From NCBI GenBank assembly GCA_965112155.1, contig OZ218108.1: 64,000 bases of DNA; one strand, written 5' to 3'. Numbering within the stretch: position 1 is the first letter of the stretch; each line of letters opens with the position of its first letter. The DNA is from Podarcis liolepis (lineage: Eukaryota). The notes under the pieces are model-generated. The model made no database searches and had not been told where the DNA came from. It saw only the letters and a program-made list of their open reading frames with translations. A program made the translations under genes and the position numbers. This document shows positions 1-64,000 of this stretch, piece after piece.

Positions 1-323
1 AGCTAGAGCCATGTTTTCATACTGATAAATGGCCATAGTGTTTCAACAGTTCACATTCATTAGATTTTAGGACTAGAAAATCAGCATGCTAATGTTTCCA
101 TATACAGCTAACCCTTAAATATGCTTCCTAGGGGTTTTTTTAGAACCAAAGTTGTCATTAAAAAAGAAGTCCATATTCCCTTAATGATGTTTACCTATGA
201 AAGGATTTCCCGCCCTCCATCCCTTATCAATATATATTTAGGTTACATATTGCTAAGCATCATGCAACGTTTATAAAGACTGGTGATTTTGTTTTTTTCT
301 GAAGAATGTTAGATTAGTCCATG

Positions 324-356
324 CTCAAACTGCAGGAGTCCTCAAACTGCAGGAGT
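324..356. repeat. Tandem duplication, 17-bp period
   Basis: CTCAAACTGCAGGAGT at 324-339 and 341-356. Confidence 0.9.
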
Positions 357-1727
357 TTTTCAACAATTGGCCTATCTAATCTCTAAAAGTGGCAGAGGGC
401 ATCAATACAATGTAAACCATCAATCAATCCAGAGTCTTCTTCAGACATCAGAGTGAGACTTTGGGAGATTCACTTTCCATTTTTAGAATTTGGTCTGTGA
501 TTAGAATAAGTCACTGAACATTTTACTTTTTACTTGGCCAAAGTGTATACACCAGGAAAAAAGGTCTGACAGTTCATTCATTTTGCTCCATCCTGGAACC
601 AGATGATGTTTGACTGGTGAGACCCACCCTCTTTGATCTTGTAGTCTTTTGAGAGTGCCCTACTGTGAAAAAAATGTTATCCGTCCAAATTAAAGAGAAA
701 TATTTCTGCATCCAGCTGTTAAAATGTGACATGTTTGCCATTTTTCAGTATCCTGGCTAAGTGCCACCTTTCAGGCTGTGTTTCAAATCTATCTTTTTCC
801 CTTCTTCTCAGCAATGATGCCCACAATGTGTCCAACATCACTATATAACATCAACACGAAAAGGAAAATACAAGTAATACTTTTTATATCCATGGACTGT
901 ACTACAAATATTTACACATGTTCCTCTTGTGTGAATGTGTGTGTTAGGCTGTTAGAAAATATCTAAACCAGAAACTGTTTTGAACATTTCATGTTACATG
1001 AAATGAAATATAAGGAGTTTTTTAAAAAAAATTCTACCTAAGAAAAATGAACTACACTTTAGTTCTGATTACAGTACCCTAACCACAAAGTGAAGCCTGT
1101 GCAGACTTCGTTTACAAATGAAACGCGTTTGGATGTTATTAAGACTGTTTCATGTGCACTTGAGTCCACATCAAAAAAATGGCTCTAGTTCAGCAGGACC
1201 CAGTTCTGTTTAAATTAAGATGAACTTCTCATGAAAGCTTGAGTAAACATTTAGGTTTAAGTAATCAAGAAAACCTGTATCTTCTCATATTTATTAAGTG
1301 CAATTTTTAGAGTTATAAAAACTCCTGTCACAAGTTGTGTATACTGTAAATTAAGGATAGGCCACATCATTACAGCGTTTTCCCATCTATTGAGGTGAAG
1401 AAGACACAACAGGTTCCAATTTCTTTTTCAGCTTTATTTGTCTCTCTTCCCTCTTGCTTTGAGGTTTACTCATATTGATCACTGCTACATAGGCCATGAG
1501 ATATTCGCTTTATTTCTGTCCTGTAATTTATCTTAAGAGTAATGAGAACTATTCAGAATAAATTCTCTCGTACTCATTCTTCTAATACAATGCAAAAAAC
1601 CAAAATGGAATCAGGGGTGGCCTGGATATCTGACAACTGGTATTTGGAGCTATACCATCTCTGATGCTGGAGTTAGTATAACCATCATGATTGGTAGTCA
1701 CTGGTCGCTTTATCCTCCATGAATTTT

Positions 1728-1793
1728 ATACAACTGTAGAGTTGGAAGGTACCCCAAGGGTCATCGAGTTCAACCCCCTGCAATGCAGGAATA
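1728..1793 (-). mobile_element. CR1-tail SINE 3' fragment
   Basis: TGTAGAGTTGGAAGG..CCCCCTGCAATGCAGGAAT, as in 40801-40870. Confidence 0.65.
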
Positions 1794-2344
1794 ATTTGTC
1801 TGGTTTCCTTTAAAACTAAGCTAGTGGTGGCCATCTTCAGGAACAAATTTCAGTCACCCTGTGTGGATAAGTGCTTCTTTTTATCTGTTAAAAGACTCCC
1901 ACAATTCAGAGCCCCACCTCTGCCTTATACTTAAGTTTGTGGTCTTGGATAAATGACTGGTTCCAATTTAATCTAGAACTCTGTTTCCAGCTGTGATCAA
2001 CCAAGTATCTCCGGAAAGCGTAAAGAAGGGCAGGAGGAAAGCACTGTTCTTCGGTTTGTCAGAAGCATATGCGACTGGGATGTAAACATTGGCATTTAAA
2101 TCATGACTGATATGAGATGATTCCATGGGCAGAGCTGGGGTGAAGAAAATCCAGCAACTTTAGACAGAACTAAGGAAAGGTGTGACAGCAAGAGTAGGAC
2201 TTGCTACACATACTTTTAGAAGCATCAGACATCACTAAGGAATGGTTTGAGCAGTTGAAAAAACAGCATTGACCTGTTTCTATAGTTGTATTATTATTTC
2301 TACTCTTCTTTCATGTTTAACACAAATAAAGGTTTAAACAAACA

Positions 2345-2724
2345 GTTTAATTCAGAAATTCAATTCAGTTTGCATTTACTTTCCAAAACAATGAGAACCA
2401 AAACACAGCCAACCTTCGAAATGCTCACTTATTTAAACCTTGTTATGAGGTTTTCCAAAATGCATATATTACAGGAAAACATGCATTTTAGTGAAAGTAA
2501 CATACAACAATGTATGTTATTAGGAGAAATTGCTTCAAAAGTGTACATTAGTCAAAAGTACATACAAAATGTGTTTATTGGGAGAAATTTGCAGGAAAAT
2601 GTTGAAGAATTTTCATGAGGTGTTTTTTTTAAAGTCACAAATTGCTGAAGAAATGTAGAGAACTGAACTTAAATCTGTAAAAATGAGAAGCTGAGAGAAA
2701 AATTGACAGATCTTTTAATCCCTA
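2345..2724. repeat. Interspersed repeat (probable DNA element); inverted homolog at about 10220-10660
   Basis: GAACTGAACTTAA..AAAATGAGAA..GAAAAATTGACAGAT..ATCCCTA here versus TAAGGATG..ATCTGTCAAGTTT..TTCTCATTT at 10220-10270. Confidence 0.55.
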
Positions 2725-4084
2725 GCTATGGATATTTTTAATCTGTTTTTATGTGTGCTAGACACAACATAGTAGGGGGCTCACGTGCAACAACTAGATC
2801 TACAAACTGTATTTACATTCCTTTTGAATTTTAGTTTCAGAAGTAGGAAATAACTTCTCATTCATGCTGAATGTGAGTCTGTACCAGATTTGTGTGCCAA
2901 ATCTGTTTAAATATACATATATTAAAAAAAATTAGAAATGTAAAAAATTCATTAAATGCATGTTGACAAATCAGCATTTGACTTGTTTTCTCATCTGTTT
3001 CAACCATGCAATACAGGCTAGATGACTGGCTTTAATCATTTCCATGAATTTATGTTCCAAAATTATTCTCAACAATAATAATATAAAGACATCGCTCAGT
3101 CCTTTTTTCAAGACCACTGGATAGATATGAGACCCATCCTTTCAAATCAGATTCATAAACAAATATGGAAGAAGGTCCCCTTTTACAAGTCTACTGCCCT
3201 TGCTCTCTCCCTCCATCTCTTTTTTTCAAAGACCAACAAAACAGAAATCATTCTGGTCATAAATAATGTGCCACCTCTAGTTCTTAAGTAACATTTTTAT
3301 AGCTTCAAAAAGGGGGGGAGGAAGCCTAGAGAAATGTCCTGGAACTTTTTTCAAGAAGTTGTTTTAAAAAATGGGGGGAAACCCACACTACCACACATTA
3401 AACATTTGCCCTAATGAAGTAATGGTTTTCAAGGATCTTACTTCTTTTCTGTACTGCCTACAGTTTTATTTCGTTGTTGAAATGTGTCACTTTTAAAATT
3501 ATGATGTTTTCCTAAGTCTACTACATTCTCTTTCTAACCCCCTACAAAGCACATTTGGTTGTATCTGGGGCAAACTGACCTCCATTAGGTTATGAATAGC
3601 ATAAATTTAACATTTGAAAGTTATTCTAGAAACACTTGTAAACTTTATTTTTGGTAGCCTTTTCAGCTTACTCCATCCAGCAAGAATAAACTAAACCTAA
3701 AGACAGCTGTCAGGATCTCAAGAGAAGGCGAGAGGATACTATGAAGAAGTCCCAGTCCCAGGGAGTCCCTGATTATTACAAGAGTCACAGCCAGCTTAGA
3801 TAAGATACTGTTGGGACAGCAGCCCACTGCACAGCTGCCGCTGCTGCCCCCCAGTCTATCGTTTTGGACAGCTAAAATTTGTTTAACCACAGTCTAAGAG
3901 ACTTGGGTGCTAATGAACAAATAGTAGATCAACATGCCATGGTTTGCCCTATTTGGAGTAGAGATGACTTAATTTCACAATAGAAATCACTTTGTTCCTT
4001 TACTAGAAAAAAATATCATTGCATGAATAATAATGCATCAAATTAATGTATCACGATATCTGTAGTATTCTGTATAGCTGAATA

Positions 4085-4324
4085 CAGTCTTACCTTCGAT
4101 CCTGAATGCCTTGGTACTCGGACGTTTTGGCCGCAAACCCAGTAGTGAGTGTTCCCGTTTGCGAACATACTTTAGAACCCAAACGTCCGACGGCACTTCT
4201 GCGGCTTCTGATTGGCTGCAGGAGCTTCCTGCAGCCAATCAGAAGCCGCACTTTGGTTTCCAAACGTTTTGGAAGTCAAACAGACTTCCAGAACGGAGTC
4301 CATTTGACTTCCAAGGTACAACTG
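4085..4324. mobile_element. Tigger-like MITE with an internal perfect hairpin
   Basis: TA|CAGTCTTACCTT ... AAGGTACAACTG|TA; 24-bp perfect inverted repeat at 4200-4250. Confidence 0.8.
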
Positions 4325-5189
4325 TATTATGTAAGCAAGTGATCTTGTAGCAATACATCTTTCCTTATCATTCAATTTTATACAAAGTATTGTAATACAT
4401 TATACTGTTACCACAAAAATTAACAAACCCTTAATCCTCTTTGCTTGTTTTATGCATTAATCAAATGGCAACAAAATGATGTAAAAGAAGATGCATAGTG
4501 GTACACTGTAAATTATTTTGCCAAAACAACTGACCATACAATAACACATAGATGCAAGGAGTTTTAATGTTGCTAAATAAATATCAGGAATATGTTTTGT
4601 ATCTCCCCCCATACAATTATCCAAAATAAGAGAACAAAAAAGTGATGGCAAAATCAACTTATTAATAGGGTAGCATTTTTTCTGTTTTTTATCCATTTAT
4701 TCAAATGAATATTTAGGGATATTAACCCATTAGGTACTTGTAAAAATCCTAGCCTGTTTTACTAGCAATTGATCTAGGTTTTAACAGTATATCCACCTTT
4801 TTAGCTCAACTTATGAATATGCAGAAATAAAACCAATTATAGCAGGAGGGCTCCTATTGCTTCTTCCTATTTTGTCCCAGAGCTACAACTTGTTTACAAG
4901 TGCAATTCACATGAAGCATAGTGCTAGACTCCAAAAATCATGTGAAAAATTCCTCTGCATTTAAAGCCAATGTGGCCTAGAAGACTAAAGCACATCCCAA
5001 ATTTTTCATGGGGTTAAACAGATCCTGAAGTAGCAATCCTAGTTTTCCTCTCTCTCCCCCCCCCATCAATGTTGATGGGTGAGGGAAGATCACATCACCC
5101 AGATTTTTTCCAGCAAGAAAGATAGAAGCAATTTGAACATCAGGAATCCATTATGAGATTTCTATACCAATAGCCAAACTATATCTATT

Positions 5190-6125
5190 AACAAAATAAA
5201 ATGGACCTTGTCAAATCTTAACACAAACTGGATCCATTTTAATCAGATTCATTGTTTTATTTGTAAAAGCACAAGCTTTGAGACCCTTAACACAAATTTA
5301 TGGGTAAGGGAGGGGAAGGATTAGTTTCTAAATTTTACTCTATATTGCTTGAAGTAGCTTATGGATTTATGGAACCCCTTAAAAAGATATGGGCACTAGC
5401 TATTGGAACATAAATTCTTCCTAAGGATTAGAATAAAATTTGGGAATCTCAATCCTTAAAAATCTGTTTCCAGTTTTTTTTTTAGAGGAAACTTAAAATT
5501 ACTACACAGATAGTATCTCACTCCTTTGCAATTGTCAAAAATGCTTTCTTCTATATAACCTAATTGTTGGAAGAGTTGCAATAAAATTTGTACATAATAT
5601 CATTTAAGATAGGAATGTCAACTGGTGCAATATTTTTGGAATTTAATATTGATAGAAATAAGAAATATTACAAAAGAAAATTAATGTTACTGAATATTTT
5701 TGATGATACCAATGTAAATATATCATCAAAAGAACTGGTCTTATATATGATCTTGGTAGCCCCAATAGTAATTGCAACTCAATGGAAAACAGCCCAAAAT
5801 CTAACACTGTGGGTGCTTATTACTACTCACCCTGGAATCTTGCTAGAACAGAGAAAATGACACAACAAGGACTAGAACGTCCAGACACTTTTTATATCAT
5901 AATTATTTTGTGACATACGCAGTAGAACCACCATTTTCAAGACAACCCGCATCACAAACTTGGCAATCTTGAACTGTTCATAGTCTTTACTTGGAAATTC
6001 TCATTTTAACTCATGTGCAACTACTTATTCTGCATGCCTATTTTATTAGATCCTTTTTTCATCTTTTGCTCTTTGTCATTATAATTGCCCTTCTGTTTCA
6101 TGTAAATTAATAATAATTAAACCTT
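5190..6125 (+). mobile_element. Degraded L1-like ORF2 C-terminus and 3'UTR
   Basis: A-rich plus strand; peptide ELVLYMILVAPIVIATQWK resembles the L1 xAxxxIAxxWK motif; T-rich UTR ending in an AAT-rich tail. Confidence 0.55.
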
Positions 6126-6591
6126 TGCAAAATAATCGTATTGATTTGTGGTACAAACAGGAGGAAAGCAAGAACCCCTAAAAGATGATTTCAAGAGTTA
6201 ACATCTTGCCTAACATCTCAAAAACTTGCCACGATTTTGTAAGATTTTGGATAATTCCAATAAAGTTATTTCTCAGCTGTGAACTGTGAATCTTTTTCTT
6301 ATGGACTAACATAGCTACATTTGCTTTTAATAATATTTACATTATTGATTACTTTCCCCCACAACCTTATTTTATGTATCTTACATTTCATGACAAAAAT
6401 ACAATGACTCATTTTTCATTTCTGTAGAGGGTGGACACAAATAAGGAACTCTCTTCCCCGTCCCCACAAAAAAGAAACTTCTGAAATTCAGCATACTGTA
6501 ATCCACATGCTACTGTCAGTCCCCATCAGCTCAGATCCCATCCATGTATCATATATGTGAGGATTTTTTTCACAGTGTATATCACTATATA

Positions 6592-6818
6592 CAGTTACAG
6601 ATAGGTAGCTGTGTTGGTCTGCCATAGTCAAAATAAAAAAATTCCTTCCAGTAGCACCTTAAAGACCAACTAAGTTAGTTCTAGGTATGAGCTTTCGTGT
6701 GCATGCACACTTCTTCAGATACACACTGAATCTGAAGAAGTGTGCATGCACACGAAAGCTCATACCAAGAACTAACTTAGTTGGTCTTTAAGGTGCTACT
6801 GGAAGGAATTTTTTTATT
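6592..6818. mobile_element. Penelope-like retroelement terminal-repeat (pLTR) remnant arranged as an inverted repeat
   Basis: 89-bp arms 6632-6720 and 6730-6818 (1 mismatch, 9-nt spacer). Flanking direct repeat TATCACTATATA at 6580-6591 and 6818-6829. The motif CTGAAGAAG..CACGAAAGCTCA..GTCTTTAAGGTGCTAC resembles reptile Penelope ends as I recall them. Confidence 0.8.
6685..6722 (-). ncRNA. Minimal type I hammerhead ribozyme motif (Penelope-associated)
   Basis: Minus strand reads GTAT-CTGAAGA-A-GTGTG(CATG)CACAC-GAA-AGCT-C-ATAC: helix I GUAU/AUAC, CUGAnGA core, helix II, GAAA, palindromic AGCU helix III, and a UC cleavage site. Confidence 0.7.
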
Positions 6819-6942
6819 ATCACTATATAGTTACTTACACTGAACCACATTTGTGAGAACAGTCCATCTATTCCTACTTTTTCAGTTTAAAAAGTCAACT
6901 AAATATGTGCTGGTATATCAAATGAAAATCTACAACGATATT

Positions 6943-7430
6943 GGGTTGGATCCAGAGTTTCGTGCATAATGTGAGGGGTGCAAGCTTCCTTCCTTGCTCT
7001 TTATTTCCATGGAAAAATACTCCCCCAATACTCCACTGAATGACAGAGGATTTCATTTTACAATTCATGTGTTAAAGAAAGTGTACATAGTAGGGCTAGT
7101 ACAAGTTGACTTTCCTACTTCTACCTTCCCATATCAGTCCTCTGCAAAAACTCTACCAAGGGTCAGGGGACCCTGCTGAATGGAGTAGCTGTGGCATGGG
7201 CATTGAGGGAGAACACAAAAAATCAGTAGCAGCATCCTCCATAAAGTGAAGCTGGAAGTTGCCTCTACCCAATTTACAGGGGTCTCCCCTTATCTCCCCC
7301 CCCCATTGCCATACCACAGCCCACTCCATTCAGCAGAGTTCCTGACCTTTGGGGAAATGTTTGTAGGGGACTGATGTGAAAAATCAACTTGTGCCAACCC
7401 CATATGCACACTTAAATCAGGATCTAGCCC
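6943..7430. mobile_element. Larger foldback element(s) with internal inverted repeat
   Basis: Termini GGGTTGGATCC / GGATCTAGCCC; imperfect arms about 7100-7205 and 7305-7395 (CTGCTGAATGGAGT / ACTCCATTCAGCAG). Confidence 0.55.
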
Positions 7431-8236
7431 ATGACTTGTAAAATGGAAATCAAAGTTCAAGCATTCTGTAGCTGCCTTAAGAATTCTAATAATAAAAAAA
7501 CTGCTACAGGCAAAAAGAGTTTAGTGTGTCTTTCCTATATTATTGGCGAGATCGCTTTTCCAAATAGACAGATATACTCCATCATGTCATTTTGAACTTT
7601 TTCTGACCTTATTGCATAAAAAAGGCTAAAATTGGGAACAAATGTTTTGTAAGGAAAATATTTGTGACTTCAGATTTGTAAAACAGAGACTGTTTAAATT
7701 ATACAAATTTATTCTAGTGGACATGTTGTATGCATCATCAAAGGTAGATATCAGACCTCATTCTACTCTTGCATATGCTGCTGTAAAACCAACTTTAATT
7801 GTTGCTTTACATTAATACTCTTTATTTATACCAGTACAAACTAACGGCAGTGTGTGGCTCACATCAACGATAGCACTGCAATCTCAGAAAACATAAAATG
7901 CTATTTGTATGTTAGTTTAAATCTGAATAACCATAGGCCATCACTTCAAATTTAGACGGCAGCAAGATTCAGAGACTGTGGTAGCCATTTTGCTATCATA
8001 TTCACTGATGATTCTGATACAACAGAAATACTCATTTCAAATCCTTGCTTGTCCAGCACGTTCGAAGTAACAAAACACAACTCTGTTAATACAAAGAGCT
8101 GTGTAGTTCATGTAAGTATCTGTCCTCCTCCACCCTCACCCCATATTATCTCCAATCTGATTCTAACATCTTATATCTTTGTGTTGGATTTTAACTGGCA
8201 GGTGTCAGTATCATCTAGCTGAGACATTGTTTACCC

Positions 8237-8442
8237 CAGAGCTTTTAGAGCTGTGTGTCGCAACACGTTAGAGTGTCAGTTGCAGTGTGTAGGTGTGTCA
8301 TGCTAACGCTCTCCACGCTCCTCCTGGGGATGGAAATGGGTTAGTTTAACCTCTGGTTTGCTAGTAAAACTGAATTACTGTGTTGCAAAATGATGCATGT
8401 CTAAAACGTGTGTCACCAACATGAAAAGTTTGGAAAGCTCTG
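8237..8442. mobile_element. Non-autonomous hAT element
   Basis: TIR CAGAGCTTT / AAAGCTCTG; perfect 8-bp TSD GTTTACCC (8229-8236, 8443-8450). Confidence 0.85.
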
Positions 8443-10310
8443 GTTTACCCCATTTATTACTGGGGTTGATTTGGCAGATGGGCATAGGAAGATGGGCGTC
8501 CCCTCCCTGCTTCCCCACTCCATTTGCATCCCTCATGAAACTGTCTGCTCAATGAAGGAGGATGACACTGGAGACAGAAGGAGGGTACTGTTCTTTGGTC
8601 AAACTATATGATAGCTAGAACCTTGAAACAAGCTCATGGAATTTTTACTGGTATAACCTCAGTCCATTTTGGCTGAAAAAGAGGATATAAATATGATTAC
8701 ATACAAAATTTTCATTTTATTGATCTGTTTTTGTGACAGTGTTATATTTATTTGTGAAACACTTTTGTATGCCTTTTCCAAATGAAAGCATATAAATTAT
8801 TTTAATAAAATACACATATATACTAGACTGAGACATCTCCCAGGAATTCATTGCGCGTACAAACTTAAAAGGATCCTGTGTCACATTTTAAAAAATGTAG
8901 CTGAGGTCTGCCACCTTAAGCCACAATTAATGTGTTAGTCAAAGTGCCGAAGCGATGTTTTTGCTTCAATAAGCCAACACAGACTCCAGCAGTGTAATCT
9001 CAAATAACACAAACATACACTTCACAAGAGCATATGTGCTGGAAAACGTATTCATTAGCCATGTGCTTTTATTTAAACCACAAATAAAACCTAAAATGTA
9101 TACTATGTATATTTTAATTTCAGTTATAAGACCCTTCAAGTGTAAGCAGTGAGATACTGAGACTATTTAGAACTTGCTGACATTTGTTCAACCAATACAA
9201 AAAATGTTAAATTTACAAAAAGGGATCTGCATTTCTAAGTACTCTTGGAAGTAAGTTCCTCTCAAAGTTGTCAAACTTACTTCCAAGTACTTGTGGTTAT
9301 AATTGATCCATCACACACCAGTCCTAAATACGTTTAACTGAAAGTTGGTTGCATCCATCTGTCTCAGGAGACAATGGAAGAGGTGCACCTTCAGTTGGAG
9401 AGGTACAGTGCCTGCTATGGTTATAGAAAATGATATGGGAGATCTTTTGGCAGGCAACCCTGTCCTGCAGCACAGCCAGCCGAAAAGATTCTCAATAGCC
9501 ATCTGAGCCTGTGTGCTCTAGCTGCTGGGGATGGCGACCGATCGCAGGGGGCCTCAACTGCCACCCACTCGGGAAAGGGGGAAACAGCCATTATCCCGCA
9601 ATGGTTTGAACTTAATATTCTAACCTAGTCTTGATGGTCAGGGAAAGCAACAGTGGAAGGGAGAAACAGAGAGAATGAGCATAAGTGCATGGGCATAAGT
9701 GCCCTGCCACTACTGCAAAGCACCTTTGCATCCAAACTTTTATGTAAGAAGCTTGATTTTTCCCCCATTTAAGTTACTGTTTAAACAACAGATCAAATTC
9801 ATGTATTCTCTTCTTTCAGAGCTGTAAAGTTCTGTACAATGCACTGCCCCTGCCAAAAAATACATTCAAAGCCTTGCTCACGGTATCATATTATAATAAT
9901 TTATTACCAAACCACAAAATACAAAGTCCAAGAAACAGTCAAAGTATGAGAAACTCATGGGAGAAATTGTTAAGTAAGGAGTGAAATCTGGTATGTGAAC
10001 TCAGTTTACTGACATTATAGCAGAATTGGAACAATATTTTCCATTTAAATAAGGTAATGGAGATCTCCTGTCATGTTTCCCTCCAAAACTCCACTTTGAA
10101 TTTTCTGGATCTATGAGATTCACAGTATTCACTACAAGTTCATTTATGAAGTGCTGTGATTCTACCATGAGACTGGACCCAGAATAAAGTTTTAGGAACA
10201 TAATACCCTGACTTGCAACTAAGGATGAATGCATCTGTCAAGTTTGGTTCTTTCTGATTCTCATTTCTTCAGGCTTAAATTGAGTTCTCCACATCTCCAC
10301 TGCAACAGTT

Positions 10311-10333
10311 TGTGTGTGTGTGTGTGTGTGTGT
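10311..10333. repeat. (TG)n microsatellite
   Basis: Uninterrupted TG run. Confidence 0.95.
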
Positions 10334-11317
10334 TTAAAAGGAATCCATGAAAATTCCACATTTTAGTGTGAAGTTTTCCTAATATACACATTTTTAATAC
10401 AATTTTGTACTGTAAATACAGTATTTACACATTTTCCTTAATATTGGGCAGCTTTTGTTATTTTCACTAATATACACATTCTTATGCACACTTTACCCTA
10501 ATATTTCTGTATACAATTATTGGTTAAGAAACTGCATCAAAATATTAGGAAAAGTGCAAATTTTAAAGGATATTGGTGTTCTAGTTTGTGTATTTGTTTG
10601 GAGAGTGTAGATTTCATAGTTTCACCTTTAAATGCAAAGAAATTTCTTCCTTATCCCTGCCCACAACACATCTTCTTGCCCAGAGTCCAGAAAACATTTA
10701 TAAACATTGTTTCTCACTTTGTTTGTATCCCCTGTCCAATTCTTATTCAGGATAATGAGATTAGCTTCTAAAGTAAAACAGCAAAATTAGGTACAGATAA
10801 CATGAGATTTTCCACACCACCTTCTTTCCCTTTGATAAAAACTTTTGTGGAACTTAGGTTTTTTCTAAAATTAGTTTTCTGTTTGGTTTACACATGAAAT
10901 CTTTTCTTCTCTTGAGTAAAATCATATTACTAGATTGATTAAATATCAATTTTTCAAAATATGACTAGTGCTTTGTTGCCTTCAAAATGCATTATCTAAG
11001 TGTTCTTCATTTAATATAAAAAGCATATACAGTTGGACAAGGTTAACACCCACTATACTAGTCCTGCTGCCTTGTTGTTTTCTTCTAACCATGTGCTATT
11101 CCCTAAGAATTTGGTGCCAACATAAACATTTTACTTAAAATGTGCTCTTTGTCCTGTGGCATATATACATCAGTATAAATCCCACAGAACTTCACAGGCA
11201 ATTAAGACTCTTAACTGATTGTTAACTAGTTGGTGCATTAACGTATAACAGCTTTGCTCCTCTTTTAAAGGAAACTAAAACCAAACACACACACAAATGG
11301 ATAAGATATATATAAAT

Positions 11318-12370
11318 ACATTTTATTTATTATTTATTTTATTTATTAGATTTGTATACCGCCCTTCATCCAAATATCACAGGGCTGTTCAGAACATAAA
11401 AATACAAAATGAGAACTCAAAATATAAAATGAAACAAAAATAAACCAATAAACCCCCACTACAAGCACATTTAAAAGGCCATGGCATGTTATCAGCCAAA
11501 AGCCTGGTCATTTTCACCTGACGCCTAAAATTATATAATGAAGGTACTGGGCAAGCCTCCTTGGGGAGAGCATTCCACAAACGGGGAGCTACAGCAGAAA
11601 CGGCCAGTTCTTGTGTTGCCGCCTTCTGGACCTCTTGCGGAGGAGACACATAAAGAAGGACCTCAGATGATGATCGCATGGTCCAGGTTGGTTCATATGC
11701 GGAGAGGCAGTCCTTGAGGTATTACAGTCCTTAACCATTTAAGGACTTACAGTGGTACCTCGGGTTACATACGCTTCAGGTTACATACGCTTCAGGTTAC
11801 ATACACTTCAGGTTACAGACTCCGCTAACCCAGAAATAGTACCTGAACTTTGCTTCAGGGTGAGAACAGAAACTGCGCTCCAGCGGTGCGGCAGCAGCAG
11901 GAGGCCCCATTAGCTAAAGTGGTGCTTCAGGTTAAGAACAGTTTCAGGTTAAGAACGAACCTCCGGAACGAATTAAGTACTTAACCCGAGGTACCACTGT
12001 ATAGCTCAAAAAGCTCAAAACCAGCTCTTTGAATTGGGCCTGGAAACCAACTGGCAGTCAGTGCAGTTGGGCCAGGATTCATGGGAAATGCTCAAACCAT
12101 CTAGCCCCCCAAAGCAGCCTGTACACTGAATTCTGCACCAGCTATAGTTTCCAAACTGTCTTCAGAGGCAGCTCTACGTATAACACAGTAATTTAACCCA
12201 GAGTTTACCAGAATACAGACAACAGAAGTTAGGCTACACCCATGTCCCTGTCCAAATAGGGACACAGCTGGGCCACCAGCTGAAACGGATGAAAGACACT
12301 GCAGCACTGAGGCCACCAAATCCTCAAGTGACAGCAAAGGATACAGAAGTACTCCTACGTACCCGCTCCT
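11318..12370 (-). mobile_element. L2 LINE 3' fragment, interrupted by a MITE at 11750-11999
   Basis: (AATA)n tail at 11318-11350; minus-strand peptide AVAPRLWNALPKEA..SLYNFRRQVK typical of the L2 ORF2 C-terminus; sequence resumes after the TA-flanked insert. Confidence 0.8.
11750..11999 (+). mobile_element. Tc1/mariner (Tigger/pogo-like) MITE, family A copy 1
   Basis: TIR CAGTGGTACCTCGGGTTA / TAACCCGAGGTACCACTG; TA TSD; internal 16-nt repeats GCTTCAGGTTACATAC. Confidence 0.9.
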
Positions 12371-12729
12371 TCTGAGTGAGGGTAAGCCCATCAAGAGCAC
12401 ACAACCACCCATCCAATTTTATAAGCAGATAGACTGACTCTGAATTAGATGCTGCTATTGCAGACTAATCTCAAACTTGTATAGTTGACAAGCCGAGCTG
12501 AAAAGGGAAGGTGTAAAGTGCAGAGCATTTATGTTAGCCCGGCTGTATGTTTTTCCATCAGCTTTTGTTAAGGGCAGATAGTTAAACATCCCTAGAAATG
12601 TTAGACATTGCAGATGTTATTTACATGTGCCAGACACATGTGCCAGACAAATTCTTTTCTACTGCCCACCGTACAGCCAGCTAAGTAAACACGTGTTATC
12701 CCTTTTGGGGGGTAGTTTAACATCATGGC

Positions 12730-13070
12730 GGGACGTGGTGGCACTGTGGTCTAAACCACAGAGCCTAGGGCTTGTCGATCAGAAGGTCGGCAGTTCGAAT
12801 CCCCGCAACAGGGTGAGCTTGGTCCTTGCTCCTGCCAACCAAGCAGTTCGAAAGCACGTCAAAGTGCAAGTAGATAAATAGGTACCACCCCGGCAGGAAG
12901 GTAAATGGCATTTCTGTGTGCTGATCTGGTTCACCAGAAGCGACTTAGTCATGCTGGCCACATGACCCAGAAGCTGTACGCCAGCTCCCTCGGCCAGTAA
13001 AGCGAGATGAGCGCCACAACCCCAGAGTCGTCTGCGACTGGACTTAATGGTCAGGGGTCCCTTTACCTTT
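12730..13070 (+). mobile_element. Sauria SINE, full length
   Basis: Head GGGACGTGGTGGCACTGTGG, B-box-like GTTCGAATCC, core GTAGATAAATAGGTAC, tail CTTTACCTTT. TSD TTTAACATCATGGC (12716-12729) / TTTAATATCATGGC (13068-13081). Confidence 0.9.
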
Positions 13071-13095
13071 AATATCATGGCACAATGAAAATACT

Positions 13096-13335
13096 GGATT
13101 CTACCTGTCTGACATTACCTTGGAGGTAGCTGCAAGGGTGGCTGAGTTTCTGTCAATAGTATCTCTTACAGTGGTGAATGGCACGGTTTAGCAGGAAGAC
13201 ACGCCAATGAAAATTTCTGTTACTATATATCTTATATGGCTGTTTCTTTGTATATGTTTTAAACTTTTTGTATATGGATGTTTTAAGATGGTCTATATCT
13301 GTAATGCCTAATAAAGGTTTGGAGAAAGAAAGATA
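13096..13335 (+). mobile_element. LINE 3' end (RTE-X/Tx1-like; same family as 27103-27340)
   Basis: GFYLSDITLEVAARVAEFLSIV..* followed by an AT-rich UTR and GCCTAATAAAGGTTTG. Confidence 0.65.
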
Positions 13336-15502
13336 AGGGAAGGTATGCAAGTGACAAGGCAGAATGGAAAGTTCTTTGTGGTCCTGGGGAAACCACCCAA
13401 GTAGTAAAATCAATAACCTTCTGTTTAATATTGCTGTTTATTTTCTCTATCTGAAATGCCAATTGCCAAACATATTATAGAAATATTTTGATTGATAACT
13501 ATCACAGGTTTTTGTGTCAGATCCACAGAGGTGTTTTGTTTTCTAAATAAGTATTCGGTAGGTTGCCATTCAACTGTTTTCTGAGCAGCTATTCTCCACA
13601 AATTATTTAAATGCTCTTTATTTTAAAAGCTGCCTTGACAAGTACACCATAACAATTCACCTCACCCTTGACCTGCAGTGTGTACATCATCTTGTCAACA
13701 TATAAACAAACACATGATGGGTCATATTTTAATAGATTTTGTAAATATCAGGATCCAATTTATCAAGTGGTTCACCAAAGTGACAGCTGTGGCAGCTGCT
13801 GAATAATAGCTGCACAGTTCATTCACACTGTTATTTCAATGGGAATATAGTAATAAAAAGAACAATTTACTACTGCTTTAATAAAGGCATTGCAATTTTT
13901 TATTCTGATACTGGTACCGAAGGTCAACTATTACTAGCCAAATATATATGTACACACAACATTAACAAGGAACTTAATTCTAGGTAGAAACCTTGGACTC
14001 GAACTGATTAATTAATTCCCCCCCCCAAATCCAAATGTGATGTTACATAAAGGAATTTGTAGGTACAGAAATACAAGATCCACCCCTTAAAATTTCTTCA
14101 AGCTGATTTGTTACCATTTGGGTTGCACTGGTAGAGTTTTGGAGAATTTGCTTTTTAACATTTTAATTGTGATATTATTGATTTTAATACACATCAATCT
14201 TGCCATATTGACTTATGGACCCCAGAATTCCTCTCCCTATTATAAACAGTTATGTATTTAATATGGAACCTATATTATTTCCATGTAACACAACTTAAAT
14301 ATGTTCTAAAGGGTACATATGTATTATCCATAGAGACTGATCCCAAAATCATGGACCTTTATCACTTAACCTAAGGAATAATCCCTTTAGCAGATAGCTG
14401 CAGAACTATCTTATCTTTCCTCTAGGCCATTAAGAGAGTTACACACATTTAAATTTACAACTCCACCATTATTTATATACTATTCCCTGTTTTAGAGTTT
14501 GGTGAGATTAGAATGTTATTTATATATAACGAGATATGGAGTGGTGGGATGTTATATATTATTCCATCAACTAGTCTTTAAAATAATGTGATAAAACGAA
14601 ATCAAATTACATGTTCTTTACCATAAGGAGGCAATTAGAGCAGAATAGAATTCTTAAGTGGATAAATAAATAAATAAATTTTAGCTGATTTAAATATTTT
14701 ATCCAAATTGTTAGATACATGCTGTGAATTCTATTACAGAGCTACAAGTACCTGAAGATTGGATAAGATCTGCCCAGACTTGTTTATAAAATAATTTTTG
14801 CTATACTCTAACTGATTCCACATTCTGAAATATTTCACATTTTTCATTTAAATCGTGATCAAAAGTGAGTTTTCAATTATCAAAAGCGATAGTGACATTC
14901 CAATGCGTTAATTTTTCTTAAAGCATGATCAACAAAAAACCGTCAACAACAAACTTCAAGAAATGTAATCAAGTCATTTTTTATTATGATTACTACCCTA
15001 CAGTAAAGCTCTTCATAAAACTGTAAGCTCCTTCTCAGTAAAATACAATTAGGATACTGGGAAACTGACACAGTTAAGTCAAAACAAAACTGAAGCCAAA
15101 ACAGGCTTCCAAGTCTTGTCTTCCTTTCTCAGTGCTCTGCCAAGTAAACCACAAGTGAGACATTATTCAGATTTGTACATAATACAGTGAGTTGTTCACA
15201 TATCAAAATATGTTGCCTCTGTTTTGAAGGAACCAAGAATAAAATAGTATTTTTCCTAATTAGCTGCTGTAAATTACTAGTATCAAATGCAACATAAATG
15301 TGTGGGTGGGCATGTTATCTTTCGAATAAAGTCTTAGAAAATTACAAAAAACAAAATTAACAGGCATCACTACATTTACGTGTGCCAGGTACACGGAAAT
15401 GGGGAACACCTGGTCAACCAAGTCCTTCTGTTCCTCTGGTTCGCAAGAGCCGGAGGTGTGGCAGAGATGGCACAGTTGATGAATGTGCTCTTGCATAGTT
15501 GA

Positions 15503-15647
15503 TGGGCCACCTAGCTCAGTATGGCTGACTGATGGGCAGATTTTAGGCAGACATCTCTCTCAGCCCGATTTGGACATGCCAGGGATTGAACCTGGAGTCT
15601 TCTGCATGCAAAGTAGAGGTTCTACCACTGAGCCATGGCCCTTCCCC
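15503..15647 (-). mobile_element. tRNA-Ala-like SINE
   Basis: Minus strand GGGGAAGGGCCATGGCTCAGTGGTAGAA..TTTGCATGCAGAAG..GGTTCAATCCCTGGCA with A and B boxes. Confidence 0.7.
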
Positions 15648-18357
15648 ACTTAACAGCACAAGCATATACATGCCTACTCAGAAGTAAGACCCAGTGAATT
15701 CAATGGTGCTTACTCACAGGGAAGTGGGTACAGAACGCCAGCCTATGCAGACCTTGCATAGTTTTTGGTTTTATTGTTTCCCAATATATGCACTGTTCAA
15801 TGCAATGCACTTCTGCTTTTCAGTGGTAATATAAAGCTCTGTGAGAATCTGAATTAATATCTAAATCTTAAGAACTGCACAATGCGTGTAAGTTACTATG
15901 AAGTGCCTAGCAGAAGTCAATGGAAATAGCTAAAGGCTCAGCACAAGGAAAGGGGCACTGGTTCTATATAAGATCAGGCCATATCCATATACTATTTATA
16001 TCTTTCATGTGCAGCGGAGAAAGATAATCCTATTGATCAGAAGCTGGTACTGCCATTGATTGTTTTAAACAGTGTGGTTACTAGGACTTTGGGAATCAAT
16101 TTCTTGACACAGTATCCAATTTCCAACATTCATTAATCATATGGATTTATCAAATTTAAATGGCAACTTGACCATATGTGGGTGAGTTCAGGCATATGTG
16201 CACACGGGTCACTGCCATCTATTGGACAAAATACAAAACTGTGTTGCGTATTGGATAACCATGAATTCTCTTATGGTTATTGAACAAGTCAATCATCTGC
16301 TGTATACTAAAACTCCCACTGACTTTGGTGGATCTGCCATGCAGCAAATGTAATTCCACCTGGCCTGGTGCCATAATTAGTCTTATAGCCGTACCTGCAT
16401 GGCTGAAGAAGCAGACACTTTTATGACTGCATGTGCAAATGTTAAAGACTTCAACTATTCCTAGTACCACTCAAACTACCGTACTAAAAATTGCAACCCA
16501 ATTTACAGCTACAACAGTAGAATTAACATAATAATGGGGGCATCATTGCTTGCTTTAAAAGCAATGGTAGGAAAATAAAGAGATACAAAATGGAAAACAA
16601 AAATTAAAAGAGGATCGTTAAAATTCCAACAGAGGTGTACCCCCAGGTCTGTACTACGTTATTTGAAGCAAATCTCATTGGTTTCAACTGAACTGTTCCC
16701 AAGTTTCAGGAAATGGAAATAGAAAGACTGAAGAACAGGGGAGGGGGGAACTCTATATTGGTGAGCAATGTGTTTGGGAGGTGCATTATGTATGCCAATA
16801 AATCCCAGTTAAAAAAAAGTTCTACCCCCCAAACTTTGTGTTAAAAGAAGATCAATTTTAATGGCAGGAACAACCTATGCTCAAATATACTCAACAAACT
16901 GCAACATGAAATCTCTATCCCAAATGTAATTATCTCCACGTTCTGCAAATGATTCATATGAAGAGGAGTAGGACAAACTTTAGGATAGCTCCTTTGGTCA
17001 CAACAGCTTCTCCATTCACTCTAATGGAGGAAGAATGTGCACATGGAATTGCTCTTAGACTGAACAAGGGACATGAAAGCCACAGAAGCATATATACTAC
17101 AGGACCATATATTCAGAAAAACACACAATATCTCTGGATCAGGTTTGGACAATACATTTAAGACTGGAAAGCACGAAAGCAATAGTGTCAACCCTTATCT
17201 GATAACAGAACTTAAGTTACTCAATTTCTATCTGATATGACAGTATATATCTTTCTGTGACACTCATGTGGGTAGCACTTACAGAAAGAGAGTCATGGGT
17301 AAAAAAGCACACAGAGTGTTATGATGCTTCCAGAAGCTGAAGCTTCACAGCCTGATTCTAAACACCAGAGTCAGAGACTTCTGTGCATGACCTCCCTAAA
17401 TAATGTAAACCTGGATCGGTTTCTCCATTAACATCTGATGGGGATATTCCATGTGAACACAGAAGCTTCACCTGTATGAAATATTCAGGACTGAGACAAC
17501 CAAGTGGAACTTCTTTGATCAGAAGTTATGTACTCAGATCAGAATTGCCTCTTTCGTATGTTATTTCTGTTTTCAAAAAAAAGAAGCTGAAATACAAATT
17601 AATCTTCTTTATTGTGCCGTAATTTTTAATTGCCATTTACACATAGCTGGAGCATTTTATATGCATTTCCATCTTTTAAAAAAAAAACACTTTAGAGGGC
17701 CCAATATCTTAGTAAACATTCTAAGTGGCTAATTAAATATCATCTGCTATTCTGAACCTGGTTTGTTGGAGATGAACACAAGATGTGGCCAAGATATAAA
17801 ACAACCTTCCTGTTATGAAAACTTTTCAACATTATCAAAACCATGTTTAGAGAATTAGCTCTCATCCATCATTCTTTAAAATACAAATTTGATAATACCT
17901 GCATGAGTCATTCTTCTGAAGGTGACATAATTCAAATTGAATTAACTGCTAAAATGATGAACTTTTTAAAAAATTGAGGCCTTATGTTATGTGCTGTCAT
18001 GACACCGGTTAAAGATTTCATCAGCATCAGGGAGAGAAGGGGGATGTTTAAAAGTAAAATTTGGACAAAATAACGTGTTTCCTTTGAAACACACTATTTG
18101 CATCCACAAACTTTAGTGAAACGTTTTTTGCAATATAATTAAGCCGCCTTAGATACAGTGTTTTCAAGAGCAATGCATTAAGCAATGTGAAACTTGTAAA
18201 AAGATAGAGTACTAAAGCTCAATGCTCTACCAATTTCACCAGCAAGTCACAGATTTTGAAAATTAAGCACATGAGAAGTGTCAAGAGAAAAAGCTAAGGT
18301 GGCTCAAGCAGTGCAGAAAAATTCATCTCCATATCCTGAAAGGATCTCTCTCTAGAT

Positions 18358-18470
18358 CAAGAGTGGGGAACCTGTGACCCTTCCGATGTTGATTGACTAC
18401 AACTCCATCAGCCACAGCTAAGCAGAGCACAATGGGAGTCAGGAGTTCAGGAACATCTCAAGGGATTAAG
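18358..18470. mobile_element. Degraded hAT MITE of the same class
   Basis: GTGGGGAACCTGTG..GACTACAACTCCATCAGCC..GGAGTT..AACATCT. Confidence 0.55.
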
Positions 18471-20534
18471 GGACCTCCTCAAGACACGGATCTGCCTCGG
18501 TGGCCCCCTGAAGCCACTGCCAAAAATTCTATGGCCTGTCAGCTCTCACACTTAGCTTCTGGACAGAGTCTTCCCAATAGATCCCTCTAACAGGATACCT
18601 GTTTGAGTTAGGGATGATGAACCATTTCATCCTGACCTGTTATTAGTTTGGGTGCAGCTGTCCTTTATAGCCAGGCCCTCTAGCCCCTTATTAGCCAATT
18701 TGCAATCAAGCAGATAGTGGGCTATACCACCCTCCCTTGTGGCCAGCTGGGGGGATTCCCCAAATGCTGGTCACGTGATGGGAAGGTCTTTTGCTCTGTG
18801 GAGCCAAGGGACTGCCACAATGGGCCACAACTGCAGCTCACCTGGAGACTGGGTAAGCGCCCATTCCAGATCGCAGCATCATCCTGTACAAGAATTTTGC
18901 CTAAACCACAGCTGCAAGAGTGGTCCAAATCATGACTATAAGGTGATTGGAGTCTGGCTCATATTCATTTACTGCCTGCCACATGTGTCTGAAAATATTT
19001 TTTTTTTTCAGAAAAAGCCTGACTTTATGTTTGATATTTAAAAACTGTTTCCACCCAAAAATATTATTGTGCACACATCTGATTTTTCATATTTAAAGGA
19101 AAATTGTGGTTTTGTGGTTAATGCCTATGCAGTTAGATGATTTATTTTACTGGTTCTGAAATAGGGAACTTAACTCAAGAACATATTCACTTTGTGACAT
19201 AACATCCTTATTATGTCTTCTCGGGAAAAATTGACTGAGATCAAGTTACCATACAGTATATCTATTGGTTAATTAGAACTTTAGGAAGAAACAAATAAAA
19301 CACTTTATTGACTTTTATATCTTTAATCAAATAAATATTTACTACTGCAATTTACAAAAATTATTTACCTCTCAATAACAGGCTGCAAAGAGAATATTCA
19401 GTACAGATGGTATCGAATGTCTAAGACTGTAAGCAAGCAAATTAAGGGTGAAAGAAAAAAAGCTTTCTAGCTATCTTGACTAGTCTATAAATAGCATGTG
19501 AGCCTTCTTTAAAGATGTGTGATCTCTTACATTAAGAGACTTATTTCAGTGCATGATTGACCTTGAGATGGAGAGAAGTGCAATAGTAGAGAGGCATCCT
19601 ATTTTAGTGAACAATGAATATAGATATTCAAGTACATGCCTCTTGTCAATGATCATTGTTGGAATCTGCCTATGCCACACTGGGACAATCAATTTTGTAA
19701 ATGGTTGCAATAATCAAGGAAATTGCCTAATTTATAAATCCTTGCATACAGCATTTTAATGGATTCTTACATTTTAATGCTGATGCCATCAAAGCTAAAT
19801 GAATTGTTGTCCAAGCTGTCATTGCACAAAATGATAAAAACATTCAGTCTTGTTAGTTACTACATCTCATGGATATTCAAACCCTCAGAATGTAATCACT
19901 CATTAGTGACTTTCATGATAGTCTTCCATTACAGAATAGCAGGATGAAGAGTCACAGTTTCCTTCCAAATGAAGCTTAGACCAAATCAGTGAATCAAATT
20001 ACAGGCTTTGAGTGTATCACTTAATAGATGAAAATTATTAAGCTTTACTGATGCAAGATAAAAACCATCATATATTTTCTCTGGCAGTGCTGTATCTGTT
20101 TTCCTTCACCCTTCTTCAGCCATGTACTAAATTAGGAGGAGAAGAAAAAGTGGAAGGAGTACAGGGAGGAAATATAACAGCCAAGCTATGAACTGTTTCC
20201 CCATCACAAACAGGTGATGGTGCTATTATAAAAGCTCAGTAAACAGGGTTTCTAGATAAAAATACAAAAATCTAAGAGGCACCGTGGAGCTACACTATGG
20301 CATTTGTCCTACAGATCTGATATATTCTGGCACCCACATTTTATGTTCTGCAAAGCTGCAATACCATGGAATGAGAAGATTTCCCTTGAAATAAGACAAA
20401 AACTGTAAAGTAGGTTACAGCTGATGGTACCCTTTGTATTGCCAATATGTAAATCTGCTATGGAACTCTCACTACATATTTAGACATGGTTATACGTAGA
20501 TTGCTATTCTCAGTTAAATCTTAAGCAATTGATT

Positions 20535-20825
20535 TCAGCCAATGGTGGGCTGTCAGTACTTTACTTACTGCTCAATCTCACTAACCTGACATTTATGGTG
20601 TACTGATTGGCCTCTGTCAGTGGTGGTGGTTGTAAATTCACTTTGAAAAGCTTTGTGTTAACAGCCTTCAACCAGGCTCTGAGAAGGGTATGAGCAGGCA
20701 GGCTGACAATTGCTCGACCTTCTGCCCCTATTACAGTGAGTAAATCAGGCTTTGAGCTATTAAGCTGGAGCCTGAGGCCTACACAAAAAGGATTGACATG
20801 ACTAAAGGTCAACCTCTGTCACACA
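20535..20825. promoter_or_regulatory. Candidate intronic enhancer (MEIS/PBX/HOX motif cluster)
   Basis: Six TGACA/TGTCA sites in 270 bp plus TGATTTAC, TTTATGG, two CCAAT, CTTTGAA and AAAGGTCA; no recognisable repeat. Confidence 0.5.
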
Positions 20826-20929
20826 TGTGTAACAATTTGGATAATGGAATTCTGTAACTTATCGGGGGGATGGGAGGTGGCATTGGCTTAGAAGCAAAGC
20901 AAATATTGGACTATATTTCTATGTGTGCA

Positions 20930-20932
<3 letters not shown>

Positions 20933-20963
<31 letters not shown>
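20933..20963. repeat. (GT)n microsatellite
   Basis: Uninterrupted GT run. Confidence 0.95.
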
Positions 20964-20966
<3 letters not shown>

Positions 20967-21459
20967 GTTGTTCTGCAAGAGCATATGCATTCAAATTCAC
21001 CACGCAAGAAATATCTGCAGGCCATAAAATTCCACGATGTAAAAGTGGATAACAAATGAGCAAGAAAACTCTCTGAAATGTTTCCAGCATGGCAGGTTTT
21101 ATATGGCATTTCAGGACAATAATCAGGTTTTTATCACCATATTGCATCAATATCATACTGACATCAGATGTGCACTCTATTTTAGGCATTAATACATCTT
21201 ATTAAAGTGCCGCCTTTAGTCTTTCAGATGAAATCAAAAAAATTCAATGAGGTATTTGGGGGTGGGGGATAAGTCTATGCTTTTGAAGCCAGGTTTTATT
21301 CAGTATAAAGACTCATATTTATAAGCAATAATATTTTGCAGAACAACATTGTTTCAAGACTTTAAAAGAGATATGCCAAAAAGAGAATCGTATATAAATG
21401 AGAGGAGTCATGGGCTGCTGAAATACTGATTATAATTTTGGGATGACAGTTCACCTATA

Positions 21460-21685
21460 CAGTGGTACCTTGGGTTACAGACGCTTCAGGTTACAGACTC
21501 CGCTAACCCAGAAATAGTACCTCGGGTTAAGAACTTTGCTTCAGGGTAAGAACAGAAATCGCACAATGGCAGCACAGTGGCAGCGGGAGGCCCCATTAGC
21601 TAAAGTGGTACCTCAGGTTAAGAACAGTTTCAGGTTAAGAACGGACCTCCAGAACGAATTAAGTTCTTAACCCGAGGTACCACTG
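21460..21685 (+). mobile_element. Tc1/mariner MITE, family A copy 2
   Basis: Same TIRs (one mismatch), TA TSD, homologous interior. Confidence 0.9.
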
Positions 21686-23073
21686 TATGACATACAGAAT
21701 TGTATATTAGCATTGCAGTACCCATATAAGTAAAACATGCTTGTTCGAAAAATGGGATTTCAATGAAGAAATAAATTATTTATTTTGGAAATAGATTTTA
21801 GGGGGACTCAATCTTGCTTCTGTTTACATGACTGATGCAAGATCACCCACTGGTTAGAATGAAAAATGAAAGAGATCCACAGTTGTATTATATATTTCAA
21901 CTGTTAAAAGAATGCAATTAGATGTTTGATAGAGATGAAACTGAAGTAAAAATAAAGTGAATATAAATTAGTACTGTCTCTTTCAGATACAGAGGCAGTG
22001 CATTATCTCTGAAAATAACTTTACTTATTTCAAATAAAATACCTTATATTTTAAATCACATTAATATCCAATTAAAACACAAATATAAATTTATGTATCA
22101 ATGCTTTCTTTTTCATTTAAATTCAACATTAAGCTTAATTAAATAGAATTCTCTTATACACACATTTTATCCAAACAAAGGTGGTCCATATGTTGCAGCA
22201 AACTGGACTGGACCCTGCACATGGAGTACTGAGCATATGGCTGATATAGTAAACTTTCTCAAAGCTGATCTCTGGTAACAGGAGTGGGGCCGGTCCATTC
22301 CTCTGCAATGAGTGACCATTGTTGGTACAGTTGACAGTGTCAAGCATCTTTTAAGTAACTGGGTGTGTGCAGATGTATGCACAAAGTGATGCGCTGTTCA
22401 TGGATACATGTATATTTCTGGACTAGAACCAGAAATATGGTTAACTCAAACTGCATGCTAACAACAAACAAACATACACAAACAAGTGAAACAGGCAATC
22501 CTTTACAGGCTTACTTGGGAACTGCAAGTCCCATTCAACACATTGGGCTTGCAGTCTAGCTTTCCCTACACATATTGAACTGTTTACAAAGATTGAGCAG
22601 GACCTTCCCTCTCCCCTCTGCAGTCCCTTGTGCCCCTAAAAATCTGCTCCTTGGTGATACAGATCAATGAAAAATGATGTGGAATGTGGGAGACAGGACT
22701 GACAATGGAGGGTTGTTGGTAAAAATCACATCCTCCTTTACATGAACCAAGCAGCAACTTAGGATCCAAGCCAGTAAGAGTTACTTCTGAGTAAACATGC
22801 ATAAAATTGCACTATTAATAAGATAGGGGTCATTTAGTAGCAGATAAGCAAGAGAACTACAATACTCATCGTAGCTAGTCAACAGAATTCCAACAATCCC
22901 TAAAATGGTTGTGGAGCAAACCGCGTTACAGAAATTTACTTCTACACTTACTTTCCTGCAGAGACGTTGAACGGGAAATGGTACTTTGGCTGAAATCCTA
23001 TATGCATTTTCTTGGGAATAAACCCCACTGAATTCTGTGAGACTTACTTCTGAGTAAACAGTGTTAAGACTAT

Positions 23074-23426
23074 AAAAGGTAAAGGTACCCCTGCCCGAAC
23101 GGGCCAGTCTTGACAGACTCTGGGGTTTGTGCGCCCATCTCACTCAAGAGGCCGGGGGCCAGCGCTGTCCGGAGACACTTCCGGGTCACGTGGCCAGCGT
23201 GACAAAGCTGCATCTGGCGAGCCAGCGCAGCATACGGAACGCTGTTTACCTTCCCGCTGGTAAGCAGTACCTATTTATCTACTTGCACCCAGGGGTGCTT
23301 TCGAACTGCTAGGTTGGCAGGCGCTGGGACCGAGCAGCGGGAGCGCACCCCGCCGCGGGGATTCGAACCGCCGGCCTTTCGATCGGCAAGCCCTAGGCGC
23401 TGAGGCTTTTACCCACAGTGCCACCC
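23074..23426 (-). mobile_element. Sauria SINE, near full length, CpG-rich (young)
   Basis: Reverse-complement homolog of 12730-13070: AAAGGTAAAGG tail, GTACCTATTTATCTAC core, GGATTCGAACC B box. Confidence 0.9.
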
Positions 23427-24194
23427 AGATTAGACCAAATTTGCATCCCAACTGTAACTAATTTCCCAACAAGTTAGAGAACAGAAATGTTTCTAGCAGA
23501 ATCAGTTTTACAATCTACATAAAAGTCCAAAATACTCAGACTTTTTTTTAAAAATGTAATAAAAGAGGAGTCTCGTGTAAGACTATATTTTCCCACTATA
23601 TTAGGCATAAAGTATAGCTCTTTTACTCTCCATATTGAGAACTGTAATGATAACATTACTAAGGTTTATTTTCAGGGCAAAATTATTTGAATTTCATGAA
23701 CATGACATATTTGAAACAGAGCTGACAAGCAGTCTAGAATTTTAGATGATGGATTGCTGAGAAACATAATTTTCATCTTAATAAAGCTATGGTTTGCACA
23801 TAATTTTATCCCCTTGTGCTTTTCCTGCATCAAAAACCTAGACTTAAATGTAGCTTAGGGAATCCTGAGGCAAATCTATCAGTACAACTGGAACTTGCTC
23901 CTTACTAGGGAAAAAAGGTAAAGATTGTAGCTCTTTTTTGTATCCATGAGAAATGTGCCCTCAAATTTCCCATAAGCAGAGTCAAAATGTCTCGTGTAAA
24001 TGGACCCTTGGCCATTTTAATTACAGTACAGTCAAATGTGTAGGCTCCCCAGGATTTAAATGTCTTTTTATGACCCCTGCCTCAGCTGATCTTATTTCTA
24101 TTGTATTCAACTGCTTTCACTCATTAAGTGAGCGATGCACCCTAATCAAAATAAGGCACCTTCTCTTAATGTATAGAATGTGGATGAAGAAGCT

Positions 24195-24335
24195 GCTCAG
24201 CCAAGAAGCTCACTGGGTGACCCTGGGCCCGTCATAAGTCTTTCAGCCTGACCTACCACGCAGGGTTGTTGTGAGGATAAAATGGGGAGAAAGAGAAAGG
24301 TAGGATATTAATGTAATACATAAAAAATAAAATAT
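24195..24335 (+). mobile_element. Older 5'-truncated CORE-type SINE fragment
   Basis: CTGGGTGACCCTGGGCC..CAGCCTGACCTACC..CAGGGTTGTTGTGAGG is homologous to 61990-62070; A-rich tail. Confidence 0.65.
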
Positions 24336-24399
24336 GTATATATTTTAAGTGTAGTGGAGATAATGAGAACACAAATTTGTGTTCATGCTACTACTGATA

Positions 24400-24735
24400 C
24401 AGTGGTGCCCCGCAAAACGAATGCCTCGCAAGACGAAAAACCCGCTAGACGAAAGGGTTTCCGTCTTTCGATGCGCTTCGCAAGATGAATTTCCCTATGG
24501 GCTTGCTTCGCAAGACGAAAACGTCTTGCGAGTCTTGCGATTTTTTTCGCTTCCCCCCCTTTTTCTAAGCCGCTAAGCCGCTAATAGCCTTTTAGCCGCT
24601 AAGCCTCTAAGCCTTTAATAGCCGCTAAACCGCTAATAGCGCTAATCCGCTAATAGGGTTGCTTCGCAAGACGAAAAAACCGCTAGACGAAGAGACTCGC
24701 GGAACGGATTATGTTCGCCTTGCGAGGCACCACTG
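24400..24735. mobile_element. Tigger-like MITE, CpG-rich (young)
   Basis: TA|CAGTGGTGCCCCGCAA ... TTGCGAGGCACCACTG|TA; internal CGCAAGACGAA and GCCGCTAA repeats. Confidence 0.88.
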
Positions 24736-26899
24736 TATGCTTAAAATGTTCTCTGTGTCTCTTCCCCCCCCCCCAATAGTTGTTGGATAGGACTACAAGG
24801 GTCCGCCTTTAATAGTATTTAAGTTCCTTTGAAATTGAAAAGGTTTGTTAGTTGTGAAAACTAGCTTCACGGATTTCATCAGGGATTAAGCACAACTAAT
24901 TGTCTCAGGAATAATGAGAGCTCCCTCTGAATCTTAGATTCCAAGTGCCAGGTTAAGATCTTAAACACAATTCCATTGATTTAATTTCCATTTGGTTGGA
25001 CCCAGAGGCAGACAAGCGGAACTCTACTCACACAGCAGAGCTTTCCTGGCTGCCCCACCCACCTCCTGAGTTAAGGGACCCTTTGGGATTACATTTAAAG
25101 AGACGCATGGGAATGAAGTGCAACTAGGAAACTGGAATAATTCAGTGAAGCTGCCTTACACAAACGGAGGTGTACTTTCACGTAAGTCAACCCATCTGTG
25201 GAACCAAGCTATAAAATCTGAGACAGCCATGTAAAGGCATCTTTACTTTTTTTAGGTGACAAAACATACTATATAATCTTTTTAAAGAACATATCGGAAA
25301 ATAAACTCTTCCAGCATTCCAAATTATTGCTGCTGTTGTTATAATTACTAAAACTACTACAACAAGTTTCCTGGGAGCTGTACAAAGACTAAATATAACG
25401 TAGATCTTGACTGCAAACTTGCAATCTAATAAAGTGCCACACACTACAAAAGATTCTTAAATATCTCACAGAAAGGGAAAGCGTTAACGCATTTCTGGTG
25501 CACAAAGACTTAGGTGAACAATTTATGACCATAAAAATTAAGAGTCAATAGAATCTTATGCTTCCATAGATCTGTCAATGGAACTTCAGCAAACGTTTTC
25601 ATCTCTGTGCTCTAAACAGTTACAATTCCCTACCTCAATGTTGGGGGGGGGGGGCAAATTGCCATCCACAGCTTTCCAGACCTTTATTTTACTAAAACCT
25701 TAAAGTCTGAAAAACTTCAATAACAAGAACATTCAAGCCTTTAAAATGTCTGCATTATATTCCAATGGAATTTAAAGTGTGGCCTCTATGCATTCCTTAA
25801 GTCTAGTCTTATTACAATTTGATGTTAAACAGAAAGTGGAAACCTTACGCAACTAGATTAATTTTTCTCCTGGGAATAAAGACACATTAATAACTGAGAT
25901 AATCTTTTCATATATGTTGGAAGTGAGTGCAGTTTCACTTCTTTATTAGAAAACACATTAAGAGAAAATTATCTCATTCTCATCAATAAGCCCCAATTTC
26001 TTTTTTAAAAGGGTTGCTTTCTTTGCAACAAGGTTAGGAAAGAATTGTTTTCATTAACTCGGAATGAACAAACTCTAGAAATATTATTGAATTCGGATGG
26101 AATCAATTTATGTCTTAGAAAGAACAGTGTTTACTTGCTAAACCCAGCAATATTTTTTAGCTTTAAATAAATCAGTGTTTATTGTATTTTCATAACACAC
26201 AAGCAAATTCTGCATTGGTTAAAAAAATGGCCAAAAGGAAAAATTAAAGGAGTCACAAGTAAAATGATTCATATTTTTGGCTTTCAAAAGAGATGATCTT
26301 TTCTGTAAGCTATAAAAAGGACTTGGCTGATTGATAAAGAACTGTATAATTTCCCAATGAACACCCATAGGTGTCAGGCCATGTCGTGAGGTAATGGAAT
26401 GGTGTTTAATTTACTTCAAACTGCTGTACATTGAACTGTATGGATTACATACAAAGCAAACACTGAATGTGTGGCAGGAGCTCTAACACAGGCATGCCAA
26501 AAAATATGTCCAAAGTGTCCAACTATACATCAAATGCAATAATCCAGATGTTTGCCAAAGCAAAGCAAATAAAAGAGCACCACATCTGGACTGGTGTTTA
26601 ATTGTCTTTGAAATGGTCCTTCAATGTTTTTTATTCATGCTGGAAACTACTATGGGACCATTCAGAATCAGGATTTTCAGAGTGCATGAACAGCACTATG
26701 ATTAGGAAGCTGGATGCACATTTAGTGCGCCAATTATGTTGAACATCCTCATTCTGAGAATCTTAACGGATTTCGCTACAGAGCGGTTTGTATAGCATAA
26801 ATACAGCGGGGCTGCCGTTTTCTCCCCTCTGGTCTCTTCTACATGTACTGTATTGCAACAATGACCCTCATTTTTAAAATATAGCCTTTGATCTATTCT

Positions 26900-28250
26900 G
26901 TCCCTTCATATGCTCTAGTATTTCACTCCTACCATTTGCCTCCAAACCACTGCCACAAACTCTGACTGCTTCCCCTGTATTTTCTCAAAAACCTCTTTAG
27001 ACCCACTACAAGCTGGCTTCCATCATCTGCACTGCACTGAAACTATATTCATCCTGCTTGACTACCTTCCACCACTTTTGAATTCTTCTATCCTGGTTAA
27101 CTTACTTATCAAACCTTTATTAGGCATTGTGCAAATAAAACCATAAAAGAGGAAATAACATATAAAAGCCTTGAAATATATATAAAAGGCAGCAGTTGGC
27201 TACATACATATATATATATATACACATATAAAATCAGTGGTTTTCGTTGTTAACCTGCTCCTTGGAGGACTGCTACCAAAAACTCGGCTACCCCCGCCGT
27301 TACCCTTTGGTCGACGTCGGATAGGCAGAATCCCACACATTCACCTTGCTGGGGTTCCAGACCACCCAAAAGAGGGGACAGCACGCGTTGACGCCAGGAG
27401 GAGGAGCCGAACCTATGGAGGTGGGAGGTGCAAGGGCTCAGTCAGCAACCAGAGCCCTAGCACCAGCAGCAGTGAAAGCGAAGCCTCCTAGAGGGAACAG
27501 GAAGTGTTACGTCTGTGAGGAGCCAGGGCATATGGCGAAAGAGTGTCCCCACGTCAGACTATCCTGGTTAACTCCCTTTATACCTTGGTGTCCACGATTC
27601 TGTTCTCATCGACTGCTTTTCCAACATCACTCATTCAGTATTTCAACCCAGGGCACCTTTTTCCTCTGCTCTCCTCTTCTCTGTTGTGGGGCTTAAGGGG
27701 CCTATTCTTGGCTCTTTGCTATTCTCTCTACACACAAAAATCTTTTGCTTTATGCTGATGGTATCTAGTTCCATTTCTCTGACTGAGAACATTCTCTTTC
27801 CATCCAATACATCAACTGCCTGCCTAATATTTCTTGCATTGGCATCTCAAACTTATTACATTTAAGAACAAACTTTTCATTTTTCTTCCCAATTCTTCCT
27901 CTCCTCCCTTCATTGGCCGTCTTCAAAATCCATCTTGTAAATCAGGTACAAAGCTTTGACTTTATCTTCGATTGTCTCCTCTTTTTTGCTACGTACTGTC
28001 CATTTTGAAGTAATGTGATTCTTTCTATACCACATTGTGAAAATACAGCTGTTCCTCTTATACCGCCCCCTTGGTAAACTGCCTAGCCTTTAGTACTGCA
28101 ATTGTCTCTCTAATTTTGTTGTCACACCTCAGCCTTCTCTGTTTTACAAATTCAGCTCTTTTAATTCAGATCACGAGGCTCTCCTCATTTAATCGCTACA
28201 ATGGCTTCCTATTTGCTTCCCTATTTGCTTCTGTACTTAGCACTTCATAG
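26900..28250 (+). mobile_element. Old L2-type LINE RT relic hosting the 27103-27558 insertion
   Basis: 27000-27044 translates DPLQAGFHHLHCTET (cf. DPxQSGFRxxHSTET); a GPILGSLLFSL-like motif near 27700; YAD at 27751. Confidence 0.65.
27103..27558. mobile_element. Chimeric retro-insertion: LINE 3' end (minus) joined to a Gypsy-like gag fragment (plus)
   Basis: Perfect 15-bp TSD CTATCCTGGTTAACT (27088-27102, 27559-27573). Minus strand encodes GFCLSDVDQRVTAGVAEFLVAVLQGAG* with a 3'UTR ending GCCTAATAAAGGTTTG. Plus strand encodes EPMEVG (27409) and CYVCEEPGHMAKEC (27505-27546). Confidence 0.75.
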
Positions 28251-28317
28251 GATGTGACATGTGTGAAGACAACTATAATCAGGAGTGTTCCCTGTGCATG
28301 GGTCTTTTCCCCTACAC

Positions 28318-28542
28318 CAGTGGTTCCCAACCTTTTTTTGGCCATGCTCCACCTAAGCATCTCTAAAATCCTGATCCACCCCTCCCCCCGTGATATATAA
28401 TTCTTATTATTCAAAAAGTGAACTTCTATTCATGTGGAGGAAGCCTAAAAGGCTTAACTGTTAATAACTCATTCCTGAATTGCCCCCTTAAAAATTAAAT
28501 TGCCCCCCTGTGTGGGGGGGTGCCTCACGTTGGGAACCATGG
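28318..28542. mobile_element. Non-autonomous hAT (Charlie-like) element
   Basis: CAGTGGTTCCCAAC ... GTTGGGAACCATGG; perfect 8-bp TSD CCCTACAC (28310-28317, 28543-28550). Confidence 0.85.
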
Positions 28543-29739
28543 CCCTACACTTTCTGTCACTCAATGAGCAGCTGAGATAACTGAGTAGCTTTCAGATCAG
28601 CTACAGCAGAAGTAGGGAACTCGGTTTAGATGGATCACCAGATCCTTCCCCACTCCTTGTGGGTCAACTTAACAGGTGGGCAGATCACTGACCTGTCAAT
28701 CAACAGATGGGATAATAACATCAAGTGTTTGACACCAGTGAAAGTTCATAGGCAGTGGCTGTAACAGCCGATCAGCTGATCAATGATTACAGCAACTTTC
28801 TTTGAAGACATGCTTTCTGCACCAGTCAACTGATTAGGGTGCTAGGTGTGTGCTTTCCAAGAGGCTCTTTAAACCACGGTTCTCCATTTCAAAAGTAATG
28901 GGGGATCTGTGGTTTTATGTTGGTTTACTAATCAGGAAAAAAACATGGTTTAAGATCCTGTGCTGCTTAATAAACCAACATTAATACACAGTTATCTGTT
29001 TGGAATGAAGCAGGAAACTGTGGTTTTTAAAGCCCAGGAATCCACACCATAATCAGCATATTAGAGAGGTGGGGAAGAAAGAGTTGGCCTGATTCGCAGC
29101 TTTATAGTTTACAAAGCTAGAAATGTTACATTTTAAAAAGGCCCTGTAAAACCCTTTGTTATTTAAAACAGGCTTATAAACTAAGCTGACTTTTCTTTCA
29201 TGGAACAATAGAGGATTAGTACCTGCTTTGGCAGCTAATACAGAAGCTAATAGAAAAATTGCTCTCTTTTTTCACTTTTTGAATTAGCTGCAGATGGTTC
29301 ACACTATGTCAGAAGAGAAAGTAAAAAGCAGCCCAATAACAAAATAATTTGCAAAACTCTACAAAAATTATGACTTTTAGGATTTAAGGGATTGTTATCC
29401 CTATAATCATGTTTGGAGTCCTACTAATTTCAGCTAAACTTCCAGTTGTTTTGAAGAACTAAAAACAATATTGTACATCTTTCTTAACTTCTGTAAGAAT
29501 CTGTTTTGTTAAAAATATATATACTGGAAGTTGCAGCTTCTTGCAACTAATGACATATCCAAACAGAAAAGATGTGAGGAACATTTATATGCCTGCATTG
29601 CTATATATACAGTATACATTTTCAAATCTATAGCAGGAGCTTTTGATAGTGAAAAAAAGCTCTTTTGAAAATCTCACGAAACAACTATTGAATGCATTAT
29701 CAGACATTAAAAACCAAAATGCTTTGAACTGTGACTTAC

Positions 29740-30047
29740 TTCCCAGAGGTGTTGGGTGTTCCTTGTGGCTCCGGCTTGCACCTTTTCTGGCAGAAGGAGA
29801 ACTCCCTGGAAAGGCCCGATCCAGGTGCCCTGCTGAATCCTTTGAGCAGCACAGATGCCATAGGCCAAACCAGGCACAGTGCTGGTGCACAGACACACTT
29901 CCCGGGGCAGATCCCGAAGCCACTCAGGAATCTCAGGTGGAGGGGCGGCGGCAGCAGCACTACTAGTGCCCACCAGACGGCGTAAAGAGTGCAAAGGGCC
30001 ATGCATGGGGCACTCTCCATTACGATTATCTGCACACATGTCACATC
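29740..30047 (-). CDS. PRDM6: PRDM6 exon 3 (308 nt): PR zinc knuckle C-x2-C-x7-C-x2-H and N-terminal part of the PR/SET domain
   Basis: Acceptor ctttgctctgTAG|GA (AG at 30049-30048). C from exon 2 plus GA gives Arg, continuing [20 protein letters not shown]...GTWIGPFQG...NTQHLWE. Donor GAA|GTAAGT with GT at 29739-29738. Phases join correctly. Confidence 0.96.
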
Positions 30048-30162
30048 CTACAGAGCAAAGACAAAAACAAAAAGGAATTAGCTTGTCACAGCTAGGCTAC
30101 TGTCATCAGATCTCATGGATTAATCATGTGGATTATAATTTTGGGATGACAGTTCACCTATA

Positions 30163-30368
30163 CAGTGGTACCTCGGGTTACAGACACTTCAGGTTACAGA
30201 TGCTTCAGGTTACAGACTCTGCTTCAGGATGAGAACAGAAATCGTGCTCCGGCGGCACAGCGGCATCAGGAGGCCCCATTAGCTAAAGTGGTGCTTCAGG
30301 TTAAGAACAGTTTCAACTTAAGAACAGACCTCCAGAATGAATTAAGTACTTAACCCAAGGTACCACTG
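30163..30368 (+). mobile_element. Tc1/mariner MITE, family A copy 3
   Basis: Same TIRs (one mismatch), TA TSD, internal deletion relative to copy 2. Confidence 0.9.
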
Positions 30369-30430
30369 TATTTTACTATCTGCTTCTGTTTTCATTATTT
30401 GTTTGCTTCTTATGTATTTTAAGTAAGATC

Positions 30431-30602
30431 CCATATTTTTCCATCTATAAGACGCTTCCATGTATAAGATGCCCCCTATTTGGGGGGGACTCCAATTTAA
30501 GAAAATGGGGGGAGGGAGATCTATCTGCGTATAAGACGCCCCCAAATTTTGGACATTATTTTTTAGGGGGGGAAACCTAGTCTTATACATGGGAAAATAC
30601 GG
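30431..30602. mobile_element. CCGTA-TIR Tc1/mariner (Tc2-like) MITE
   Basis: CCATATTTTTCC..TATAAGACG ... GTCTTATACATGGGAAAATACGG|TA; inverted homolog of 39139-39309. Confidence 0.8.
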
Positions 30603-31515
30603 TACTTTGGGCACAGTCTTCTGTAGTAAAAGTAGTGCACAAAGTAAACCGATGATGACTAATTGAAATTATCATGAAAATAGGATGTGTAGTGACTGTG
30701 GTAGGGTACAGAAATACAAATCTCCAAGTTTTAGCTAGCCATGATTTCACTTAAGGCTTTTAGTCAAATATTTTGTACACGATTATTTCTGAAGAAATGT
30801 TTACTCGTTTCCACAGTAAAATGTAAATGCATGTTATGTTTATGCCAACTTTATGAATGGCAAGCTATTCATGAAACTACACCTTTGCCCGTTCTTATTT
30901 CAGGGTGGGAGTCTACTAAGCTGTGTGCATGGAATGAGACCTGCTCGTGCAATGGGAGTTTCTTCCTTCACTCCCTAAACCTGCCCTGGAGGACTCAGGG
31001 AACCCCTATAACAGGTTTCGGGGGCACACATGGGGAGGAGAGTGAGGAACAAGTCTTGTAGTACAAGCAGATCTCATTCCCCATGTGCATGCCCCATTTA
31101 TAGTGCCATTGTCAGCCCCTTCAATTTCAGTTCAGTATTATAAGAATTTCTAATCTTTACTGACACCAGAAAATGTTATGTACATACAGTAACTAATGCA
31201 TAGCATCCTTACAATACATTAAAATTTTACTATTTTTTCCCCTTATATGAATAAAAAGGACTTCAGAAGTTTTCATTTTATTCTGTTTCATGTTAATGGT
31301 TTCCATATTCTTTACATGAAGGTTCTGGACTTTCAAGAGAACAGTTCATGCTCAGAAATATGTTTTGCAACTAAAATAAAAATGAATCCCTTTGAATCAA
31401 TTACAGTTCCTGGCACATTTTATACATTGTAACACAATTAAAGGTTTCAGACAACTCTTTTCCAGAAATATTTTCAAAAAGTAGTACTTGTTCTACATTA
31501 TTTACACAGCAATTA

Positions 31516-31684
31516 CCGTATTTTTCGCTCTATAACACGCACTCGACCATAACACGCATGTAGTTTTTAGAGGAGGAAAATCTGTAGGCATTCCACCCGT
31601 AGGCATTCCCTCCATAACACGCACAGACATTTCCCCTTACTTTTTAGGAGGAAAAAAGTGAGTGTTATGGTGCAAAAAATACGG
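31516..31684. mobile_element. CCGTA-TIR MITE, second family
   Basis: TA|CCGTATTTTTCGCTCTATAAC ... GTTATGGTGCAAAAAATACGG|TA. Confidence 0.85.
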
Positions 31685-32070
31685 TACTTTCCCCCTGATA
31701 ATTCTGCATCATACACATCCAGCAGCTAAAAATAAAACAAAAATATTCACCAGTTGGTTAGGGATTTGGTGGTCTAAACCACAAATCTGGAATAAGTAAG
31801 CAGCCTAAAACCACAGTTATAAACCCAGCAGGACTGTCACGGCCTTCTTGCCTCCTATGTTAGATAAACTTCAGTACAGTATACTGTGTAAGAATCTTTC
31901 AGAGAAGTACAAAAAGTTTCTACCTATTCAATGTGATTATGAGTCACATAACTAAAATGCAGCCTCTTATTTCTGCAGTTGATAACTTACACACGTATAT
32001 TATGGCACCTAGGTGCAATTTATCACAGCTCAAGTTAATTTATCACTGTTCAAAGGCTCATAATTAATTA

Positions 32071-32438
32071 CCGTATATACTCGAGTATAAGCTGACCTTT
32101 TCAGCACATTTTTTATGCTGAAAAAGCCCCCTTGGCTGATACTTGAGTGAGGGTCCCACTTACTGTTTGCTGCCACAGCTCATGCCACCGCTGCTCTGCA
32201 AGCGCGGCTCCTGTGCCTGCCCTTGCGAGCGGCAGAGGCTGTTGTTGGCGGAGGAGGAGGAGGAACGAGCAGCCCGAAAGCAGCCTTTCAGGCTGCTCCT
32301 TTCTCCGCCGCCACCTTGTCACTGTCAGCATTTCCCACCCTAGGCTTATTCTCGAGTCAATAGGTTTTCCCAGTTTTTTGTGGTAAAATTAGGTGCCTCA
32401 GCTTATATTCGGGTTGGCTCATTCTCGAGTATATACGG
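32071..32438. mobile_element. CCGTA-TIR MITE, third family, with a GC-rich interior
   Basis: TA|CCGTATATACTCGAG ... CTCGAGTATATACGG|TA. Confidence 0.88.
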
Positions 32439-32759
32439 TACATGGTTTTTTTACAACCATCTAGATGAACAGTAAATCAGAATATATATATTAAAATATA
32501 ATTAATTTGAAGATTCCTTTAAATATGCAAGGCTGTAAGGAATACAGCATTAAGCAGCAAAGTAAAACAGTTATCCTCCAGCTGTTAAGCACCTTTGCCA
32601 AAAAACTGATTGAAGTGCACTGCAGCATATAAAATGGGATATTTGACTTTTTCTTTCAACAGCCGATCTCTATACATATTACTTTTTTAAGGTCGTAGGT
32701 TTCAACAGCAGTTTGCCATAAAACACTGGATGGTAGTGTTTGAGAAACGTGAACCCAAA

Positions 32760-32950
32760 GCTGGGACAGCTCAGCTAGTACAGCATAAGACTCTTAATCT
32801 CAGGGTTGTGGGTTTGAGCCCCACGTTGGGCAAAGCATTCCTGCATTGCAAGGGATACACTAGATCACCCTTGTGTTCCCTTCCAACTCTACAATTCTAT
32901 GATTCTTGGGCACAAACAACTAGTTACCTTCCAATTCTAAGATTCTATGA
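32760..32950 (+). mobile_element. tRNA-Lys(CTT)-derived SINE with CR1-type 3' tail
   Basis: Head AGCTCAG..AGCATAAGACTCTTAATCTCAGGGTTGTGGGTTTGAGCCCCACGTTGGGC followed by CCCTTCCAACTCTACAATTCTATGATTCT. A second tail copy lies at 32927-32950. Confidence 0.8.
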
Positions 32951-34051
32951 CATGGTTATTTAGATTCAAGAAAATCACTTGGTACTCTATTAGGTCTACT
33001 TGGAGTGGTACATACTTTCAAGTGAGTATGTTAGGGATTCCAGCTAAAAGCCAGGTTCAGGTGTAATATTGCTGATGCAACAAACTATGGTCAGTTGAAG
33101 ATGGAATACTCATTCCTCAGGAATGAGCTCAAGTGTTCCCTCCTTTCCTCCTTCCTTTTCACGTCCAGCTGAGGAGACTTTCTGGTTTGCGAAACTATCA
33201 TTTCCCCAAGGCATCCAAACTGACAAACTCTAGTTTAAGCACTGCCTGCAACTAAAACTGTTCTGCAATCTTGGACTGCAGGCAGCACTTAAACACAATT
33301 CCTGGTCAAGACACCCTGAGCGAACTGTGATTTAACAAATCATGAAGTCACTTCTGCAGCCAGGTGTATGAAAGTGGAAGATAAAAAGAGCGTTCAGACT
33401 CATTGCTTTCCGCCCACTCTAACAAACTATAATCTGTTGGACTAGAAACATTATGTATGAACCAACCCACAAAGATACAGGACATTTGGCTGTGGTCAAA
33501 AGGATTATAAATCCTATATACAATCCTATCCCATCCTCAGATGAAATACTTGAAATCACTTTAATTCTGTTGGCTTCAATGCAATTTAAGCTTACTTAAA
33601 TCCTTTTATTTGTACCCAGAAATTATTTTGGATCAGGATGATAATTCCTGTTAATACAGGCAGATATATTCCCTAGTGCTGTAGAAAACTACAGAAGCTA
33701 ATGCTGATAAAAGTGGCATTAAGGCTCCATGCATTTCTTTAATGTTTTGTGAAGAAGAGATAGGCTGTTGTCTACACTTTCTTCCTATTTCCCTCATAAC
33801 CTTTTCCTTTCATTTCATAGAGTAGATATGGTTTTACAGGTGTAAAACTAATATTTCTCACTACTGAATATCCGCGTACACATTCAAACTATGGACCATT
33901 ACTTTTATTTTGGAAGCATATTATATAGGATGTGGTTTGGAAAATATCATATAAACACTACATATATGCATTGCTTTTGTTAAACCCTGTTTAAGGTATG
34001 ACACAAATATACTGTATTTGAAAAAGCACGCAGACATGGAAATGTTCCAAG

Positions 34052-34373
34052 CAGTGCCAGTCCCAGGCTATTTTGCACCCTAGGCAAGGCTTACACCACC
34101 AAAAAAATATTGCTAACTTCAATTTTCAAAAACTGATGCCATGTAGAAATGAGAACATTATTCAAAATATAAATTTCTGATATTTTATTTTTATATTTTG
34201 AATAATTTTATCATTTTTACAAGCCATGTGTTTCTGAAAATTGAAGTTAGCCTTTTTTATTATATAACAAAACATAATCTGTATAAAACTGTGCCCGCAA
34301 GGTTATACTGTGCTCCTCTGAGGTCTGTACTCTACGCAGCTGCCTAGTTGGCCTAATGATAGCACCCGCCCTA
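34052..34373. mobile_element. Non-autonomous hAT (Tip100-like) element with a long internal inverted repeat
   Basis: Perfect 8-bp TSD GTTCCAAG (34044-34051, 34374-34381); internal arms GCTAACTTCAATTTTCA.. / ..TGAAAATTGAAGTTAGC. Confidence 0.8.
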
Positions 34374-37260
34374 GTTCCAAGGACAATTGTTTGCTAGTGG
34401 TATCATTACTACATGCCTGACCACAATCCTGAAATCAATTAAACCAGGATCCTTGAACCCTGGTTTAGTTCCATTACCTTCTATAAACTATACCACTTGG
34501 TTACGTCAATCCTTACACCTCTGAAAGCAATACAATTTGCTTTTGAGTAAGTATGTGTAAGACAGAGGAGCACATGCAAAAAATTAAGTGTTTTGTGGAC
34601 TGCACTGTAATTGAACTGTGAGATGAGAAAGATGCAGCCTAGAGTGGACACCATCCTAGATAGGAAAATAGCTCAACAACATGTTTCTCACTACAAAGGG
34701 GTGGCAATTCAAGGAAGCCTACTCCATGGGGGGGGGGGGAATGCAATTTTACAGTATTTGTTTGAAAGCATTTATGAACCACTGAATATTTTTAAAAATC
34801 TCTAATCACTGTACAACATAAGAGCAATAAACAATATCATTAAAACAAAAATATAACATAAAACCAGTAAAAGAACATAAAAGAACCAGTAAAAGCACAT
34901 AAACAGAGTTTCAGGGAATTCAAACAAATAACAACAGAGCCTGGTTTCATGGGTCAGGGAAAGCTTGGCACTATCATTTGATTTATACTAATCTTCTTTA
35001 AGCAAAATCAATAATAAACCCAATTGATTGTTCCTTATAAAGAATGAACTCATGCTGGCTAGCCCCAAAACTAAACTTGCAACCATTCTCTCTCCCCCCC
35101 CCCACCCCTTTAACCTTTCATTATAGCCTCTTTAAGATTTCTTTTACTGTATGAATCTGGGTTGGGGTGGGGGGAATCTTGTTGGAAAGTCTTAAGATTT
35201 AGGAAACGACTGATCAAGATTTCAGTTACTTTTCAGACCAGACCCTTGATTCTGGAATAATTTGTTCCCTGCTGACAATCTTTTAGATGTGTAACCTCCT
35301 CCCAGCTTCCTGATTATTAATGGCTCTCTTGGAGACACCATGTCTACTGAACAGCTTCAATTAAATGAAGCCAAAGCATCTTTTTTACTCCAGCAGGCAG
35401 CTTTAAGCTCAAACTTCTGCACTCTGCCACTAGATATGTAACATCATTCACTTTTACACATACATGAGGGTTTTAGAACCTCTGATAAAACATAAAAATA
35501 TGAGATAGGCATACATGCTGGAATCAATAGCTTTTTTGGGGGGGGGACTCTTTGCTCCTTTTCTGTACAAGAAATAAAACTGAGTACTGTACTACAAAAA
35601 AAAATTGGGGGGAGGTGGAGACTACATAAATGTCAATTGTTTCCCAGCTCTAAGAGTAGATTCCACCTGTGGAAACTATGCTAATAGACAAATAAACAAG
35701 TGATCTGCTTGACTTATGTAAAGAATGTGCTTGCTTTATGCATTTTCCTTATTTATACTGAAACTTCATATCCAGAAAGACTGACAACAGTTTCTGTAGC
35801 CAGAATTGCTAACATATATAGTCATAAAATTATTATAAATGTCTTGGCTATTTACTCTGAACACTATCTAAGCTACAAGCATTATTCATGATGTAATATA
35901 AACCCAACTTTACAATTTGCTGAATTCTACTATATTCCAAAAGGCATTCCAAGATTATCTGAGTACGTAATTATCTTCTGAATATATGTTTGCCTTGATT
36001 TCAGAGTAGGTCTGTAAAACTGAATTTTACAGTATTTTTATTGTGTCCCCAGTATTTATAATACTGTTTAAACGCTGACCACAATGTTCCATTTTTTAAA
36101 AAAGCTTACCATTCAAATCCTAAACTCATTATTTGGAAGTAACTGAAATAGTTCTGCTCAAGTATTTAGGAGTCAAGCATACCTCTAAATGAGTTTATAC
36201 ATAAATTTCATTCAGATTAATTGAAAACTAAATGTAAGGTGGCCCAGTCCCACTCAGTGTAAAGTAGCAGCTCTTATTGCCTTCAGTAGAATTTGCATCC
36301 TACAATTCATAACATGGATACAAATTGTATTAATTTTAGTTAACACTACTTCTAAGCAGTGTGCACTTTGAAACTACACAGATGTAGATCTAAATCTAAT
36401 GCACACAGTGTATAAGTCTGTTCCACTGAAATCAGTCTGGTTACCTGATGTACTGTATAAAGGCTGCTTTTCGCAATGTGAATATTTGTTTCAAAATAAT
36501 AATAAAAACATTTGGTAAAGTGGAAATGGTGCAATTAGCCTTTTGGCTACAGCTATACAGATCAGAAAGATGTGCAATTTATCTGCTCCCTGGTCCATTT
36601 ACAAGAAACTGGAATTTACACATGTTATACACTGCTCAGGACAGATATTAGTATTTCCCTCTTTAAAAAAAAAAGCGAGAAATAGAAATGGGGGAACCTA
36701 CATTTCAAAGCAAACAAAGTGATACAAAGGAAGTGATCAGCAATCTATCTATGTTTGTATGAATAATCATTTATAAAGAGAAAACTGCAACATAGGCCAC
36801 ATTTCTGATTTACTGCATTTATCAAGAGAATATTCTAATACTGTAGTCCGAACTTGCTGTTAGATGTAGAGAAATCCAAGAATCTTGAAACCAGAAGATT
36901 TTAGTTGAGGTTCCTTATGGTGCATGTGAAACTACTACTGTGACTTTGACATAAGTAACAGAACAAGTCTGATATTTTCAGAAGATCTGTCATGAAGGGC
37001 AACAAGGAGACATGAGGAACTGCTTCTTCCCTACATCTTTGACCACAGAATTAACTCTTGAAACTAGAAGGAGCTGTTCTGTTTACTTCAGTAGGCTTTT
37101 TGAACAGGCTCCTAATCAGCAAGAGGAAACCGTAGAAGATTGTCACAATATATTGGATAGACAATAAAATAGTGGCAACTTTTATTTCAGGGAAAATTTA
37201 TTCTGTAAATTAAGAAATAAATTGCAGTAAAAGCATTTGAATGGGGTTCATGGTGCATTT

Positions 37261-37478
37261 TAAGGCTGTGCTCCTACACACACACTTTCCTAGGGATAAG
37301 TTCCCATTAAACTGAATGAGACTCACTTTTGAGTAGACATGTACAGAATTGGACTGCAAAAGTCTCATGCAAGAATTTACACTTACAGCACAGTTCTATT
37401 CATATCTACTCAAAAGTAAGTCCCACTGAGGTCAATGGAGCTTACTCCCAAGTAAGTGTGTATAGAATGGCAGGCTTG
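37261..37478. repeat. Two units of the same foldback family
   Basis: CTACTCAAAAGTAAGTCCCACTGAGGTCAATGGAGCTTACTCCCAAGTAAG and an upstream unit starting TAA-GGCTG. Confidence 0.65.
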
Positions 37479-38164
37479 ATTAAAGCCATGAGCCACTATA
37501 CATTTAATTCAAGAGTAATTTTGTTGGTGTGAATTGGCATTACTGACATAAACAAATGGGGATTTTGACTGAAGATCACTTGGTGGTGGTGCGGAGTATC
37601 CAAAAATGTTTAAAAGGAATTCACATTATTCTTCCTTAAATCCCCACATTGTGTCAATAGAATGAAAAAGAGAGAAAAAATTATCATTTCCTGGGGGAAC
37701 TGTTAACAAAGGTTTCTTACATGATCCTCTTAGGAAGAATCAGTTGTAAACAAAAAAACCCCAAATACATTAGGGTTGTCAGTGAATTAGAGGTTTGTAG
37801 TCGATTAACTGTCGTGTTTTTTTACCAATTAATCAATTAATTAACTGGATGCAGTAAACCTTACACTTCCTCAACAGAGATCATAGCAGTTGATGACAAT
37901 AACATTTTTTCTTGATACGCACAATGATTCCGAGCATGATTACTCAGAAGTAAATCCCATGGAGTTCAGCAGGCTTTACTTCTAAGAAAGTGTGCTTAGG
38001 ACTGCTGCAATTCACCAAACCCAAGTCTCACTGAACTCAGTGGAAGTTACTTCTGAGTAAACATACAAACTTTTGTGCTACATATAACATACTTTACTGC
38101 TTGGAAAAGCAGCTTAACAACTATGCCAGAATAAAAAGCAATAGGTGGATTGGACCCCACATGA

Positions 38165-38330
38165 TATGAGTCAGACCCATTGGTCCATCTAGCTCAGTGC
38201 TGTTTGCAACAACTGCCAGTAGATCTCCAGGGTTTCAGGCAGGGTTCTCTTCCAGCCTTACCTAGAGATACTGGGAATTGAATTTGAGACCCTCTGCACG
38301 CAAGGCAGATGCTCTCCACTGAGCTTCCCA
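38165..38330 (-). mobile_element. tRNA-Ala-like SINE (same family as 15503-15647)
   Basis: GAGTCAGACCCATTGGTCCATCTAGCTCAGT...GGGAATTGAA..CTCTCCACTGAGC. Confidence 0.65.
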
Positions 38331-39138
38331 TCTGCAAGTTTTTACAATAAGAATATATATATATATAACGCCATCAACGCTGTAGAAGTCATTATTGCTG
38401 GCCATTCCTTTTCTAAAATAAAGAAGCAACAACACTAGAAAGAAGTCACTGAATTGGCTACTAATAAAATATGTTAACTTCTCTTATCCATTAATAGTTT
38501 AATCCCTTCCGTCTTAAAATGTGCACAGTTATCTCTACTGTCCCAATTTTACAAACAAGGAATGCCTTGTGTTAACTGTTATTTAACTGTTCGAACATAC
38601 CTGCACAAATAAATAGCAGTATAATAGTCTCAAATCCAACAGTTAATTTTCAACAGTGCATAAACACCACCATCATACAATAAAAATAAAAACACCTCAT
38701 GAAAATACAGGGGCAGACTTTGGTCTTAATTTTCAGCAGCTCCCTGTGCAAGGCCAAAATTAGGCGCCCTCCCCTCCGACCTCTCGCCTTCTGTTCTGCA
38801 TGTGCACTACATCATAGTTGTGATGTCCTGCAGTCACCCCTCAGTTCAGTGTGGGGAAACCAGCGCCCAATCTGCCTTTGGAAAATACTTGTGATACTGC
38901 TATGCAATGAGCCGACCACTAACTAAATCTTAAAGAGTTTGGCACCTAAGGTTGCATCATACTAGTCAGCTAATCTATGGCAACATACACAATCAAGCAT
39001 TTTCACATACTACACAAAAATTTCAAAAAAAGGCATTTAGTTTCTTTCATACTATGTGTGCCATGTTTGAATGTCGCCAGTGTAAGAAAGCAAGCAAAAT
39101 CAAACACACATTTTTACTCAGTGTGTATTTTATATTTA

Positions 39139-39309
39139 CCGTACTTTTCTGTGTATAAGACATGGGTTTTTTTTTACTTTAAAATAAGGTTTAAAATCTG
39201 GAGGCGTCTTATACACAGATAGAGCATATGCCCATTTTTTTTAATTTGGGGTCATAAAAAGTAAGGGGCGTCTTATACATGGGAGTGTCTTATACACGGG
39301 AAAATACGG
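39139..39309. mobile_element. CCGTA-TIR MITE (same family as 30431-30602, opposite orientation)
   Basis: TA|CCGTACTTTTCTGTGTATAAGAC ... GTCTTATACACGGGAAAATACGG|TA. Confidence 0.85.
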
Positions 39310-39873
39310 TATATTACATATTGATTTAAACAAATACAATTTAGTCCCTTCTACGAAGTTTAAGTGAATTTTATGGGGAAATATCTACCTTTTTAATAGA
39401 CACTGGCACACTTAATATAACTGCTCAACACCAAAGGGTTGGTTGAAATCTATATATTTACTTCATTTCTAACTCACACAAACCTTGAGCAAAAGATGGT
39501 CAAACTTTTTCATCATAAAAAAGCCAGGAGTTCTTAAAACTACATAAAAAATGAAGCTAAAACTAAGTGAGATATACAAATAATACAATTATCACATCTT
39601 GGGGCACGAACATTCCTATTTTTAATAAAACTGGGTACACAATGTTTTGGAAACATTCAGGGTCAGACGTCTGAGGCAAGAGGGCTTCTGAAACAAAATG
39701 AAACCTTCAATCATGCCTCCCCAAACAACCTTGCTATTTTTATATAAGGCATCAATAGGATCAGATAATCAGCCATTCCTCCTTTAGTTTTCACAAGTAT
39801 GCATTTTTGTAAGACAAAACTGCATGGGAACTGTGTTACACAAGAAGTGTCTGTTCCTGACATAGCCATAGAG

Positions 39874-40009
39874 CAGGAATAGGCAAACTCGGCCCTCCAG
39901 ATGTTTTGGGATGACAATTCCTATCATCCCTAACCACTGGTCCTGTTAGCTAGGGATGGTGGGAGTTGTAGTCCCAAAACATCTGGAGGGCCAAGTTTGC
40001 CTATGTCTG
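39874..40009. mobile_element. Palindromic hAT MITE
   Basis: Long arms CAGGAATAGGCAAACTCGGCCCTCCAGATGTTTTGGGA / TCCCAAAACATCTGGAGGGCCAAGTTTGCCTATGTCTG; TSD CCATAGAG / CTATAGAG. Confidence 0.85.
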
Positions 40010-40017
40010 CTATAGAG

Positions 40018-40150
40018 TAAGGATGGAGAACCTCCCCCCAGATAGTACTGGATTTCTACTCCAATCATCCCTCACCATTGGCCATCCTGGCTGGGCTGCT
40101 GCAAGTTGGAGATCAACAGTATCTGGAGGGCCCATAGTTTCTCCATGCCA
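40018..40150. mobile_element. Older related hAT MITE abutting 39874-40009
   Basis: GGATGGAGAAC..CCAGAT..ATCATCCCT..ATCTGGAGGG..TTTCTCCAT; same architecture, more diverged. Confidence 0.65.
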
Positions 40151-40800
40151 GATTTAGACCTTCTCACTTGAGCTGTTTCTTTCTTGGTGACCTGTCTTCC
40201 TACAGTTTTTCAGCTGATCTGCCCCTGTGTCTGTTCTTTCTTTTTTTAAACAAGCTAACAAAAAAACCAAGATATGAAATGCAACCACACGTTTCAAGTA
40301 TCCTCTAGCTCTGCCCAAACTGGGCAATCTGATTTTCACTAGCTGAACTTTAACACGATACTAAACATAAATACAATACTAAAAGGTGAAAGCAAAGAAG
40401 TGAAAGCCATAAAAAAATGAAAACAACTAAAGTGTTCCAGTTTCCTCTTGATATTGTGTCATGTTATGTTGCTCAAAAGAAAGTTGAATATGTCTTTTAA
40501 AAGTAAGAAATGCATAGGCAGCCTTAGGTCTAGGATACTGTAAATCTCTGACCTACGGCCACTAATGTATTCTTTTGTGCATTTTCCCCTTGCTGATAGC
40601 ATGCATATTCCTTTAGCCTGGATAATTTTGTTAAATTGTGTTGATGAAGAAGTTGCCATTCACTAGTCACAGAAAGCAAATACCTAGCACTTCACATTCA
40701 TGAAACGTACAACTTGTTAATTGAGAATATGTTCTGACTTGTTTGCAGGGCAGTTTACTGATGTTGCAATCAAAAAGTGTTACTCCAGTGCATTTTCTTG

Positions 40801-40910
40801 TCATAGAATTGTAGAGTTGGAAGGGATCCTGAGCATCATCTAGTCTGACCCCCTGCAATGCAGGAATATGCAGCTGTCCCATACGGGGATCGAACCTGTA
40901 ACCTTGGCGT
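40801..40910 (-). mobile_element. Same tRNA-Ile-like/CR1-tail SINE family, 5'-truncated
   Basis: CATAGAATTGTAGAGTTGGAAGGG...CCTGCAATGCAGGAATATGCAGCTGTCCCATAC..GATCGAACCTG, homologous to 55140-55289. Confidence 0.75.
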
Positions 40911-41949
40911 CAATTTCTTTATTCTTAAAGTCTGATTTTTTGGGGAAGCAGGTTTGTTGCCAAGACTATAACCATCAACTATAACTTCACAACCTGAATG
41001 TGGCTGAACCCCACCCAAAAATAGCAGCCAAAGAGTGTCATGAGTTCATTTATTTTTTATGAATTGTACTCAGCGCTCCCCAACTTCAAACACATACTCC
41101 TGATTGTAGGTACAACGCCTCTGAACAGCCAAGTTGACAATAATTTGCCACAAACTGTCCAATTCTTAAACCAAACAACTTCCCCCTCTCCCAAAGTCCT
41201 GCCCTATATAAGAGGTATACTTTGAGGCTAGCCTGCCTTTTGATTTATTAATAAATAACATAGTTTTCTGTACTAGCTGTGTTAACTCAAAATTATCTCC
41301 AGAAAAGTGTCTTGTAGTCAAAAACGGCAAGATAATTGTAGGGATTTAATTTGCAATTCATACCTCTAGGGTATTTTTCACTTGCTAATATTTGGCTGAA
41401 AAACCATGACTCCAAAAATCACAATGAATCACTTGTAAATGAAAAAATAATAATAACAAGCCTTCAAGGAAGCTTCTTTTTTAAATTATTATTTCTCAAA
41501 CAGGAGTCCCCACCCCGAATATCATTATCACCAACCAACTTCTGAAACTGAGGAAGTTTCAAAAGTATTTCATGATCCAGCATGGGTTTGTTCCCCGTTT
41601 TTCCTATACATGACTTGACTAATAACTACATACAGCAACAACAAATTTTGTTTTTAGCAGTTACAAACCACCCAAAGTTTTCGGATACCGTCAGACGGCA
41701 ATGCAATAATGCATTACAAGCTAATAACTACAGGAACCCAACATGTTCTTGTTCTTTGATATTTTGCACTTGGGGTGGGGTTTGATATTTATTTATAATT
41801 CGATATTCAAGTTACACCCCGCTCTGAAGGGGCCCAAGTTTGGCCAACATCCCCTGAACGTCTAAAAAAAGCAATTGTCCTACACAAACCATAGAACAGG
41901 TCTAATCCAAAGAAAATGTACCTGTGGTTTAAAAAGTCGTCTCCATTTT

Positions 41950-43000
41950 GCGCCTGGTGCTGTTGTACTGATGTGAAAAAAGAGGGCGAGGGGAAATAAA
42001 AATAAATAAAAAGATTGGGGGGGAGCAAAGAGGCACCCCAGTGTGTTGCCCCACATAGCCAGGACAGGGAGGCCCGTCTGGGGAACCCGAGGAGGAGCCC
42101 CATTACCTGACACAGAGGCAGGAAAACCGAGTGACTAGGCCTCTTCCGAGGCCCAAAGGCAAGCAAGGCCCGCGTTTTCGAGGGAAACAGGCCTTCCTTC
42201 GGGCTCCTCTTGGGGACGCCCTTGTGGCCTCCGCCCGAAGAAACGCCCTCAGAGGGGAAACTCTACCGCCCGGCTCAGCGGCCTGTGGGCGAATAAGCGA
42301 CCCTGGGTGGCGGCTCGGCGTCTCCCTCAGACCCCGCGCGAGGCGGCGGCAGCAGGTGATCCTATTGGTCAAGATGCTCTCGGCCACCACCTGAGTCCCA
42401 GGTGCTTCCGCGGAAGCAGCGCGCAGGCAAGGGAGGGGAGAGCGCAGGAGGCGGAGATCTAATCCTAAAGCGATCCCTAAATCCCAAGGGCGATGCAAAA
42501 CTCAAATGATCCCAGGAAAGGAGGAAGAGATCCATAGGAGGCCCCTCATGAAATATGTGAGCCTCCCCCCCCAGAAAAATATGTTGATTCAAATAGTGTG
42601 CACGCGCCGCCTCTTGTGATCGATTACGCGGAGCGATTATCACCTCCCCCCATATTTGATGATGTGATTATTACCAGCCCCACCCCACCCCAAATATTTT
42701 ATTCAAGTTAGCACCCCTGAGCTGAAGAGATCGGTTCTATATCGGGAAGTTATCTGCCCTCCGAGGACCTGTTTTATTATGTGCCTCCTCCGCCGGACAG
42801 ATTTGCGCGCTGCTTGGAGAGACCGCACAGGATCGGGCTGCCCGTCTCGAGTTCTCGCAGCCAGGATCCGGACGTGCACACCGGTTAATCCGGGGCATCT
42901 GGATCTGAGCAGATGCGGGATTTAGACGAGTTCTCTCCAAATCCGTGCAGCTCACTCAAGAGAGGTTTTGGTGGGCACTGTTATGCATATCAAAATAAAT
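41950..43000. promoter_or_regulatory. Intronic CpG island in PRDM6 intron 2
   Basis: Abrupt switch from AT-rich, CpG-poor to GC/CpG-rich sequence at about 41950. Confidence 0.7.
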
Positions 43001-43485
43001 GTTGATGATTTGCAATGTAGAGGAGCCATTTTAACATAGGCAAGCCTTCCTATTTCAGGAAATTAAATCATTATGCTTAACGGAGGTGTGGGGGTGGATC
43101 CATTGCACGCTTGCCACGCCACTGCCTCCGTTTAAGTGTGTGCATATATACGGAACCATCTGGTGACTTTCTTACCTTAGTTGTTTTATGGGGGGGAGGG
43201 CAGGGAAATGAATGAGAAGAGACCACGATTCAAGCGGCTTTTGTGCGGAGCCATGTGATATGCTGGGGAAATGCGTGTGGATAGAGCGCGTGTGTATTTT
43301 GTGTGAGAGAGAGTGCATCTCGCCTCCTTCGATCGCGCGTATGAATGAATTAAATTTCGGTGTCAGGTATCAGAAGGTTAGGAGAATATTGTGTGTAGAT
43401 AAACCTTGCCACCCCCTTGGCCCTGGGGGAGCCCCATATACAATGTGCGGATGATGAATGGGCTTTGGGAGAGGAGATCGAAGCG

Positions 43486-43625
43486 NNNNNNNNNNNNNNN
43501 NNNNNNNNNNNNNNNNNNNNNNNNNNNNNNNNNNNNNNNNNNNNNNNNNNNNNNNNNNNNNNNNNNNNNNNNNNNNNNNNNNNNNNNNNNNNNNNNNNNN
43601 NNNNNNNNNNNNNNNNNNNNNNNNN
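43486..43625. other. Assembly gap (140 N)
   Basis: Run of N characters. Confidence 1.
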
Positions 43626-45599
43626 CACCACCTTTTCTAACCTCAATCTAATATATGGGCCGCGAGCTGCTCTCTTTAAGGGTGCTGCTGCTGCCGCCGG
43701 CGAAACGGATGATGGAAAGTAGCTAAATCAGAGGCGTTAGTAGCAATTGGGGGAAATGCGGATTTAAAACGTAAAAGGCAGGGGACGGTCCACATTTCGC
43801 AGAGCGTTGCTGCGGGCAAACGCTCCTGTCGTTCGATCCAGTAGGACGGACAATGCAACTGCTCTCTTGCATTAGTTTGACACGATTCAGAGCAGCTGGG
43901 GTCAGAAAGATCCCTTTCTTTGTTGTCGGCGTTTCAGTGCAAGGGAGGAAGAAGAGCCGCGCCACCTCCAGTTCCGAAAGCTGCAGCGCAAGGACATAAA
44001 ATACATGGATCTCTGTTGCGATCCTAAAGACCATGTCGCCTCAAACCCAAAACCACTGTATTCCATTCCGGATTAATTAATGCGGAGTAGGTTTCATCCT
44101 TTCTTCTGCACGTCACGATAATTAAAAATGAATTAAAAGCCCCGTTTCTTCCATAGGTAAGAATGGAAACATCTAAACATTTACCCCCTAAAGTGAATAG
44201 GAGCGAGGACATTTCAAAGACTTTGACGTCAAATCCCAACTGGAGTTATTTTATTTGAATGTCAGCCTTCAGTAAAAAAAAAAATCTGGCATATCACACA
44301 TGGCCAGAAAAAAGCTTTTTAGCCTCTTTTTGCGCCTCGTGTGAAGTTTGTTCATACAAGATAGAAGCTTAAAAAGAGTTTTCAAGTGGAAGGCGCATTC
44401 TGGCCAAGACAGATTTATTTGGCAGTCGCCTTTAAGACCAATACAAGCTTCAGGCGTGAAAACGCCCTAACTTGCTCAGGATCATGGGCGTGAATCTAGC
44501 CATTAAAATGCACAACTGCCGCTTTATTTAAGCAAAATCCCATTTGATTTCCAATCCTAATGAGTCAGACTGTGACAATTTATTAGCTAGAAATGTCTCC
44601 ACTTGAAACAATAACATAAATCACTTTTCCTTTTTTTCCCCTTAAAAAAATACCCTCAAACAGATCCTCTTTGAAAATTGACTCCTGGCTAGTACCTATT
44701 GAATAGTCTCTCAAATAATCTATATCTGTGATTGAGGAGCCCTAAATTAGTTAAAACCTACTCCCATTTACCTGGGAGTAAGTTCTACCGAACTCCGTGG
44801 AACTTACTTCTGAGTATGCATGATGGCGCTCTAACGAGGCAATACTTTGCACGTCTACTCAAAAGTAAGCCCCATTCAGTTCAGTGTTGTTTGGTCCCTC
44901 CCAGGATTGTTAAACCTCATCTACCCAAACAGAGCACACAGTGAAAAAGTAGAATATTTTGCTTTACATTTAGGCACGATATGAATTGAGAAAAATTAGC
45001 CATTCGTGGTACATATCGGAATGTCCACAGATATTCTCACACTGGGATCCTCATCATCTCTAGTTTATGACTTTTAAAACAGTACTATATAATAAAAGAT
45101 ATTCAGGTGAAACTAAGAGTCTTCTGCATTATTCCATTTGCAATTAGCATATGTCGATATTAATCATAATCATAGTCAAAGGTTGACGGAATCTGGTTAT
45201 GTGAGATACAATGCACAAGCTTTATGTCCCCGACACAAACCTCATTATCCTTTAAAATTATGGTACATATTCGGACCACAGGGCATCAGGACTGAACAAG
45301 GTTTACCAGTATCGAGTTAGGTGCCCCAGTTAAGCCAAACGACTTGGACCCAGTGAGGCTGAGTCTGCTATCCTTACTTGAAACCTTCAGTGGACAAGAG
45401 ACCCATCGAAATGTGTAAATGTGCTTCAGATAAGAGTGCAAAATCCAATAACCTGCCGTAGTTCGATTACAAGGGCAAACTCTGCATTTTTAATTTACTG
45501 GACTCTCCACTTTTTAAAGAATGTAAGAGAGTTTCTGGTCAATCAACATGAAATTAATGGGAGGCGAGGTCGGATAAATGGAGCTAAAATCAACTCCAA

Positions 45600-47000
45600 C
45601 AGGTTATCGTGTTCCGTACTCCCCACCGCCTACCCTTGCAGATCTGCTAAATATTTCTGGCGCAAAACTTCAGAATTTAGGGAACCCGCTCCAAAAACCA
45701 GCGCGCTTTCACAAGATGAGGGCTGAGAGCTCGATTTAGTGTGGAATGCGTCACTTGTGCATGCTGTTACGGCGGGCACGTCGCGTGTACAGCTAGCCAA
45801 TGGGCACATTCAAAACGGGAGGCGCGCGAAATTGCAAAGCAAAACCAACTCTCCACAACCAGCAGCCTGTGAAAAAACTCCAAAGACGCATTAATGTGGG
45901 CTGGACTACCGTTCTGTGAGTCTCGATAGCCTCTGCTGCAGTCATCCCTGGCCCAACAACTGCTTCCATAGCCCAGCGATCTCCGCTGCAAATCAAAACT
46001 AGTCCCAAACCAAAGACACTCCACCACTCTCTGGCCAAGGATCTTCACCTTCCCGTGCCGAAAACCCCTTTATCTTTTGACCGTCCCCATATCTTCTGAA
46101 AAGGATCCTCCTCTCCTTATTTGTGAACTCTGGAAAGGCACCACTTCTGATCTCCGACAGAAACGAGAAATGCCAGACCACGAGACGCGTGGGAAGGGGG
46201 TTTTGTGGCACATTCGGGGAATGGGGGGGAGAGGAGAAACAGACGGGCTCACTAACAACGGGCTCGATCCACCACCCCTCGACACAGCCCCGAGCCCTTG
46301 GTTGTGCGTTTGAAACTAGGAAGGATCTCAGTTCGGAGCTGCTTCCAAAGAAATCGGAACGGGCTCATAATTAAGGATGAGTAAGGAGGGATCAGCGCAT
46401 TGGGATCTGGATTAGGGAGCGGATTGTGGAGCAGATTGGGAGCCCAGCCTAGGACTAGGCGCGCTCCAGTTCCCTGGCACGCCCAGGGCTTGAACCCGCG
46501 CGGAGCTGCGTTCGCCAGCAAATCCGACGGTTCCTCGCCGCGTCGCGATCCCGCGTGGACCACGTGGAGTATTTCACATCAAGCATCACTGGCCTTTCCA
46601 AAGCTCTTTCTCTAAGTGCTGGCGAGGGAAGCACGAATTGGCTCAGCAGCCCTGCACTTTCTGAGGTCACCCTTTGTTTTACCTTTCCTGCTCTCTTGCA
46701 AGCCCTTTATCTTCTAGATTTACCGAGCTCTGTCTCTGAAAAGTAAGCCGCGTACTGTAGGCCATTAAAAGCGCGTTTCAGAGCCCATTAATTTATGAGT
46801 CTGTAATTTATGGGAGCAGATTTTCTCTCTCTCTCTCCGCCCGAGAAAACACGGGCTACGTCGCCTCTGGAGGCAAACGATGCGCTGAAATGCTCAGGTT
46901 TCCCACAGCCCATGGTCGGGATCGCGAAACCTTTGCGCTTTGCGACACCGGCGCGAACCGAAAACCCACTTTGCTGTTAAAACGTCACATTTAATGCACA
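45600..47000. promoter_or_regulatory. Second intronic CpG-rich block in intron 2
   Basis: Dense CpG (e.g. 46450-46570) plus a TAAT/TTTATG cluster at 46760-46815. Confidence 0.6.
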
Positions 47001-47018
47001 TTTAATGTGCAAGGTTCC

Positions 47019-47290
47019 GGCTGCAATCCTAAACACGCTTGCAACTGGAGAGTAAGGCCCATTGAACCCCATGGGACTCACATCTGGGGAAACATGCATA
47101 TAGGATTGCGCTGTAAGGCTGCAATCCTGTACCCGCTAGATCTTGGTAGCACCGTTTATGGTTCCTGGGACCGAGTAAACAGGAGGATATTGATGCAGGG
47201 CTCTGGTCCTATGAATACTTACCTGGGCTTAATCCGCACTGAAACCAGTGGGGCTTACTTCCGAGTAAAAGTGCATCGTAAATTCAGTGC
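47019..47290. repeat. Tandem array of about 90-bp foldback (Harbinger-MITE-like) units
   Basis: GGCTGCAATCCT..AGGATTGCGCTG-TAA-GGCTGCAATCCT..; family core AGTAAG.CCCA.TGAA..CA.TGGG.CTTACT. Confidence 0.65.
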
Positions 47291-48835
47291 GCCTTTTTGC
47301 TAAGGAACTGTGTGTTTCGTGACATTGTTTCAATTAAAAAGAACCACCCGCGTTACCGTTAGCACTGGGAAGTTTCCTCAACTCGTTGGAAAAAATATAT
47401 ACAAACTTTCTAAGTTACCGGTACATTGAAATTGCGTTTTTCCTGCTCCATGCACTGACCAGTTAAACTGGACTATTTATTTTTAAACCGATTTCCATCC
47501 CATTTACGTCCAGGTTCAGCAAGGTTTAGAATGCAAGCACTTTCTGTTTAAACAAGTTGCGGGCTTCTTTTCGCCAGTCCTTGCAAAGTCTCTGAGCTTG
47601 CATCTTTCAGCCCAGAGCACATTTACTCCAAATCTCCTCGTTTTGATAGCATTTGTTTTCATACAAATATTGTGAGGATCGGTTGTAAAGTCATCCAAGT
47701 GCAAATATTGTTTAACCGTAGTTCGTGAAACTACAAAAATACTTAAAAAAACAAACCCGTATTTCAACAGGAGAAATAGTGTTTAAAAGCTACGCATGTG
47801 CCATTGATAAGGTTGATTGCTCCTAACTATGCCAATAATAATACATAATGTTATGTATTATGAAAAGATTTTAAGCAATTCCAAAGGCGTACAAGTAAAG
47901 GAACATGCTGTAATTGAGAAAAGGGTATTTGGTCAAATCCACACTTCAAAAAAGAAACGTAACAGGGCAGTCCTTGGTGTGTCTACTCAAAAGTAAGCCC
48001 TACTCCGTTTAAACTTACACCAGGGTAAGTGTGCATGGGGTTGCAGTTTAAATCTCACGAAGGGGGGCTTTTCGACTCCCCGGTTTTGTTTTGTTTTAAG
48101 GTCAATGTGGCGGTCTCAGTAATTCTGAAATCCCCCATAGCATATTGGTTTTGACACCCAATTAGGCTTTTGACATTTATACTTTTGAAAACAAACTTCC
48201 TATGGAACGAACGTGCCTCGCCTTTGACGCTAAGAAGGCAAACCCAGCTGCGTTGTGCTACTGGCAGGAACAAGGGCCGAAGGGAAAAGGATACAGTATT
48301 TTTAAAGGAGAAAAAAATAGCAGTTCCCTTATAAATAGCAAAACTTTTGTTTGTTTGTTCTCAATGTAGAAAAAACATCTTCCACACATTTTAGCTTTCC
48401 ATACAATATTTAAATAAAACATATTCATTTTTTAAAACAACAACAACCACCCTATTTTCAGCAAAGTTCTAGAAAGCATTTGGTATGCAGCCGGTCACTC
48501 TCCAGTCCTGCTATAGCGCTTCAGACGACCAGAAAGTCCTGCCTTGGCAATGCCCCGTTGTTGGGAGTGGGACTTATTTCGGAGTATGTGCTCTTGAGAC
48601 TTTGGGGGAAGTTACAAAGTTTCCCAGCGATCATTTAGGGGCATTCTGCAAGGAGGAGGCGTCTAAAGGCCGCAGCTTGAAGTGTTTTATTTAGTTCCAA
48701 GTAGTAAGTCTAGGAGCGTCTGCGTGTGCTGGATGACCAATTCTGCTTGGGGTGCCCTTAATTTAGGCTGCAATCTCATGCACGCAAAATCTCTGGGACT
48801 AAGCCCCACTACAGGGCTTAGTTTTGAGTCAAGGG

Positions 48836-48985
48836 CTTATTTATTTATTTTTTATTATTATTATTATTCGTACCACGCCCATCTGACTGGGTTGCCCCAG
48901 CCACTCTGGGCGGCTTCCAGCACACATAAAAACATAATAAAACATTGCACATTAAAAACTTCCCTATAGGGCTGCCTTCTAAAGG
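48836..48985 (-). mobile_element. L2 LINE 3' end
   Basis: (TAA)n/(AATA)n tail and TACCACGCCCATCTGACTGGG..CCAGCCACTCTGGGCGGC stem region; similar architecture to 11318-11480. Confidence 0.75.
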
Positions 48986-49171
48986 TTATATGGTTACTCA
49001 TCATATTGACGTAAGCTCCTTCTTCCATAAGCTCTCTTGACTTCAGTAACTCTCTCACTTTTGAGAGCGGGTCCTTTCTCTCCCCGCCCCGCCCCCCATT
49101 TGCACCCCAAACTTTCGCCAAAGTGGCTGTGCCTTGCCGCGCGTCGGGAAGGTTGGGTGGGGAGTACATAC

Positions 49172-49727
49172 GGTTGTTGGGGTCCCCGGTGTGCTGGTTG
49201 AGCGGGATGATCTCCATGCGCTGCTGCCCATACAGGTAATAGTCCAACTCCTCGGCGGTGCAGCGAAACCGGGCCGGCGCCCTCTCGCCGCCCTTGGCCA
49301 CCCCGCTGCCTCCTCCGCCCAGGTCCTTGGTCTGCAGGAGGGCGACCGGGGCTCCCGTCGGGGACTCGGAGCTCTGAATCGGTCCAAAGACGGGGATCTG
49401 CGCCACCGGCAGCGCAGTCAAGCTGGCCAGGGAAGCGACGGCGCACGAAGACGGCGCGGACGACGGTGTGGAGGAGGAGGAGGAAGACGACGAAGAGGAG
49501 GACAAGGAAGAGGACGAGGACGCCGCCGACGAGAGAGAGGCCGGCAGCGGGCGGAGGCTGTCAGCCTGGGGCTCGACGGCTCTCTCGGGCGCCTGGAGGT
49601 GACCTAGCAGCCCGGCGCCGCCTTTGAGCTGCTGGCTGCTGTGCGGGAACAGCTGCTGCCAGTGCTGGAGGTACGCGGGATCCACCTTGAGGAAAGCCGA
49701 TCCGCCGGGATCGCCGGGCTTCAGCAT
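49172..49727 (-). CDS. PRDM6: PRDM6 first coding exon (exon 2), 185 codons + 1 nt, phase 1
   Basis: Translation [29 protein letters not shown]...[33 protein letters not shown] matches the recalled PRDM6 N-terminus. Donor ACC|GTATGT with GT at 49171-49170. Upstream acceptor CAG (49740-49738) follows a long polypyrimidine tract and leaves 10 nt of 5'UTR (49737-49728). Confidence 0.96.
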
Positions 49728-50284
49728 CTCTGCGAGCCTGGAGGAGAGGAAGGAGGAGAGGGAGAGGGGAGAGAAAGAGCCGTGAGAGGCGCCGTCGGGA
49801 CTTTGCGCTCCGCAAGGCGTCCGGCGGCGAGGGGCTCAGAGTCTGAAGGATGCTACTCCCGACGGACTTCGACCCTCTCGGCAGCCGCTCCGATAGGGAG
49901 AGGAGGCGCATTTGGTGCCCGCCAACGGCTCAACGTCTGCCGCGATCCTGAGTTTCAGGGGGGGTGGGAGGGGAGGAAAGCGACCCCGGGGCACCCACTC
50001 TTGCCAGGGATCTGGCCTCCCCATCCCCAAATTGCTCCCAGGCGAGTAACATTCTGGATCGCGTTTGAGCTACCCACCTCCTTCCGCCGCCCCACCCCGG
50101 ACCGTCCCATCCTGCCAAGTTCTGGGGCAAGGGAAGTCCAGGGACCGAAGATCGCAAAGCGAAAGGGGGAGCGCGCCGCCAGCAAAACGCGCCAGGCCAC
50201 TTTTCTCCCTAGCGTCCCGGAGAGAAGTTGGCGCGCGGCGAGGCAACTTGAGCAGGAGGCGAAGGAGCCCGCCAGATCTCTTAC

Positions 50285-50760
50285 CCTGATCCCCCAGCCA
50301 TCTATAATCCCGCCCGCCTCTCTTTTACCTGGATCTCTTTGTGGGCTACCCGGATCTGAAGGCGCGCAGGGCTCTTCTCTCCCGGAGGAGATCCAGGGTC
50401 GTTGAGGGGAAGGAAAGTGGGGGCGGTGGGGAAGGGGGGCTGGAGAGATGATGTTCCCGAAAAGCTCCGCTCAAGCAGCGGGAGAGGCGCCCGAGCGGGG
50501 TTCGGACGGCGGGGACGTGGGGAGGCTGTCCCGCGTGGAGATCTCCGGCGTCTTCCTCGCTGGCTCTCGCCGCGGCGCTCTACGGCAGGAGCGGCGGGGC
50601 TCCGCTGCGCTCGGCGCTCTGGCAGCCTCCGGGCGAGACACGTGGGTTTTACGACAGCACTAAACACAAGCGTGTGAGGGAGCAAGGAGGGAGAGGGAGG
50701 AGAGGGAGGGGGAAAGAGCGGCGGATCGGAGCGCTGCTTAAACTCGCAACACAACCCCCA
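50285..50760 (-). other. PRDM6: Candidate non-coding exon 1 / TSS region of PRDM6 (5' limit uncertain)
   Basis: The acceptor at 49738 requires an upstream exon. Minus-strand donors AGG|GTAAGA (GT 50284-50283) and CAG|GTAAAA (GT 50328-50327) lie in the CpG-dense region about 550-590 nt upstream. Confidence 0.5.
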
Positions 50761-51481
50761 CCCTCCCCGCCGCGCGCAACCTCGCGTAGGTTAAGTTCAG
50801 AGCAGCCTGGTTCTTGAACAGGGCGAGAAGGCTGCGGCTGCTGCTGCTTCCGTCGTTTGCCAGACGGCTGGAGGGAAGGGGGGGAATCTGCGTTAGGGGC
50901 AGGGTTGGGGTCATTGGTAGACTTCTGGGTTCCGGAAGAGGGTGAAACGTCCCCAGGAGCCAACTGCTAGGGGTCGAGGTCCCTCCGCCCCCTATTTGAG
51001 GGGGTGGTCCGTCCCCCCCAGTGGATGGCCAGTGTCCATTCAAATGGTGTGCCGTGTCTTGTGATCGATTATGTGGGGCGCGACTTCTTTGCCCCTCCCT
51101 CCGTATTTGATTCAAGTTGGCACTCCTGAAAGTCTGCCCCTTCCCAGAGCCCAGGCTCCACCGAGCAAAACGCTTCGGAGTCCCCCCCAGCCCCACCCCA
51201 CCGATCGGCCTTGCTGGGTTCAGGACGTCACGTCGGCTCAGAGATATTCCAGTACTTAACCTGAGGCAGTGGTGTAGCGTGGGGGGTGCAGGGGGAGCCG
51301 AATAAAACCATTGGCTCATAACTTTCCCCTTGTTGGAAACAGGGTCCTCTTTCAAAGCCAAACCGCTTTGTAGCCTTTTTTTTGCGATTCACAAGCCACT
51401 TGGGTCGGTGCCAGGAGAACGTGCACCGAGCCGCTTCAAGACCTAAGGAAGCGCCTTGTGGATTCCATCATTATGTCGACG

Positions 51482-51545
51482 TTGCAGGTGGTTGGACTAG
51501 ATGATCCTCAAAGTCCCTTCCAACTCTGAAATTCTGTTATTCTAT
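51482..51545 (+). mobile_element. CR1 / CR1-SINE 3' end
   Basis: GGTTGGACTAGATGATCCTC..GTCCCTTCCAACTCTGAAATTCTGTTATTCTAT. Confidence 0.7.
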
Positions 51546-54500
51546 CCCTTGGCCAAGAGCAGCTCCAAAGGGAAGGTGCTAATCTATTCATCCATTCATC
51601 CATTCCTCCTGTCCCCGGGATGAAACAGTTTTTACAGAATAACTCGTGCAGCAACGTGTTAAGCGTTTGAGGCGCTGTCTCCGGGCCTTTGCTCAAAACG
51701 ACACATAAACGCCTAGCAGTTAGGAACTGGCGGTCGTGTGCACGGACGAACGCGCTTCTGCCCCCTTAAAGTCTCATTGCCTAAGTTAAACACGATGGGA
51801 TTTCAAGCGAGGTCAACGTTTGAGCCATTTTGCTGTACCCCAACTTGCCCGCGCTTTCCTTGGGTTGTTCATAATTCGGAGCATGAGCACACTGCGTGTA
51901 GCGTGTAAACCTAACCGAGGGAAAAAAAGAATGCATATGACAAACTTCCCCCAACCAACTTCTGCTGTGCTTCCTTTGCAAGGCGGATGGATTGCGCGGG
52001 GCATTGATCTGCTTTAGCGTGCACAGCCTGTCAAAAAGCGCTTTCTGCTCAGACAGAAAGGAATGGTTCCGCTTCTAGACCCTCTTCCCTGCGCCACGCG
52101 TGTCCGAGGACGCATGTTCCACGCTCCTCGTTTAGCAATGAATAATAGCCCACGCAGGCAAGTGTTTGCGGAGCCCGTGTCTCCTCCTGCCTCCCACCCC
52201 TTCCCCGCACTTCTCCACACTCCTTGCTTTTTTTAGAGAGCCTGGGAAACGCCGGTGCTGTTTAGTTTTCGTCTGCGTCCAAGGCAAGACACTTTCACAC
52301 AAATCTGAACAGAACTGCTAGGACAAAAGGCGGCGGCGGGGCAGAGCGAGAGAATGTTTTGACTGGCGTCACTGTGACAAGGCCATTCGTCATTTTTCGG
52401 AACAGATTGATAACACCTAAGTTAAAGGCAAACACGCAACTAAAGGGGGGCGGCGGACGGAGGGAGGGACGGAGAAGGAACCAGCGCCTCTGATTTTCTG
52501 AAATTTAAAGCTGGCCGATTGTCAAAGTCCTTTCGCTACCCTTGATCAATTCGATCGCCTCGAATATTACGAATTTCCATTCCTACCACCCTTCTAAGTC
52601 GCCATTTTCTAAAAAGAAAAAGTTCTGTTGCTCTTTTAAGCACGCGGGTGGAGGAAAGGGAGAGGGGATCCGCGAAAACAAGTTTTCTAAAACTCTTGAG
52701 TGTAAGACGGTCGATGATGCGAATAATTCGAAGAGATCCCGCAAAATTACTGCGTTGATCTAAACTCTGTCGCCGCTTTTAGGCTACGATCCTAGGCATA
52801 GTGACTGAAGAAGCAGGATGGGACTTCCTGCGCAAGTTTGAACTCTCAGCAACTTTTCTTTTGCCTGAATTTCCTTTGTAACTGTATCGCTTTCAATCAC
52901 TTATAATTTAACGCGTTAAGAATGACGGCAGGCCCTTAGGTGGTCTCTAGGTCTGATTCCAACTATTGGCCTTCTCCCTCTATAAATACACTTGGTGGGC
53001 TTTTTGCGGTTTTTTTTTTTTTTGCTAATAACCCTTCAGATGCGAGGGGGAAAAAGCGGGAGGAGGGAGGGAGAAACAAACCACCAACTCGTAGGATTGT
53101 TCATCGCCCTTCCTTGCGCTTAAATGCATTGTCAATAGCGGCATTTGTCTTACAGGCTGTTTGCAGGAGGGAGAGAGGCAATTTGCGAGAACGAATCAAA
53201 CGGATCCTTTTCGGGATGCAATCCGCTCTCCTAGCCGGAGATCAGGGTTCCCTCGGAGATCCTGCACCATTAAATCTTTAAACAGGGGTTTATGCCGGAT
53301 TAGTGCAAACCTATCCTTCGCTCCTCCTCCCAATTTCCTTAAGAATTAAGGCCTCGGACGTTGCGGAACCGACGGCGCTTACTATTATTCGTGTAGGTCT
53401 TTCCGCTCTCTCTCTCTCATGAAAGTTTGCGGCGGCTTTGGATCTGTCCTGCACCGGCCACGTGTGTCCCTTCCAGCTCCCCGATGACGTCTCCCGGTTC
53501 CCGAGCCAACCTTCCCTACTTCCCCGCTGTCATTCATGCAGCGAGGGACAAGGAGATCGATTCCGCTTTGCCCAGGGGATTGCTTTGCCTCTTTCTTTGC
53601 ACAGAGAGGTACATAATTCAATCGGTGTGGTGATGCACGGTTCTTAAAAGTGGGCAAGGGATAGCCATGAAATATAATGGCCCCAATAAGATCCCCAAGA
53701 ATTCCCACCCCTAGAATTGGGGGGACAACGTGAAAAACACACACACACTGCTGTTTAGGATTGTTAGGGTCAGCGCTGAAGCGAGAGTGCCTGGCGGTGC
53801 ACGCGCATTTTAACAGGAGGCCGGTTCTGCGTCCGGATGCTCAGCGACAGGCGCGCGAGCAAAGAGCTTGACCCTTTCGCTTTGCGTCTGCCTTGCCAGA
53901 CTGTTTGGTGCGCGCCAGCGCGCGTTGTGCCTCGCTTTCCTCTTCTTGATTTCCTTTAAATGTGCCTCTTCTCAGCGCGTGCTAGTACTTTCTCGCTACT
54001 TCCTGCGTTTAAAGAGGCAGCAAAAGCTTATATCCTATGAACACCCGCCCACAACACGCACACGAACGCACACACCTGGCCTCCTCGCGCTGTCTTCCTC
54101 ATCTCATTTCCCCCCCCCCCCCAAAAGAAAGAAAAAGATTATTATTTATAGGACGAACGCTGGAAACAAATCAAATCGATCGGTTTCGCGAGCGGTCAAA
54201 CTTTGATAAAAATCCATCGCCCCCTCCACCGGATCGATCGGCGAATATTTGTTAGGAATCCATTCCCAGAGAAATAAATAAGGAAGGGGAAAGTGTTTGT
54301 ATTACATGCAAAAAGGTGAGACGCGGTGGTGTGTTTTTCTTCATTGATTAATGACCTCTAAAATAAAACAAGCGGGAAGAGGAGCCAGGATCGATAAATT
54401 ATCTACCCCCAAATCCATCATTTTTCCCCTCCTTGGGAATATTACATACATACCGCCCCCGCCGCCCCCAACATCACCCCTTTGCTTCTTACACTTTCTC

Positions 54501-55139
54501 CTTGTGAAAGAAAGGGGGGGGGGAAATAAGCTGGAAGAAGCGAAGACCCTAAAGAATATATATTGAATCTGGGAGGGGCGGAGACCCTATCTGATTTCGT
54601 TTGACACACAATTAAAAAAGTTTCCTTTCATATTAATTAATTCTCGCGATCTGAGGGGGAAGACAAATGGTCGGGCGCCTCTGACAGGAGACCGATAAAG
54701 GCTCCAGCAGCTTTCCTTTCTTGCCCTGGGCGCCTCTTCATCCCACTTTTAAGGTCAGGAGAGCCGAGCTAATAATTCATTAATAGAGACATTTATTCAG
54801 AAGCGATTCACGTCCCACTCCGCGCGCCCCTGCGCAGCGTTGCCGAGAGGTAGTTTTCTTCGACGGAAGGGACGAGGAGGCGGCTGTTAGGGGAGAGAAA
54901 CTCTTCTTGCACTCCCAGGATATGGAGCGCAACCGATGCCAGGTCATTCTCCGCACCCCATACAGACGTGACCGTCGATCCAGGTTCAAAGCCAGCCCCG
55001 CTCCCTCTCCCGCCGCACGTCTAGGATCCCCTGCCTCATTCCCTCGCAGGCACCGTACTTTAAATGGCCACGGAGAGATCGATCTTCCCTTGTCTTCAGC
55101 TGCTGGTTTAGGAGGACCCACTAATGTGGCACGTCCTGA

Positions 55140-55289
55140 TCACAGAATGGAAGGGATCTTGATGATCTAGTCCAACCCCCTGCAATGCAGGAATATGTAG
55201 CTGTCCCATACTGGGGATCCCATACAGGATCGAACCTGCAACCTTGGCATTATCAGCCTCACGCTGTAGTCAGCCAAGCTATCCAGGCA
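55140..55289 (-). mobile_element. tRNA-Ile-like SINE with CR1-type tail
   Basis: Minus strand head GCCTGGATAGCTTGG..GCTGATAATGCCAAGGTTGCAGGTTCGATCC, then CCTGCATTGCAGGGGGTTGGACTAGAT..CCCTTCCA. Confidence 0.75.
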
Positions 55290-56074
55290 TATAAGTCATC
55301 TGGTAACAGTGGGGCCACCACCATCAATGAAATAGTGCACAATTCTGCAACAGGAAAAGATTACACAGAGAAAAGGAGGGTAACCCAAAAATGGAGTTAA
55401 GGAAAAGAGGGAAATTCTGCTGCTACATGTTCATCCAACTGCACACTCCAAAAATCTCCTATTTGACACAACTATTCAGATACAGGAACACTTTTTCCCT
55501 TTCTGTTCCGTTCTCACTCTTTTAAAAAGGAATGGAAACCTTATAAGGGTGTATCTTGTATTGTAAATTAGGATTATGGGAGTGTCCTCCTTGGTCCAAA
55601 CCAGAGTGCCAATCTGCTCCATTCCTTGGTGGAATCTAATTCAAAGGTCAACCTGTAGACTGGTTCCAGTGTTCAAAACTCCCACTATTCTAGGCGCATT
55701 TTGCAACAGGGAATTTCAGCAGCGTGATAAGTTTCTGAGCTCTGGGCACAGTACTGCGCCTAAGATTTCAGATTAAAACTGCAGAGTGGAAGGAAAGGAG
55801 GACCTTTTTCTGCCTCCCCACTTCCAGCTACTCTCTCAAGACTGGAGAAGAGACCCTCTTAAGAATACTAGGGGGGTGGGCAGGGGAAGGACTTGACCAT
55901 GTGAAAAAATGAACATAACATTTTAGCTGCAGTTCATTCATTTTCAGCTTGGTATTCTTGTTATAAAAAAACGCACCTAGACATTCTGTTGTTGCACCCA
56001 TAACCTCGGTTTAAGGTGCCATTTAGCTCCTAGCTTTCATATCTCAGTTTCTAACACTGACTGGTTCACACATG

Positions 56075-56290
56075 CATATAAATATGCATTGCTTGATTAT
56101 TGGACACGTGATGATTGACAGCTGAACGTGGCAGCCTACTCTGTTAAACAGCACTGCATTTGAGGTGTTGATGTCACCTCATATGAAACTTCCATCAATG
56201 GTGCTATATCTGTGACAGTCCAGTTATCACTTGATGTTGTCATCAAGGGATGAGCAAGCAGCGTGAGCCTGGCCCTCACCATCTTGATTA
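56075..56290. promoter_or_regulatory. Candidate upstream enhancer (PBX-MEIS/PREP decamer plus E-boxes)
   Basis: CACGTG (56105), TGATTGACAG (56112-56121) overlapping CAGCTG, and further TGACA/TGTCA sites at about 56173, 56213 and 56238. Confidence 0.45.
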
Positions 56291-57377
56291 TCTATGAGCC
56301 ACAACACAGTGGAGGCTAGTCCTTTAAGGCTACAGGGGCGCTGTCCCACCAACTTGTCTGCTTTCAAATACATGGCTGCTTATGCAGTGAGGCTTGGACA
56401 AATTCAGTTTGTTATTCTCAGGGTTAACAACAATCATAGCAACAGCCGGGGTGTCTATGCAGACTTAAGGGAAAAGGGTAACTGAAAAAAAAACCCTATG
56501 TGGCAGCAGCAGGCTGGTAATACCAACAACAGAGGCTGTTTTAGGGTAGTGTGACCAGTGGGGTCACACTGGGCACTGTGCTGCAGGGGGCGCAAAACAC
56601 ACACATGAGTGGAGCATGAGAATCTGGGGGGGGGGGGGGCACGCGAATTTTAGATAGATGGCATCTCTGATTCCAAAGTGTTTGTCATGACCAGAAGTTA
56701 AGGACAACTTATCACTGCTTTACTACTGCTTTCATTACTGCATTACAACTGCTGGTTTTTCTTTTTCTTTTGCTGCTACAACAACTACATATCAGGCATC
56801 AATTTAGATGCTTTACAGAACACAGAAATTGTTCTACATAAGACTTCTTACCCAGAGAGTATTTTGCATGGACTGCTCCTATTGCAGTTGACAGTATCAT
56901 CAGCTAAGCATCAACAATCACGACAACATTGGCTTGGAACAAATGAGAAAATACAGTTTGAATGCCTTGTTCTGAATAAGTTGTATATTATACTTAATAA
57001 TGAGGTTTGATTTGGTTACCTTGGATATTTAACACTTTTCAAATACACATATGGCTCAAAGAGCAGGAAAAAACCCTTTAAAAGCAACATTACAATTATT
57101 TTTTCCAGACATTATGCTAAGTTCTTATAAGATTTTCTCATGACATGATCTGTATTATTATGTGGAATGAAGACTTTTAAAACCTATCTATGAATTCTGC
57201 CAAATCTATATTATTTATTTATTTGGATAATTTACATACCAATTACTTACAATAATCTCTAAATGGTGTTTGACTGTCTCTAAGCAGAGTGCTTTACATT
57301 TGTGTTAAAAAACTCATTTGATGCCATGCGAAAAAGCAACTTTTAACAAGTCCTTTCTTCATAAGGTTAACAAGGTC

Positions 57378-57636
57378 TGCCAACCTAGCAGTTTGAAAGC
57401 ATACCAGTGCAAGTAGATAAATAGGTACTGCTGTGACGGGTAGATAAACAGCATTTCCGTGCGCTCTGGTACTTGTCACAGTGTCCTGTTGTGCCAGAAG
57501 CAGTTTAGCCATGATAAAGCTGTCTGCGGACAAACGCCAGCTCCCTCGGGCTGAAAAGTGAGATGAGCGCCAAACCCCATAGTCTCATTTGACTGGAATT
57601 AACCATCAAGGGTCCTTTACCTTTACCTTTTTACCT
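57378..57636 (+). mobile_element. Sauria SINE, 5'-truncated
   Basis: GCCAACCTAGCAGTT...GTAGATAAATAGGTAC...GAGATGAGCGCC...CCTTTACCTTTACC. Confidence 0.85.
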
Positions 57637-57664
57637 AACGAAGTCTACAAATAAATGAACAAAG

Positions 57665-57835
57665 GATTCTGTACACACCTGAAAGTAAATCCCACTGAAC
57701 TCAGTGGGACTTGTTTCTGAGTAGACATGTAGAGGACTGCACTGCTAGTCTGTGATGCTGTACATTTTTACTGGGAAGCAAGTTCTTTGAAAACATTGGT
57801 ACTTATTTCTGAGTAAACATGCTTAGGATTGTGCT
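57665..57835. repeat. Two tandem units of the foldback family
   Basis: AAGTAAATCCCACTGAACTCAGTGGGACTTGTTTCTGAGTAGAC and a second unit ending TTCTGAGTAAACATGCTTAGGATTGTGC. Confidence 0.6.
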
Positions 57836-57919
57836 AGAATACAACAGTTCAGGGGATATATGCACGGTCACAGTACATACTGGTAATTCTTGGTGCTGTC
57901 CTGATGATCGCTAGCACAG

Positions 57920-58010
57920 ATTAGGTTGCAGGTTTGATCCCCATATTCCTGCAATGCAGAGGCTTGGACTAGATGATCCTCAGGGTCCCTTCCAACTGTA
58001 TGATTCTATC
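57920..58010 (+). mobile_element. CR1-tail SINE fragment
   Basis: AGGTTGCAGGTTTGATCCCC..TTCCTGCAATGCAG..TTGGACTAGATGATCC..CCCTTCCAAC..ATTCTAT. Confidence 0.7.
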
Positions 58011-58090
58011 AGCTCCATTAGCTTGGAGAAGGGTGGGGAACTGGATCTGGCTGGTAGGCTAGCTTCTTATCTCGCCTATACCCCAGGGCC

Positions 58091-58255
58091 CAGAGGTGGA
58101 TTTAGGGGAGCATGACCGGTTTGCCCATACTAGGTGCCAAGCCAAGACAGTACTGCAGGGGTGCCGCAATGATTTAAAATGTAAGGCGAGAGGGCACCAA
58201 TTTTTGGCATTGTACAGGGCACCACTGAAATTTGAAAGCCCAAAGTTCACCACTG
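58091..58255. mobile_element. Probable hAT (Tip100-like) non-autonomous element
   Basis: CAGAGGTGGATTTAGGG ... AAAGTTCACCACTG termini; a related fragment occurs near 56530-56600; TSD unclear. Confidence 0.5.
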
Positions 58256-61200
58256 CTGGGTCAGATTTGACAGGTGGGCAGAGCCACCCACCTGTTGATC
58301 ACCTGATGTCACAATTACACCAGGTGATGCAATCACGTGATTGTCGAGACGTCAAAGTACCATGCAAGGCACTTTGCAAGGAGAGGTAAACTTGCCTCTT
58401 TTAAAGCACACTTTAATCATTCTGCTCTAATGAAAATCTGGTTACAGTTTGCTAGCTGAGAAGTGTGTTAAATGATCTGGAAAATGCATTTCCAGACACA
58501 TTTATGGATCCAGCATTCCGTCTCTAGGTCAGGTACATAGCAACAACTGAATTGGGAGGAGAAAGCATGCAGTAGGATTTATTTTCATATATTTGAATAC
58601 GGTTCCTTACAATAATGGCACAAGCTAGCCTCATGGAGCTTGTCTTTTTAATATCATGTATTTGGTTCCAGTTTTGGAAGCAGTCTTTCATTTTTCTTCC
58701 ATATCCTTTCTAATGATGCGTGACCAGATAATGGACTCCGCCTAGATTGTCTGCTAATAGAGGTACAGCTGCCCAACTCTTTACATGACTGATGCATAGT
58801 CCTTGGAATTAAACATTAGAGAGCACACAACATTTCTTAAGAAATCTGCACAGATATCAGATTTTGCAGAATTCACATTTGGAAGCCAAATAAGATCTTT
58901 TGGGTGTGCAACTAACTCCAGGGTTCCTCATCCCAACTCAAACCAAAAGGAAAGATCACAAGACCACAGGATTTATCTTTCTCATGTTTTAGTGTAATTC
59001 TCACTAAGTGGTATAGTCAAGTAACAGGCTTATCAAGTACAATACTGTTTGTGAGAACCAGGCAACAGTAGTTTAGCTGCTTTATACTAATGAAGAGGCA
59101 ATCCAATCTCATACAAACAATCACGAAATGATTGTGTTGTGTATCTTCTCAGCATAATTGTGTTACTCCTTGTAACAAGGGGTTAGCAAAGCAAGGACTC
59201 TGAAGTTTTGCAAAGAGTTGCAGGATGCCTTGTACAGCCTCTGTGTGAAGAGCACCTGTTCACTTGGTACTGGTCTGAATCTGTCAACTGATTCCACAAA
59301 GGCCACCAAACAGATGCCAGTCAAGTAATGACTTTCTGCCACTGTTGACCTAATACGGATGTGATCCAGTGACCCAAGGGGTGAAAGGTCATGTATCTTA
59401 TTACCAAGTCCCTTGGCCACCACTTACCAGATTCAAATATCAGTGTTTATCGTTACGATAAATTTAATAATCTGACTCATGGATCCCAACAAGGAAAACT
59501 ATCATCTTAAATCTAAGTGATGAATACAATTAATATACAGTAAATGTTAAGCCATCTAATCTGATAACCCCTGCAGTGCTTAAAACAATATATTTCAGGG
59601 TTTTTGTTTTTTTAAAGACACAGGAACTTTATCCAATGAGTTTTTGGCAATCAAAATTATTTCAGATTTGAAGCACTGACTTTCAATATTTAATTCCAGC
59701 TTTCTCCAGTATTCTTTCCCCCAAAGTAAAGTTACTCACTTCAAACTATCATTTAAAGAAGATTTATTGGCATAAACAGGGATGCACTGAAAGTCATCTC
59801 TGAGAGTGAGAGCAAAAGCAAGCTTTAAGTGCTGTGCAAATCAAACATAATGGCAAACCTTGTATCTTTTGGTAAAAATCACCATGTTCTATTAGTTACA
59901 TAATAAATAACATGTAGTTATCATCTACTGGGGTGGCTGATATGCCCTGCATATCACACAGTATGACCTGTGTAGACAGAAGAGGCATGTTTCTTCTGAT
60001 TGCCATTTGCTTAGCTGCTTCCGTTTCATAGCTGGGTGTGGGCAATTGAGTGTCAGGAAGCTGAACACTTATAGAAACCTGAGAGATCTTAGGAGACAGG
60101 GGGTAATATTGTCTCCCAAATAGTGTGTGGTGCCTCCAACCAATCAGCCTCCATGTTTCCTGAAAGGAAGGTCAGTATTGATAAAGTGGGAAAACAACGA
60201 GGAATTTATTTAACTAGGAAAGGGGAAGGAAAGGAAAAAGTAAGAGGAGCATTTCAGATAAATGTGGCATTTAAGAAAAGTTTTTAAATGCAACAAAATT
60301 AGAAGTGGAAAGAATCAAATAGGTTTTTTTGTGGGGGTGGGTGGGTGGGTTGCAAGTGACCAATTAGCTGTCTGCTGTGACACAGTGTGGGACAGGAATG
60401 CACATTTGGGCTTCTGTCACTCTCTGACTGTGGAGCTGTTGCAGGATGAATGCTCTGCGAGGGCAGAAGGCTACTGCTGTTGCAATCTCTTTCAGTGGCT
60501 CTTCTTCTTTCCCTAATAATCAGTTCTCTTTGTCTGAATTTTCTCACGGAGTCTGTCTTCCAGAATCTCCTCACAAATCTTCATGTGAAAACAACCCCAA
60601 CAGTAGCAAAGAAGGGAGAAAGAGTCTGTTCCAGGCTTCCCTCAGGGGATTGCATTTCAAAATATTGCACTTAAATTAGACAGGGCAAGTAACACGAATG
60701 CAACATTTCTCTCTGGAGAGATTCTGGGCTACAAAATATCCAGGAATACCATGGACGGTTCTGGCACAGTATAATGTCCGGCAAACATTTTAACCCTGTC
60801 CCGGATATTCTGTGTGTGCATGTCAAAAGGATTGCTAGCATCTCTTTAAGCACCAGAGAGGGAGAGCATCTGTACATGCTCAGAGAGCAACACCTTTAAA
60901 ATGAAGGCCAGAGAATATTCAAAAAGCCATGCAAAAGGAATTTTACTGACAGCAGCAGGAGGTATCTGGTGTCCCTCTGTTAAGTACATCTTGAAGAATT
61001 TGGAAAAGGTTACTTTAAAAAAATAAGGTTGACTGAGTCCAAACGAGAAGAGCAATTTTGGGGGTGTTTATCTATTAATATTCTTTGTGGAGACTGGATT
61101 CTGTCATGTTATAGTTCTTGATTCTGTGACAGTGCATCAAATATTGTTTTAATTCTGAAATGGCTGGTTTTATGTGATAAGGGAGCAGCCAGTAACAGGA

Positions 61201-61908
61201 AATTGATGACTGCTGTAACTAGGGCATCTCCTTCAATGATAAAATAATGGAACTAATCTTTTATATATTGTTCCACATTCATAATTGTATTTTCCCCCTT
61301 CTGAAACCACTTGCTGGTCTGGAAAGGAGAGGTATCAGAGGAAGCTGATGTCAGGAAGGAAAAGTAACAGAACTTTGTGGGAGGAATATTCAGTGCTTTA
61401 TCTGGAAAAAATAGATTCATTCCTTCCCTCTGTCCAGACCTATCTGGATTACTAGAAAATCTATCTAACTGACAAGAAGGGGTAATTTGTGCCCTAGTGG
61501 CTTGGAAGGGGCCCTCACCTGCTTGACCTGGCTGTACTGCAATTCACAGCCCTCCTGGTCAGGAACATCCCAGATCCTGATGTTTCAAGGTGCAAACCTA
61601 AGACCTAGGAGCAGGCCCCGGCAATGTCATGGGTGGGCTCTGGTGATGTCATTAAACATGACACATTAGGCATTAACCGCAGTACAACACCTGAAAAGGA
61701 AGAACAGAGAACCTTGCACTTTTTCTTAAACACACTTCTGCCCGTCTATCATTTCAATTTTTCCCCATACCCAAAATTATTCCTTATGCCCATACCTAGG
61801 GTTTACAACTGGATTATTTTAGGGCGGAACAGGTCGGTACCTGGAAGCAAATGGGAAAAAATGCTAGTATGGGATTGGGAACCGGCAACCTTCGCCTTTG
61901 CCAACCTA

Positions 61909-62161
61909 GAGCCAGTGTGGTGTAGTGGTTAAGAGCGGTAGTCACGTAATCTGGGAAACCGGGTTCGTGTCTCCGCTCCTCCACATGCAGCTGCTGGGCG
62001 ACCTTGGGCCAGTCACACTTCTGTGAAGTCTCTCAGCCCCACTCACCTCACAGAGTGTTTGTTGTGGGGGAGGAAGGGAAAGGAGAATGTTAGCCGCTTT
62101 GAGACTCCTGAAGGGGAGTGAAAGGCGGGATATCAAATCCAAACTCTTCTTCTCTTCTTCT
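61909..62161 (+). mobile_element. tRNA-derived CORE-type SINE (Squam3-like), full length, (CTT)n tail
   Basis: A box TGGTGTAGTGG (61918), B box GGTTCGTGTCT (61962), CORE-like TGGGCGACCTTGGGCCAGTCAC, L2-like 3' part and CTT tail. Confidence 0.85.
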
Positions 62162-63284
62162 AATGCCCTCCAGATTTTTTTGACCATAACGCTCATCAGT
62201 CTTAGAATGGTTGTCCAGAGCATCTAGGCTGGCAAAGACTGATCTAATATCTTTCTTCAGTTAGCACTGCACGCCCCCACTGTCACTCCAAGAGCCAATT
62301 GCAGTGTAATTGTCTCTCCTTTTTCCTGCACGATGCACTTTATTATAGTTCTCTCTTGACTAACAGCACATATATTGATGCCTGGTTTTGATCTTGTCCA
62401 ACGACTGCCAAAGCAACATATTGCTGATCCTGCCCAGTATTCATGAAGACAATAAAAAAATAAATAAAAACCCTGCCTTCTTAATAGGCTAATGAAGCAT
62501 ATATTTTCCTCTCTTTTTGTCGTTAACTGGGAATCACAAGAGAACTGTAGACTTGAAAAGCACGTATCAGACAGTTAAACACAAGCACCGTGAAATCATT
62601 TTAATAGAGACTTAAGTCATGCCGGGGGACTAGTGTAATTCCCCAAAATAGCAATTTAATAGGAGGGAAATGGCTCCTTAGCTGAAACAAAATGGCCTAG
62701 AGAAATGACAGAATCATCATTACTTTTTTTCTACAGCTTTTCCCCATAGTATAATTGCCCACAAAAGAGGAATAGCAACCACGCTCTGATAACACATTTT
62801 GTTTTATTTTGATTCACAGAAGGGGAAAAAAGTATTTCACCATTCTCTAGCTTTACTGGCCTGATGAAAATGTGCTGAATTTGGTCGTCTGGCTAACAGT
62901 TTCTGTGGAAACCATGAGGGACAGTAGTTGAATTTATAAATAATGGCCAGCATGATGTTCCTAAACATGTAGTTCAAAGAATCAGGACTCTTATAAGGGC
63001 TTATTCACATAATGCATGTTCATCACTTGGTAGCTCACTACTCAGTGAGACAAACCTGAATGTATGAACTGCTTCCACTGCAAAGTATTGAGTTGAAGTC
63101 TCGTAGGCAATACAAAACCCCTCCTTTTGGTTTGAATCATCTATGATGGCTGTTTCACATGTTTGTAGTCACCAAGAGACAAAAATGGATGTGTGAACCA
63201 GGGCTCTAAATTCAGTGAAAACTATATTTGAATAATTATTCATATGATTCCAACATTTATACACCATCATTCTGAGACATAATC

Positions 63285-63500
63285 AAAATCTAGGATATAA
63301 AAAAGCCCAACAATACAACGCATGAAACAAATAGCAGTAAAAAGCACATTGTATAAAAGATGACAACAGATAAAGCAGTCTTAAAAGTGAGCAAAGAGGG
63401 GATCAGATATGCCCATCTTAAGGGCATAATCCTTGCAAAGATGCCACAACTGAAAAGGCCTCTCTCTTGTTCTCTTAGTTGCACTTCAGTTGGCAAAGAG
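63285..63500 (-). mobile_element. Old L2 3' fragment
   Basis: A-rich UTR then AAAGCAGTCTTAAAAG..TGCCACAACTGAAAAGGCC, similar to 11480-11610. Confidence 0.5.
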
Positions 63501-63699
63501 ACAATGAGAATGAGCAGGGGCTCAGGAAATGAGCAAGTTAATTGCAGGCTCTGGAGTTAAAGGGAACTTGGCCAGAACTAATTGCACTGAGAATCTAATC
63601 TACTGCTTAGTTCTCTTGGTATACATTGAGTTTGCTTGCTTAATTTCAGTAACATCTTATGTAAGGCGATTGAGGCTGGTGAGAGATGGTGTGAGATAG

Positions 63700-63785
63700 A
63701 GGGATGAGTTGGCCACTGTGAGAACAGGATGCTGAACTCGATGGGCCGTTAGCCTGATCTAGCAGCCTCTTCTGATGTTCAGTGT
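63700..63785 (+). mobile_element. CR1 LINE 3' end
   Basis: GTTGGCCACTGTGAGAACAGGATGCTG..GATGGGCC..GCCTGATCTAGCAG..TTCTGATGTTC. Confidence 0.6.
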
Positions 63786-64000
63786 TGCTTGTAGCATATA
63801 CATGCACCCATTTCTCTTTCTGTCCCATAACCATCCCTGATCAAACAGGTTTTCCACATTCTTGCAGCACTTGAAAGAAAAGCCAACTGTTCAACCAGAG
63901 CTTATGGCATGACAAAAGAAATCAGAGTGTGTGCACTGTGAGCAGTGTAGGCTCTATTGGACCACCTTAATTCTTTGGGAAATGGTGTGTCTCCAAATTC

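What the first reader, a model, noticed from the sequence alone, without database searches (positions are those of the whole stretch)
6580..6829. Hammerhead ribozyme in the PRDM6 sense strand, caged by its own antisense copy in an 89-bp hairpin
Seen: arms 6632-6720 and 6730-6818 are inverted repeats (88/89 identical, 9-nt spacer) inside a 12-bp duplication. The minus strand at 6722-6685 reads GUAU-CUGAAGA-A-GUGUG(CAUG)CACAC-GAA-AGCU-C-AUAC, a complete minimal hammerhead. The plus-strand copy (6730-6765) has lost half of helix I at the inversion junction. Established: Penelope-like retroelements carry minimal hammerheads with a palindromic helix III that are thought to cleave as dimers, so the motif class itself is known. 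Inference: the intact copy would be transcribed within PRDM6 intron 3. Its antisense arm is transcribed first and should base-pair with it, so the inverted layout could act as a built-in off switch. That might explain why such inserts are tolerated in introns, and the hairpin would also be a long dsRNA substrate for ADAR or Dicer.
Basis: partly seen in the sequence, partly recalled or inferred. Interest (0 to 1): 0.8.

Follow-up and report, generated by a model that had tools for sequence, protein, structure and literature searches.

The report
Fold-back Penelope-like insert with minimal hammerhead
This is one ordinary copy of a very abundant lizard jumping gene (a Penelope-like retroelement) that landed in a PRDM6 intron as a hairpin-shaped double copy. 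Its small self-cutting RNA motif is of a published type that is not expected to cut as a single copy.

Summary
A 238-bp insert (6592-6829, counting one copy of the duplication) lies between identical 12-nt target duplications. It consists of two head-to-head copies that form a 92-bp hairpin with a 3-nt loop. The minus strand at 6722-6685 meets every published feature of the Penelope-type minimal hammerhead. The plus copy lacks the first two bases of helix I. PRDM6 runs on the minus strand, so the intact motif is in the intron's sense strand.

Reads from two sister species show a very high-copy family with fold-back joints at many different points, tandem copies and solo copies. The hairpin is therefore an integration by-product, not a device placed around the ribozyme.

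Published single minimal hammerheads do not cut in vitro. No second sense copy lies in the window, and family RNA shows no read ends at the cut site. Family RNA does carry strand-specific A-to-G changes typical of ADAR, already published for Anolis Penelope elements. This locus itself had no RNA reads. The scan has noted such units many times in this genome.

The parts
6580..6591 (.). Target-site duplication, left copy (TATCACTATATA)
   Evidence: Exact 12/12 match to 6818-6829. Family reads lose all consensus just before 6592-6594, which marks the element's end (table 7).
6592..6631 (-). One-sided 40-nt 3' 'tail' of the minus-sense copy. It contains an AC-rich stretch (GACCAACACAGC, 6618->6607) that pairs with 6663-6677.
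   Evidence: Absent from the right arm. A second family boundary lies at 6629-6635 in DNA and RNA loose ends. A 30-40-bp tail at one end is the published Penelope-like signature. The stem 6606-6620 / 6663-6677 comes (I3) and the fold.
6632..6730 (-). Body of the minus-sense (PRDM6-sense) 5'-truncated copy. It includes 4 nt (TTCA, 6730->6727) of the parent sequence upstream of the hammerhead.
   Evidence: Left hairpin arm. Family reads continue past 6724 as TGAAACAGAAGTTGCC..., agreement 0.87-0.93. The window shares only TGAA before it switches to the inverted copy (table 7).
6685..6722 (-). Complete Penelope-type minimal hammerhead. Helix I is 6722-6719 / 6688-6685; core CUGAAGA 6718-6712; bulged A 6711; helix II 6710-6706 / 6701-6697 with loop CAUG; GAA 6696-6694; palindrome AGCU 6693-6690; C17 at 6689. 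The predicted cut lies between 6689 and 6688.
   Evidence: Sequence read directly. It is the only descriptor hit in the window, with 0 of 300 shuffles. The hammerhead-shaped fold scores -6.0 kcal/mol. No Rfam hammerhead model matches.
6724..6726 (.). 3-nt loop at the centre of the fold-back
6731..6817 (+). Inverted (plus-sense) copy. It starts inside helix I of its hammerhead, so the core 6732-6761 is intact but helix I is reduced to GAAU / AUAC. It ends without a tail.
   Evidence: Right hairpin arm. It fails the descriptor. At 6729, 93-94% of family DNA depth reads T where the window has A (table 3).
6818..6829 (.). Target-site duplication, right copy
   Evidence: Its letters resemble the start of the tail (7 of 9), which suggests joining by microhomology. 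That last point is my inference.
29737..30045 (-). Context: PRDM6 coding exon (aa 174-276 of turtle PRDM6, start of the PR/SET domain)
   Evidence: tblastn at 95-96% identity. PDB hits to PRDM12 and PRDM2 PR domains.
49170..49727 (-). Context: PRDM6 first coding exon (aa 1-173)
   Evidence: Homologues named PRDM6 in turtles, birds and mammals, E down to 1e-90. tblastn.

Best explanation
A 5'-truncated copy of a very high-copy Penelope-like (PLE-derived, non-coding) retroelement family inserted into an AT-rich site of a PRDM6 intron.

Likely origin (inferred):
1. Reverse transcription started at the distal start site, which gives the 40-nt tail.
2. It ran through the hammerhead to 4 nt beyond it.
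3. The new cDNA end (..ACTGAA-3') snapped back on its own TACA, 3 of 4 bases pairing across a 3-nt loop, and copied itself.
4. That made the head-to-head second arm, which was joined to the other target end near the tail boundary and left a 12-bp duplication.

The hammerhead is a passenger of the element's pseudo-LTR. At this locus it is a lone sense copy that needs a partner, or the element's protein, to cut. It is also locked in a 92-bp duplex whenever the intron is transcribed. It is therefore expected to do nothing, apart from offering a long dsRNA that ADAR can edit.

The anatomy, the family behaviour, the host gene and strand, and the family-level editing are shown. The snap-back route and the inactivity in vivo are inferred.
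For: - Anatomy: exact 12-nt duplication, 92-bp arms with 2 mismatches, 3-nt loop, one-sided 40-nt extension.
- Published Penelope-like signature: an inverted 5'-truncated copy next to the element, a 30-40-bp tail at one end, and short duplications of 8-10 bp (PMC8557442; PMC3846280). Palindromes at head-to-head junctions are read there as self-priming.
- The tail corresponds to two reverse-transcription start sites in the Anolis element PAc (PMC11167929).
- Motif: all min-HHR features of PMC4209133 are met. The PAc hammerhead in the published consensus has the same layout, CUGAGGA-U-G..C-GAA-ACGU-C (compared by eye).
- Family behaviour in two sister species: summed word depth of 4e5-1.6e6 on the element against 11-12 on the flanks; fold-back joints at many points (15 listed, 75 more); go-back joints 6724>6635/6644, which are tandem copies; family ends at 6592-6594 and 6629-6635.
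- Age: CpG decay relative to the family (GCCGTAGTCGAAA against gccatagtcaaaa). Single contigs of organisms B and E join both flanks with 242 and 235 nt between them, where an empty site would give 32.
- Symmetry: the two arms' 5' ends lie within 11 nt of each other, as snap-back predicts.
- Inactivity: single min-HHRs are uncleaved in vitro. The PAc motif is protein-assisted and shows no RNA-seq ends at its cut site. There is no other sense copy in 64 kb. No pile-up of read ends appears in about 1,170 family reads per run (table 6). Helix I and II pairing probability in the full transcript is 0.
Against: - There is no reverse transcriptase or GIY-YIG coding sequence here or elsewhere in the window, so the link to an autonomous Penelope-like master is by architecture only.
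- No Rfam hammerhead model scores the motif, even at E<=10 on 95 nt.
- I saw no letters of other family copies, only summary tables, so helix covariation was not tested.
- The contigs of the sister species have 28-35 nt less between the flanks than the window, unexplained.
- The mismatch at 6729 could be a later mutation of a perfect palindrome rather than a trace of the template.
- The Anolis PAc protein nicks and extends both target strands, which offers another route to inverted copies.
Confidence: 0.85

Rival explanations
1. Same element, different origin. The two arms are two separate cDNAs, each primed from one of the two staggered nicks (target-primed reverse transcription on both strands by a dimeric element protein) and joined in the middle.
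For: The Anolis PAc protein cleaves and extends both top and bottom strands and is predicted to be a dimer. It has two start sites, which would explain one arm with a tail and one without.
Against: Two independent cDNAs would need to stop within 11 nt of each other just upstream of the hammerhead. The junction is a near-perfect palindrome with a 3-nt loop, which is what self-templating gives. Arkhipova et al. read such junction palindromes as self-priming.
Confidence: 0.12
2. The inverted arm is a functional cage: it silences a ribozyme that would otherwise cut the PRDM6 pre-mRNA, and this explains why sense-oriented intronic copies are tolerated.
For: The duplex does fully sequester the motif in silico, and the antisense arm is transcribed first. 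PRDM6 is on the minus strand. Retrozyme-type hammerhead repeats are mildly depleted from introns in Xenopus.
Against: - Fold-back is the generic integration outcome of Penelope-like elements, including clades that lack hammerheads altogether.
- Joints in this family are scattered, and some remove the hammerhead from both arms.
- Lone min-HHRs do not cut in vitro, and 42-44% of Xenopus retrozyme sequences sit in introns anyway.
- Other notes of this scan report uncaged sense-strand intronic copies in this genome (unchecked).
- No expression of this locus was seen.
Confidence: 0.04
3. A palindromic miniature DNA transposon (MITE) with about 100-bp terminal inverted repeats, moved by a transposase.
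For: It is a short palindromic unit flanked by a direct duplication. Other notes record units of similar size (224-263 bp) elsewhere in the genome (unchecked).
Against: The ends are asymmetric, with a 40-nt tail on one side only. The family also occurs as single arms, tandems and fold-backs with many different joints, which is retro-copy behaviour. The arms carry a Penelope-type hammerhead.
Confidence: 0.02
4. The hairpin is a microRNA or small-RNA precursor.
For: Many Rfam miRNA-precursor models give hits with E down to 1e-12.
Against: All hits are far below their gathering scores (for example 60.7 against 90), fall on both strands and spread over dozens of unrelated families. This is what any long perfect hairpin gives. 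No hit at gathering level lies here. No small-RNA data were available.
Confidence: 0.02

Closest known systems
Minimal hammerhead ribozymes (min-HHR) of metazoan Penelope-like elements (Cervera & de la Pena 2014, PMC4209133)
   Same: Type I layout; core CUGANGA / GAA / H17; one unpaired base between positions 9 and 10.1; G10.1-C11.1; short 4-bp helix I; helix III reduced to a 4-nt palindrome (AGCU) that can pair only with a second copy. That paper also notes paired motifs on opposite strands 100-700 bp apart, and reports such motifs in reptiles.
   Different: Helix II is 5 bp with a 4-nt loop, against the 7-8 bp typical of the Schistosoma families, and it is itself a perfect 14-nt palindrome. 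In silico, two copies prefer to pair through helix II. Activity was not tested.
Poseidon_Ac (PAc) of Anolis carolinensis and its protein-assisted hammerhead (Frangieh et al. 2024, PMC11167929)
   Same: A lizard Penelope-like element with the same hammerhead layout (CUGAGGA-U-G..C-GAA-ACGU-C). Insertions end at two alternative internal start sites, which gives an optional tail. An AC-rich stem-loop lies some tens of nt downstream of the cut site. Targets are AT-rich.
   Different: There is no recognisable sequence similarity outside the core (by eye). In PAc the ORF starts in helix II. Here the AUG in loop II runs into a stop after 7-9 codons in both arms, so this family looks non-coding.
Inverted pseudo-LTR / fold-back insertions of Penelope-like elements (Arkhipova et al. 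2013, PMC3846280; Craig et al. 2021, PMC8557442)
   Same: Head-to-head inverted 5'-truncated copy, a palindrome at the junction, one-sided tail (31 bp, or 30-40 bp, in those papers), short duplication flanking the whole unit.
   Different: This is an extreme miniature: the copies are only 139 and 87 nt, with nothing between them. The duplication is 12 bp, against the 8-10 bp reported there.
Non-LTR retrozymes (tandem hammerhead repeats; PMC7229834; bioRxiv 10.64898/2026.07.22.740005)
   Same: Short non-coding units carrying a type I hammerhead, proposed to be non-autonomous derivatives of Penelope-like pseudo-LTRs. The family here also has head-to-tail joints, with a unit of about 96 nt.
   Different: This locus is a single fold-back, not a tandem, so no dimeric ribozyme or circular RNA is expected from it.
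ADAR hyper-editing of inverted repeats; lizard Penelope as a massively edited repeat (Porath et al. 2017, PMC5625713)
   Same: Family RNA shows strand-specific A-to-G changes on both polarities, with almost no DNA support.
   Different: It was seen here in another lizard lineage and only at family level. This locus had no reads.

Membership tests
Hammerhead ribozyme, Penelope-type minimal (min-HHR) | Catalytic core C3 U4 G5 A6 N7 G8 A9 ... G12 A13 A14 ... H17 | tested here: met
   Minus strand: CUGAAGA (6718-6712), GAA (6696-6694), C17 (6689)..
Hammerhead ribozyme, Penelope-type minimal (min-HHR) | [quoted passage not shown] | tested here: met
   A at 6711; G 6710 pairs with C 6697. The features are listed in PMC4209133. 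Descriptor hit.
Hammerhead ribozyme, Penelope-type minimal (min-HHR) | Helix III reduced to a palindrome (15.x-16.x), so that only a dimer can form it | tested here: met
   AGCU at 6693-6690.
Hammerhead ribozyme, Penelope-type minimal (min-HHR) | Helix I of 4-5 bp flanking the motif | tested here: met
   GUAU / AUAC on the minus strand. Not met by the plus copy (GAAU / AUAC), which fails the descriptor.
Hammerhead ribozyme, Penelope-type minimal (min-HHR) | Compensatory changes in helices across family members | not testable with these tools
   No other copy lies in the window. Public scans gave nothing related. Read laying returns tables, not sequences.
Hammerhead ribozyme, Penelope-type minimal (min-HHR) | Self-cleavage 3' of position 17 | tested here: inconclusive
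   No pile-up of read starts or ends at 6688/6689 or its mirror among about 1,170 family reads in each of two RNA runs (table 6). These reads come from other loci, and ordinary libraries are a weak test.
Rfam hammerhead families (types I, II, III, HH9, HH10) | Match to the covariance model | tested here: not met
   No hammerhead hit at E<=10 on 1.5 kb or on 95 nt. This is expected, because those models require a helix III hairpin. The motif is therefore filed only under the min-HHR class.
Penelope-like element insertion (5'-truncated / pseudo-LTR-derived unit) | Head-to-head inverted or tandem copies bounded by one target-site duplication | tested here: met
   Published criteria.
Penelope-like element insertion (5'-truncated / pseudo-LTR-derived unit) | Optional 30-40-bp tail at one end only | tested here: met
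   40 nt at 6592-6631 on the left copy only. Family boundaries at both 6592-6594 and 6629-6635.
Penelope-like element insertion (5'-truncated / pseudo-LTR-derived unit) | Hammerhead motif within the unit | tested here: met
Penelope-like element insertion (5'-truncated / pseudo-LTR-derived unit) | Sequence continuity with an element encoding a telomerase-like RT and a GIY-YIG endonuclease | not testable with these tools
   No such ORF lies at the locus, and the rest of the genome is not readable from here. The parent sequence upstream of the motif is known only as a 30-nt read consensus.
Non-LTR retrozyme | Tandem head-to-tail units, each with a hammerhead | tested here: not met
   This locus is a single fold-back. 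Tandem joints exist elsewhere in the family (table 5c).
microRNA precursor | Score at or above a family's gathering threshold | tested here: not met
   Best hit 60.7 bits against 90. Nothing here at gathering level.

The most novel reading that the evidence does not exclude
Fold-back Penelope-like copies may not be neutral debris. Among sense-oriented intronic insertions, the hairpin form might be kept preferentially because it blocks ribozyme folding, or because it marks the transcript as edited 'self' dsRNA. These miniature palindromes would then be the main ADAR substrate of lacertid lizards, and selection would shape which insertion architectures survive in genes.
Probability: 0.05. Interest if true: 0.55.

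Novelty: already known. Interest (0 to 1): 0.15.

Why it matters
It matters little as a discovery. The motif class, the fold-back-plus-tail insertion architecture and ADAR editing of lizard Penelope repeats are all published. This is one old copy among a very large family.

It is a clean, fully resolved miniature example: duplication, tail, snap-back junction with microhomology, and intact versus truncated hammerhead. That could illustrate the self-priming model of Penelope-like integration. The family-level reads also show that both RNA polarities of such units are edited in a second lizard lineage.

Tried and rejected
- Rfam hammerhead models: no hit on 1.5 kb or on 95 nt at E<=10. The many miRNA-family hits are generic long-hairpin matches below threshold and were rejected.
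- More copies in the window: three pattern searches found only the two arms.
- More copies in public metagenome contigs: the core pattern gave 0. A 21-mer from the arm gave two contigs that are chance matches in a bacterial-looking gene with no hammerhead.
- Earlier notes by sequence: blank.
- Coding capacity: the AUG in loop II meets a stop after 7 codons in the left arm and 9 in the right (read). I dropped the idea of a start codon inside the hammerhead, as in PAc, for this family.
- Sequence similarity to Poseidon_Ac: none outside the core, by eye only. The published consensus has no reference id, so it was not passed to any tool.
- Monomer fold: the 38-nt motif does adopt the hammerhead shape at -6.0 to -6.8 kcal/mol, but the 48-nt segment is no more stable than shuffles (z = -0.15).
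- Dimer fold: ViennaRNA pairs two copies through the palindromic helix II, not helix III. I draw no conclusion from this.
- Locus-specific expression or editing: no RNA reads on the unique flanks in either run, so nothing can be said.
The 140 N in the window were left alone.

Full report
**What is in the sequence.**
Between 6580 and 6829 lies an insertion bounded by an exact 12-nt direct repeat, TATCACTATATA, at 6580-6591 and 6818-6829. Inside it are two copies of the same sequence, head to head. The pairing is symmetric about 6725. The arms 6632-6723 and 6727-6818 are complementary except at 6683/6767 and 6721/6729, and the loop is 3 nt.

The repeat finder stretches the arms to 6624/6826. That extension is only a 6-of-8 resemblance between the start of the left copy's extra sequence and the target duplication. 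The left copy carries 40 further nucleotides (6592-6631) with no partner on the right.

As RNA the region folds into one long hairpin at -179.3 kcal/mol. Shuffles give -63 ± 5, so z = -22. The loop is shorter than stated, and the one-sided extension was overlooked.

**The hammerhead.**
The minus strand 6722->6685 reads GUAU-CUGAAGA-A-GUGUG(CAUG)CACAC-GAA-AGCU-C-AUAC. I wrote a strict descriptor with these elements:
- a 4-bp helix I;
- the core CUGANGA;
- an optional bulge;
- a G...C-closed helix II of 4-8 bp;
- GAA;
- a palindromic A..U helix III;
- H17.

It finds this site and nothing else on either strand of the 64-kb window, and nothing in 300 block shuffles.

Cervera and de la Pena (PMC4209133) list features that emerged for the minimal hammerheads of Penelope-like elements (PLEs). 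They are the extra base between positions 9 and 10.1, the G10.1-C11.1 pair, the palindromic 15.2-16.2, a short helix I and a relatively long helix II. All are present. The published Anolis element Poseidon_Ac has the same layout at its pseudo-LTR/ORF junction, CUGAGGA-U-G..C-GAA-ACGU-C (by eye).

No Rfam hammerhead model scores the motif, even at E<=10 on 95 nt. That is expected, because the motif has no helix III hairpin. I file it under the min-HHR class only.

The plus-strand copy has an intact core (6732-6761) but GAAU instead of GUAU, and it fails the descriptor.

**Host gene and strand.**
The 287-codon ORF at 49727-48864 (minus) finds proteins named PRDM6 in turtles, birds and mammals, with E down to 1e-90. 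tblastn of four of those proteins places aa 1-173 at 49727-49170 and aa 174-276 at 30045-29737, both on the minus strand, and finds nothing further in the window. The second exon also hits PR domains of PRDM12 and PRDM2 in the PDB.

The element therefore lies in the PRDM6 intron that follows the second coding exon. The label 'intron 3' was not verified.

**What kind of element it is.**
The PLE literature describes this architecture:
- Insertions are highly 5'-truncated.
- An inverted 5'-truncated copy often lies immediately adjacent, forming inverted repeats.
- A 30-40-bp tail is often present at one end only (PMC8557442).
- Rotifer examples have 8-10-bp duplications and a 31-bp tail on one of the inverted pseudo-LTRs.
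- Palindromes at head-to-head junctions are interpreted as self-priming (PMC3846280).

For the Anolis element, the tail corresponds to the stretch between two internal reverse-transcription start sites near an AC-rich stem-loop. The purified protein also nicks and extends both target strands (PMC11167929).

The locus here has the 12-bp duplication, the head-to-head copies and the one-sided 40-nt tail. Within that tail is an AC-rich strand (6618->6607) that pairs with 6663-6677 (I3).

**Family evidence from reads.**
I laid contigs of two related species (coded B and E) and raw stranded RNA reads of E on 6250-7150.

1. *Copy number.* Summed word depth is 11-12 on the flanks and 4e5 to 1.6e6 on the element. 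This is not a copy number, but it shows a very high-copy family.
2. *Family ends.* Loose ends lose all consensus just before 6592-6594, and again near 6629-6635. These are the two 3' ends, with and without the tail.
3. *Upstream sequence.* Beyond 6724 most RNA reads continue with one consensus, TGAAACAGAAGTTGCC..., at agreement 0.87-0.93. This is the parent sequence upstream of the hammerhead. The window shares only TGAA (6727-6730) and then switches to the inverted copy. At 6729, 93-94% of the DNA depth reads T.
4. *Scattered joints.* Fifteen listed joints and 75 unlisted ones connect the two arms at many different points, for example 6653>6744, 6675>6775 and 6722>6756. Several are nearly symmetric at positions downstream of the hammerhead. 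Go-back joints 6724>6635/6644 show head-to-tail tandems of about 96 nt.
5. *Site occupancy.* In both species a single contig joins the two unique flanks with 242 nt (B) or 235 nt (E) between them. The window has 270 nt and an empty site would give 32. The site is therefore filled in both species and the insertion is old. That fits the CpG decay of the window copy relative to the family (GCCGTAGTCGAAA against gccatagtcaaaa). I could not see those letters, and the 28-35-nt difference is unexplained.

**How the hairpin probably arose (inference).**
The plus strand of the left copy is the first-strand cDNA. It runs from the tail (6592) to 6730, and its 3' end ...ACACTGAA can pair with its own TACA (6720-6723) at 3 of 4 positions across a 3-nt loop. 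Extension from there reproduces the right arm exactly.

The two arms' 5' ends lie within 11 nt of each other. Self-templating predicts this; two independent cDNAs would reach it only by coincidence. The right arm stops at the tail boundary, where the tail's first bases resemble the target (7 of 9). That suggests joining by microhomology.

I prefer this snap-back route, but the two-strand priming route of PAc is not excluded.

**Does the ribozyme or its cage do anything?**
In silico the cage is real. In the 291-nt minus-strand transcript, every helix I and helix II pair has probability 0.0 and the inter-arm pairs have at least 0.999. But there is little to cage:
- Single min-HHRs showed no cleavage in vitro, and dimers or trimers showed only low activity.
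- The Anolis hammerhead cuts only with the element's protein, is not needed for insertion, and leaves no RNA-seq ends at its cut site.
- The window holds no second sense copy that could supply the dimer partner.
- Among about 1,170 family reads in each RNA run, no position shows a pile-up of starts or ends (table 6).

Fold-backs also occur in PLE clades without hammerheads, and at scattered junctions in this family. In Xenopus, 42-44% of retrozyme-type hammerhead repeats sit in introns, with only mild depletion. I therefore read the hairpin as an integration by-product.

**RNA editing.**
Neither RNA run has a single read on the unique flanks, with about 12% of each run read. This locus is therefore not seen as expressed. 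98% of the reads on the element run on into unlike sequence, so they come from other copies, and the two orientations are about equal.

Within those reads there are differences with almost no DNA support (under 0.15% of depth), and they are strictly strand-specific:
- T>C at 6659, 6660, 6671, 6763, 6773 and 6778 almost only when the first mate lies on +. For example, at 6671 the counts are 62/273 against 1/211 in one run and 90/189 against 0/214 in the other.
- A>G at 6779 and 6790 only when the first mate lies on -. For example, at 6779 the counts are 32/83 against 0/136.
- Sites 6671/6779 and 6660/6790 are mirror positions of the two arms.

With the usual library convention, in which the first mate is antisense to the RNA, all eight changes are A-to-G in the RNA's own sense, on both polarities. 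That is the ADAR signature. One further RNA-only change (6618 T>G) does not fit.

It is already known: Porath et al. found Penelope to be the massively edited repeat of the Anolis brain, with over 40,000 sites (PMC5625713).

**Earlier notes of this scan.**
By words, 115 notes in this genome mention hammerhead and Penelope. They include several fold-back units of 224-263 letters in other introns, and one followed-up Penelope/Poseidon element. Another note calls the genome a wall lizard. I did not check these notes. They agree that the structure is commonplace here.

**Verdict.**
The class assignment, the strand and the physical sequestration are supported. The functional off-switch reading is not supported. 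The finding is an ordinary, old, miniature fold-back insertion of a known kind of retroelement.

Noticed in passing
window 15571-15640 (-) and 32769-32832 (+): Two matches to the tRNA model just above its gathering score (37.5 and 31.9 bits). They lie inside the PRDM6 intron and are probably heads of tRNA-derived SINEs rather than tRNA genes.
   Followed up: no
window 48800-51400: A stretch dense with long ORFs on both strands surrounds the first PRDM6 coding exon (49170-49727, minus). It looks like a GC-rich CpG-island promoter region.
   Followed up: partly
window 6635 and mirror 6815 (family level, organism E RNA): A sub-population of family transcripts continues past the tail-less 3' boundary with its own consensus, agreement 0.6-0.7, about 90 reads per run. 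It is either a longer relative or one highly expressed locus, and it was not identified (table 7).
   Followed up: no
window 6618: An RNA-only, strand-specific T>G (15/208 and 47/200 against 0-1 on the other orientation; none in DNA). It is not an ADAR-type change and is unexplained (table 3).
   Followed up: no
window 6754 and 6689/6761 (family level): About 10% of family DNA depth has G12>A at the CpG in CACACGAAA, which is a dead core produced by CpG decay. Position 17 is C or U in different copies: 78% U-type at 6689, 9-29% at 6761. Both are consistent with neutral decay after insertion (table 3).
   Followed up: partly
window 6697-6710 (and 6740-6753): Helix II plus its loop is a perfect 14-nt palindrome (GUGUGCAUGCACAC). 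It therefore reads the same in the antisense arm, and in silico two sense copies pair through it (-34.4 kcal/mol) rather than through helix III.
   Followed up: partly
L001 1972-1992, L002 555-575: Two metagenome contigs share a 21-mer with the element's arm. They are a near-identical pair from a bacterial-looking coding region with no hammerhead, so this is a chance match.
   Followed up: yes
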